Source of the DNA: Ascidiella aspersa
Taxonomy: Eukaryota
Assembly: GCA_963924565.1 (NCBI GenBank)
Contig: OZ004615.1
Coordinates: 6,386,001 to 6,450,000 of the forward strand
Direction of reading: 5' to 3'
Length of the DNA: 64,000 bases
The notes under the pieces are model-generated. The model made no database searches. It had not been told where the DNA came from and saw only the letters and a list, made by a program, of their open reading frames with translations. A program made the position numbers and the translations under genes. Each line of letters begins with the position of its first letter. Within the stretch, counting starts at the first letter, position 1. Positions 1 to 64,000 of the stretch are shown here, piece by piece.

Positions 1-671
1 AGCTGGACAAAGCAAGCGAATATGAACGAATTCTGTATGGACGTTTTTCTGCTGCTAGATGGCAGTCGTTAGCTACCGGGACCTAAAACGCAATATTTAA
101 GGTTTTTGCCTCCCAAGCAAAGGCCCCTTGGGGTGCAGCCTCATAAACTTCTACAAAGCACTTACATACCACTCTACGCCATGTCTGAAAATTTGAAGGT
201 TCTACGATGTATACTTTTTCTATAAAGCTCCGGACAAAAATCGGTCTGAAACATTTTCGGGCAAAAACAAGATATGTCCCGAAAATAAATTTTCGGCCCA
301 TATAATTCACTCAACAAGCACAACACAGGACTGAAATTACTTTGTACGAGCCTTTAATAGAAGACTTCGATAAAATCAATGAACTATACAATATTGCTTA
401 AACGATTCAATTGAGAAAATATGCAAGGTCGGCAGTACATTACACCGCTTATGTTACTTGCTCGCAACATTGCGTAGTAAACTGGTTTGGCGCTTGTAAT
501 GTGTTCACTGTTCGTGGAAGCTGTACAACTGTCGTTTATAAATGTTTTTGACTCAGCGTAAAATTACGGAGTCTTTGAGTTTGATGAAGTTGATTATTGA
601 GTATATAATTCTTGGAAAGTTACCGCTTTATCTAATGATGTTTAGGCATTTACTGTAGTTTTTCTAACCAG

Positions 672-779
672 ACAAACGCTGCAACGATAATACTGACCCT
701 TGTTATAACGGTGGAACATGCCTACGGGATGGCCGCTGTACATGCCTGGATGGTTACACCGGAGATCGTTGTGAAACAG
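672..779 (+). CDS. exon: EGF-like domain (KRCNDNTDPCYNGGTCLRDGRCTCLDGYTGDRCET)
   Basis: 6-Cys EGF pattern, cag|...|gtaag, phase 1-1; missed by the ORF track. Confidence 0.9.
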
Positions 780-3700
780 GTAAGATGTGTAACGAATAAG
801 TTTTAGCAAAACGCACAAATTACTATCGGTTTCAACAAACATCGGTTCATCGTTATTAAAAAAAATACGCGTGTATTTATAATGATTAAATACTTGATTT
901 AAACTTCGGTGACTGAGGAATGTAACGACAACACACGTAGACTATTATGTTATTGTTTGTTCAGGGTAGCTTACAACATTGATTGTATTGATTTTAACCA
1001 TTATTTAGTGTTCCTTATACATTTTGATTCCTGATTGTTGCAGAATTATTTTACCTATTTTAGTGTCCGATCATTGCAGCACTCTGCCTTGCTTAAACGG
1101 AGCAGCCTGCATCGGAACGCCGTTGCCTTACAGTTGTGATTGTCGCGACGGATTCTACGGAAATATTTGTGAGAACGGTAATCTGATGTTTAACGCAATC
1201 AATTTTGGTTTAATTTAGAGTTTAAAGGTTTAGATTTTATGTTTGTTAAATTCGTAGGCTTTAACTCATAAACCTCATTTTTTCTTTAATGTCATTTAAG
1301 TTCATTTTTTATGGATTATGGCTGACAATCATCTGTTACGGTAAAATATTTTTGCGAACCACACAAGAATCCAAATTATTTGATTGTCATGCAGAGTACA
1401 CATGTCGCCTGTCAGAAATTCCCGATGATATTGCAATTCGAAATGCGGCAAATATTCGCGTTGAAAATCACCACGTCGCTTCTGTTTATGAAACCTTTAC
1501 GTTTCGGTGTAAAAAACCTTCGCTTCAACTAGTGGGCGCCACAGAGAGCCGCTGTGGCAACTACGGTAGATGGGAAACCGCTCTTCCCACAGGATGCGGT
1601 AAGCGGACTTTAAATGTTTAAAAAATGTGCAGTTTTAAAATCTAAAAAATTCTCTTTCTATTAATTTCCAGCTTTGCCCAGGGCTATATCATATGCCTTT
1701 TTCAAAAAATCGTAGGTATATTTCTCTTGAGTTGCCTGCAAATTTTTATTACATATGCTTCATAGTTACATATCTTGAATATGTAACATGAGACTCCAGT
1801 CTTAGGACCAAATTTAAAACAACCTCAACGTCGACATAAAACACAGTTCGCAATAAGGCCTAAATATAACTCAACTAAATCGTTATAATTTGCTAATCGG
1901 AAAAAGACCTAGTAACGTCGGAAGAAGTCCTAAATGTCCAGAATTAGACCAGTATGCAACCTTTTATCTAATCCCGCTCCTAACTTTATCACTAATTCCG
2001 TAACCTTTAAAAGGGGCAAACCATCCAAAATGGTCGATGACAGACAGGTGGCCCTAAATATTTCCATACCCTAGCCATACAAATTTAGGCATTAGAATCT
2101 TTATTTGGGTCTGATTTATAACATTTTAGGATTTATTTCGACATGTCTAGGTCTTATTTAGATGATTTTTCGTCTTAATCTGCCGTGGTTATTAATGCGA
2201 ATTTAGCCTTATAATATCGTTGATGGATTATTCTAATTTAGACATTGTTGCTTTGTAAGGCTTATTGTGTGCCACACTTGAAAGTACTGTGCAATCAATT
2301 CCTAAAAAAAAGTAAAAAAAAATGTGTTTAAATATTAAAATGTTTTTTCCTTTTACCAGCGACGCATATGACCGCCTTTATTGGCGTACCGTGAAAGCGT
2401 TTTATCAAAATCTGACACATAGTTAAAACACAACTAAGAGTTGCAAACGCGTAAAAATTGCATTTACTTAGTTATACCATAAGCAAAAAAAAAAATTTTG
2501 GAGGGCATGACCTGTCCACTCCCTGGATAAGCCCATGAGCCTTAGTTAAATAAAATGACTTATTGAGGAAAAAGGCAAATAACAAATATACATCAGGTGA
2601 ATTTGTCAAAACATTTATGACGTTTGCTCTATGCGTATAATAATCCCAAAAGAGATGATATATTCTTTAAAAGTAATACTCTATTTTTTTTGCATTGCAC
2701 TTTGTGTGCTGGTAGGACTAGTTTAACCATATTAACAAAGGACTAATAAATATAACCAATATTTAAATACTAAATAAAAACAACGAATCACAAACGTCAA
2801 AATCACAAACAGCTTACAGCTTTCGCAGTATCTCATAGCCTGGGTGACGCTTCTCATCCCCTCACTGTACTTTTACTATTGCAGCCTTGCCTAGCTATCC
2901 GTCCACCAAAAAAAAAAATATTTTAACCTCTGCACCAACAATAATTCGTCATTAGATAGCACAAAAATCGTTCCAGATAACAACAAAATATATGATACGT
3001 ATAAAATCGCAAACGCAGTTTACAGATGCCCAGGACTGGACGAACCAGCAAACGGCCGACTCGAGAGTAGCAGCGGTGGTCCGGTTTCTTTGGATCTCCA
3101 CAGTCGAGTGCGAGTGGTTTGCAATCAAGGATATCGGGCTATCAGAGGAGAATTACATTGCACCACTTCGGGTTGGAACCACCAACCACGTTGTCAAGGT
3201 TCGAGTTTTTTTACTTCATAGCGTGTGCTTCAAGTTTTTACGACTGTTGATTTAAGTTAAAACTGCATTTTCGTTTGAAACTTTATTTCAATTAATGTAA
3301 TTGAACAGAGTTGTTAAGCAGTTATTGTACGTTTAAGGAAAAAGGGAATTTACATATGGTTTTAATCCAGTAGGGCTGCGAATGCGCCCATATCATTTGC
3401 CGTGTTAAAAGTGCCCTAAAAGTTGCATGTTTTTTTTTTCGAATGATACTACATAACTTAATGCAGACGTGATAGGAACGCATTTATGAAACTGCTGTTC
3501 TGAATTACATTTAGCATTTTTTATCGAAATCAGGGTTTTATTAAGTTAACTTAATGATATCCTAACCTTGGTGCCTTAAACTAAACTAAGTCATTTTTTT
3601 AATCTTTTGGTTAAAATAAATTAACTGGATTTAATTATTTAAGTATTGTTTTGTCATTTCAAAATTACAACATCAATACACAAAATAACAACATCAATAA

Positions 3701-6700
3701 AAAAATAATTTCGTAAACATACACAGTAATATTTTTGCAGAAATTGCTTTCGGAAATCACAATAACTGATTTTATATACCGGTAGTACACAAAAAGTCTG
3801 TTTCTAATAAGGCGCCAACAACCTTGGCTTACTTTACAGAAAAGCGATGTCGCCCTCCTCCTTTACCGGACAACGGCGGAGTAACTGAACCACGTGATGC
3901 GTATTTCTACAAGTCTGAGGTCACCTTCTTCTGCGACCAAGGCTACCAAAACATGGGCGATCACACTTCGATTTGTGACCAATCTTTGCGTTGGACAGGA
4001 GTGGCAAATTGCGTTGGTAATGTTCGAATGCCTTTAATTGAAAACTTTTATGAAACCAACTTTATGAATGTTATAACAAAGTTACGTCATAACCTGACGT
4101 CACACGTTAAGCCACAAAGCTACGTCAAAACGTGACGTCACAAAGCTGCGTCAAAACTTGACGGTGTGCCAATAAAAACTTATTTCCGTAAAATATATAG
4201 GCTGCTCATTGATAATAGCGACAAGCCATGGAACTGCGAAAAGTTTTGGTGGCCTAACACTAATAAGGATGTTACGGGACACGTGAAAGTGCTGATCACC
4301 TTAGGGAAGTGGTTCCCACCAAACTTATGCTCAGAAGAGCTTGTCAAGCAACAAACTGAAAAAGAAAAACCAGACAATAGAACTAAGAATTAGGCAGTAA
4401 AAACGGCAACCAACAGAATTGTCCTAGCTAACAATTTAAAAAACCTAGATTTTGCAGAATATATCTAGAATTCATATTTATTATTTTATCTTAAAAGTAT
4501 TTCTCGCTTGTCATCTTCCTAATGTAAACTTTGAAGTATGTACATCATTTATTCGACATCATTGGCTTCATATATACATTAATTAGATTTGTATACAAGA
4601 CATCAAGACATACCTAATGTTTTTATTCACAGTATCCTCTAACCAAGGAGCTTAAAACGATTTGATATACTTTTTTTTAACTAAACGTTTTCAGGCGTAT
4701 TGCGAAACTAGGTTGACTAGAAAAAACATTTTCAACGCAGCTTGAAGAGCAGTGCATTTAGCTTGGAAATACGACAGATTTGACCAAATCTAATCACGTC
4801 AAAGGCGCTGTACATTTCTCCTAAACTATAATATAAATGCTAGCATTTTTTAACAATATGCCATTATTTTTATGGGTATAATACTCATTTTGTTTGAATT
4901 GAAAGATTTGCCAATTTAAACCAAACAAACACAAAGTTTTTCGCGCTTCCCGCGACTATTTTGGATTTTAGTTGCATTTTTGCGCACAATTTCGCAAGAG
5001 AATGTCAGGTGTTCTTTAGGATAATCGTTTTAAGACGTCCTTATGATGTCATATCTGAAAACGTTTTTTAACTGGTGGCCGTAAGAGAAACAAAAACTAT
5101 TAAAATGTTGGAATCGGACAGTCATAGTCATCGTCGATTTCTCTAATAGTCGCCTTCATGAACTTTATTTTTTAAATTTCGTATAGCCTCTACAACGTTG
5201 GCAGCTTTTACTACATCGAGGCCACCTACAACTACGGTGCGTTCGGTCGTCCATCGAACCCAGCCACGCCTCCAGCTGACCACGCCCTTTTTTCATCCCC
5301 CGCTGACCACGCATTCAGCCCCCACCGCTCCGCCTTCAGCCCCTGCCGCTCCGCCTTCAGCCCCCGCCGATGAAGGGCCCAGGTGGAGGAATTGGGGCGC
5401 CTGGGGCCCTTGGGAGGCCTGCTCGGTCACTTGCGGGTCGGGCCAGCAGCGCCGCCGACGCCCCTGCCCCGGCTCCCAACACAACGTTCTACAATGCAAG
5501 GGAACCAACTATAAGCAGAGAGACTGTCCCCTGTATCCCTGTAAGTGGTATATCTAACAAAGTTGCTTCAGTTAGTTGCACATATAAGCTTAGAAGTTGC
5601 CACGACTTAACAACTCAAGTAAATTGCTTTACTCAAGTTCACTTGAGACAATATTGTCAAATTACTTGACTAAACTAATTGGGCAACATGAGTAGACTTT
5701 AATAAAGTTCTTTAGACTTGAACTTCAGTAGTTTATTCAAAACAAAACTCATTTAGTCTTAAATATTTTCATTAAGTGCAATTAAAACTAAATTATTCTC
5801 GCTTTTAGTTTGTTTTGTATGGTTAGCTATCAAAGTATGATCAGATTTGATCAACAAGTTATCAAAATTGAATTTATGTTCGATTTAAACAACTTAATAA
5901 CTAAACTTGCCTTGCTATTCTAATGACTTGGATGGATTTATTTGAGCTTTGTCCAGACAACATTACTTTTTCACAACATTGCTGTATTTAAAGGCCTAAA
6001 TAAAAATGTAGATTGGTGTGTAAAACCAGTGTAAATGAGGCAAAGCAGTTCTAATATACCTTCTTTAACATTATTATGCTTTGCAACAATTTTTTCTAGC
6101 CGGTAAATTGTTTTGCAGCAATTTTTTTTTTTGTTTAATATTGTACATGTGGAGCAGTGGTTCTCAACCTTTTATGGCTTGCGGCACCCCTGCAAGATTT
6201 TTCTGTAGGTAGTTCACTAGAATGTCGCAATAAACGGAACTGGAACAACCTACAACAACTCTACAAAACGTAGGAAGTTAAAATTGGGTTTATTCCACTC
6301 TAATCGTACACAAAAAAGTTGTAACAGTTGAGCAAAAATCAAAATCTTAAAAATCTTATATTTCGCGCCACCCTTGAGCGTGCACCCCGGATGAGAACCA
6401 CTCATGTAGAGTATAATGGATTATGCAATAAAATTATTTTTTGAATTATCCTACAATATTGGATGTCTATAGTCATCTTAAGGTTGTAAAAGTGAAGTCC
6501 AGCTTTGTGCCAAAACAATTAACTCAAGAAGGGAGTAAATAGGTCGCTGCGTCAAATAGGCCTTCTGACAAAGTACAAAACGAAATTTCTTATGAAATCA
6601 GCATTGATTTACTCAATTTATTTTGATTAGACAACCTTATGATCAACTAGAACAGTGCTTTTCAGCCTTTAAAAGAACCGTTCGTACTTTTTCTATTTCG

Positions 6701-9700
6701 GAAAAGTTTCGTCCGCACGAAACTAGCACAGTAAGTTTGCAACATTTGTTTTTTCCTACTTATGAAATCACAATGAAGGAGTTTGTGTCTGAGACACTAT
6801 ATGACTGTCCTGTAACACAAGTGGGCGCACCACATTATTTGCTTACTATAATACACATAATAAAATCATAATATGCACCACTTTCATCCACACATTCATC
6901 CGCACGACGTTTGTCATCCGCATTATTTTTTTTATCCGCACAAGTGCGTACCATACCACGGGTTGAAAAGCATTGAACTAGAAGATTACTAGTTTTACAT
7001 TAAAACCAATCAGTCAGCTTTTACACCAATGCTTTATAGGCAGTGTCAGCTTGCGCGGTATAATATGTACATAAAATCTTGCGGAACACCTCCATCATTA
7101 CATAACAATCCAATCCAATTTAACATTAAGTTTATTACCTATTCAATAAAAAAAGTATTATTTTGCGTGCTAGCTTTGCATGATACCAACGACAGCCAAC
7201 TTAACCCTCAGGAAATTTGTGTGGTTTTAAGAAACGGTATATTATATTTTAAGCAAAATATCGGCCCAAGTTTGCCGATGTGTATATATGGTTAGAACAG
7301 GAATAAACTAACAGTCTGCCTCTAGGATATATCTGAGCATGCTTTTTCTGCAAGCATATTTGTAATGCATCACAGGCAAACATTTAAAAAAAAGCTGATT
7401 TACATTCAATGTTTGCATGTTTAAAGGTGGACGCGAGTTCGACTTCCGAAACAAGCGGTATATTGCCAGTTCGGATTTAAGGAATTTCGCAAACGCCGAG
7501 GATGCCTGCCGCCACCTCGGAGGTCGTCTTGCAGTCCTCAAGGAGAAGGAGGTGCACGTGGGGATAGCACAACTTCTTACTTACGGTTGGCTTAATTCAA
7601 TTTTAACTTGACTGATAGAATTGTTCGGTCCTTTGTATTTTATATTACATGTCGATGTTCGACATTTCTGCTAAAGCTTTTTCCCCGCCCTTCGATTACA
7701 AGTGACGTTATAATATACATACGGACCAATTTACTCAAAACTGCTTTAAGCGTTAACAAGCCAAAAACCTTTGATTGTTAATTTATTATTTTCAAGGTAA
7801 GGTGCGAAACGGTACATTGGATCACGAAACACAGCTAGGTACACATAAGAACTTTACAATAGGTTCCTCTGGCATATAGTTTTTCAACCAACGTTTCGGC
7901 TTATTATCCGGCAAGCCTTCGTCAGGGACCAACACACAAAGCCAACAGGGTTCTTTGTGTGATTTTACTTTGCGCCCTGTTGGCTTGTGTGTTAGTCCCT
8001 GACGAAGGCTTGCCGGATAGTAAGCCGAAACGTGGTTGAAAAAATATATGCCAGAGGAACCTATTTTAAATATACTATGTCTGGTAGCAACAGCATATAT
8101 ATAAGAACTTTACATTCGATTGGAACAGATGCCACCTCTGATAAGTATTTCCACTTAGCAATGCCATTTCTACTTGGCATCGCGTATAGGGTCACTACCA
8201 GGGCGGACCCAAGAGGGTTGAGGCACGTGGCCATTGCCTCCCAAAACTGTATTTTTCGTGCAAAAATATTTCTAGTTTGAATCTAATTATGTTTCTAGAA
8301 TGTCTCAGTTCAATTGAATAAAATCGCTTTATGAGCGAATCTATAACATCGTTGCAGCTTAGGGTAACACCTGTCGAATCTGAAAGTATACCAAGTGAAA
8401 CGAACTGTGTGTGTTTATAAGGTTACTTTTTATGACGTCGCGTTTAGGTACAACTTCATAATTTTAACGTAACTAACTTCGTCTCTGAAATAAAATGCTC
8501 GTGCCCCCCCAAACCCAATTCCTAGACCCGCGCCTGACCTATTTATATGCAACGTATTTACAGTAGTTGCTTGCTTTACATGCTACTGTGTCTGTGTTGT
8601 CAGCCAGCCCATCATGGATTGGCCTCAGGAAGACTAACTTCTGGAAATGGTCCGACGGTGACAAGGTGATAAACATCGACAACAGAGATGTATTTAATCC
8701 TTGGACTACCGAAGGTCAAACAAATCGCCGCCTGCAATGTGCATACTTAAATGCTGATGCGAAATGCCATCGTTGGGGTTGGGATTGGCATCGCGGTTGG
8801 CGTCACACTAAATGCTGGCAGAAGGCTGACTGCAATGCCGAACATTTCTACGTTTGCGAGAAAGGTAAGTCGTATTTTTTTTTACTTTTTAAAACTATTA
8901 CCGAGAAAGGGCAATTGAATTTACCGGGTTCCCATAAAATCCCCGTCGATGGCAGAGATTTGTGATGTTTTTATCATAGGTAATTACTAAGTTAGTTATT
9001 ATATGAAACTATGGCATGTTTAAAGTTGCCTAAACAATATAAAAAACTTTTCATTACAAACACTTTTCTAAACAGGGTATTTGCGAATAACATGCCCGTC
9101 CAGTAAAATCTGACTATAGACTTCGAGCTGACAGCAAAATTTCATACTCATTGTACTGAATTTCCATTTAGTTTCGCATTTGGTTTGCTGAATTGGGCTG
9201 TGGTTTAATCTAAACTCTAAAGCATATAACACTGAACTCGAAAAAATTGTTCCAAATACCTTCCCAGCTTATACGGAGTAAAATTTCGTCGTTTTGTACT
9301 GCATTACAGTGCATTAACAGCTTAAGCCACGGGTTGTGTCAGGTGATAGATTCGCTCTTATAGTTGACGGCCCAACAACGTATATGTATCTGTCATGGCG
9401 TTTTTGTACAAAGCCATTTTGCAGTTAAAGAGAAGAGGTACGTCAAAAGGTTGCAGGGTGTCCGCAATTGCATACAAAATTAACAATTTTTTTAATACAG
9501 TGGCAAAGTTCGTGAATATAACGTTTTATGTTTAAATATTATGTTTTGAAAATGTTCGATTTATCTCGATTTTCCAGAATGCATTTAACATTTAGGTATT
9601 GATAAATATACAGGTAGTTTCGTGAAGTTGTTGGTTATATAGACTTAGGGGTCCGTAAACTGGACAGTAAATGGAAAGTGGTCCGTGACTAAAACAAGTC

Positions 9701-12700
9701 GGAAACCACTGCTTTAAAATGTTACTTTTCACAGTCACCGATGAATGCTTCCCAGGCTTGTGCAAGAACGGAGCAACCTGTCACGAAGGTGTCTGCTCTT
9801 GTACACCTGGATACGTTGGGGATCGATGTGATGTCGGTGAGAATACAGAGCATAGCGCTCATACCTTTACATTTGCACGTCTTTTAGTAACTTTGGTGTT
9901 TAAAGTTGTTGTTTAGAGCAGTGCTTCTTACACCTTTTTTAGTTTTGTTCACCCCTAGCATCTATCTCCAGATTCCATCCACCCTTGTCTCATGATATGA
10001 TAAACTATCTAGTTTATATATAACAGCACAAATTGACTTAGGTTGTTTCGATTTTTGTTAAGATCAACTCAAGCTAAGTTTTACCATTGTAAATCTACAA
10101 TTTCTCGAGTCGGGAGATATAAAGCTACAAAGCACAAAACACAGTCACAACGTTTAGAAAAACAATCGACTATAAAAAAAAACCCAGTCGACTATCAATA
10201 AAACAATCGACTATTAGAAAAACAATCGACTATCAACGTTTAGAAAATCAACCGACATACACTTCTGACGGTTCACCCTTATTCTCCATTTCCGTTTGGT
10301 TCACCCCTGCAAAAATTTTATTCACCTTGGGGTGAACCATTCACCTGATTAAGAAACACTGGTTTAGAGCAGTGCTCCGCAACCTTTTTCGATATGCGGC
10401 ACACCAACAGAAGTAAAATATTTCGGCGGCACACCAACGAATTATATGTCGATGGACAATAGACAACAATAGCAAATATTCTAGACAGCCAAAAGAAAAA
10501 GAAGCGATTCATGGTAAAAGCGCCAAAAAAAGGCGCCAAAAATTTTACGTATTGCAATCTTATATCTTCTTATTTTGCAGACTTTCAAAAATTTCTATAC
10601 TCGGTCGAATTTCTGCAAATTGTACCTCATTGAAATGGCTGATTAAAAAACAGGGGGCTTTTAAAAGCATTCAAAAAATGAAACCTGACATTGGCGCTTT
10701 GTACTTTTGGCGCGTGTTTTTTTGCCTAATTTATTTTTCGAAACAGCTGCCAAGACCAATTATACAATCACAAAGTAATATATATTTACATTGATATTTT
10801 ATAGGTTTTATTTCTCCTTTCCACCTAAATGTAAAGATTGAAATCAGTTGAGTCAGCTAAACAAAATATTTTTCAATTTAATTTCCGGCGATAGAAGGTA
10901 ACCCAGGTTTTACCAAGTTTTGAATATTATTGAAAGTTTATAAAAATGACACTTGGATAATTGCGTAGTCAAAATACCTACCTTGGTAAGATTTTGGCCT
11001 ACATTTTTCGCGTTAATTAAATTGCTTATTAAATTTCCCCCTTCAAAACGTAAACACCTCCGGGAACGTCGCGGCACACCGGTTGCGGGGCACTGGTTTA
11101 GAGTAATTGCTAACCAACAAGCTAACCTGTCTAAAGTAAAGTGGTCAACTTGCCCAACGAAACCCATACGAGGATTAGACCCATGTTTTCTTAAGGTGTT
11201 TGTTTTTATAAATAGAAAACACTGGAAAACGGCCGATTGACTGTCCCCAAACACTATGAAGCATTAATTTGAATATACTTTTCGATTTGATTCGTGGCTT
11301 TATGACGAATGTTTCTGTTTCCAGTGTCGGATCACTGCAGCACTTTGCCTTGCCTGAACGGCGCTACCTGCGTCCTTGAAAATCTGCAGTACCGTTGCAC
11401 TTGTCGCAATGGTTTCCACGGCACGAAATGTGAGCAAGGTAAATAGTGACCATTTTCAATGTTTGACGACCCGTTGTAAGTAGTATTTGTCAGCCTAGGA
11501 AACTTTCTCACAAAATGCCGACGGAAAATGTTTTTGTTTTATTCATATGCATTTTTTCTTCTAATGTAAATCAAATTATGTTTCTACGTCGTCTTAGCTC
11601 ATTTGAATTAATCGCTTTAGCCCAAAGGCGTAGAACGGGCGTTTTGCGCTATGCGCGAATCTATAACATTGTTGTAGCTTTCGGGAAAACTGTCGAATCT
11701 AAAACTACAACAAGAGAAACGAACTGTCTGTTGTTAATAAGGTTACTTTGCATGACGTCACGTTTAGATATAACTTTATGACGTCACAATTTGACGTAAC
11801 TTTCTAACAAAATCTCTGAAAATAAATTGTCATGCTCCCCAAACCAAATTCCATAAATGCTACGAAACGGTATTTTTCAGCCTGTAATGAATATAAAAAC
11901 TTGTTTTATAGGCATTGCATACTCTGACCCGTTATTCCTTCTTTCAATAGCACTTTTCAAAATCTCCTAATTATAACCAAAAGTGAACATGACGGTAACG
12001 TTAAAGTACATTTTGCAGAGTACACGTGCTCGTTGGAGGGCTTACCGCCTGGTATTGATAAATTGGATCAACGTGGAAACAGTATTTTAGCTTCTCAAGT
12101 CTCAGTAGGCAACGTAGTGCGATTTAGATGCACCGACCACAAACTTACATTAAATGGTTCAGCGGAAGTCAGTTGTGACACATTCGGAATCTGGGAGGAT
12201 GAATTGCCTGTTGGTTGTGGTAAGAAAACAATTTAAGTGGGGTGAAACAATGCCACTCGACTGATCAATTGATTATTTTAATTAATTAACAGAGCATTAA
12301 TAATCGCGATTATTATTTTAGATCTGTTATGTCCGGATTTGGCTGACCCCGAGAACGGTAAAATTATGCCATCCGGGCAACCAGGGGCTGCTAGTTTGAA
12401 CATTCGACAGAGGGCAAAGGTAGTTTGCAATCGTAGATACATTCCTGCAGAAGAAGAGTTGATCTGTACAAAATCAGGATGGTCAAGTCAACCTCTCTGC
12501 GAAGGTATTCCTAAATTCTTCTTATAAAACAGTGATAACGGTTATATACGTTTTTGTTGTTTCTTCATCAAAATATATCCCAAAATCCGACGAGTTCAGG
12601 AGTTGTAATAATTTGATTTTTAGTTTTAATACAAATGTTCACTTAATCTAAACTAGACTTACTATGACAACAACTTAAACTAAATCTTGTATTGCTATTT

Positions 12701-15700
12701 TTCACAAATTGATTTGGAGTTTAGTTGTTTTACGAATGACTTGACTAAGGCTTAAACAAAGCTAATGTTGGTGAACTTTTACGAATGTTTTTTAATTAGT
12801 TAGACCTATGTTATTTATACAATGTTGCAAATATAAGAAAAGTGTACACTTGATCACGAAACGCTGCTTTATGCTTTTAAAATAACACTCAAGGTATATG
12901 CCCAATATCAATGTCGTACAAATTTGTCTTGCAGGACAGTGTCACGTGTTCATCTCCAATTTAGAAGAAGGCGTGAGGTTGAGCGGAACAGATCAACAAA
13001 GCGACCGTGTTGTACGGTTTAAAGTAGGATCCCAGGCAACCTTCGAGGTATAGGTCATGCTTATTACCAATTTATTACCATTATAAAAATGTTTCTAAAT
13101 TGGCAAAAATGTTTTAAAGCAGTGCTTTAAACAAAAATCAAGGTTGTCAGTTACCTAACACACCCATTAAAAAATTAACAATGCGCTGTTTATATACACT
13201 AACATTTTTCAATTCTGAACTCTGTGTGAATTGCTTGTTTGTCACCTACAAAGACTACAAAGATATTTTTGCTAACAACAGTTTTTAAACGACTTTAAAT
13301 TTTCGGTCAATGACACTCATTTGCCAGACCAAAATAGGGTTACATTTGTACAAATTGGGGTAAATGGCTATTTTTAAATATGATTCCAGTGTGCCAACAG
13401 TGCCCAGGTTCTGAACGGCAACCCCGCAGTACTCACATGTGACAGCGACGGCCTGTGGGATTTCGATTACACCGATTTCCAATGCTCCTCGCCCTGTCCG
13501 GCTCTCAGTAACCCTAACAACGGAGCCTTAGTATGGACTTCCGGGTCTCCGGGTACCTGGGAGTTTGGGACTGTATTGAAGGTTAACTGTGACCGTGGTT
13601 ACCAACCAAGTTCCGACATCACGGTCGAGTGCACAGCAGAAGGATGGACAAGGGAACTGCCGTCATGCACGAGTGGGCATTTTTATTTAGTTTGTTTTCG
13701 CATCTAAAAATCTAGATATGAAAACAGTGTTACTTAACCGAGGGCGCCAACCACTTCGTATGGGCGCGAGATCTAACCATTTATACAGTGATTTTAATTG
13801 TCTCATTTATCATATTGAAGTTGAGTCGTCTTTTATGCTGTCCCAGCTTTACACGAAACATACACATGCTTAGTTGCCTAACTGAAAAATTTGATTGAGG
13901 CGATTTGTCATTATCTGAGCTACTATAGTTTTGCCAGTTTATTTTGGTGTTTGAGTTCATTTAATTTAAATTTGCAACCTTTTAGAACCAATGAACCAAT
14001 AGACGAGTTAGCTAGTCTTAATGATTGGGCCTTTTACTTTGATAAAAATGCTGAATTCACTTGGAATTAGCCTCATGTGACAATGACCTAAAATAGAACT
14101 TGAATTGCTATTTTTCACAAATTACTTCAATATAAATTCAGCTTTTTACTAATGACTTGACCGTGGCCTTACAACACAAATGTCGGTGATCTTACAAGAT
14201 TGTTTCTAAATTAGTTAGACCTTTTTTTAAAAAATATACAATGTTTCAATGTATACGATTCCATACTATTAAATTGGAACTTTAACACGTAACGAAACGC
14301 TGTTCTCTAGTTTTAAATTAACAAAAAAAAAAAACAATACCAAGGTTTGGTAAATTTGTCTTGCAGGGCAGTGTCACGTGTTCATATCCCACTTAAAAGA
14401 AGGCGTGAGGTTGAGCGAAACAGATCAACAAAGCGACCGTATTGTATGGTTTAAAGTAGGAACACAGGCAACCTTCGAGGTATAGGTCAAGCTTGTTACC
14501 AATTTATTACCAGTAAAAATATTGTTAAATTGGCAAAAATGTTTTAAAGAATTAGCTTACTTTAAAAATCAAGTTTGTCAGTTACCAAACACATCCATTA
14601 TCACATTAAACATGCGCTGTTTATATCCACTAACATTTTTCAATCCTGAATTAATGTGTGAATTGCCTGTTTGTCACCTCAAAAGACTTTTGGTAACAAC
14701 AGTTTTTAAAAGACTATAATTATCGGTCAATGACCTTCATTGGCCAGACCAAAATAGGGTTGCGTTTGTGCAAAATGCAGTAAATGGCAAATTTGTGCAA
14801 TATGATTCCAGTGTGCCAACAGTAACCATGTTCTGAACGGCAACCCGGCAGTATTCACATGTGACAGCGACGGCCTGTGGGATTTCGATTACAACGATTT
14901 CCAATGCTCTTCGCCCTGTCCGCCTCTCAGTAACCCTAGCAACGGAGCCCTAGTATGGACTTCCGGGTCTCCGGGTACCTGGAAGTTTGGGACTGTGTTA
15001 AATGTCAACTGTGACCCTGGTTACCAACCAAGTTCTGAGTTAACGGTCAAGTGCACAACAGGAGGATGGACAAGGGAACTGCCGTCATGCATGAGTGGGC
15101 ATTTTTTTAATTTGTTTGTTTGTGCCATCTTAAAATCTAGGTTTTAAAACCTGGTTCTTTACCGAGGGGCGCCAACCAATGTCCAGGGACGGCTAGCTTT
15201 AATGCAATAATGAACCATTTATACAGAGATTTAAATTGTCCCATTTTGTCATGTCGGCTTTAGGTCGTATTTTATGCTGTCCCGTGCTTTGCACAAAATC
15301 TAAACATGTGTATTTACGTAACTCAAAATTTTGCCATTATCTCAAGCTGCTATTTGGGTTTATATTTAGTTTGGTTTCTTTTTTCTACAATGTGGGCTTT
15401 GTTTTGTCAGAAAAAATCTACGTTATTGTGCACCAGGGTCTTGCCTCCCTTCAAACTCCAGGAACTAGGGCGATATGATACCGTTTGATGAAACATATCC
15501 TATGAGTTCTGCGTCAAAGGCTTGAGAGTTTAGACGCTTTACAAGAAAATATAGTACACTTAATATTGATCATAGGTAAATCTATTTCAAAAGAACAAAA
15601 TTGTTTATGGAAGAATGGTTATTATCGCGTAGAGGTGTGTAAAGCGAGCGATAGAACACGAGTGACATGATGTCCTAAAGTTATCAAATGTCTCTAAAGG

Positions 15701-18700
15701 TATGTGTCAAAAAAATAGATTTTTTTAAAAATCCGCCTCTTCAGCCAATTGATTCAGGCCTTCATAAGAAGAACACAATTTCAGTGGAGAAACAAAAAAG
15801 CAACTTACAATTCTTTTATGCAGAAATGTGCTCACTGGAAGGATTGTCAGATGAAATAAACATTGTGGATCAACACGGGAACGTTCTTTCATCAAAACAG
15901 TTTGCCCCAATGAATGAAGTGGTGTGGTTTCAATGCGTTGATACGGCAGAGTCATTGGTTGGTAAAAAGAAGAACCGATGTGGCAAACGCGGCATTTGGA
16001 AAAACAACCTTCCAACCGGTTGCGGCAAGTCTAACACTTAAATCTATTTAAAATATTGTAAACCAGTCATTTTTTAATACCTTAAGTTCAAGTCAAGTCT
16101 TTTAAAATAATGACAAGTCAAGTCCCAGTCCAAGTCATCAGTTGCCCAAGTCGAAGTCAAGTCTTTATTAGGGCACGTCATCTCCAAGTCAAATCACTGA
16201 TATAATATAGTAAAACTATGAACCATTAAAATTCGTAAATGTTTCGATTAAATGAGCAATAAGCAATAATTCAACTATAGGGAATAACAAAAAAACAACA
16301 TCTATCTGTATCATCTAATGATTTGACTCAATGACTTAAGTCCAAATCAAGTCATTTGTCTAAAATACTCAAGCCAATTCAATTTAGTTTACCAAACCGA
16401 CTTAAGTTAAGTCAAGTCTTTTAAAAACAGTGCCTTAAGTGCACCTAAGTAAAGTCATCGATTTACTTCATTACAACACTGCTATTTAACACCGCTGAAT
16501 CGTCACCACCATTACAGAAAAATCAAACTTCGGATTGTATGATTTATAGCGCAAATTGAGCACGAGGGGTATTCAAGTTCCTCCGCCACATTCTAATTTT
16601 ATCCCAATCAATCATTACTCCCTGCTGTATGTTTATTTATGTGCCTGGGCAGCTAAAAATGCTTTGCAAGATTTACACTGCTACTCGCCTAAGCCTTTTA
16701 TTAGATGCAACGAGCGCCGGGCTGTGATTTCTTTCGTCTATTTTAAATCCTCATCCTCTAACACCGTGCTTTATAAACCAAGGGTCGCATTCCTACAGGT
16801 TTCAGTGGCCGCGTGTGAAATTAAACAAATGTTACACTAACTACCTTTAATCCTTCATCTTTCCTACAAAGAAAACTTATGCAAAGCGTATAATCGCTGA
16901 CCGAGTTGCAAATGTGTGCAGAAGTAGGTGACACGCAATTTTATGGTTAACACCAAGCTATCACACATGAAGTGTCGAGTAAAGTTATGCTAGGGTCGCT
17001 GACCAAAATGTTTGGGCGGCTTAACTCGAGCATGTTCGGTGCGTACACTGCACATTAGGGGAACATCCTCTCTCATTTTATAGATCTCTTATGTCAAAAG
17101 CTGCCCGACCCGGCGAACGGTAAAATACTGCCCTCCATGCAACTTGGCGCTGCTAATTTGAGCATACAGCAAAGAGCCAAAGTAGCTTGTGATCCCGGTT
17201 ATTTTCCTGTGGAAGAAGAGTTAACGTGCACAAGAAACGGATGGTCGAGTCTACCTAACTGCAAAGGTATACCAATCAAAATTCAAAATTGCGTGTAAAT
17301 TTAAAAGTTTGCAGACTCCTCTAAACACCGAAGACTTAGTAATTACAAAATAACCACGATTTTAATCTTACTTTTTTTCTTTTTGTTTTTTGTTATAATC
17401 TCTACCCAAACAAAAGCGTAAATTCCTGGCTGTCAGAACAAGCGGCATTACATTTCCGTTTGTTTATTCATCCATACAAAGGGATATTCACATATTTTAC
17501 ATTGCAAATAATGTCAAATAGCGGGATTTGACAGACTAGGTAATGGCTGCGAATAAATATTCGCTGTGGTCGCCATTAAGGCCCTTTTGATAAAAGGAAT
17601 AAATTCTTGTCGATAACGGACATTTCTTAAGAAAATAAAGTCCAGTAAATAAATATATTCAGTACACACACGCCTCAGTTAGTTGTCTAAGCCCATAAAA
17701 TCAGCATGATTTTCGCCGAACGGGCTCGGTTATCGGGTCAAGGTTTTTCAGTTACCCTTTAAGGCGAAGTTTCGATCGTTTACATCAAGGGCCACGAAAT
17801 TTGTAAACAGCAAGCCCAAAGTTTAAGTGTTTATTGCAGCACGTTGCTCGGTCGTCGTCAAAGATATCCGTCAAGGCGTGAGATTTCTGAGAAACGATTC
17901 TACAGAAGAGTCTGTTCTGTATTTTGAACCAGCAACTCGGGCAACTTTCGAGGTATCGTTTGTATTTACAACAAACCGTTAGAATGTCAAAATATCCTAA
18001 TCCATTATTTAAAAAATAACTAATTTGTTCATTTTTCTTGGTTAGAACCATTAACCATTTTAATATTTTGCCACAGCACGCTGATCTTCAATCTCTTGTA
18101 ATTTAGGTTGTGTTTAATTTAATAGCTTTGGGGTAACTGTAAAATCAGTGTCTTCAAAGTAAAAAACAGTTACTCTGTTATAGTTTTGCAAGTGATCGAG
18201 ATATAACCTTGTGTAAAGAGAATAACGCTAAACATTGATATTACAAACCAAAAATTAAGTCTTTTCAAGTTTAGGTTTCGCATAAAGTGCGAAAACGAAC
18301 TTTCGTTAATCTTTTTTAGGTTAACAACAACTGACGCATTTAGCACGTATTATTTTAATGGCATTTACCTGCAGTAGATGATTTTGACGAAACGTTGGGA
18401 GGGCCACTAACGTAGAGCAACATGGCCGTACATAAATCAATATCAATGAACAATACGAATATTTTTAGGGTTGGAAAACAATGAAAGCCTTAAGTCGAAT
18501 TTAACACGACTCGTAGCCGATGGTGATAAATCCTTGCTTTTAGGCATTTTAAGTTTGAAAAAATTATATAATTTGGGAGGGGCGTGTCTCACCATGAATC
18601 CGTCCTTGGGCACAAAGGTATTATTATTTGTTAAGCGATCCTGCTAAAATAATCCTTTACTCACTCCAGTCAACTTTCCTTTTAACACAAGCGACTCTGG

Positions 18701-20740
18701 AGATTGTATAGTGAACGGTGGTTTATTCATTTGTTTTAATTTTTTAGTGTGTCGACAACGCCCAGGACCTGTTTGGTCCCCCACCTGTGCTCACTTGCGG
18801 CGCAAACGGCTTGTGGGATTTCAATTACGCCCTGTTTTTCTGTCACTCGCCCTGCGACCCGCATTTTACTCCAAACAACGGGACCCTTGAATGGATAGAT
18901 GCTGGACAGCAAGGAAGCTGGATGTGGGGCACGGTGTTGGGTGTCAACTGTCATTGGGATTTCGAACCAAGTTCTAACGGCACAGTCACATGCACAGACA
19001 AAGGATGGAACGGAGCACTTCCTTCATGCATAGGTCAGTAATTTTTTCTAGTGAGTTTATCGACATTCTGTAGTTGTCGGTTTTTCTATGCTATACACCT
19101 TATCAGTGTTGCAATGACTAAGTCTTAGATTACTTAAGTGCACTGTTTTAAAAAGACTTGACTTGACTTAAGTATTTTGGGCAAAATTAATTGACTTGAC
19201 TTAAGTATTTTAGACAAATGACTTCGTTGAAATAAAAGCAATTTGCTTGCCCTCTATTGCCTTTTTGATATTTTTTAATAATCGGACGAGTTTACTTAAT
19301 TTTAATAGCCTTTAACGTGTAATTTTTATCACAAACACTTTACTAGGACTTGACATGTTATTTATTCGAAAAGACTTTACTTGGACTTAAGTTATTTTAC
19401 ATATGACTTGACTTTGACTTTTTTACAGTCTTCCTAATCGTCGCCAACGAGGCCCTTATACTAAATCTCCTCATGGTAACTTTAGAATTATGGAACTATT
19501 GAAGAGTGTGCTAAAGTGGATATTTCTGTTTGAACTGAAAATAACAAAAAATTCTTCGAACATTCTATCCAAGTAACTAAAATAGGGTTGATATACCGTA
19601 ATATACTCTTATAGGTGTCATAACTTATCCACACACAATACGTGGGTTGAATGCTGTTTCACCTCTATGATTTACAGTGTGTGGCCTTATCAATTCCGAA
19701 CTTAATTCTGTTAAAGGGCACTTTATAGTTTGTAGTCGGGGCTCGAGTAATCTTATAGTAGTAAAATCGAATTCCGAATCAGACTCCATTCAAATGAACC
19801 GACTGCGTCGAATCTTGAGTTACGAGTCCGGAGCCGACTCCGCAACCATGGTCATTTCAAAACGAATGTTTTATGCACCAAGGAAAACGTGCTTTCGTTT
19901 TTGCAAATAAAAACTCGTGGGCGAACCTGCAAAAAAACAAAACCTATTTGAAGACGTTCGTTTTAACAATCGGACAAAATTAGTTGATTTTTGCCTTCTG
20001 TGTTGTGCCATGATACACATGGAAATAGAAGAAAGGATATCGCAGGAATCATTAAAGTATTACCGTTCTTCGTTTTGGAAGAGGTCTGCCCAGTCACATA
20101 TACGACACTATTGTTACAGCTAAACAGGGGTGGCGAGCGACGCTGCTTTCCCGTGTTCTGCTTTAAACTATTTAAAGATTGCAAGGTCCCTTGATTGATT
20201 GTAGTAATAATGACTTAAGTCAATGAGTTGAATTGGCTTTGTTGAAAGTCACTCGCCCTTTATTTATGCGAAATGACAGGACTTGACTTAAACATTTCGG
20301 GCACTTAAATACTGGATCTAGGTTTAGGTCATTAAGGCAAATAACTTTACTTGAACTTAGGTGTTGTCACAAAATATTTTTGGTGACCCTGTTAAAAAAA
20401 CTCTTATTTTTTTCTGAAATATGTAACTTCTATATGTTGCGCTTTTGTTGCTTGCCTGCTAAAATATTGCTCTGCTTTGGATGAATTAACTATTTTTTTA
20501 CATTTTAAATTTTTATTTTAAATTTAATGTCTTGACTTGGACTTGCTATAAAAAATTAATAATAACTTAAACTGGAGCTTGGCTTGTTTTTTAGCGAATA
20601 GTCTGATTTCGACATGCGCTGTGTGCGCGATTATCGTAGTGGTTTAGTTTAAGATTGTGTTTAAATTGATCAACTTAAAGTTTATTTTGCGAACTTTTGC
20701 AGTGAAAGAAAGGCCACCGGAGCAAGTCACCCCTCCATAA
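672..20740 (+). CDS. Multi-exon gene (5' end upstream of the window): selectin-like mosaic extracellular protein, EGF2-CCP3-PT linker-TSP1-CTLD-EGF2-CCP10; C-terminal exon(s) uncertain
   Basis: join(672-779,1064-1177,1395-1598,3019-3198,3840-4016,5187-5540,7427-7585,8604-8864,9735-9836,11325-11438,12019-12219,12322-12504,12935-13047,13390-13672,14367-14479,14812-15094,15824-16024,17084-17266,17840-17952,18748-19033, probable last exon 20703-20740). All junctions are AG/GT (one GC donor) and phase-compatible, with no internal stop. Cys/Trp spacing matches EGF, sushi, TSP1 and CTLD consensus. Confidence 0.88.
1064..1177 (+). CDS. exon: EGF-like domain (SDHCSTLPCLNGAAC...GFYGNICEN)
   Basis: EGF consensus, tag|...|gtaat, 114 nt. 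Confidence 0.9.
1395..1598 (+). CDS. exon: divergent CCP/sushi domain, type a
   Basis: C...F.C...G.....C...G.W....P.GC; paralog of 12019-12219 and 15824-16024. Confidence 0.85.
3019..3198 (+). CDS. exon: CCP/sushi domain, type b (YRCPGLDEPANG...VCNQGY...HCTTSGWNHQPRCQ)
   Basis: Sushi consensus in a frame different from the ORF-track call; 180 nt, phase 1-1. Confidence 0.85.
3840..4016 (+). CDS. exon: canonical CCP/sushi domain
   Basis: CRPPPLPDNG...VTFFCDQGY...SICDQSLRWTGVANC. Confidence 0.9.
4215..4310 (+). mobile_element. possible Ty3/Gypsy integrase zinc-binding-region remnant
   Basis: KFWWPNTNKDVTGHVK resembles the (F/Y)WWPxMxxDVxxYV motif; short, no other pol motifs seen. Confidence 0.3.
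5187..5540 (+). CDS. exon: Thr/Pro-rich linker plus thrombospondin type-1 repeat
   Basis: [28 protein letters not shown]. The last Cys codon is split T|GT across the intron to 7427, which confirms the join. Confidence 0.9.
5314..5369 (+). repeat. coding 21-bp tandem repeat (about 2.7 copies) encoding SAPTAPP/SAPAAPP
   Basis: ttcagccccyrccgctccgcc units. Confidence 0.85.
6155..6403. mobile_element. hAT-type MITE
   Basis: TIR cagtggttctca...tgagaaccactc; 8-bp TSD atgtggag/atgtagag. Confidence 0.8.
6653..6975. mobile_element. hAT-type MITE (second family copy at about 39636-40021)
   Basis: TIR cagtgcttttca...tgaaaagcattg; perfect 8-bp TSD aactagaa; internal catccgcac repeats. Confidence 0.85.
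7427..7585 (+). CDS. exon: C-type lectin domain, N-terminal half
   Basis: NFANAEDACRHLGGRLAVL helix-1 motif. Confidence 0.88.
7859..8100. mobile_element. Penelope-like retroelement remnant: inverted arms, each with a hammerhead ribozyme core; 14-bp TSD
   Basis: Arms about 7858-7950 and 7975-8065 are reverse complements. CTGACGA-stem II-GAAAC at 7999-8031 (+) and 7925-7892 (-). Direct repeat ataagaactttaca at 7845-7858 and 8101-8114. Confidence 0.7.
7999..8040 (+). ncRNA. minimal type-I hammerhead ribozyme motif (possibly degenerate)
   Basis: CUGACGA A GGCUUGC CGGAUA GUAAGCC GAAA CGU; stem II pairs 7/7 including one GU. Confidence 0.55.
8604..8864 (+). CDS. exon: C-type lectin domain, C-terminal half, with Cys-bounded W/H/R insert
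   Basis: WIGL...WKWSDG...C...W...C....YVCEK. Confidence 0.9.
9735..9836 (+). CDS. exon: EGF-like domain
   Basis: DECFPGLCKNGATCHEGVCSCTPGYVGDRCD. Confidence 0.9.
9919..10361. mobile_element. hAT-type MITE with internal aaaacaatcgacta repeats
   Basis: TIR cagtgcttctta...taagaaacactg; TSD gtttagag on both sides. Confidence 0.85.
10370..11095. mobile_element. second, different hAT-type MITE abutting the first
   Basis: TIR cagtgctccgcaacc...ggttgcggggcactg; TSD gtttagag on both sides. Confidence 0.85.
11325..11438 (+). CDS. exon: EGF-like domain, paralog of 1064-1177
   Basis: SDHCSTLPCLNGATCVLENLQYRCTCRNGFHGTKCEQ, same 114-nt length. Confidence 0.9.
12019..12219 (+). CDS. exon: CCP domain, type a
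   Basis: YTCSLEG...FRC...GSAEVSCDTFGIWEDELPVGC. Confidence 0.85.
12322..12504 (+). CDS. exon: CCP domain, type b
   Basis: CPDLADPENG...VCNRRY...ICTKSGWSSQPLCE. Confidence 0.88.
12935..13047 (+). CDS. exon: first half of CCP type c
   Basis: QCHVFISNLEEGV...GSQATFE, phase 1-0; three paralogous copies. Confidence 0.8.
13390..13672 (+). CDS. exon: second half of CCP type c plus CCP type d
   Basis: CANS...TCDSDGLWDF...C SSP CPALSNPNNG...NCDRGY...ECTAEGWTRELPSC, phase 0-1. Confidence 0.85.
14367..14479 (+). CDS. exon: recent duplicate of 12935-13047
   Basis: Near-identical sequence and splice sites. Confidence 0.8.
14812..15094 (+). CDS. exon: recent duplicate of 13390-13672
   Basis: Near-identical, open frame, 283 nt. 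Confidence 0.85.
15824..16024 (+). CDS. exon: CCP type a with GC donor
   Basis: MCSLEG...WFQC...RCGKRGIWKNNLPTGC G|gcaagt. Confidence 0.8.
17084..17266 (+). CDS. exon: CCP type b
   Basis: LCQKLPDPANG...ACDPGY...TCTRNGWSSLPNCK; 183 nt, as 12322-12504. Confidence 0.88.
17840..17952 (+). CDS. exon: first half of CCP type c (third copy)
   Basis: RCSVVVKDIRQGV...ATFE|gt, 113 nt. Confidence 0.8.
18748..19033 (+). CDS. exon: CCP type c second half plus CCP type d (third copy)
   Basis: CVDN...TCGANGLWDF...CHSPCDPHFTPNNG...NCHWDF...TCTDKGWNGALPSC. Confidence 0.85.
20703..20740 (+). CDS. probable terminal exon (VKERPPEQVTPP*) followed by a 3'UTR with AATAAA at about 21275
   Basis: Strong acceptor ttttgcag, phase-1 compatible; alternatives exist (see findings). 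Confidence 0.45.
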
Positions 20741-22060
20741 AAATAATATGAAGGACTCTCAAATCATTGGACATGTCTAAACAAGTTTATTTTCTTCCGT
20801 GCCAACGCTAGACTTCATATTGAAAATTAAGCTAGCAAGTCGGTCCATTTTGTCTTGGCATACTTTGTAACACCAACTGACTAATGCCGTCTGCGTTTCG
20901 GCATAAGTGAAAATCCAAATACGTCCACACATTATTCTAACCCACCTTTTAAGCTGCTTTACAAGCCAATAATGCTTCAATTATGCTTTTATATTCGCAA
21001 TTTACTCGCAATTTACTCATTAAAAATCAACAACTTGTCTGAACCGAATCTAGCCTTTTAAACAATGCTTACACTGTAGTTCTGTCTTTTCTGAGCACAG
21101 GTCATCGTTTTTTTGTTTTGTTTTTTTCTTTTAATTTGGTTTTTAAAACTACAGATAAGGTCCTGTAAATTGAAACATAACTGTACTGCTGATTTCACTC
21201 CTAGTTTATTGTTTCACCATATTTCACTTGTCTCACAACATGTTTCCGTCATGACAAATGTATCAGATTGTTTAAATAAATTTGTCAACACCAAAAGTGC
21301 TTATTTGTTTTAGTGATGGTGGTAAAAAATAACGCTATGATACAAAAAAAACTATCTAAAGGCAATCGCCACCCCTCTAACGCCAAAAATATCTACATAA
21401 TTCTATTATTTGGTAGCCTAAATGCGCTTTTCATACCAGACCAGTCTGTTATCTCGTCCACTTCTTCAGTGTTGTAACCAAGTACTTTGCGAAATAAGTT
21501 AAGTCCAAGTCAAGTTCAATTGAAGTTTCAATCATGGGTTAGAAAATGGATTAGGGTTGAAATTTTAGGGGAGTTGATTATGTACTCAGGGTTAAGTAAA
21601 GTGTTGTATAGGCCTGATTCTAACCATTTAGATCTTATTCCGACGGTTTTTAGGACTTAGACGGTACTACGACTACTATGTACTAGTCCTATTTTGTTCT
21701 TTATGTACTAGTCCTATTTTGTTCTTATTCCGAGCTGTGTTTTATTCTGACGCTGATGCTGTTCTAATTTCGGTCTTATGGCTTTCGAGGTTCGTTTGTT
21801 GTGACATTTTAGTAAACATTTTAACTCAAATTCTAGTATTGTGTCGGAATCTAATTAGTTTTCTGGGGGCGTGTCGTGACTCGTGAGTCATAAATGTTGG
21901 GAACCACTGCTCTTTACACGTTGGACAAAGCAACACTTTTGGTGAAACTCCAATTAGATACGAGCTAGAATTAAAGCAAACAAGCCTTTTACAATTTTAA
22001 TTAGAATTAGACTTGGCCGCATTTTTTTTACTGAAATTATCTATTGTCAGGTGCTTCAGT

Positions 22061-22841
22061 ATGGTGGCCCATGCCATCCTGTTTTTTTCAATTTTTAAAA
22101 AAAAATTAACAAATAAATAAAAAATAACAAAAAAAAATTCAATTTTTAAAAAACAATTTAAATATATAAAAAAAAATAAACATTTAAAACAAAAAAATAT
22201 GAAAAAAAAAAAAAATGAATTAAATAAAAAATTAATTAAAAAAAAATTAATTAAATAAAGAAAAAAAAACTCGACGTGGCCCAGGACTGCCATTCCCATA
22301 TAATATGCATTACAGCCGGACCATCACTGCCAGTACTTCAAATATACTGATAAGCAATATTCTATTTTAACTTCAAAGCAAGCATGGAGGTTTGCCAATC
22401 GGAATTACTTTAGTGTTGGTCGAATGGGTTCATATTTACTGCATTTTCTTTTCGCAAGGTTATAAAACCCACCAGATGGCCAATAGACCAAGTGGCAAAC
22501 CTCCATGCGCTTGCTTTGAAGTTAAACAAAACACAATAGAATATTTCATATCAGTATATTGAAGTATCATATGATGACAGTGATGGTTCGGCTGTAATGC
22601 ATGTTATATGGGAATGGCAGTCCTGGGCCACGTCGAGTTTTTTTTTATTTTTTTTTTTATTAATTTTTTTGGTAATTTTTTTATTTAATATTTTTTATTC
22701 AATATTTTTTTTTAATTTTTTTTTTAAATATATATTTTTTTATAGTATATATAAATTTTTTTAATTACTTTTTTTTGTTATTTGTATTTATTTGTTAATT
22801 TTTTTAAAAAATTGAATAAAACAGGGTGGCAGTCATGGGCA
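22061..22841. mobile_element. foldback element (about 340-bp imperfect arms with A/T tracts), possibly Mutator/Foldback-type
   Basis: ctcgacgtggcccaggactgccattcccata / tatgggaatggcagtcctgggccacgtcgag; flanks tgcttcagt / ttcttcagt (9 bp, 1 mismatch). Confidence 0.8.
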
Positions 22842-23345
22842 TTCTTCAGTGTTATTGCGTTAGTACGTTTCGTACAAAAATTAAAGATTGGGAAACGAAC
22901 CACGGAACTATTAGGCCCAAGAATAATTAATTTAAGGTGGAATTATAAGATTAGATTGTTGTGCCAAGAGTTGGATTTTTGCTGACTGATTTACAACGCT
23001 TAATTTATCTCGTGTAGGTCAAAACTTGCTACAAGCTAACCCCCAAAATAATAAACCATGTAGCCTATAGCCTACATCAAAGTTCATAGAAATTATACAA
23101 GTTGTGCAACTCAAAATTCATAGAAATTTCTATAGACTTTGGCCTACATTTCTGTGTAATAAATAAGTAGGTTACAATAGAACCCTGTTTGCCAAAGCGT
23201 CTTAAAAAGTAACATAACTCGATAGTTAAAAAAGTTATAGTTAAACCAGCATTGCTTACGATAAACTTGTAATAATAAAAGTTAAACACGAGCCAGCAAC
23301 AAGCTAATACTGCAGTTATCATAAAAACATTCCAACCACTTGCAT

Positions 23346-23807
23346 CAGGGTTGCCAGATGTAAAAAATAAAAAAAGCCAAACTTACATTAAAAAAGGCCA
23401 AAAAAAGCCAAATCTACTACAAACTCTAACAAGCCTATGTTTTTCCTTAAATAATTAAAAAATGCAATAAATGGTCATGCTGGTACATTGAAGTTCTCTT
23501 TTTGTGGCAAATTTTCTTAATTTTTTTCTCTTTTAGGAATTTTTTCTAGGCAATTTTTTTTGTTTTCGCAAATTTTTCTTAGCAATTTTTCGCTTTTTGT
23601 GATAATTTTTGAATTTTTTTTCACTTTTTGTGTTAGTTTGATCTCTTCTTAACATAACACTCATGACATTTTGGAATAAAACGAAAAAAGCCTAAAAAAG
23701 CCAAATTTGATTTGAATTTTTTTTTTTTTTTAAATAAAATCCAAAGAGATTCAAAAAAAGCCTAAATTTTCAAATTTGGCTTTAAAAAATCCTCACTGGC
23801 AACCCTG
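23346..23807. mobile_element. hAT-type MITE
   Basis: TIR cagggttgccag...ctggcaaccctg; perfect 8-bp TSD acttgcat; aaagccaaa subterminal repeats. Confidence 0.9.
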
Positions 23808-24175
23808 ACTTGCATTCAACTATACAATGTTTGTCAACAATTAGACATGTTAATAAATGACTGTGTTACGTCACACAGGAAATACAACAATGGGATTTTG
23901 GGAAATGAATTTTTTTTGACATTTTCCAATATTGCTTAATGATGATCTTCTAGTACACACGTTATATTTGGAGGAAAATTATTGTAGCACGAAAATGATA
24001 TTTTATTGCATGCTTGGTACGGATACGTACCGTACTCCCTGTTTGAGTTTTTCGGTGTACAAGGTCCACTTGCACCGAAAATCGAAAACAAGTTCGTCGA
24101 ATTGAAGAACTGTCTCGTAGAAACAGCTCCGTCTTCAGTGGAAGAATTCTGGAATTATTTGGCTTCAACGGTACT

Positions 24176-24240
24176 ATGATGAGAGTCGCCGTTCTACTGT
24201 TACTCGGCATTTTTATAACTGGACGCGCATTCGCAAAGAG
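24176..24240 (+). CDS. signal-peptide-encoding first exon of an orphan or decayed gene (MMRVAVLLLLGIFITGRAFAK)
   Basis: Basic N-terminus, hydrophobic core, AxA cleavage motif, strong donor AG|gtaagc (phase 2). Confidence 0.6.
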
Positions 24241-24650
24241 GTAAGCATATTGTTTTCACGCCTTTTTGACAAAGTAATTTTGAAGTATACAGTGTACTTG
24301 TCTTGCCATTTTTGAATATATAAGCGGCATTTTTATTTTTTGCGGTGTTTTATGGATAGCCCGGAAGATAGTTGGATTATTTAGATTTGGAAGCAAGTTG
24401 AGGAAAAACACTGCGGTAAAAAAATATTTTTATTAAATAAAATGTGACGTTTCATTTCCCGATATTGTTGCAGAAATTCTTAATTAGGCCTATGTTTAAC
24501 CTTTTCGAACGAATATATCGTCATTTATTAATTGAGGCTTGTGTTGTTGATTAACAGTTTGATGTAAGCGAATTTGGCTAATACGCTTCTCAAACAACAA
24601 GCCTTCCTGAATTAAACGAGGGGGGACACAAAGCTCAAAAGATGATTACC

Positions 24651-26445
24651 TAGGCTTGCCATACGTCCCGGTTTAGCCGGGACAGTGCCGGTTTTAAGGC
24701 CTTGTCCCGGTGTCCAGGCCGGTTAACCAATTTGTCCCGGATTTTTCAATTTGAGATTTACCAAAAAAAATTTTAAAATGTAAAAATTCTTGAGTTAGCC
24801 ATTTAGCATTTTTTTCTCAAAACTATAAAAGTAGGCCTAATACTTTTTACTTTATATTTTGGTTGGTAAGGCTGTCAAGCAAATTTTTTTAACATAAATT
24901 AATTATTTTTCCAGCGGGTGAGGTTGCTGGGGCTAGGTCCTTTTTTGTGTGTGGTGAGTAAAAAAATTTAAATGGATATTAGGCCTATCTGGCGGGTGCT
25001 GGGAGATAACTTTTTGAAGGAGGTCAGCAAGCAATTTTTATTTTGCAGTATTATACGTAAGCCGTAGTCGTTGGTCATAAGTTGGTAGAGCGACGGTCCC
25101 GGCTTGACCGAAGGTCGTGAGTTCGAACCTCACTGGAGGTTAGTTGTTTTTCTAGTCTGCTCTGCTTGCATCATAGATCAACAGATTCGGTGAGTCTGCG
25201 ATGGCTTTCGGTGTACTAATTATACGTAAGCCGTAGTCGTTGGTCATAAAGCAGCTTCGAAGGGCTAGATCTCAGCTATTAACACACATATGTGTGAATG
25301 TTTCATTGACACACTGATTGCTTTAATAGAAAAAAGTTTTAATGTTTCCAACTTAAGACTTACATGTTTAAAAACTTCGTGATGTCTGTTACCGCGCAAA
25401 ATTTAGGTAGAGTTCGCAAAATTTCGCATTCAATACGGCGGTTTTAATACTAACCAATTTTCAGTTTTAATCGAGATTTTACTTATGTTGGACGCAATAT
25501 GACACCAGGATTACGTATTTGCTGAATATCACGCCATGCGAACAATGGCTGCTATACAACAAGGTTTTACGTTAGTGAGTGGTTCCTTAACGATATATGT
25601 CACTGGTTTTCGTTACGTAAAATATGTTTGACGTACTTAGCCGTTGGGTATTTACTCGTTTCAATGCAAATAAGCACACATTATTTGCAATTTTGTTTCA
25701 ACAAAATGAAAAATTTTAGTTTGGGAAGACGAACAATTAGATGTTTCACAGTCACGCAGATAAATGCGATAATTTATTAACACGCCATCCGATTAAATGC
25801 TGCTTTCACACAGGCTAAAGACTCTTTGTGGGGAAGTATTTAGTTAACCCATTTCAGGCACAATAAGCAAAAAATAGTCAAGGGACGACCAACATACATG
25901 TTGTATATAACAATTAACGATTGTAGAAATTAAAATGATTTATTTAGAGAAAATTAAAATGTTTACGACGTTACACACTATTTAGCACTCAAGCCAGGAT
26001 ATTACGCTATCCGTAACATTGCTTAATAACATGGAAAATTACCTTTTTAAATCATCGGCAATAACACGCGGCTCAAGAAAATGACGTACAACATAATATG
26101 TAATAGTTCTAAGAGGCCAGCTTGATGGAATCCTACATTTTGTTTAACTTATGCTTGAGAATGATTTGGTCCAGGAATACGAATTGTCATGTAGCCTACG
26201 TACAGCGCCTTTGCCAACATGTACGTACGGCCTAATATTGTTGCTGCATTCACGAGGGCCGCATCCTACTTTACTTATACAAAGTATTTACCCGACTCAT
26301 TTTATTCACAATGCAGAACATTACTTTCCGTTACAATTTAAATTACTTAGACAGCCCACCCTATTTTGTATTAGGTCTACATTAGGTTTATTTGCAGTTT
26401 TCAATATGCGTCCCGGATTTACGTTCCTAAAAAATGGCAAGCCTA
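24651..26445. mobile_element. non-autonomous hAT element, about 1.8 kb
   Basis: TIR taggcttgccat...atggcaagccta; TSD tgattacc/tgaatacc; gtcccgg subterminal repeats. Confidence 0.75.
25050..25249 (+). mobile_element. tRNA-derived SINE-like unit bracketed by 31-bp direct repeats
   Basis: A-box-like agttggtagagcg and B-box gagttcgaacc; repeat attatacgtaagccgtagtcgttggtcataa at 25050-25080 and 25219-25249; related pieces at about 36032-36060 and 46150-46205. Confidence 0.7.
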
Positions 26446-27599
26446 TGAATACCGCACATGAAGGTAGAAACTATAGCTACCATACAATAAGAAACAATAA
26501 GTTCTGTATATTAATGTGTTTGACTTTCTTAAGGAACTTCAACTCAATTGTCCCGATTGGAACTGGTTGCATCGAATAGTTCGACTATGCGTAAGAGTAA
26601 GAGTAAGGGTTTGTTGAAGTCATCAGTGATAATCACCAGCTATCCTGGATCAGATGGACTTGGAGAAAAACCTGACCATACGGATTGCCTAAATTTGGGA
26701 TCTAAAATGCAGCTGCCATTCGAATTCGAAGCGACAGTGTCGGTGAATAACCTAAGCACCAAAGAAAAAAAGAGCACTACTTCAACCGAGGAAGATTGGC
26801 TTCGCTATTATGATGAGGAACTGGCAGAACAGGCAAAATTGCAAGCTGCTTCACACAATCTAAAAGATAGCGATCCAGTTCAAAACAAGCTCAACACAAG
26901 AATTTCAGAAGTGGTTTCAGATCCATTTAGTCTTGTCCTGTCTGCATTCGGTGATTTTTGAGCAATAGCAAATACAAGGTGGGTCATTTTTCGAGTCGTA
27001 TACTGTTTGGTTTATTTTTTAATACTAACATTTTCTTTGGATTGCTGGGCAATTCGATACCTTCAAACATATATGCTGGAAATTTTGGAATTTATCAACG
27101 ATTTTCTCGACAATCTTCCGCTTTTATCGAGCAAAGATGTGGAAGATTTGTGCGATCAAACTCGACTGTTGGCTCCATAACACCAAATGATTCGACTGCA
27201 GTCGCGTTATGGCTGCGCCTTGTTCCCAGACAAGTACTCAAACTTATCGCAATAATAAATAATTTTGTGGCAAACAACAATGTGAAATAACGTATCACGC
27301 TCGTGCGTTATTACATGGTCGATCAAACATTTTTATACATTTATTTTTAGTTTTTAATCAAAATATTAAAATTATATTTTATAGAATATTATGTGGTTAC
27401 TTTCATTAAGGTAGTATAACATATAGCCTATAGCATTTCGAATGGAGAACTAGGCAGACTCCTATGAAAAAAATCATAGGCTGTATTTCAATGTTATTTA
27501 AAGTTAACTATCAGGTTCTCGATTTTGCCAATCGTCGCAGCGGGAATGCGATAAATAGATGTTCAATCATCTACTATACAACATACCCAGCTCTTCCAA

Positions 27600-28119
27600 T
27601 AGAGTAAACCACCAGGTGCAATACGTCCACATAAATTTACGGCATGAAACTTGTCATGTCAAAAGGGTATCTAGGCCTTTTTCAAACCGAGACTCTAAAA
27701 ATTGTTTGAATTCGTCCGAATAAAGTTTGCTGTCAATAGCTCCAAGGCAAAGCACTAATAAAGATGACAAGTGACTGTTCTTTAATTGACGGCGTGTATT
27801 TAGAATGGCCTGGCCGAGCAGTGCCCTCAGAATAACATACACATCACGTAATAGTTGTAGGCAAGTTCTGTTTCTTGCCGCGTACAATTCTCAGATATGT
27901 GTTCTTGGTGAGTTCTACTAGGGCCACCATATTTTCATCACCCAAAAAGAGGACATTTTTTGCCTGCAAGTAAAACGAAAGCAGAATTATTACGTTTGAG
28001 AAAAACGTGCCATATCCACAAGTAAAGCATTCAGCTTCGAAATTAATACGTCCTTTTCTGAAACAAGGATACTTGCGGAGCTCATCAGTAGGCCTAAACA
28101 GAATTTTCCTCTTCAGCAT
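27600..28119 (-). mobile_element. degenerate hAT-like transposase fragment
   Basis: MLKRK...TDELRKYPCFRKGR.NFEAECFTCGYGTF resembles the Zn-finger N-terminus of hAT transposases; stops and frameshifts downstream. Confidence 0.45.
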
Positions 28120-28869
28120 TATAATTTATAGCTTATTTTGCTTTATGGTTGTCTAAATTTAGAGAAGAATAAAAGCATCTGCTGAGAACCATCTGTATGG
28201 CATAGAGCCGTGTTTCTTAACCTTTTTTTCAGCCGCGCCCCTTTGGTAATTTTCTTTCCCCCCATCGATTCGCGCAAACAAGTAGGATCCCCCTGTTGCT
28301 AGCCTGTTATCCAAAGGCTATATAAAATACGGATAAAAAATAGTTCGAACGATGGATCAGTTTTATCGTTTATCTATAAGTTAGCAAAACCATAAATAAA
28401 TAGGGCCGTTATACCTTCGATGATATGAAAACATGCAATGGCAGTGGCACTCAAAGAGGCTTTGTGCTAAAATAAGTTAACATAAGTGGAAAACAGAAGA
28501 TTCGCGGGAAGAAAATTTGTTTGCCGTTTTAATGTTAATAGTGTACAACCCACGAAACCATTAGAATCATTGCAAAAATTTTAAATATTACCCCAGCCTA
28601 CCATGCAATAACTTTTTCATTTTCATCTCTTGAATGCGCCGAACTGTAAAAGTATCATAGAGATAAATGCTTAAATCCCTTTCTCTACTGTCGGCGTCAG
28701 TTACACATGAATAAGTATGTGGAAGTTGAATTGGTGGAACGTATTTATTGACTTAATGTAAGCTAGGGAAGCAAAATTACTGTGATTGTAGTAGGTAGGC
28801 ATGTTAGCATAGGGGCCGAACTTTCAAAATTCCAGGGAGTAATTTTCTAGACAGTGCACAGAAGAAGTT

Positions 28870-29147
28870 GGGCGCTCTTTCACTTATGTACGTAAAAATT
28901 AATAAAAAAAAACTTTCTTCAAATGCCGTATATCCCAACGCATATTGTTTGGGTTAGGGTGTGGGTTAGCGTTTGGTTGAGGGTGGGTCAAGTTATTATT
29001 AATAATAAACGTAATATTACTTGACCCACCCTCACCCAAACGCTAACCCGCTCCCTAACCCAAACAATATGCGTTGTGGTTGGTATGCGGTAATATTTTG
29101 TTTTGTTTTTTGCATAACTTTTCACGTACATAAGTGAAAGAGCGCCC
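28870..29147. repeat. near-perfect inverted repeat containing GGGTTA-like units; same family as about 42860-43066
   Basis: gggcgctctttcacttatgtacgt...acgtacataagtgaaagagcgccc; arms contain tttgggttagggt...gggtgggtcaagt. Confidence 0.8.
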
Positions 29148-29673
29148 ATAATTTCTTCCTGACAACTTCAATTTTGACAACGGTTTCCTTACTCCAATAA
29201 AGTGGTGGGATTGTAGACCAGTGCTTCTAGTTGTGTTGTCATAGATGTAAAAGCTTAATTCCAGGGTTGGCCAGTCTGCATTTTGTGACAGTGGGCATAG
29301 TGTAACTGCAGTGACAGGTGCCCACCCACGATTAAAGCGTAAAGTGCTGTGAATTGTATGCTGGAGGGTTGGTATTAAATTAAATTTTGCACTCGCCAGT
29401 CATATGGTCTGTACGAATTCATAATCGCCAAAAATGATACTACATTTTTTGAGCCTTGATTGCACACCTCAGATACTGGCATGAAGTGCTATGAAAACCA
29501 GACTGGGCCACAAGTGGTATCATTAGTGATTTCCACTATAATTAGCCTTCAGTTTTGAGCGTTTAACAAACTTGCAAAATCTCAACACTTTCAAAATCTC
29601 AACCCTGAATCCTATAATTTACCTGAACTATTTTTTTTTCTGGATAAGTAACAAGACTAAATTAATATTTAAA

Positions 29674-29730
29674 ATGTCTTATGGTTACCCACCTTCCGGA
29701 GGCCAAGGTTATCCACCTCAACAGCCACAG
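29674..29730 (+). CDS. annexin A exon 1
   Basis: [19 protein letters not shown]|gtatgt. Confidence 0.85.
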
Positions 29731-32700
29731 GTATGTATTTGTATAAATAATAGCAATAACATTTATTGGCATATAGTTTAATTTTTTTCCCACGTTTATG
29801 AAATTCGTAAAATTAATAACATCACAGTAATTCTGAATATTTTCTATTATTACAGACATTGGTTTTTGTAAACTTTATAATTGAGAATTTTTTGTTTCTA
29901 ATCAAATGCTAAATTTTATAAAATATATTTTGTAGCATTAACCCATAATTTAACTTAGTAAACCCAAGTTATTGGCAATAATTTTTTTTATATAGACGAA
30001 ACAATTTTTATTTTATTTTTTAAAATATACAAATTTGTAGGTTCCAAATAATACAACTTTGAAGTTCTCAAGCGATTTTTTATATATATACCTGGGAAAT
30101 GTCCAAAATTTGAAATAATTAAAAATAGAATCAAAATACATTTTATTATACCTTTATTAATCATTAAACTATTATTTTGCATATTAACTTGGCGTGATGC
30201 TAAAACCCAATTTTTTTTTTGTTGAACAGGAAAAATTATATCATATTTTTGTACTAAAATATCGGCCAAATTTCGGCCTACATTTACCTATACTGCAATA
30301 TCGGTAGAAGCCAAATATCGGCCGATATTATCGGTGAACCGTCATATCGTCTAACTCTAATCCAAAGGACACTAACCACAAACTGTACAGTTCTTAGAAA
30401 ATTGCTCACGAAATTTGTTGCATGGAAAAGTAAAGTCTGATTCTTAAATAAATGCAAAATTATTTTTAGGGCGGTTACCCCCCAGCTGCTGGCCAACAGG
30501 GAGGTTACCCACCACAGAACCCCGGGGCCTACGGCGGTCCGGGTGCTTATCCTCCTGCTGCAGGTGCAGGGTACCCCCCGGCAGCTGGGGGATACCCACA
30601 AGCAGGCGGATACCCCCAGGCAGGGGGTTACCCACCGGCAACAGGGGGAGGATATGGAGCCCCACCTGCCCAGGGTGGAATAGGTAAGCAATACTTCCAT
30701 TTACTTTCTGCCAACATTTGAAAGTGTGAACAGATGCAATGTTGAGCACATTAACCAATAATTTTTGGTAGTGAAGGGTTTTTGTCCTTCCCGTTTAAGA
30801 AAAAAGACGCACATGTTTTGCACACCATATTGATTAGGCATAAGGGTTTATCAGTGGTTCTTAACCTTTTTTGGAAGTGTGCGCCCTTCTAAAAATGTTC
30901 TGTGCCTTTCCCATAATAATATGGTACTGGATTGGCACTGTTTTAGATATCAACTTTGTATTGAAAGAGTAGCTATACTAATACTTGGCATTATATATCA
31001 GTTTCAAATATTATTGAAGATCCCTAGTTTAAATCATGAAAGCTTAACACAGTTTAGGTATTAAATTTTGGACACAACTGTTATACATGGCCCGTAAAAA
31101 CGTCTGACACTTTTTTAATACATATAACTCAAGTCATCACCATAGAACTTTATAATGAAATCTGGAACTATTACGCCCTTCTAAAATCCTTGGTGATGGG
31201 GTTTTATGTCTTAAAATGTCGTTTTTGTTCGTCACTAACTGAATCAAGGTTTTCTGGAAAGAAGTTTAACACAGTGTGCAGAAAATGCACTTTGAGTGAC
31301 ATACATAACCCATCTATATGCTAAGCTAAACAGATAATGAACACCGAACGAAAAATAATCCAATTTGGATTTTCTAAAAAAAATTAGCACACAGTCACCA
31401 AATGCCAGCCAAGCACGTAAATCCACCTATTTACAATGTGCATCCTTTGGAATTTTACTAATATTTTGTTCCATTAAGATTCTTTTCGTTTTGCTTAGCT
31501 TAGTAGTGAAAATTGTTGTAGAGAAATTCTAAAACACTCCTCGAGCAAAAGTTTTTTCTAAGAAGCATAGGCTATAACATTTTGGATATCAGGGACTTAT
31601 TGCTCTCAGGCTTAAAGTCTCTTAGTAATGAAGTTGGTAGCACGGCTGTTGTAGCAAAAACGACCATCTACTGTAGGTTGTCTCAGTTTTATTTTGTTAT
31701 GTCTTATTACCAAGTTAATCTTAACCAAGTTGTTTTATTTTAATCCTAATATAAGCAGTTTTGACTTGTTTTTTGATAGAGACTCATCTCTAGTAAGGCT
31801 GTTTAAATCTGTCTGAAAAAGTGGTTTTGAACTTTCGTTTTGCTTATTAACTCTGTTCAATGTTAAACTTTATCAGGGAGAATTCAAGACTTTTATGAGG
31901 AGGAAGTGAAACACGCAGTGGGGCATTATGTGGTATAGGCCTCCTTGCTCAATCTAAAAGCTTAAGTAAAATTGTCCCTTAATGACATCATAAATGATTC
32001 ATTGCTTGTCGTTGGTCACTCAAATTTGAAAAGATGTGTGACAACATTACTGATTAAAATCTAGCAAAAACCAACGCAAAAATCCTACTTTGTTTTAGGT
32101 TTCGAAGGAGTTGCACCACAACCAGGTGGACCTCAGCAAGCGCCAGCGCAAAACTATGGTTACCCTCAGGCTGGTGGATATGGTGGCTACCCCCAGGGTG
32201 CACCCCAACCCCAGGGTGCTTACCCACCTGCGCCGGGTGCACCACCACCGCAGGGTGGGTATGCTTCCGCCCCACAACCAGGCTATGGTGGGGCACCACC
32301 CCCACAGGGTGGGTATGCCCCAGCCCCTCAGCAGGGGTATAGTGGGGCTCCTCCACCCCAACAACAGCAACAGTATGGCGGGGCTCCCATGCCAAACCAA
32401 CAACAGCTTTATAATCAACAAGCACAACCTGGTAATCTATTTTTTAATATATAAATAGAATAAATGTTAACACCTAATGATTTTTCGGCTAGCTGTTTTT
32501 AATTTCCAGTTAAAGTTCTGAAATAATTTTTGCAGTTAGTTAGTTTATGGGGAAGTCTCTCCATTAGTAATTTTACTAGCAGCCTGGCCTTTTAAATAGA
32601 ACAAATATCTTTATTGGTTTCCAGCAAAACAATTGAATTCTTGTTCAGTTATTAGATAGTTTTTCAATGGATTTTTTTTATTTTACATAATGCTTTAGGC

Positions 32701-35700
32701 AGCTGGCCATTTTAAATAAAAATCCATGTCATTCGAGTTCATTTGCATCCCCAGGCAATCTGCTACCAATGGCCACTCAGGTCTTCTCCTTTACATACAT
32801 ACACAATTAAATATGTTGCCCTGCCCATTACTGGGATATCATATATTTACAAACTAGACAACTTGAACAAAAAAGCCTTGTGTGTTGTGTAATTTTTTTG
32901 ATAAGAGTTTATGTAAATAATAGTTTTGGGCTGTTACAATTCCAATGAGAATGTTGTTATTTTGGTGTAATTTTACGATTTAAATCAGAGTGACAAACTG
33001 ACAATATGACAGGTTTTGTTTTGATGACGAACCAAGGCACTGTAGTGAACTCATCAGGATATGTCATTTATTTGTTGTTCAACAAATCGTTGTTTATTCT
33101 TTGTTAATACTTGTTGGTCAGGGTTGGCAGTGGTTTGAACATTTTTCTGAGCGAAATATTTTTTTTATTATTGTGTGATTATAACAAAATACGGCTTAGC
33201 TGATTGTTTTAAAAGCTATTCCTAGTGTTAGCCAAGATTGAAAGTATTCTCAAGGTTTACCATTAGTGAATCTTTTAATCTGGAATATACACACTCCTTA
33301 ATAAGTTTTCAAATCACAATTTGAATATTAAAATTTGTTACGTTTTGTTAAAGTCATTTGTTAATTTAATCTACCTACAATTTGCGTTTCTCCATGTGTA
33401 ACAAACCAACTTTGGCATAAATGTGCACTGTCTATTTTGTTCTTCATATGTGGCCTACCATTTAAGTTTTATTGAATTCAACATACCAACTTTTGCAGAA
33501 ATCTACATACTGCTAAACCTTAATTTGTTTCTTAGCCTATGGTGCTCCAGCCGGTGGACAGCAAATGGCCAAAGTGAGTGGCGCAATGGCGTCAATGAAA
33601 ATCGCAACCCACGGAACTGTCAAGCCATTTCCAGGGTTTAATGCTGAAAGTGATGCACAGGTCCTGAGAAAAGCAATGAAGGGCCTCGGTTTGTAATAAT
33701 ACATTTTGTTTCTCTATAGTAATTTACTGGTGTGTATTCCATTAAGGTGAAACTTATAAGTAACCAGGTTATTATGTACCTTAAATGACACTCTGTTTAG
33801 TGAAGAAAGGTGTTAACTTTTTTGTTATTTACACATTGTAGTCTAACGTTACACATTGTAGTCTAACTCACTTTAAAGTTTACACTTTCCAAATGGTATG
33901 TTTATATATTAGGTATATATACTTGATAATTTGCTATCCCAAGTTTAGTTATTATTATTAATGCAAGTTTGACAAATCTACCATTAACATGCTACACTAA
34001 AATAGTTTACCAACTGTTTCAATCTAGGTACTGATGAAAAGACAATTATCAATATTCTCGGCTACCGCACCAATGATCAGAGACAAAAGATTAAGACTAT
34101 GTACAAGCAAGCTTATGGCAGGGTAAGTACTTTTTACAGCATTATCGGGCGTGTTTTGCTAAATGATAACATTTCTTAAGTGGTAGCTGAACTGTTTAGT
34201 AAAGAGGATCGGGTCAAAATCCGTCAAATCCAAGTTATTTAAATATTGTAAGAACTAGAGCTTTTATGATCTTAACTAAAATGTGTGGCTTCCATCAAGA
34301 AGCAATATTTCAATAATGTTTATTTGAGGAATGGTAATTTTAGGTAAGCACCATTTTAGTTTCGGTTACAGGTAAGGCAATTTGTTAAATAATAGTGAAA
34401 GCACTAAAATAGTCCATTTTAAACAATCGATATAGTTTATTGAATGTGTTATTTATATACATTCTATACATGTGACTAAAGGGGATAACAGTTACAAAGG
34501 CCCATGTGTTTTAACCTGATGTATAAACTATTGTATGTTGAAAAATCTATGTAAAAACTTCATTACATGACCTTTCTTCTTCAAATATAGCCACAATATC
34601 TTACAGAATAGCACGATTGTTGTGGTATATTTCCACACTTTTTGTGAACCAACATAACTTTTTATATGCTTGATGCTTTTGAGTACTTAAGTCTAAAATT
34701 CCGGTGGTATCTCTTGTTTGTTTAAGTTGTTTGGCAAGTGAACAGATACTGATTGGTGAACGGTGTTTTCCTATAGTTTCGGTTCTTCACTTTCATGTTA
34801 ATTATTAACGTTTCAAATAAAACCTTCATGCTCAGTTAAGATAAACTTGGAAAGGTGTTTTAAAAAACGGGTTGAAAAAAGTATTCATAAATCATAATAA
34901 AAAAAATATAACATTATAACCAGAAAGCTTTCTAACATAAATCTAAATTTGGCATTTTGATTCTGCATTCCCCAGAATTCTACTTTCGATGAAGGCCTAA
35001 GTATATTTATTCTGACTTATTTCATGGAGTGAATAATATACTTTTTCCCAGCATAACAAAAATATCTTTCCCTATACATCTTCAGGATTTGGTGAAAGAC
35101 CTAAAATCAGAGCTGGGCGGTAATTTCGAAGACACAATCTGTGCCCTTATGATGACCCCGAGGGAATATGATGCCTACTGTCTTCATGAGGCGATGGCAG
35201 GAGCTGGCACAACAGAATCGGTAAGAGCTTCGTGTTTTACCAATTAGAGGGTATACATAACATCACATCCATTTATTATGTACTGAAGTAAATATTCGTA
35301 ATCTTATATACGAGATCCGATGTTCGATAATCGTTTGCTGCATGCAAAAAAAAAATTCATGCAAAAAAAGTTAATTATATTTAAATTTAGTCTAATATAG
35401 TGAGTTGTCATTTCACGGACCTTGTGCTTTATATTAAAACTAACCATTCTACACTTAAACAAGAGTACCAAAAAAACTAATAGTGATAAAGCAATTCATT
35501 TAGATTTGCATATGTAAAATATTTTATTTGTCTAAAAAATAGTTTGCTTTTTAAATTACAATTTTTTTTCCACTTGCCCGTAGGTCTTTAGTGATAGATT
35601 TGGCTGGATATTAGTTTATTTATATACTTTATTGCTTCAAGGAACCTTGATCACAATAATATTTGGATTTTTTTTTTTTGGGAATCTTAAGTAGTGTATG

Positions 35701-38700
35701 ACAGTGTCAAGTTTTGTTTGCACAGAGTCGCATTGTTGTACAGCTTATCAATTTGCCAAACACACAGTGTGTTTTTTAATGTGCTTTGTGAGACTGAAGC
35801 GGTCTTTCGGATTCTGCAACGGTCTCTCAAGGCATGGACTAGTTCTATAATTACAGTAGAGAATTAGCAACTAGTACTTAGATGTAACAATTGCGGTTCC
35901 CTTGAAATGGCCCTTGTGGATCGTCAAATTTTGTTAGCTATCTCCAAATCCAAACCTTGCAAAAAAATGTTTCAGTTGCTAAATACGGGTTGTTGATCCC
36001 CTTGAAATATTGCTGTGTGTACAAACAGGATGAGGTCGTGAGTTCGAGCCTCACTGCAAGCTAGATTTTTTTACGTTGACCGATTTCGGTAAGCCTTCCC
36101 AAAAAGCATGCTGCATGTTAAAAACACATGCTAAAACATACCCGACTGTTTTGGTGGTTTTAAAACATGTATTTCCTAATTTGTGATCTTCAAGAACATT
36201 TTTTAGCATAATCCAATGTGCCTTGTTTTAATGCGCTCATGCGAACCAAGCCCGAGGTTCTGGTACTTGTTGTTATTGTAACCATACGATGCCTACCTCC
36301 GGTTCACCTAACTTACTCATTACGCTGAACGGAAATTACGTAATTTGACTCCCGCACTATAGGAGGTTACAGGACTAATAAGAAAGCCATTTTTTTATTG
36401 TAGGGAAAGTAGTTGGCGACTTTCGCGTTTTGCAACCTTCTGCAAACTTGTAAATGCCCGTTGCGTATTTCAGTATTTAATGAATTTATTAACGAAATGC
36501 ACTTCAATGGCTGCTGAAGTAGTGGGGGGATTGCGGCAGACTGTTGCCGCTGGCCACATTATCATGTAAGACCAGAAACTGTCTGCGGGCCGCTCAAAGT
36601 CCCGTCGCGGGCAGTATGTCGCCCGCCCCTGGTTTAAACCAAGCTATCTAGCGTTTTAGTGCTGAAACGATCGCCTTCAAGCAATCCAGATCCGTATGGC
36701 AAATATTTGACATACACATGTATAAAAAGCAAATATCTTTATGCAGAAGTAGCAGCACTGCCACATTCGTAACGCAGTCAGAACCAATGAGAAAAGCGGA
36801 TTTAAATGAAACAGCGCCTGTAACGTTGCAAGGTTGTAACTTCGGCATATTGAACGCCGGGGGGCCAGACATCGCTCTGATACGGTTGCGCCGTTTAAAT
36901 TAAACACAGTGAAGAAAGTCGCCAATTTGTCACGTCGAAATCACGACGGGGCGCGTCCAATTTTATCGCAAAGAAGCTGGTAACTTATTCCAAGTTGGTA
37001 TGATCGGCACTCGACCAATACTGTTAAGGTATCGGTGTCATTTTGATACCAAATTATTAGAGGTATTTAAGGCATGCTCAGCACCCCCAACGTAGCGAAT
37101 TGTACCTTCAAAATTAAAACAGAAACAGTAAATATACTATCTCACAGTTATATTTATCGAGCAATCTAAGGTAAATAACCTTTCTTACGCATCAGCAAAA
37201 AAACAAACATTTCCTTTGACAGTAACAGTTTGATCAGCGTTGCTTATCTCACCTGGTACCGATGTAATTTGGTATCGGATCAGGCCTTCGTACTATAAAA
37301 TATCCGGTATTGGTACAAAATACGAAGAAAAGGAAATTAATTGTGACTGGTCAAAAGCCAATGTACAGCGCAAGGTGTGCTTTCATAGTTCCTAAAACGT
37401 GAAACATGGCTTAAAAGCGGAGTTCTGTCCAAAAAAATCATAATGTAATTCGTGACGTAGGCCTGAAAGGCAAGTCGTGCAGTCGGACTCGTCTCTGCGG
37501 TTGCTGCGGTGCTTGTGCCCGTCGCAAAGCCACGCCCGTGAAGTGTACTTGCTCCTGTCCTTGCACAGCCTCTGGTCTTTGCGGCACAAAGACGCGCATT
37601 TCCAATCGTCGCTGTAATCAACACAGCCCGGTTCCGCCATTCGCTCTTAAGGCACGATTTGACGCAGTCCAGCTCGTCGCTTTTATCGTCGCAGTTCTCT
37701 TTTTTGCGACCCATTAACCCCCCCCATGACCCATATCTAACCCCCTGCTCCTCGTGTGCACAGACGCTGATCGAAATCCTGGCTTCGCGGAGCAACGCTG
37801 AAGTAAGAGAGATCCGAGAGCTGTACAAGAAAAAGTACCACCATGAGCTTGAAAAGGACCTGATGAGCGAGACCAGCGGACACTTCCGCAAGCTTCTCGT
37901 CTCGCTCAACAACGTAAGTTCGCAACGCAACAGCATATTTATTTATTTATACCTGACCGTGTTGTGTATATACATTCTACAGGTGTAAAATAAGTGAAAA
38001 AACACACTATACGTGATATGGCCCGTATGATAATAGGACGAAGAAAGAACGCTTTTGTGAAAAGTGCCAGGTAATCAAAACAAAACTGCTAAAAAAAATT
38101 TACTGTTAACGCGACGCGACGTGTGCAATGTATTTGTATATATATGTAAACATAAAACGAAACTGTAAAAAAATCAAAATCATCAGCAAAAACGATCTGT
38201 TTAAATCCAGAAAAATGGTCAGAAATTCTAAGAAAATCCGACAAAAATAAGTTTTTGCACATTGCAGAGTTGTCACATCAAAATTGTATCTCAAACTATA
38301 TCAATGTTACTACATAATTAAATTTCTGTACCTTATTTTTTTACATCGCAGAACTTGCAGGTCAAATGCACTTGAACAAACTTTGTTGAAAATAAATAAA
38401 GAGTTATTCGAAACGTTTAAAATGACACCTACTTCTGAATGGGCTTTGATATTCTTAAAGACAACTTTTTTTTTAATTTTCCAACAGGCCTCGCGCGACG
38501 AAAGCGGGCGAGTGGACGTGGCCAAGGCCGCCCAGGACGCCAACACCCTGTACCAGGCCGGTGAGAAGAAGTGGGGAACCGACGAGGCGGCCTTTAACCT
38601 GATTATGTCGACGCGGAGCCACGCGCAGCTCAGGGCGGTCTTTGAGGAGTACAATAAGGTGTGTGAGAAATGGTGAAAAAAATATGGCGCGTTTGTTTCG

Positions 38701-40802
38701 CAACTATATAAGGCTACCTATCTTTGTGAAGCTAGACTTTATGATCTGGCGTGCAATAAACTTTATGATCTGGCGTGCAGTAAAACGAAATCCAGAAATT
38801 TTCTTTGCGTATGTAATGACATTCGCTTAGCTCCAGACAAAACAGAGCCTAATAAAAAATACCATGTCGAAGTACAAAAACAAGCCTTGCAATGACTAAC
38901 TAAAAGTTAATTTAAAGTAAAATGACTGATTTGTTAAATTATGAGAAAGTAAATGCATTTACTTGTTAGACTGCGTTTACTGGTTGTATTTGTTATTACG
39001 TGTAGTAAAAACACATTAAATACAATGTTATTTTTTTATATAAGTAGGGGGGCACAAGAATTGAGAGCCTATAAAAGGGGCCACGGAGCATAAAAGGTTA
39101 AAAACCACTGATCTAACGTATCGACTAAAATAACACAATTGAATGCATTTAAACTATTTCAGATTTTTTTTATATGAGAAATACCCAGCCGCTTATAAAT
39201 TCGCAGTCACGGCAGTGTAAGACCCACTGCATGTTCGCGCCTAATTTTGAACTCACTCTCAACCAACAACCCTCCCTCATTTCTGACGTCACAGGTGGCG
39301 CACCGTGACATCATCAAGTCGATTCAGAGCGAGTTTTCGGGTGACGTGGAGGACGGAATGTGCGCGGTGGTGGACATCGCCAGAAACCCAAGCAGCTACT
39401 TCGCCAAGCGACTCTATCAATCGATGCGAGGCGCCGGCACCAAGGATGTCACCCTCATTCGAGTTATGGTTACGCGTAGTGAGGTGAGGGTCGGATTTTA
39501 AGCATGCCAGATTCGACCAATGAAAGTGCTGATTAGCACGTATTTTTGAACTTTGAGTTAATTTGCGTCGAGCGCTCTCATTCGGTTGTTTACCTGTTTT
39601 ATAGTTTCAGTCAAAGTGCTATTATTTTTTTGAGCCAGTGCTTTTTAACCTTTAAAATTCCATCCGCACTTTTTTATTTCGGAAAATTTTCATCCGCACG
39701 AAACAAGCTCAGTAAGTTTACAACCTTTATTTATTTTTTATTTTTAATGAAAGGGTTTGCGTATTAAAACCGTGAGCCTAAGCCTAAGCCTTGACCGATA
39801 TCAAATAGATGTCTTAAGCTGCAATAAACCACTACGAGACTATATTACCGTATCTGTAACGCATAATTGGGCACACCAACTTATTTAATTACTGTATTAC
39901 ACCTGATCAAAATAATAACATGCACCATTTTCATCCGCACATTAATCCGCACGACGTTTTTCATCTGCACTAAACTTTTTTTCATCCGTTTAATTGCGTA
40001 TCCCACAGCTGAAAAGCACTGTTTAAACCTATTTGGTTAAAACTCGTTTTCTGACATGGAAGCAATTGTGTTTTTTTAATTTGGAAAATTGTCACTCTCT
40101 TTCAAACAAATCCAATAAACAACAAAATCTTTCGGTTCGTTCTGTATGTTTAAGTGTGGATTTTATTAAGCCACCCTGCCGTCACCACGCTGTGACGTCA
40201 CAAAGTCTAAAACGTGATGCCATAAATCCTGTATAACACCAAACAGTTTGTTTATTATGTTAGAGTTTTAGGTTCGTGAGGTGTTACTTGCAATACAAAA
40301 GCTAGATTACAAGATGTTGCCGAGGCGAAAAATTGCCCTTAAATTGTTTAAGTTGCCAAACCATTAATTTTTTCGGGTGTGATGAGACGCACGATACTTT
40401 GGGCGAAAGTGATTTTATCAAAATAGACAGGAAACATAACATTTTTTTGGCATGTATATTGTATACCTATATAGTTAAAATAGTAGAGAAATTCTTGAGG
40501 CGGGGTCATGGCCACGTAACCTCCCTGGATCCGGCCCTGCCCACGATGTGGTTGAAAGCAAGAGACAAGGGCAACCGGTGTTAAAATGAGTTTTTGAGGT
40601 AGTCATGGCCGGTTCCCCATGAATCAACCCCTACCCACGATGTTCAAAGCAAGACCAAAGTAACCCGTGTATATTGCAGGTTGATATGGTCGAGATAAAG
40701 CAGCAGTTCCAGTCGATGTTTAAGAAGGATCTCGGCAGTTTTATCGGCAACGACACGAGTGGCGATTACAAGAAGACGCTATTGGCGCTGGTCGGCAACT
40801 GA
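29674..40802 (+). CDS. ANXA7/ANXA11-like: annexin gene A, ANXA7/ANXA11-like with long Gly-Tyr-Pro-Gln N-terminal tail, 539 aa
   Basis: join(29674-29730,30470-30683,32099-32431,33536-33688,34028-34122,35086-35220,37764-37913,38488-38658,39295-39483,40680-40802)=1620 nt. Starts MSYGYPP; four annexin repeats ([33 protein letters not shown]); ends [16 protein letters not shown]. Confidence 0.93.
30470..30683 (+). CDS. annexin A exon 2 (GYPP repeats)
   Basis: [10 protein letters not shown]...QGGI G|gtaag. Confidence 0.9.
32099..32431 (+). CDS. annexin A exon 3 (GYP/Q-rich)
   Basis: [10 protein letters not shown]...QQAQP. Confidence 0.9.
33536..33688 (+). CDS. annexin A exon 4
   Basis: [25 protein letters not shown]. 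Confidence 0.92.
34028..34122 (+). CDS. annexin A exon 5
   Basis: [23 protein letters not shown]...YGR, 95 nt. Confidence 0.93.
35086..35220 (+). CDS. annexin A exon 6
   Basis: [15 protein letters not shown]...MAGAGTTES. Confidence 0.93.
37464..37712 (-). pseudogene. antisense fragment of tandem LDL-receptor class A repeats inside annexin A intron 6
   Basis: [16 protein letters not shown]..., then frameshift, [52 protein letters not shown]. Confidence 0.7.
37764..37913 (+). CDS. annexin A exon 7
   Basis: [11 protein letters not shown]...[14 protein letters not shown]. Confidence 0.93.
38488..38658 (+). CDS. annexin A exon 8
   Basis: ASRDES...[17 protein letters not shown]. Confidence 0.93.
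39295..39483 (+). CDS. annexin A exon 9
   Basis: [13 protein letters not shown]...[18 protein letters not shown]. Confidence 0.93.
40680..40802 (+). CDS. annexin A last exon
   Basis: [10 protein letters not shown]...[16 protein letters not shown]. Confidence 0.93.
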   Translation, partial: VDMVEIKQQFQSMFKKDLGSFIGNDTSGDYKKTLLALVGN

Positions 40803-42329
40803 TAATTGCTCGCCTCTCCTCTCGTGCATGTTTCTGTGTCATTTCTTTGTCGTCTACAAACCCCGTCGCCACTTGTACAGCAAACTTTTCGGGTGACTGA
40901 TTCAATTCCCCTATAATTCTTACCGAAGTTCCGCTTGCAATAATATTGGCGCCAGTGATTTTCTCAAATACCTTATTTTAGATTAAATTTTATTTTTTTT
41001 TTTGATTTAATTTTAAACGAAGCTGTTTATGATTTTCGCCGTTTCCATGCTAATTACAAATCTGAAAGAGTTGCTCTTTGAGAGAAGAACCGCCTTATAT
41101 GCATCAAGACACCCCACCAGTTACTTAAAAACCCGTCGATCTCATTGTGTCTTACCACAGTAAACAATGCCAAACCTCACTTCGAAACATATTGCTTTTA
41201 AATATATAACTCGCTGTTCTAAAAACGATGCCTTTACTTATTTGTTTCAGTATGTGATATAATTGTATGCAGTAGGATTACTGAATAGCGAAAATGCTTT
41301 CTATAGTCGCAGGCGCTTGCCCTTTTATATAATTCCTCGTATATTGTCACTGCTCTACTTTGATTTCCCTGCACATATCGTTTTTGTGGTGTCTGTATGT
41401 CATAATTATATAAAAAAATTAGCTTGTATTACGTGTTGGTCTTAAACTTCTGTTAGAATTTTGTTGTCCTTCGTCAGTACTTTTCATCTTCGTAGTGGCG
41501 GCAAATCGTTTGCTGATATATTTAATGTAACCAGAAGAATAGTTCGAAAATGAAGACCATGTGACTTTTAAATGCTTTACATTAAGACTGTATAGTTAAA
41601 TAAAGGGACATGATCACAGGACTACCTAACTTTACTAAATCGAAACTGAACAAACTGCATATTGTCAGGTCGCTTCTAGATTTATTGTAGATTCGAAAAA
41701 TTCCGCTTTGATCCGCTTCCAATAAAACAACTTACAACTCGCAAGAATGGCATTTATATCGTTGCGTCCTTAATTGCAGTGGAATTAGAATAAACTAACA
41801 TTGCAGTAAAAGCGAACTTGTTAAAGAATTAACTGCTAAGTTATCGATCTCGGTAGGCATGGTGCATAAGGGAAAGGGAAAATGCCCCCAGAACGTTTTA
41901 AAACAGACTTTTCAAGTACATACGCAAAACAAACTCGGATTCGCTACAGTTACTAATACTAATACCGATGCTCGCCCGCTACCTTATAAATTTGCATAAA
42001 AGAAAAGTAAAAATTGCCTCCTATAAGGCACAGATTGAAGTATTTTGAGAAACAAGAAAAGTTTTACGATTATTTAGAATTACAACAAATTATGTGCACG
42101 CTGTTGATGTAAAATCAATATGATAAACAAAATTGGCGCATATCGTTTTGTTAATCCAGGTTTAATAAATTTTAACGTGTGTGATGTTTGCAATCCGTTT
42201 TGGCGCCAACAAAAGAGCTGAACGTATTGTCAGGTAGGAATATTTTTAGCGCTTTTTGTTTCATAATGTTAAATGGTATTCGTTGTGTGCTTTTAAAATA
42301 GTTTTTCGCAAAGAACGTGAAACTTTTAC

Positions 42330-42500
42330 GCAGTTGTCATGTGACGGGATGAAAAACGTTTCTGCGTCACACGTTGGTGTTTGTTGTCACGAGAGTCACG
42401 TGCAACGTAACTATTTATTGACGAGTGAATCACTTACGTCACTATATTGTTATTGCCATAAAACGTCAGAGAAGCGTAGTCCCTCAAGCGTGACAGTAAT
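42330..42500 (+). promoter_or_regulatory. CpG-rich candidate promoter of annexin B with clustered GTCAC/E-box words
   Basis: gtcatgtgac (42336-42345), gtcacgtg (42395-42402) and several further gtcac/gtgac words, 170-340 bp upstream of the ATG. Confidence 0.3.
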
Positions 42501-42669
42501 CGCTTTGAAGGAAGTTGTTTAAAAAAATTTCCGAAAACGAGCTCCACAAAACCTGACGTATCACAGTCTATTGTAAAACAATTTGTGAACAAATTTTCCA
42601 GAGAAAATATTTAAATAAAACGTTTGTGATACTGCATTTATATTTAGTTGTGAGGCAGCACTGCGTACT

Positions 42670-42714
42670 ATGTCTTACGGATTCGGTGGAAATACAGGAT
42701 ACCCTCCTCAACAG
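42670..42714 (+). CDS. annexin B exon 1
   Basis: [15 protein letters not shown]|gtaagt. Confidence 0.85.
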
Positions 42715-45700
42715 GTAAGTAAGCTTGTGTCTGACTGTCTGTAGCGGTATATCGAAAGTCATACGATTTTGGTAATTTCTAAACAGGCAAATATTAAGTT
42801 TAAATGCATACAGCTCAAACAACCAAAGTCGAAACGTTCACCAGGTTATTAAGAAATAATTGGGTGCTGGTCTCCAATCCTACTACATTTTTTTCAGGGA
42901 GCTAATATTGATAACAATGTTTGGGTTAGGGGTTAGGGTGAGAGTTTGAGTTTGGGTGGGTCAAGTATTATTATTATATATATTCTTACATATTTATGCA
43001 TTCCTTGCTATTTCAAGTTTGTCAGCTCGTTTTGTTACTGTTAAAATGGAATTCTAGACCAGCGCGCAAAAGTGCTTTAGTATTAAGAAGTTTAGTTAAC
43101 TTTTAGTTTTAAACTTACCGCTATGTTTAGATAAGTTTACCTTTTCAAAGTAGAATCTGCTGTAATGGTGAGTTATTTAGTTTGGTTATTTTGCAGGGTG
43201 GGTATCCCCCAGGACAACAACCCGGCTACCCCAGTGCTTACCCACCCACAGGTGGAGGGGGTTACCCTCCTGCCCCATCAACAGGTGGTGGTGGATACCC
43301 TCCTGCCCCATCATCTGGTGGGTACCCACCTACCACCGGGGGTTATCCTGCTGCAGGCGGATACCCTCCTGCTAACACAGGTTATGGTGCTGCCCCAGGA
43401 GGCTACCCACCTTCATCAGCCCCTTATGCACCCCCATCTTCCATGTACCCAGCTGCCTCAATGCCATACGGACCATCAACAGGAATAGGTAATTATTTAA
43501 GAAAGAGGCTATTTGCTTGGCTTACCAGTTTACAGTTAGTGTAACTTTTGAAGCTGTTTACAATACTGTAAATTTTGAAGCCGTTTACGGTAGTGTAAAT
43601 TTTGAAGCTGTTTACGCTAGTGTAAATTTTGAAGTTGTTTACACTAGAGTAAATTTTGAACCCATTTATAATAGTATAAATTTTGAAGTTCCGGATATTG
43701 CAAAGTAACTAAATATCTGGTTTTTGAACTTCAGTTTTTATAGTTAGGTTAACAGCTTTAGAAATAAATTGTGTTGTAGTTTTGCATATCCGGTTACAGC
43801 AGTTTGAATTTTAAAGTTTGGTAAACGGGTAGGAAACTATATATATGGAAAATGGATCAGTTACCGAACTTCTAAATGATAATGGGTTGCCGGGCAAATA
43901 GCCTCTTTTGTTATTTAAATGTTGTGTTGATAAAGTAGAAAAGTATTTGCTACAAATTGTCACATATACTGGAAACTGTGTTTGTAATTGTCTTTTTAAA
44001 CACTTCCTGTTTTAATGTGGTAAACATGCTCATTTTTGTAGATATACAACCTCAAATTAAAATATCTACCATTGTGTTTTTTTTATATACAAAGCTCGCT
44101 TTATTACACAACAAAATTTCTTCTTGCTTTAAAGCAAATTACAAAAGTAGGCCACCTTTTCGAAATGCTTATATATATATCTATATATAAACTTTTAGTT
44201 AATATTGTGTAGCTGCGTCGCTTGCTTCTTTAAACTGTGCAAGTAGGCGGCTTCTTACTTAGTTTGAAAAACACAAATTTACTGTTTTCTGTTTCATTAT
44301 ATACCCTGAGCTGTGCATTTCACATGTCCACAATATTCATCTTATAACCCCTTATTATGGGATTTCTGCACATCCTAGGCTTTGAAGGAGTTACCAACTC
44401 TATTGTTCAACCTTCTGCTCAAAACTATGGATTCAACCCACCCCAACCCAGCGGGTATGGGGGTTACCCTCCAGCTTCAGCCCCTGCCCCAGCTGGCATG
44501 CCAGGTGGGTACCCTTCGCCTCAACATGCCCCGCCCTCTGCCCCTTCAATGTACGGCCAACCCTCAGCACCAATGCATCAAAACACAAGTCAATATGGAC
44601 AACAACCGGTTAGTAGTGAAGCAGTTCAAATTAACTTTTGTTCTTAGGCATTTTTTGTCTGCTGAACTCTTTCTCACTAATTTGTTCACCAAATTTTGGT
44701 ATATATTTAAATGGGGTTAAGTTTTGCACCCTTCGCTCACAAATATGGGTGCGATGTACTCTAAACGAGTGCTGATTCACACCCAATTGGCAAGTACCCC
44801 TAGGCAAAAAATGATTGTTGTTATCACACCTAGTTGACTTGATTTTTTAATCTGCAACAAATTTGGTTAAATGCCAAACAAATTTTAGTTTAATATCAAT
44901 CCTGATGTATAAGCATGATCAGGATAGATAATAATCAATGGAAATGTGCACCCACCTGTTGGGTGCATTCGCCTTGATGAAAACACATTCTCCACAAAAG
45001 TTTGTCTGCTCTTCTGGCATCTTTGCATTTCTGTCCCATATTCTTTGTTTTTCACCTATAATTTAACAAGCCTTGCTAGTTTGGTGGGCTTAAAACTGTA
45101 CAAAGTTACATGGTATCACTCCTAACATGGTTCCTGTTGAGCACTAACTTATATTTTAATCAGAAAACCTTAAGTCTAAGAAATTAACTGTAGTTTAAAC
45201 TGTTTATCAATATTAATTAATCAAATTACAACGTTCTACTGTAGTTATTCTCTTCATACAATCAAACCTTACACTATTTAATTAGACAAAAATTAAGGTC
45301 CCCTTCTTTTTTAACTGCATGCAGCAAGCAAATCTTCTGCTATCCCAATTAAATTCTAAAAAATGAAGAGGTACAAACAGTTTGCAATCCTGGTTAAAAT
45401 AGTGCTAAAAGTTGTTTTATTTAAATTACCCTATTGAAGAAAATATAATGGGCTTTGGAAGAAGTCAAATGCCACTGTTAAACTCACCCAGATAAAAAGG
45501 TTTGAAATACAAATATAAGCTTGGCCTGTAGAAACCCAATATAATATGCGGTGTGTCTGTATTAGAAAATTTAGGGTTCGCATGGTAAGTATATTGGTCA
45601 CATATTTTAGTCTATTACAAACTACAGCAGTGCTGAAGCGCCACATGACATGAAATAAATCCAAAGCTGAAAAAATAAATTATTGATTTGTTTTGGTGTT

Positions 45701-48700
45701 TTTACATTTTAACTGCTACCTGTTGGGTCACATTATCTCAACTAAACTGTATAAAATAGACACAATATATTCACAAAGCTTGGGTATTTTTTCCAGCAAA
45801 TGTAAGACATCTTATCTATAATTTTAGGTTGATCAAGTCTTAATTAAGCTTTAACATGTATCTTTCTGGTGGAAATAAACTGCGAATTTCCAAGAAACAT
45901 TCTTCACTAAAACCATTGAGCCATTTACTTATACCATCATGTCATGCAAAGAAAACATAAAATAGTGTGTGCAATTTCGTTTTAGCCATATGGACAGCCA
46001 CCAAGCACTGCACCACCCCAACAACAATATGGGCATCCACCTAAACAACAAGGTATGTAAATTACAACAGCAGCCAATGGACATTAGTTCAGTAATCTTT
46101 TTTTCACAGCTTGTTTGCTGTACCACTGAGACTAGCGACTAGCGCACAAAATGGTAGAACGCGGCTACAAAATGTTTGCTGTTATGAGTTTGAATCTTAC
46201 CACATTAGAATATTATTTAGTGTTTAGTGCCTTGATTGCACTCAAGCCTTAGCTATGTGATATTCTTATGATTTATATTTGAGCTGTTGAAAAGTTGAAT
46301 TTTCAATAGAAATTGTCAGTATTTTCTTTTAGACATATTTTATGTTTATATGTTATATTTATGTATCTGATTCCAATGACTCAGCCGAAAAAATAGTATT
46401 TTTTTAAAACAATTTTGGCATTGCAATGTACAACCCCTAATTACACTTGTTTACAGGTATTTTTTGATATTGTAAATGATAATACTTTACAACTTAATGG
46501 TTTTCCACACAGAAATAAAAACAATTTTGACAATGCTTTGTGTGACAACACCTAATCCCACAATTTTTACAGCCCCATCCCCCTATTCTAGTCATCCTTC
46601 TGCATCACCTGTTCGAATGCAAACCCAGGGCACAGTAAGACCAGCTTCTGGTTTCCATGCTGAAAGTGATGCAAAAACATTACGCAAGGCAATGAAAGGC
46701 TTGGGTAGGTCGCATTTTAAGAACTGTTTTGCTTGCTTGAAATAATTTTTGTTGTTAAAATATTATTTCGAAATAGCCTTTTTTTTAGTTTTAAAGTTTT
46801 TCATATCAGTCCAAACTTAAGCCTGTGGGCCACATGTGACACAGTTTGTGGCATGCAATTCAATGTTTATTAATTGTATTCATAAGAGCAGTTTTTGAAC
46901 TATTTTAAAAGCGGGACAGTTTATGAATTGAAATATATTGCAGAACACTCAACGGAAATTTATATAATGCATTGATTTAACAGCACAACAATTCATCACA
47001 CTTTAATTTTCTTATTGCGATAAATGGGTTTACATAGCATCCTTGGGCGACCCAGTTCTATATAACTATAAATGCTTTATATCACAATGTTGTTGACGGT
47101 GTTTGGTGGAGTTGTATGCTTCTTTTATTTTGAAATGTATATGATAGACCAGGGTTGGCAACCTTTTCCTAGTCGTGGACCAAAACTAACCTCAGAATAA
47201 ATATTAACTGACAATTATGCATTCAGATACAACAGGTTGGCGAAAGTTTTGTTGTTCATAGTTTCAATCCACCTAGTTGAAATAGCCAAAAAAATAGGAG
47301 AAAAGTCCTGTTACCAATTTTCTGTTGTCCGCCCCTGCGATAGACCAAAATTAGGAAATTTTCTACATTCACGTAAAACCCAATGTGCTGAAAATGTTGA
47401 GCTTGCAACTATTCGTTCATCAAGACCATTAATGTTGTTTTCAGGTACTGATGAAAGGTCAATCATTGGTGTAATCGGGTATCGTTCTGTCGATCAAAGA
47501 TTGAAGATTAAAAATTGTTTTAAACAAGCGTTTGGCCGGGTATGTAACCAGTTAATCACTTTAAACTGTTATGTATCAGAGTCAAATTTATACAGAATGT
47601 TAAAAAAATTTTTTGTGTGTCTAATATGCTGAAAATTGAAAGAAAAAAATTTGAAATAACTATCTAGTTCAGTTGAAAGTTTTAAATTGGTCGATTAAGG
47701 TATGGCACCACCAGTTTTATTAGCTTGTAGAACAAGGGCAACTTCTCCATTCGGCTGGCCTGATATGCCAAAATTAAGTACCTGGCGGGCCGGATTCCTG
47801 AATTGATACATTAATCGTGTACTTATCTACCTATTACCTATATACAGGGAATAAATAAAATTTGTTGTAAACTTTAAGTTTGAAGCATAGAGAACAAAAA
47901 CAGTATTTTATGATTTTATTATGAAATATACAAACAAAGAACTAAAAAATATCTAACAATTGATGTAGTAAGCAAGTAGTGGGGTATTGCGGCTGACTAT
48001 GCCCGCGGGCCACATTGTCATGTAAGAATGTAAATTGTCTGCGGGCCGTAATATTACCTGCCCCAGTTTAGAAGGTGGTCCTTGAGCAGCCAAAGTTGGC
48101 ATGTATTCTTGTTGTAATGTTCCAGTTTAATATTAGCTGCTCCATTGTACAAGCAAAAAATAATTATACCTATTGCATTATTGCAACCCTTATTTTTGCA
48201 TTGCAGGATTTAATAAAAGATCTAAAATCGGAGTTGAGCGGCAACTTCGAGGAGCTTTCCTGTGCTCTGATGATGGAGCCCAGGGAATATGATGCCTATT
48301 GTCTTCACAAAGCCATGGCTGGCCTGGGAACCACAGAAACAGTGCGATTTTGTTCTTGCTTTGCTCAGATTGGGACTCCCTGTTTTTTTAGTATTGTATA
48401 TTTTGTGTTTAAATATTGCTAGCTTAAAAGAAGTGGTTTTTGTGAGAATGCCATCCCCGGTAGGTGTTGAGCTAATCACGTGGGCGATAAACATCTGTAA
48501 CAACAGAGTGCTAAAATTCTTTTATAGTGGTTGTCTGGCAGGATCTTTGCCAGCCTTTTACGAGCATTTCGGCTAAAATTCTTCGTGTTTTTAGCCTCGT
48601 CTCTAAGGTTAAATGCTGTGTTTGCCTATCGAATGTATAAACCGCGCGATGTTTAGCGATAAAAAGCATTTAGAGTTGTGAGAAACAAATTAAAATTTAG

Positions 48701-51700
48701 ACTTAAACAAATATTTGATTTTGTTGGTGTTTTGTACTTTGTTATTAAAATGTCCGAATAATCCTTTTTAAGACGCTGATCGAGATTCTCGCATCCCGGA
48801 GCAACTCCGAGATCCACCAGATCAAGGATTGGTATCACAGGATGTACAAGAGAGTCCTGGAGAAGGAGGTATCGAGCGAAACGAGCGGACACTTTAGGAA
48901 GCTTCTCGTGTCGCTTCAAAACGTAAGAAACCTCTTTTTACCTAAACAATAAAACTCAAAGTTTAAAAACCCGGGTAAAACCAGGATCAGACATTTTTAA
49001 AAGGAATATATATTTCACCTATACTGGCCACTTCAGTTCCTTAATTAGAACGAATCAATTCGTGATCCTGGATTTACTCAGGTTTTCAAACGGTAAGTTT
49101 TATTGTTTGTTTATATACGCGTCAGCGGAACAGTGATCGACAAGCAGAAACCTGTTGCCAATGGTTTTGGATTCCATAAAGATACGCCCTTCTATATATT
49201 TTTTTACCTATTTTTTTTCTTACTTTGTGATCTCTGTGGCGCAATTTGGCAGGTCTTTTCAAAGATGAGATTCAGAAATCGCAGGCAATTTAGTCGAAGA
49301 ATTGAAAGTGTTAAGAATTACTCACTTTAAAAATCACAGAATCCATTTTCTACCTGTTTTAAAAGAAAATACGGTTTGAAATAGCAGAAACGTGCTAAGC
49401 CAAACACGTATTAAAAATACACAGCTATCCAAAAATAAACCACCATGTAAAAAAATAGTTTACTACAGAAATACAAGACATCTGTTGTCATTTTCATAAA
49501 ATTTTGATGGTTCATTTTTTGAACTTCCGAGATGAAGAAATACCAACAACCGACGAACGAATTTACTTCATTCACATTCCTGTAACTTTTGTTATGAAAA
49601 AAAAAACTGACAGTGCTTGAACCAACACTCATATCCTAAAAACACAATTACCTGACTTTATTTCATATTCCCACAAAGCGAACACGCGCGATTCAATCCA
49701 GAGGCTTTTCAAACAACTAAAGACTTTATTTTATTATTCCACAGGGAGGCAGGGACGAGAGCATGCGTACCGACGTGCGTCAGGCCCAACAGGACGCCCA
49801 GGCACTCTACCAGGCCGGCGAAAAGCGTTGGGGAACCGACGAGGCCACGTTTAACCTCGTCATGTCCACGCGCAACTTCGCCCAGCTCAACCTCGTCTTC
49901 GCCGAATACCAGAAGGTGGGACTAGAGAGCATCTGGTGACGTCACACCTGATATTTGCCGGCGCTTTGATTTTGTTTTCTGGCCGTATCTTTAAATGCCC
50001 CCTTTGAGATAGCAGTCTGGTTACGTGTTTTGTAGTGTTAGGTTATGAGTTATGTACTGGCCTTTTTTCCGTTTCAAAGGACTAACAGAAGAATCCCCTT
50101 GCATACTTTTTCTAAATGTCTTGCCGAATCCGAGCCCATATCTTACAAAGTGATCGTATTTTCTTGTTTAGTGCAATATTTGTTTATCCACAGCACAAGT
50201 GCAAAACAAGCTCCTATAGGGATGCTGTTAGATTAACATTCTATTCCGATACCAGATATTTTGAACAAAAAAATCGCAATTTGACTATATACTAAATTAC
50301 CTAAGTACAACTGTAAAACATTCAAAATTTATGAAATTGAAACGTCCAAAGGGACAATTTTTCCAGATTATTATGCCGAAAAAAGTTCAGGTACTTCAAA
50401 TTGTTAATCTACTATTTTTGAAAAACTTTTATGATAAAATGTTTGTGTTCGATCGCAAAATTACTGAATTTCCTGTATTTATCATTGGTATCAGATCGAA
50501 ACGAATGCCAACCTAGTATCAAGTTCCACCCATATACTAACACTTGGCATTGGTTATCGGCTCCGATCCGTTACTATAGGAAATCCCTAGTTTTATACAC
50601 AATAAAGTAATGCGACAATTTGTGATCCATTTTTTGCTTTTAGGCGTCAAATCTTGCATATCATATAACTGTATAGTGTACCTCCACCTCCAATCGTAGG
50701 TCAACCTACCCACAGTTTAAGACCCACTGCATATTCGTTGTTAATCTTGAACTCACACTCAATTCCATTTCTGACGTCACAGGTGGCGCACCGTGACATC
50801 ATCAAGTCGATTCAGAGCGAGTTTTCGGGCGACGTGGAGGACGGAATGTGCGCGGTGGTGGACATCGCCAGGAACCCGAGCAGCTACTTCGCCAAGCGAC
50901 TCTACCGCTCCATGAAGGGTCTGGGAACCAACGACAACACGCTAATAAGAGTGGTCGTATCCCGCTGCGAGGTAGATCTTTGATTTGTTTTTGTAATGGG
51001 CCTGATACAGTTCCTGATTTGCGTGCATTGATCGTGCGTTTAGGCATTTAAATAAACAAAGCTTTGGGACACTTTTTAGACTCAAAAACTTGCCAAAAAA
51101 ATGCCCAGTCCTTTTAAACGGGTTTAGGCCCTTAAAAATCTTTTTGCTTCGCGTGGACCAGTGAAGGCAAGGAATTTTAAAAATGACGTCAAAAATTGAT
51201 GTCATGTCACTATACAAACATACTTCAAAAATCTGCTCTTTCCGGTCGAAAAAATGTGCAATGAAGTCTAAATGTACATTCAGTGCAAATTAGTTTTAAT
51301 TTTAATTCAACACATTTCTGTAAAAAAATAATTACTTTTTAAATTTACACTAATATTTTAATTAGGGCTTTATAGACCCAATAATACTTACCTGTCCGCG
51401 GTCTTGGGGTCGCAATTTTGATGCTAAATTAACCAAATCATAAGATAAAATCGAACGATATTATATTCAATAGTGGTTATAATAGCTTTATAATAACATA
51501 AACTGTCAAACAGCATCTTATTGCAAATTTATTTGCCAAATAAATAAACAAAGTGATTACTGTTCAACAAATGGTTGATAAAGTTCTATTTGCGGAAATA
51601 ACAATACATAACTACTTACAAACTAAAAAAACAAGGCCTTGGTATTGGTGACCATCTTGAAAAAAAATGTTGCGCTAGAACTAGATATCTAGTCTTAGCT

Positions 51701-51993
51701 GTAAAAAAGTATAAATTGGGAGTCAGATCAGTGCCTATACCACCCTAATATAAATCCTACCAGTACCGATACTACAACATGGCACCTGATATCGAATCCG
51801 ATCCGATACTATCGGACACTCCTTCAGTGAACATTACTGGCTCAACCGTGACCATTTCAACCCTTTCCAGGTGGACATGGTCCAGATTAAGCAGCAGTTT
51901 CGAGCCCTCTACAAGCAAGACCTCGCCAACTTCATATCAAGCGACACGAGCGGCGATTACAAGAAGCTTTTGCTGGCACTGGTCGGCAACTGA
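42670..51993 (+). CDS. ANXA7/ANXA11-like: annexin gene B, ANXA7/ANXA11-like with long Gly-Tyr-Pro-Ser N-terminal tail, 542 aa
   Basis: join(42670-42714,43197-43488,44379-44608,45986-46052,46573-46704,47445-47539,48207-48341,48773-48922,49745-49915,50783-50971,51871-51993)=1629 nt; core exon sizes 95/135/150/171/189/123 identical to gene A. Confidence 0.93.
43197..43488 (+). CDS. annexin B exon 2
   Basis: GGYPP repeats ending STGI G|gt. Confidence 0.9.
43538..43690 (+). repeat. intronic 27-bp minisatellite, about 5.6 copies
   Basis: gtgtaaattttgaagctgtttacrnta units. Confidence 0.85.
44379..44608 (+). CDS. annexin B exon 3
   Basis: [17 protein letters not shown]...YGQQP|gttagt. Confidence 0.88.
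45986..46052 (+). CDS. annexin B extra small exon
   Basis: [22 protein letters not shown]; phase 0-1, required to keep frame. Confidence 0.85.
46573..46704 (+). CDS. annexin B exon
   Basis: [25 protein letters not shown]. Confidence 0.92.
47445..47539 (+). CDS. annexin B exon
   Basis: [19 protein letters not shown]...FGR. Confidence 0.92.
48207..48341 (+). CDS. annexin B exon
   Basis: [15 protein letters not shown]...GLGTTET. Confidence 0.92.
48773..48922 (+). CDS. annexin B exon
   Basis: [11 protein letters not shown]...[16 protein letters not shown]. Confidence 0.92.
49745..49915 (+). CDS. annexin B exon
   Basis: GGRDES...[17 protein letters not shown]. Confidence 0.92.
50217..50589. 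mobile_element. MITE with tagggat...atcccta ends and gataccga/atcgg motifs (related copies at about 30260-30360, 37000-37330, 51720-51820, 62060-62318)
   Basis: Terminal inverted words and a shared internal motif. Confidence 0.5.
50783..50971 (+). CDS. annexin B exon
   Basis: [13 protein letters not shown]...[20 protein letters not shown]. Confidence 0.92.
51871..51993 (+). CDS. annexin B last exon
   Basis: [10 protein letters not shown]...[16 protein letters not shown]. Confidence 0.92.
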   Translation: MDMVQIKQQFRALYKQDLANFISSDTSGDYKKLLLALVGN

Positions 51994-54900
51994 ATCCCGT
52001 CCAGACCACTGGGTCACTGCTTAGTCTTTAGCCCTAGTTACCTGGCCTCGTCCCTGGCCCATTGATGCTAGCAGTGTTTCTTGTGGATGATGCCATTCGC
52101 GGTGTCGTAACTGTTTTTTTTTACGTTTCATCAACGTGCGTTGTTTTGTACTGGACTATCTGTTTTTTTGTTTGTTTAGATGCGCCGTTTTTTTACAGCT
52201 TGGTGACGCTTTGTTGCTCTTTAGTCAACAATGACATATGATTGGGTTGGTTAAATTATAGAACTTAAATTATAGAGGTTCTATTTAAAATTATCCGTGT
52301 TTATAACTAACGTATAGCACTTGGAATACCGTACTGGCTGACGATAATGATGTTTTAGAAGGGATCTATATTTTTTTATAAATCAAATTAAAACAATAAA
52401 TAACCTAACATCTTTGATTTTTTATTGGGACAACACTAATGTATACTGCCCTCCGTTTTCTCTATACTTACTGATAGTCTTGCATGATTAGTACAATCGC
52501 GAAGCAGCGTTTTTAATGTACACGGCGTATTGCGTATTGAAATATCTCAAATCAACAAGCCACTTAACAACACTATTGCCCTTGTCACTTTGCCTTACCT
52601 TATTTTTCGCCATTGATTTGTTACTTCATGCCAGATATACAACAAACCCGTTTCTGAACGATTTGTGTGCTTTAACCTGCATTTAAAACTAGATTTATTG
52701 CGGCAATGTGATATTTTTTGCCGTCCATTACCGTTTCTGTAGTTTCGAATTCTTCTTTGTACCCTACCTAGATTTTATCGTGCAGTGCTGGAGTTTCGTT
52801 GTTGTGCACTATATACCGTTTAAACGCCTTTTTTGTGGTTTTACGTGTATTTAAGTTAACTTTTATTTCTGTTGCTTGTATATTGCACTGCATCCCGTAA
52901 ACCGTTTATCCCACTTTTGGGAACACTCGCACCCGCAGCTACAAGCGTAAAGCTTTATCCTTGAAAATTATTTATAACTTCTACCGTGTTTTTTACTTGA
53001 ATGGTGTATAATGTATATTGTGTATAGCGGTTGGACCAAAGTGTATATTGTATGTAGAGGCTTCTTTTTTTCACGAAGGTATACCTATATGTTAAAGTAT
53101 ATGTGACTCAATATTTGTGTAACATTACTATAGGTTTCATATTTTATAACATGTTTCGTTATTAACCATTTTATCGCCTTACACACTTTTTTGTTTCTCG
53201 GCAGTCTAAATCAAGATTCAAATCGGAAAAAGAAAAAACAACAATTTTGTGTTGATTTGGGTCGGTAAGCAAAATAATGGTTGAGCGGTATATACTTGTT
53301 GGTTTTAATGGTTTGTTTATTTTTAAGGAACTGTTTAGCGAGATGTGTTTTCAAATTATCACGAATTGTTTGTCAAAACTTCTGGCTGCACACAAACGCA
53401 ATAATGCAATCGAGTTTTTCCAATTCCAAACTACAACTCCCCCCAATTAACCTGGTCCCCTCGAATAGATCAATATTTCATGGCGTTCCATGGCCAACAA
53501 TTCCCACGCAATGCCGCATCCATATTGCATATGGGTACATTGGCCTTTTCTAGTAAATTATTTAACGAAAGAATGAATATTTGTTTACATATTTAAAGAT
53601 TGTGTATGGGGTTTAAAACTAGCTTTACTTCGGCTCAGTGCAGTTGTAAAACCAGAAAGTTTTCTTTATTTAATTAGGTGTTGTTTGTTCCTCTACAAAA
53701 GTCTATTTCGTGTATATTTTTGCATCTAGGACCAGACAAACTGTATTTTTCGTTCTGCTCTCTGTAAGTTGTTGTCGTGGCGTATTTTGTGACCAAAAAC
53801 CTACCCTTGTTCAACTATAGGTGATCTAGGATTTTTATCGGACAAAGGAACCTAAGTTTTTCAGGCACGACTTTCCGAAATGCATAATAGCGGAATGTCA
53901 TAAAGAATAATGTTTAAAAAATTAATTTTAGGGGATTAATTAAATGCAAGACTTCACAATTTTTTAATTATTCATCAATTTGCAGTATTATAGTTTACTG
54001 TTTCTTAAAACACCAAAAGTTTCGTTATTTGATTAGTGTTAACTTACAGGCGCGGTAAATCCTCAAGTTATCTGCAGTTGCCAGTATACTAATTTTCTTG
54101 TAAAGGTATTCTAAGTGTTGCGATGCTAACTTGGAAACATTGGGATTTTGTCGTTGTTTTTTTTTTATTTGTTCTTAACAATTTTTTTGATTTTTGATTT
54201 TTTCCCCACATGTTTTGTATAAATTTCTACTGTATGTCAAACTGCCAAACGACCATGTTGAAAATTGACAACCAAAGTGTTTATCTAATACGTTTTAGTT
54301 TATTGTTCACTGGCATTTCCTGCAAATGGCAAACAGCAGTTTGGACGACTAACCTACCATCGTTGGCGGTATACGCTTATTGTGACTAGTCGGTGTACGT
54401 GATCATAACAACACCACGTCGCGTTGCAATCGTCTTGGTTTGTTTTCGGTTATTATACGTCATGCTTAGTAATGCACCAGGGAAAATCACCGGATAGTCG
54501 GCTTCCCTCGGACACGCAACAAACAACTTTTAAAGGAAGGGAGACGAACGTTATTAGTGTTTTTTTTAATCCGTCGGTTTTCAAAACTGAGTTTTTGGTT
54601 TGCTAACATAATAGGGTTCTTGGACTGCAGGCTCATCTAAATAGCTGTATTTTTATGAGGTTTACAAGTTACAACCCTGGGCCACCTGACTTCTTGATTT
54701 CACACACATGCATTGGTTCAGTTTTGAATGTAAAACAAATGAAGTATTTTTAAAATGTGTTATATGCCGTGAAAAATATATAGAAGCATTTGTTTTTTAC
54801 CGGCTTAAAAGGGCTGTTTTTGATTATCATCTAAGTCTAAGATACGGAGATGGTTATATTTTGGTTATTTATAGGAAATTGTATTGGCTAGATATGTTTA

Positions 54901-56546
54901 TTATTTATTTACAGACATGTTTTACAACACGTTTAAAGTAAGTCAGTGTATTTAGCGTCGAATTGAAGACACGCGCTTCCAATATGTCCCCAAACATGAC
55001 AAATTTAGTCAATCGCATAAGGTTCAAATTTGCATGCCGTGCAAAATTACAGTGTTTGCCAGTGTTAAAGTGCCTCGTTATAGGCGTATTTATATGACTA
55101 AAATATATTTCAACAACCCGAGATGGAATTTCTGCTATAGTTGCCGAATCTGGGTGTAAAATGCAGGCTTGAGCAGTTGGCATTTACAGAATAATTTTTA
55201 TATTTATTTGGGCGAATTATGTTCTTAAATGTTTTTAAAGTGCTTTCTATAGCTTACCTAACAGAAGGCAAGTTATCAATGCAAACAACCAGCACAATCG
55301 GTCATTTTTTTGCGTAGTTTACCGGAAGACGTGAGTTCTTTGCTTAACCCGGCGAAAGAGAGTAATAGCAAAGGTGAAACTTGTCTTTTCACGCACGTTT
55401 GAAATTAAAAATTAGAATGAGCTTTTATGCAGATCAATATATGTTCCAGCAACTAGTCAACGAGCGACATGTTGATGCTGTCTAGTTTTTGTGTTCCGAG
55501 ATTACGCCTTAATCAGCGGCGCCGGAAATACGTGAGCCAATGCTGGTTTAAAGGGGGAAGGAATACGTGACTGTGCCTGTGTGTATTGTCAGAGCTTGTA
55601 GGATACTCGAGAATTTGTTACAGCATACGGCAACTCGAACAAATCGCTTCGTATTCTGTGCAAAAGTATTTAGGGAATTATCTGGTGTATATAGGCGAAA
55701 TATCTGGTGTAAAGTTATTTTTGGTAACAAATTTCAGTCTAAATACTGTTTCGATGAAAAAAAAAGATGAAAAATGAAAGATGAAAAAGAAAATCGTCTC
55801 CAAGTAGCACGAAGTCTTATTTTATTGCAAACTTTGCAAAGGCCAATTTGTCGTCGTATAGTTACATTTGTCGCATGATAAGCAGCCAAATCTCGGCTGC
55901 TAACGCTCTAATAGCCACAGTCGATTAAGGACCAATCGGCAGGCAAAGTGGCTATTGCTTTTTTGTGTCACAACGCAAAGCCATTAGCTAACTGGGACCT
56001 TGGCTGGCCCCAAACAATCGGTAATACAAGGTCATTCCCAGAGAGCCGCAAATGAGGTGAACGTAATTGCAAGAGAGCCAATTAGCCGATTATGCGAAGC
56101 TTCTTTCAGTCATTTCGATCAGATAAAACCGACAGAAGCTACCCTAGTTTTGACCAGTGTTAGTGAGGCTGTCAGCGGCTACTGGTCAATTTCAGAAGAT
56201 TGATGGTATAACCGTATTCCAGAATTCTGATAAACTTTAATCGCGATCAGATTATATCATTTTTTTCACCTAACATGCGTTTTCTTTTGTTTGACAAGCA
56301 GGTTTATTGAACGTTTTGAGAAAATATTTTGCGATTAGTTTAAATACAAAAGTGTAAATCTTTGATTTAAAAAAAAAAAAAACAGAGTTCGTCCTAGCTT
56401 GCACCAATAAACAAATTTTCTTCAAAAAACTTTATTTTATTTGTTTTAATATGTACTTTTTGGTACGATTCTTAACTTTCGTTTTGCGCAGTCAATCGTT
56501 CATTGCACTATTGACCTACTATATTAGCGAAAGCAGACACTGAAAG

Positions 56547-56661
56547 ATGGCCCAGCAAACCCAACAAGGACAACAGCAACTGTACGGCACCGTCAGGCCT
56601 TGCGACAATTTCAACGCCGTTGATGACGCCAAGGCCCTTCGCGGAGCGCTAAAAGGAGCTG
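56547..56661 (+). CDS. annexin C first coding exon
   Basis: MAQQTQQGQQQLYGTVRPCDNFNAVDDAKALRGALKGA. Confidence 0.88.
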
Positions 56662-59600
56662 GTAAGTCGTCTCCAACTAATGATCGTTTTTTTATATCTA
56701 TATTGGCTTACGATGGTACGCGGCGTTCGGAAAAACAGCCAAACTTGACTGGGGGCCCGACAAAACGCTTTTCGTAGAGATCAAATAACTATAGCGTTAC
56801 TTTGATCATTTGGAAATAACTCATTTAAGTTTACAGTGCCACCTGATTTCTCTATTTAGAATTAGGACAAATACGGCCATATACAAAGATCATTTAAGTT
56901 TGTACGAAACAAATTGAATAATTTTATTCCCACATCTACATATATCCTCTTCCTTATGCAACATATTTTTTGCACCTTGAAATATCGATCTTAAGTGGAA
57001 ACATGCTGCATATGGATCTTTTTGCGATCAAAATCGTTTAATACGTAGGCGACTCTGAAGGAAGAAGTAATTGTGGAGAATAAACATATTAAGTTACATG
57101 CCGTTTAAAAAAAGAAGTTTGGTACTTTTTTGACAGTTTAAACGAACCAAAAGTCAAATACCCGGAGTTAATACCATTTTTAATATAATTAAGTCTACCG
57201 CTGTATATAAAGGGATTTGTGCTACTCTCCAATGAAACCATAAGTTCAACGCTACTATATGTCTGCGTTTCAATTTCTAAGCTAGCCATGTATATGTAGG
57301 CTAGCTTTGAACAGTTGGTCGTTTAAAACTAACAAGAAAACAATCGTTCTACTCCTACTGTTTTTCCAGGGACTGACGAAGATGTCGTCATCGCAATTAT
57401 CGGACGAACCAGTAACAGCCAGCGCCAAGAGATCAAGTCCGCCTACACACAAGCCTTCGGCCGAGTAAGTTCGTAAAACATTTTTGAAACAGGAGCCCCT
57501 AAAATGAGTCCTGCGCCGTTCTATTATTATTTCTTTTTACATTGTGTAATTTATCTCAAATCGTTAAATATTAACATGTTCACTTTGAAAACACATAGTT
57601 GTGACTCAGTTTACAGCTAGAAAAATTTTTTTTTTCAATTTGTAAAAGAGATACGTGTCCCAGTGTAAGCTATGTATGTTGTAATCGTAATCAAAATAAT
57701 CACTATTCTTAGGACATCGAGTTGTCTATAGTCTTGATTTAAAAATATTTCGTTGCATAACTAACATTTCTTATTAGACATGTTTCGGGGGACAGTTGGA
57801 AAAGTAAAAAAGTATTTTTATTTCTTTAAAACTACCCAAAGTTCACCGCCTGTGAGTTTTTGGGCGTGTCAAAGTTCTCTGAAGGCTCAGTGACAAACTT
57901 AGTGATGTTTAAATACCAGCAAGACTACATGCAAAAACTGTATGCGCTTCCATTTTGGCATTTTTTATTGATTTGCGTGTCTTTAAAAATTGCACGTTTT
58001 GTAGATTGTAGGCCAATGTGTAAAAAATAAGAGGGGGCTCGATTTGCAAGTAGTCCAGCAATAACTATACTCTTTTCTATCTCAACCACAACTAAATCTT
58101 CTCCTAAACAAAGACCAAAAGCTTAGTCACCGATCCTCCTTTACCAGGAAGCGCTGATTGTGATGTCATTGTTGATGTTTATTGCAAAACAAGGGATTTA
58201 ACTAAGTTCGTGTCGCTTGTATGTGCAGATGGCTTGTTCGAAAACAACCACATTAATATACATATTTTTTATCATCGTATTTTACGTATATGTGCAATGT
58301 TTCGTGTACAGAACTATCATATAAGTTTTTAATTTGGTTTTAAGAAAGTAGATTCACGTTCGACCTAAAAACTTGTATCATGAAATTCTGTAAGTAAAGG
58401 CGAACTTGGCCTGCCTACATTTTAAACTCTAGTGGTTGGATTTGTCTTTCATAACCATCCAAGCCGTTCAAAACCATAAAAACAGCGGTACATTTTTAAA
58501 CATACGGTACATTCGCTTTTCCTAACCAACTTTTGCCGAGACCAATTGCTTGGGCGAAAAATTACATGAGTAACTCCCATAAAAGGCGCGGCATTTCTTG
58601 ATAAAGCAACAAATTTACTTACAACTGAACAGTGGTTTAGTTTAAGCCCGAGGAAACACAAAAAATGATGGTAAAACTATATACCAGCTATGTATTGAAA
58701 AAGAAACATGATAAAAGAGCATTTAAGGCTAGCTGCATCAATGACGCAACGTCTTAAAATGTCAGTCGTGCGAAAACGCCTATAGCTCGGAACAGCCGTA
58801 CCTTAAACGTACTCGCTACAATTTGCGTAAAATCACGTCTTTATTAAGGCACGCCTTTTGAAGACTACGCAAATATCACGCCGAAACACGCATGTGAACT
58901 CGCCTGCTAGCTTTTTCAATCACGAATTGAAAAAGTCGTGATGGTTTGGTCGTTTCTCTAATAACAATTTTTAATTTTTAAACCACTTATGGAGACTGAA
59001 AAAGAGCCACGTTACAGTTTTGATGAACATATAGAGGCCAGAATATTCCATGAATTCGGTATATTTTTCCCTTAAAATGTTTCAGAAATAACATATGTCA
59101 TTATCAGTGTACATGTGTATTTTATGTGGATGATGACTAAAATTATTGCGAGAAAAACAAAATTAAAAGCATGATATATTGTGAGAAAACACCATATCAA
59201 AATATCTGACTTGATATATTTTATTGAAATTGGGATGAAAACCCGTTTATTATCCTCGAAGACACAATAAACCGTTTAAAACTACATATTGCTTGATTTT
59301 AAAGGAGCCTTCATGTAAAAAAAGTTCAACGAAATGTTACCAGTATCACTAATAAGTCATGTTTCGTGACGTTTCATTTTATGCCGAGTTTGGTATCTAA
59401 CAAAAAAACGAGTTTTTGGGTAATTAACCGGGCATCTTTAGGACTGAATTGACCATTGATCAAAATAAGCACTGCTTAGGCACCAACGGATTTTTTTATA
59501 GCCGAATTTCCAATGGTACCTTAGTGTTAAGTGAAATAATTCGAGTAATTAGCATATTTTTCGTTTTTTGAATAATTTTCGTTCTCAAGCATCAGCTTAA

Positions 59601-62600
59601 ACCTTTTGCTAAATGTTTGTTGGTATGAGAATAATTAAAAAAAAATCATGTAGTCTAAGTTACTGAGAACTTAACCAATTAGTAATGGATACTGAAAATT
59701 TACTATAGTTTAAAGCGCTTAAAGGGCATGATCAGGCCCTTGGCATTGTCTGTAACTAAGATGATCCTAACGCAAGATCGTTTCAATTTTGTTTATCAGG
59801 ATCTCGTGGACGACATTAAGAGCGACCTGAGCGGTCATTTCGAGGACGTTGTCCGTGGACTTCTGGCCAAACCACGTGAATACGATGCCTATTGTCTCCA
59901 CAAAGCTGTCTCCGGCCTCGGCACCAAAGAATCGGTAAATTATTAATTTGGTGGATGCAGAATCGTGTGACACAAAAGTGAAACATCTTGTATTGTTCGT
60001 TGTCAAATGTAGTTTACTTTCGCTTTTGGGAACTTTCGTTTCTGATTTGGTGTTTTTACAATCTTGAACTTTGTAGGATAACTTCAACTATAAAACCCAT
60101 TTGTTGTTCATATCAATGGAACATGGCTTTAGTAGCTTATATAAGCTTATAGCTTTATTAGTTTATAGCCTACTGAACAGGATTCACAAATTATTAAGAA
60201 TTCGGTTTCTGTGAAGTAAAAAAATGCACAACCTAAAATTTAGAGAAAATGCGTGGTAAAAATCTTGTCCATATACTGCAAACACCTATTTGTGAAACCC
60301 TGAAGAAATCCTTCGGCAAACCTGTGCACTTCCTCTCTCTACAGGTGCTCATTGAGATCTTACTGACACGGAGCAACGACGAACTGAAGGAGATCAAGGC
60401 GATCTACAAGTCGTGCTACAAGAAGGAACTGGTGGAGGCCATCAAATCGGACACCAGCGGCCACTTCCGCCATTTCCTGGTCTCACTGGTTAACGTGAGT
60501 TATCAGTGTTGTAAACAAGTCATTTTAAAAAGTCCAAGTCAAGTCTATTCGCAAAAATCAAATTATTCGGTTCAGTTCCGGTTCGGCTTCTTAAAATCTT
60601 TCAAAAAAACGGTTCCGGTTCTGTTCCGGTTCGGAAAAAATGACCCAAAAGCGTTTCATAAAGTTCCGGTTCGGTTCCGGTTCGACTCTCTGCCTACACG
60701 TCGTTCTGGCCAAAGAATGATAATTCAAATTACTTGTTTCGAGTGAAAGACCAAAATTTTTGTTGGGGTAAAGTAGCATTTTAGGTAAAGTGACATCGAT
60801 CATATGAATGCAAAGATTTGTTGAAAAACGTTTGATTGGTTTATTATTGAAATATAATTTTTCGACTGTCCTTTTGGGGTCCATGTCGGTGACAACCCTT
60901 GTTATATAACTGGGATGCCACGGTCACGTTCAGATTCAATATCCCCTCCAAGAAATTTTCATGCTAAACTATTTTTCTTTTTTCTCAGTATGATTATAAC
61001 AGTTGGGAAATTAGACTTTTAAATTCAAATTGTTTCTTGTCCACCCTGACATGCATATAATGGTATAATCATTGTGCTGGTAGATTTACTAAACTCTTGA
61101 AGAATATTTGGTATAACATACGTCCATCAGATGGCACTATGTAAAGACATATTGTATTGATTCTCGACAAGCTTTCGCACCACCGTGCTTTCATCAGGTC
61201 AAAACTTTTGTGATAATATTCATACCTACAGCAAAATGGATCATATCTGAAAAACACCTTTTTTTTCTCACGTAGCGTAATAGGGTTGAGCAGGGTTTGA
61301 CTTTTGTGCCCAACGAACAAACAGCATTGTAGAAAAAGGGATCGTTTATCACGGAGGAGCCATTTCACTTTTTAAGCTGTGTTTCACCCAACACTCGAAC
61401 ACTAAAATAGACGTGTTATACGCACGATATGCAGCTCCCCAAGCAAATCTTACAGCTTATATACATATATATATTGCTTCTGAAAAGTCAGAACTAATCT
61501 TAACAAACCTAAATTTGTAAAGTTCTGCAACCGGCGACCCAATTTTGGGTCCCGACCTGTAGGTTGAGAAACACTTTCTTACGGCCTAAATGTAAAACCT
61601 AACTACGTTTTTTTTTCGACGCAGGCCGCCAGAGACGAGAAGCCGGGTGTGGACTTTGAAATGGCGCGCGTCGACGCCGAGGCTCTCAAGACTGCCGGTG
61701 TTAAGAAGTGGGGCACCGACGAAGAAACTTTCAACTGCATTATGGCCCTTCGTAGCTTCCCTCAGCTCTGCGCCACCTTTGAAGCATATCAGGCGGTAAG
61801 CTTAGCTAGAGAAGCATAGGCGTATCCATGGGAACCATTGCCCCTTTGCAAGTTTCTAACGTTTGGATTCTTAACAATTATGTTTGTTGTTATGTCTTCT
61901 GCACATATAAATGCAATCCAAAAAACGAATTTAGCTGAGTTAGGGGACCTTTCGAATTTAGCCTATTAGGGGACCTTTTGGTAAATGTTTCGCCATTAAA
62001 AATTGAATGGCCGTTTACCAGATAAGCATAACAGCATTGAAAATCACAGCAAAGGGCTGGGGATGTCCAAAAATTTGTGCGATTTATGCCTCATAAGGTA
62101 AAAAAAATAATAAGGTAACCAAACTTCTTAGCTTTTAAGCAAACTTTTGGACTATAACAATCTTGGAAAAAATGCATTTCAACTTTTTGATTTAATCTAT
62201 TTTGCTTGTTTGAGCTATGCAATGACGTCATTTGGTATCGGTTCGGATCGTTATACGTTTTGTCCAAAATATCGGGTACTGGCATCAGATTAAATTTGTC
62301 AAGTATCAGACATCCCTACAGGGGACAAGATAATGATGCTGTTGTTAATAGGCAAAAAGGCCGTTTTAGGATCGGTGATACGGGCCGCTTAAAATAAAAA
62401 GGAATTGCGATACGTGCGATACACGTTTTTGTCCCGAGCAGCACGCCGTTTGTCGCAAACATATATAAAATAACCGACGGGGCTTTGATTGACAGCTGGC
62501 TGGCGAGGATATCGTCAAGAGCATTCAGTGCGAATTTTCCGGTGACATCGAAGACGCTCTGGTGTCCCTGGTCGAGGTTGTGCGCGACCGGTCGGCCTAT

Positions 62601-62684
62601 TTCGCCAAGAAGCTCTACAAGTCCATGAAGGGCCTGGGAACCAAAGATCACGCGCTTATTAGGATCATCGTCTCTCGTTCGGAG
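56547..62684 (+). CDS. annexin gene C, short Gln-rich N-terminus; last exon not in the window
   Basis: join(56547-56661,57370-57464,59800-59934,60345-60494,61625-61795,62496-62684); LKGAGTDE, VSGLGTKE, GVKKWGTDE, MKGLGTKD; same core intron positions as A and B. Confidence 0.92.
57370..57464 (+). CDS. annexin C exon
   Basis: GTDEDVVIAIIGRTSNSQRQEIK...FGR. Confidence 0.92.
59800..59934 (+). CDS. annexin C exon
   Basis: DLVDDIKSDLSGHFE...GLGTKES. Confidence 0.92.
60345..60494 (+). CDS. annexin C exon
   Basis: VLIEILLTRSN...SDTSGHFRHFLVSLVN. Confidence 0.92.
61625..61795 (+). CDS. annexin C exon
   Basis: AARDE...AGVKKWGTDEETFNCIM. Confidence 0.92.
62496..62684 (+). CDS. annexin C exon
   Basis: EDIVKSIQCEFSGD...MKGLGTKDHALIRIIVSRSE. 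Confidence 0.92.
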
Positions 62685-64000
62685 GTACGTTATGGTAGCC
62701 TTAATTTTTGTGCTGGATTTATTCGAGCGGTTCCAAACGAAGGGTGAAAGTAAGCCGCAACGGTCCAGAAAGTCGTTCTGGTCAAATTATTTATGCAAAT
62801 ACGCCGTATTGTTAATTGTTCGATGCCAGATCGACATCATCTTGAGAAAGACCTTTCGATACGAGCTTGTATCATCTTCAGTTAATCTGACTGAGAAGTA
62901 ACTCAAGCTTCACTTATAAATGATGGGAAGTAATTGTTATCAGTCTAAGTTTATATTTTTTCACTAAATATAACAAAAATATTAGATTCTATGACATTAC
63001 TAGTTTAAGATGTCACGTTATAACGTAACTTTGTGACGTCATCTTAAAAAAGATTTCATCGTTTCGGTAAGAAATTTTTTCTACTCTCACCCCTGCTCCA
63101 AGCTATTTATGAGTGGTGCCCCATGGGCTAACACTCCGTGGCCCCTTAACTAATATATACTCGTGACTCCCCAAAGACTGCTCCGTGCCTATACTGGGTA
63201 GACGATGGCGATGATGAAGAAACAGTTGAAAAACCCTGGCGTATCGTTAACGATATGTAAAAAGCCAATGCGCCGTTGATTTTGTCTGAGTTCGGCCGTT
63301 GTTTTCGGATCCAAGTGATACGAACTCGGATTGAGACTGAGACTGCTGCAATGCAACCAGTGTTCCCTCTAAGAAAATTTTCTACTGCGCAAATATTTCT
63401 TGAAGTGCGCAAGAATATTTTTGTGGTGCGCAAGAATATTTTAAGGCTGCGTTGGCAGGGGTTTGCGGCAGATCATTATTTTTTGTATTGGGGCGAGGAG
63501 TGAAACTTTTAAACGTGACGTCACAAAGCGTGACGACATGAAACAAGGATATGGAAAACAATGCGATCGCGCGAAAAAAAAATCCGAATATTTGGTTTAA
63601 ATTCACAAAATGTTTAATTTTGCAAACACAATGCGTGATGCTTTTTTCGCGCACAATCAAAAATCACAAACTATCCTCTCATTTGCATTTATCAAGATGA
63701 TTTTGTCACTTTGTGAAGGCGCCATTATTGACCCCGCAGCTGTATCTGCACCTAAATCGTGTAAAAACTGTAATTGTGTTAATACATTTACTTCCTTAAA
63801 ATAAATTTCGGTTTTATGATCCCGAATTATTGTCAAACACTCCACTGCTATGTTCGGTCTTTCGATTTTCCTGAGTAGACATTTAATTCTACGTGAGATA
63901 AAAAAAACATACACAGCATGGAAGATAAAACCGATTAGACAAAGTAATTTATTACGTCACAATCGTCAATGCCAATTTGAGTTATTTACTTTTAGGTACA

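Follow-up and report, generated by a model that had tools for sequence, protein, structure and literature searches.

A C-type lectin domain (CTLD) with a derived Trp-rich loop is encoded at positions 8604-8864 of the window, the whole stretch of 64,000 nucleotides analyzed here (G000:C9:6386001-6450000, in an intron-rich genome of 308.6 Mb), and it recurs in sister loci whose exons continue into the CCP, vWA and trypsin order of complement factor B. The Trp loop and this lectin-bearing, factor-B-like layout are real as features, and we hold the anatomy and the family assignment with high confidence; their function we infer. Here an old fold has plainly acquired a new surface, the loop, and this putative binding surface is probably functional. 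We tentatively propose, from sequence and by analogy, a candidate role for the insert-bearing CTLD as a Ca2+-independent docking module of factor-B-like zymogens that would act in the manner of factor C.

Anatomy of the lectin exon and of the window gene

The lectin exon is flanked by AG and GT, and its reading frame, starting at 8606, yields 86 residues that form the C-terminal half of a CTLD. The SWIGL sequence, a form of the WIGL motif of the CTLD fold, is present, and the canonical Cys residues (one in the first CTLD exon; Cys45, Cys76, and Cys84 in the second) are invariant across 32 aligned half-domains. Pfam Lectin_C matches this half-domain exon at E=0.006 with 17.8 bits, against a curated cut-off of 22.6, and it matches all nine exons of the family (9/9), the best at E=3e-08. 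The initial annotation placed the exon and its motifs correctly, but it viewed the domain in isolation and overlooked the first CTLD exon and the gene context (Table 1). The exon sits in a repeated module composed of a Pro/Thr-rich linker, TSP1, CTLD, two EGF and several CCP domains, and the signal-peptide exon of the gene lies upstream of the window. The mapped exons of the window gene are open, in phase 1 and bounded by canonical splice sites, with no stop or frameshift. Two minor features accompany the module. The TSP1 domain ahead of the insert-bearing CTLD opens with Arg-Trp-Arg (5381-5389), the tripeptide type responsible for LPS binding in factor C; a match of this length may arise by chance, and Trp is normal in TSP1. 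An intronic inverted repeat with similar arms (7822-8109) lies upstream of the insert exon and is common to all four copies of the insert.

Table 1. Features of the window gene (positions in the window).
Feature	Position	Strand	Remark
EGF exons (672-779, 1064-1177) and CCP exons (1395-1598, 3019-3198, 3840-4016) of the preceding module	672..4016	+	
Pro/Thr-rich linker and TSP1 exon; final Cys codon completed across the splice to 7427	5187..5540	+	boundaries from sequence
CTLD exon 1 (N-terminal half, first canonical Cys)	7427..7585	+	alone without Pfam match
CTLD exon 2 (WIGL motif, beta2-beta5; canonical Cys at exon residues 45, 76, 84)	8604..8864	+	phase 1-1
Cys54-Cys70 Trp-rich segment in the beta3-beta4 region; net 16-residue insertion	8765..8815	+	predicted disulfide
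Second half of the insert (Asp60-Cys70), like the D-x-H-R-G-x-W-R-x-x-x-C turn-beta4-Cys of insert-free paralogs	8783..8815	+	profile match
WQK in the WND (Ca2+-site) column	8816..8824	+	alignment
EGF exon	9735..9836	+	
EGF exon, spliced to 12019 (7 RNA reads)	11325..11438	+	
About ten CCP (sushi) domains in seven mapped exons, three via second halves only	12019..19033	+	
Possible 3' end: reading on past the last CCP exon meets a stop two codons into the intron; AATAAA near 19231	19034..19240	+	use presumed

In CTLDs, the EPN or QPD motif and the WND motif together form Ca2+ site 2. As initially annotated, and as seen in the aligned half-domains, EPN/QPD is missing from the window domain and WQK takes the place of WND. 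The EPN/QPD motif is missing from 4/4 insert copies and from 5/5 insert-free paralogs, and the WND column on beta4 reads WQK in the former against WRK in the latter, so that the motifs of a Ca2+-dependent C-type lectin are lacking in both. Given these missing motifs and established CTLD chemistry, the canonical Ca2+ site 2 cannot form in the insert-bearing CTLD. Since all five insert-free sisters lack the motifs as well, their loss likely predates the insert, which undoes the coupling originally drawn between motif loss and insert, in which the lectin fold had been repurposed to display the loop. The absence of these motifs is, moreover, ordinary and common among CTLDs: an EPN/QPD-type motif (loose pattern) occurs together with WND in only 6 of 23 other CTLD half-exons of the genome, and carbohydrate binding is absent from most CTLDs (PMC6275457).

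Size, rarity, and origin of the insert

The segment between the additional Cys residues translates to CHRWGWDWHRGWRHTKC, 17 residues that comprise four Trp, three His, three Arg, two Cys, and one Lys, with Trp at the alternate positions 57, 59, and 61 and again at 65. The spacing between the Cys designated C3 and the beta4 Trp amounts to 25 residues in the insert exon, vs 9 in the five closest paralogs and 8-14 in 23 other CTLD half-exons of the same genome, the latter being the complete second halves matched by pattern in the 30 best Pfam loci and in fetched stretches, with one 31-residue non-CTLD match left out. A spacing of 25 vs 9 therefore gives a net insertion of 16 residues; the position, the composition and the two Cys of the "extra 17-aa segment" first described stand, but its length as an insertion does not. 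The composition of the insert is above chance level: a six-frame scan of 664 kb gave 4414 Cys-x(10-20)-Cys windows, of which only five contain at least four Trp, and four of those five are copies of the insert. No AG dinucleotide occurs within the insert, so any GT/GC..AG excision would remove the conserved beta4 Trp too; the possibility, contemplated from the start, that the insert is spliced out is hence rejected. The domain holds six Cys, of which four are canonical, and the pairing of Cys54 with Cys70 is therefore the simplest one and a likely, predicted, extra disulfide.

Several observations bear on the origin of the insert. When a profile of the corresponding segment in the five paralogs was slid over residues 46-70, the top match fell on Asp60-Cys70 and was equaled by 4 of 3000 shuffles (a post hoc test), and the pairwise alignment sets D-W-H-R-G of the insert against D-L-H-R-G of the paralogs. 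Adjacent WxxxxC units are identical at 11 of 18 bases, and periodicity at 6 and 12 bases is borderline (P=0.05 and P=0.04, vs synonymous randomization). This pattern suggests that the insert arose by internal duplication of the domain's own turn-beta4-Cys; on the simplest reading, the ancestral turn would persist at the loop tip, Cys70 would be a duplicate of Cys76, and more sequence, including Cys54, would have been added on the other side. An origin of the insert by microsatellite slippage alone is rejected, given the borderline periodicity.

Insert-bearing and insert-free domains in the genome

Four insert-bearing exons, 97-100% identical, occur in the genome, together with five insert-free sister exons of 33-43% identity. 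A tree built from 32 half-domains places these groups as sisters (90/84, not starred), and the insert lineage has kept its frame along a long branch of 1.3 changes per column. The derived loop with two additional Cys is thus upheld, its Trp-rich insert being retained in frame in 4/4 copies. The copies differ by five amino-acid-changing codons and one silent codon, and three of the five replacements (Arg56Asp, Asp60Glu, and His62Arg) fall inside the insert. Its four Trp and two Cys are fixed in all four copies, which tells little about selection because the copies are 97-100% identical.

The insert could also be devoid of new function, a side effect that was tolerated when a surface loop underwent internal duplication and slippage. 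The match between its second half and the domain's own turn-beta4-Cys, the similarity of the WxxxxC units with their borderline periodicity, and the concentration of replacements within the insert (3/5) would all fit such an account, and longer beta3-beta4 loops are known elsewhere, as in CTLD7 of PLA2R. We nonetheless judge it decidedly unlikely. A second Cys that keeps the count even and four exposed Trp would hardly last unused in a secreted protein, the lineage has stayed in frame despite its long branch, and exactly one insert copy is present in every long gene of the family.

The initial annotation went further and envisaged a conserved cationic finger. The net charge of the insert, however, spans +1 to +4 (+3, +4, +1, and +1 in the four copies, B1 being the copy at +4), with Asp in place of Arg56 in two of the four copies and Arg in place of His62 in one. 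A cationic-aromatic finger that is membrane-active or binds metal, in the way of a beta-hairpin antimicrobial peptide, could still be argued from the charge of the B1 insert and from a composition that recalls the disulfide-closed, LPS-binding hairpins of ALF, arenicin and tachyplesin (PMC10672452). Against this, conserved strong positive charge is not found, none of the four inserts has factor C's basic-aromatic-basic tripeptide, the loop forms part of a large protein with many domains, and AlphaFold2 gave no hairpin, in a low-confidence model with pLDDT below 50 over most of the insert. The membrane-lytic finger is the weakest reading, because charge varies between near-identical copies, and we consider it highly improbable.

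The AlphaFold2 model of the half-domain has a mean pLDDT of 56.4, with residues 55-66 below 50 and without strands, and that of a 47-residue fragment a mean of 44.5. With the low-confidence half-domain model, Foldseek returned nothing at E<=0.001; a fold search with the same model (pLDDT 56) gave a best Z of 3.4 (rmsd 3.0, 60 aligned), and 23 of its 26 rows were CTLDs, but the model had itself been built on a CTLD alignment. Ortholog searches yielded 0 usable candidates of 2 with the exon against longer proteins, 0 of 372 with the family alignment, and 0 of 9 with the protease exon, for which no animal homolog was retrieved; among metagenome contigs, 0 of 151 pattern matches were usable. The sole match among 1.84 billion proteins (P0001) was rejected as spurious, being a Cys-poor repeat protein with PKD-like matches, and the ESM Atlas gave a weak Lectin_C lead (score 0.91, recognition below threshold). 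Because the protein collections appear poor in animal proteins, these blank searches do not show that orthologs are absent.

Elsewhere in the genome, a QPD-type CTLD (L039:1501-1719, in G000:C2 at ~5.92 Mb) has a smaller beta3-beta4 extension rich in Trp, Arg, and Lys, with a 14-residue spacing and no extra Cys. A very large tandem expansion of CTLD exons (G000:C2:5.6-7.6 Mb) holds most of the 150 scored Pfam Lectin_C matches.

Sister loci with a factor B/C2-like layout

Three sister loci, B1, B2, and B3, lie at 5.65-5.81 Mb of the same contig (C9), 0.6-0.7 Mb from the window. Each presents, in order and on a single strand, signal/WAP-like, CCP, EGF, TSP1, and CTLD modules followed by CCP, vWA, and trypsin exons; the first exon, for which Pfam gave nothing, is provisionally labeled WAP-like. 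Exactly one insert-bearing CTLD is found in each of them, always as the last CTLD and upstream of the CCP, vWA, and trypsin exons, and it is accompanied by one, none or three insert-free CTLDs (0, 1, 1, and 3 across the four long genes). These insert-free domains of the same gene provide natural controls, and the effect of the insert is therefore directly testable. A fourth locus, the short gene (G000:C9:6347819-6360956, minus strand), consists of a WAP-like exon, three CCP domains, vWA and a protease with intact triad motifs, contains no CTLD, and faces the window gene head-to-head, with ~2 kb separating it from that gene's signal exon.

The CCP-vWA-serine protease order of factor B/C2 is present, by exon order, in B1, B2, B3, and the short gene. 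Pfam Sushi, VWA, and Trypsin match the tail exons of the sister genes, and a genome-wide search found only four such vWA exons and four close protease exons. Among solved structures, the CCP adjoining vWA matched various CCP proteins, including human C2 and factor B, whose third CCP it matches over its full length; for the vWA and protease exons, which are short queries, the best matches were collagen VI and thrombin/trypsin, respectively, and not factor B. From exon order, the CTLD appears to be joined to the vWA and protease in one transcript per sister gene. The catalytic motifs TAAH, DFDVAL, and GDSGG are present in B1, B3, and the short gene. The B2 protease exon (G000:C9:5730634-5730957) reads GDAGG for GDSGG, with DxSxS kept in its vWA, and B2 is accordingly predicted to be a catalytically dead factor-B-like paralog. 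The MIDAS DxSxS segment is DCSRS in B2, DCSPS in the short gene, and DCSRN in B1 and B3. In B3, one CCP exon contains an in-frame stop and the CCP before vWA has lost its last Cys (G000:C9:5773728-5773900, 5797968-5798198); this locus may be decaying, or it may skip the affected CCP exons. To judge from the GDAGG of B2 and the CCP-exon stop of B3, some of the family is dead or in decay. The B cluster is directly preceded on its upstream side, at 5.49-5.60 Mb of C9, by runs of multi-CTLD, mannose-receptor-like exons that are apparently duplicated.

Status and expression of the window copy

The window gene's own copy departs from the factor B/C2 layout: no vWA or protease exon was found on the plus strand across the 45 kb from its last CCP to the end of the window, and no transmembrane exon was recognized by eye at 19-30 kb. 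The window copy would thus appear to be either a duplicate in decay or a secreted, non-catalytic version that might serve as a competitor or adaptor. Its region 11637-17541 is 95% identical to B1, introns included, and pN/pS is 0.77 against B1 (49 nonsynonymous and 18 synonymous differences in 15 exons), 0.39 against B2 and 0.51 against B3, which suggests weak constraint.

These values, together with the 45 kb that lack vWA and protease exons and are occupied by annexin genes, could also mean that the window copy is a truncated pseudogene and that only the sister genes with vWA and protease matter, a view that is compatible with any reading of the loop. Its mapped exons nevertheless lack stops and frameshifts, its signal exon and splice sites are intact, and its last CCP exon is followed by a stop and AATAAA; overall, we deem a pseudogene somewhat unlikely. 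RNA was sampled from ~6% of run X4. In this sample, seven reads span the EGF-CCP junction (11325-11438 to 12019) at the predicted splice sites; three copies contain this junction, in every case downstream of an insert-bearing CTLD, and the seven reads may stem from the window copy or from B1. Within the same ~6% of the run, no read covers the CTLD exons, a dip that is no evidence either way, depth is low at the 3' exons, and no read joins the CTLD to the vWA or protease exons. Most RNA reads are drawn by interspersed repeats at ~6150-6330 and 9930-10350.

Proposed role of the insert-bearing CTLD and comparison with known systems

In the docking model, the Trp-rich loop at the beta3-beta4 tip would offer an aromatic surface whose four Trp could stack, without Ca2+, on a repetitive foreign surface such as a microbial polysaccharide or glycolipid. 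The docked zymogen would then keep its protease beside a surface-bound C3-like substrate, and the protease-less window copy could compete with it or act as an adaptor. By analogy, a non-protein foreign surface is a possible target of the loop, put forward here with somewhat less than even confidence. The loop may instead bind a protein: a C3-like substrate, a protease partner, or some other domain within its own chain. This alternative, which we regard as rather unlikely, is in line with the lack of carbohydrate binding in most CTLDs (PMC6275457) and with the ascidian CiCD94-1, whose CTLD does not bind carbohydrate and probably recognizes peptides (PMC5465252). It would also account for an insert-bearing CTLD that is always single and closest to the catalytic half, in genes where the number of insert-free CTLDs varies, and for an insert charge that is not conserved. 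On the other hand, the alternation of Trp57, Trp59, and Trp61, together with Trp65, would suit stacking on a flat polymer, and two EGF and one to about ten CCP domains may lie between the CTLD and the vWA.

The postulated docking has partial counterparts among CTLD proteins. The E-selectin loop that carries Arg97 and Tyr94 presumably belongs to the beta3-beta4 region. This loop is charged, lies after the third Cys and before the WND Trp, and touches the ligand (PMC12736226). As in Dectin-1, which binds beta-glucan without Ca2+ through the proposed binding residues Trp221 and His223 (PMC9630629), there is no Ca2+ site 2 and Trp and His are the proposed binding residues; unlike those of Dectin-1, which reside in the core fold, the residues of the insert-bearing CTLD are on an added, Cys-bounded loop and their binding is putative. 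The oyster CgCLec-CCP, which activates C3 (PMC8605247), likewise combines a C-type lectin with CCP in an invertebrate setting, but it recruits a separate MASP-like protease, whereas the protease of the sister genes is likely in the same chain.

Selectins possess a Ca2+-dependent N-terminal CTLD and a membrane anchor. The CTLD followed by EGF and CCP repeats resembles their layout; unlike in selectins, the CTLD of the window and sister genes is internal and lacks the motifs, so that no N-terminal Ca2+-dependent CTLD is present. Selectin identity is rejected, the CTLD being internal and the sister genes ending in a protease.

To our knowledge, vertebrate factor B has no recognition domain of its own. 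The Ciona Bf genes are triplicated, Halocynthia Bf is also known, and factor B/C2 follows a CCP-vWA-trypsin layout (PMC4714745). The family described here resembles factor B/C2, ascidian Bf included, in the C-terminal CCP-vWA-trypsin of four sister loci, in tandem triplication and in its extra N-terminal modules. It differs from the tabulated invertebrate factor B, for which a 2016 list gives LDL-A and EGF-CA as the only extra domains (PMC4714745, its Table 1), in that the sister loci carry WAP-like, TSP1, CTLD, EGF, and many more CCP domains. If spliced as one chain, a lectin- or TSP1-bearing factor B would be new with respect to that list. A search of the open-access literature listed no lectin- or TSP1-bearing tunicate factor B and no such CTLD insert.

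Factor C provides a working analogy for a factor-B-like family that would couple recognition and proteolysis, without implying membership. It combines a lectin-like domain, CCPs, and EGF with a protease and acts as a C3 convertase on bacteria (PMC10672452, PMC4714745), and its LPS site is Arg36-Trp37-Arg38 in a Cys-rich region (PMC10672452). The horseshoe-crab protein has Cys-rich and LCCL domains and no vWA (PMC10672452), whereas B1-B3 have one. If the CTLD is spliced into the vWA/protease chain, the result would be a factor B with its own recognition domain, which, if true, bears on target choice in the early alternative pathway. In its fullest form, the proposal would have self-targeting factor B zymogens, that is, a chordate alternative-pathway protease with its own pattern-recognition module, in which a dead lectin site was replaced by a disulfide-closed Trp loop derived from a duplicated hairpin, and in which the window copy and the dead B2 serve as decoys or adaptors that tune the site of C3 cleavage; as a whole, we think this quite unlikely.

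Lastly, the window contains tandem annexin genes at 29700-61000, with Pfam Annexin matched in 6/6 open reading frames tested, and at least two of these genes have long N-terminal exons rich in Gly, Tyr, and Pro.
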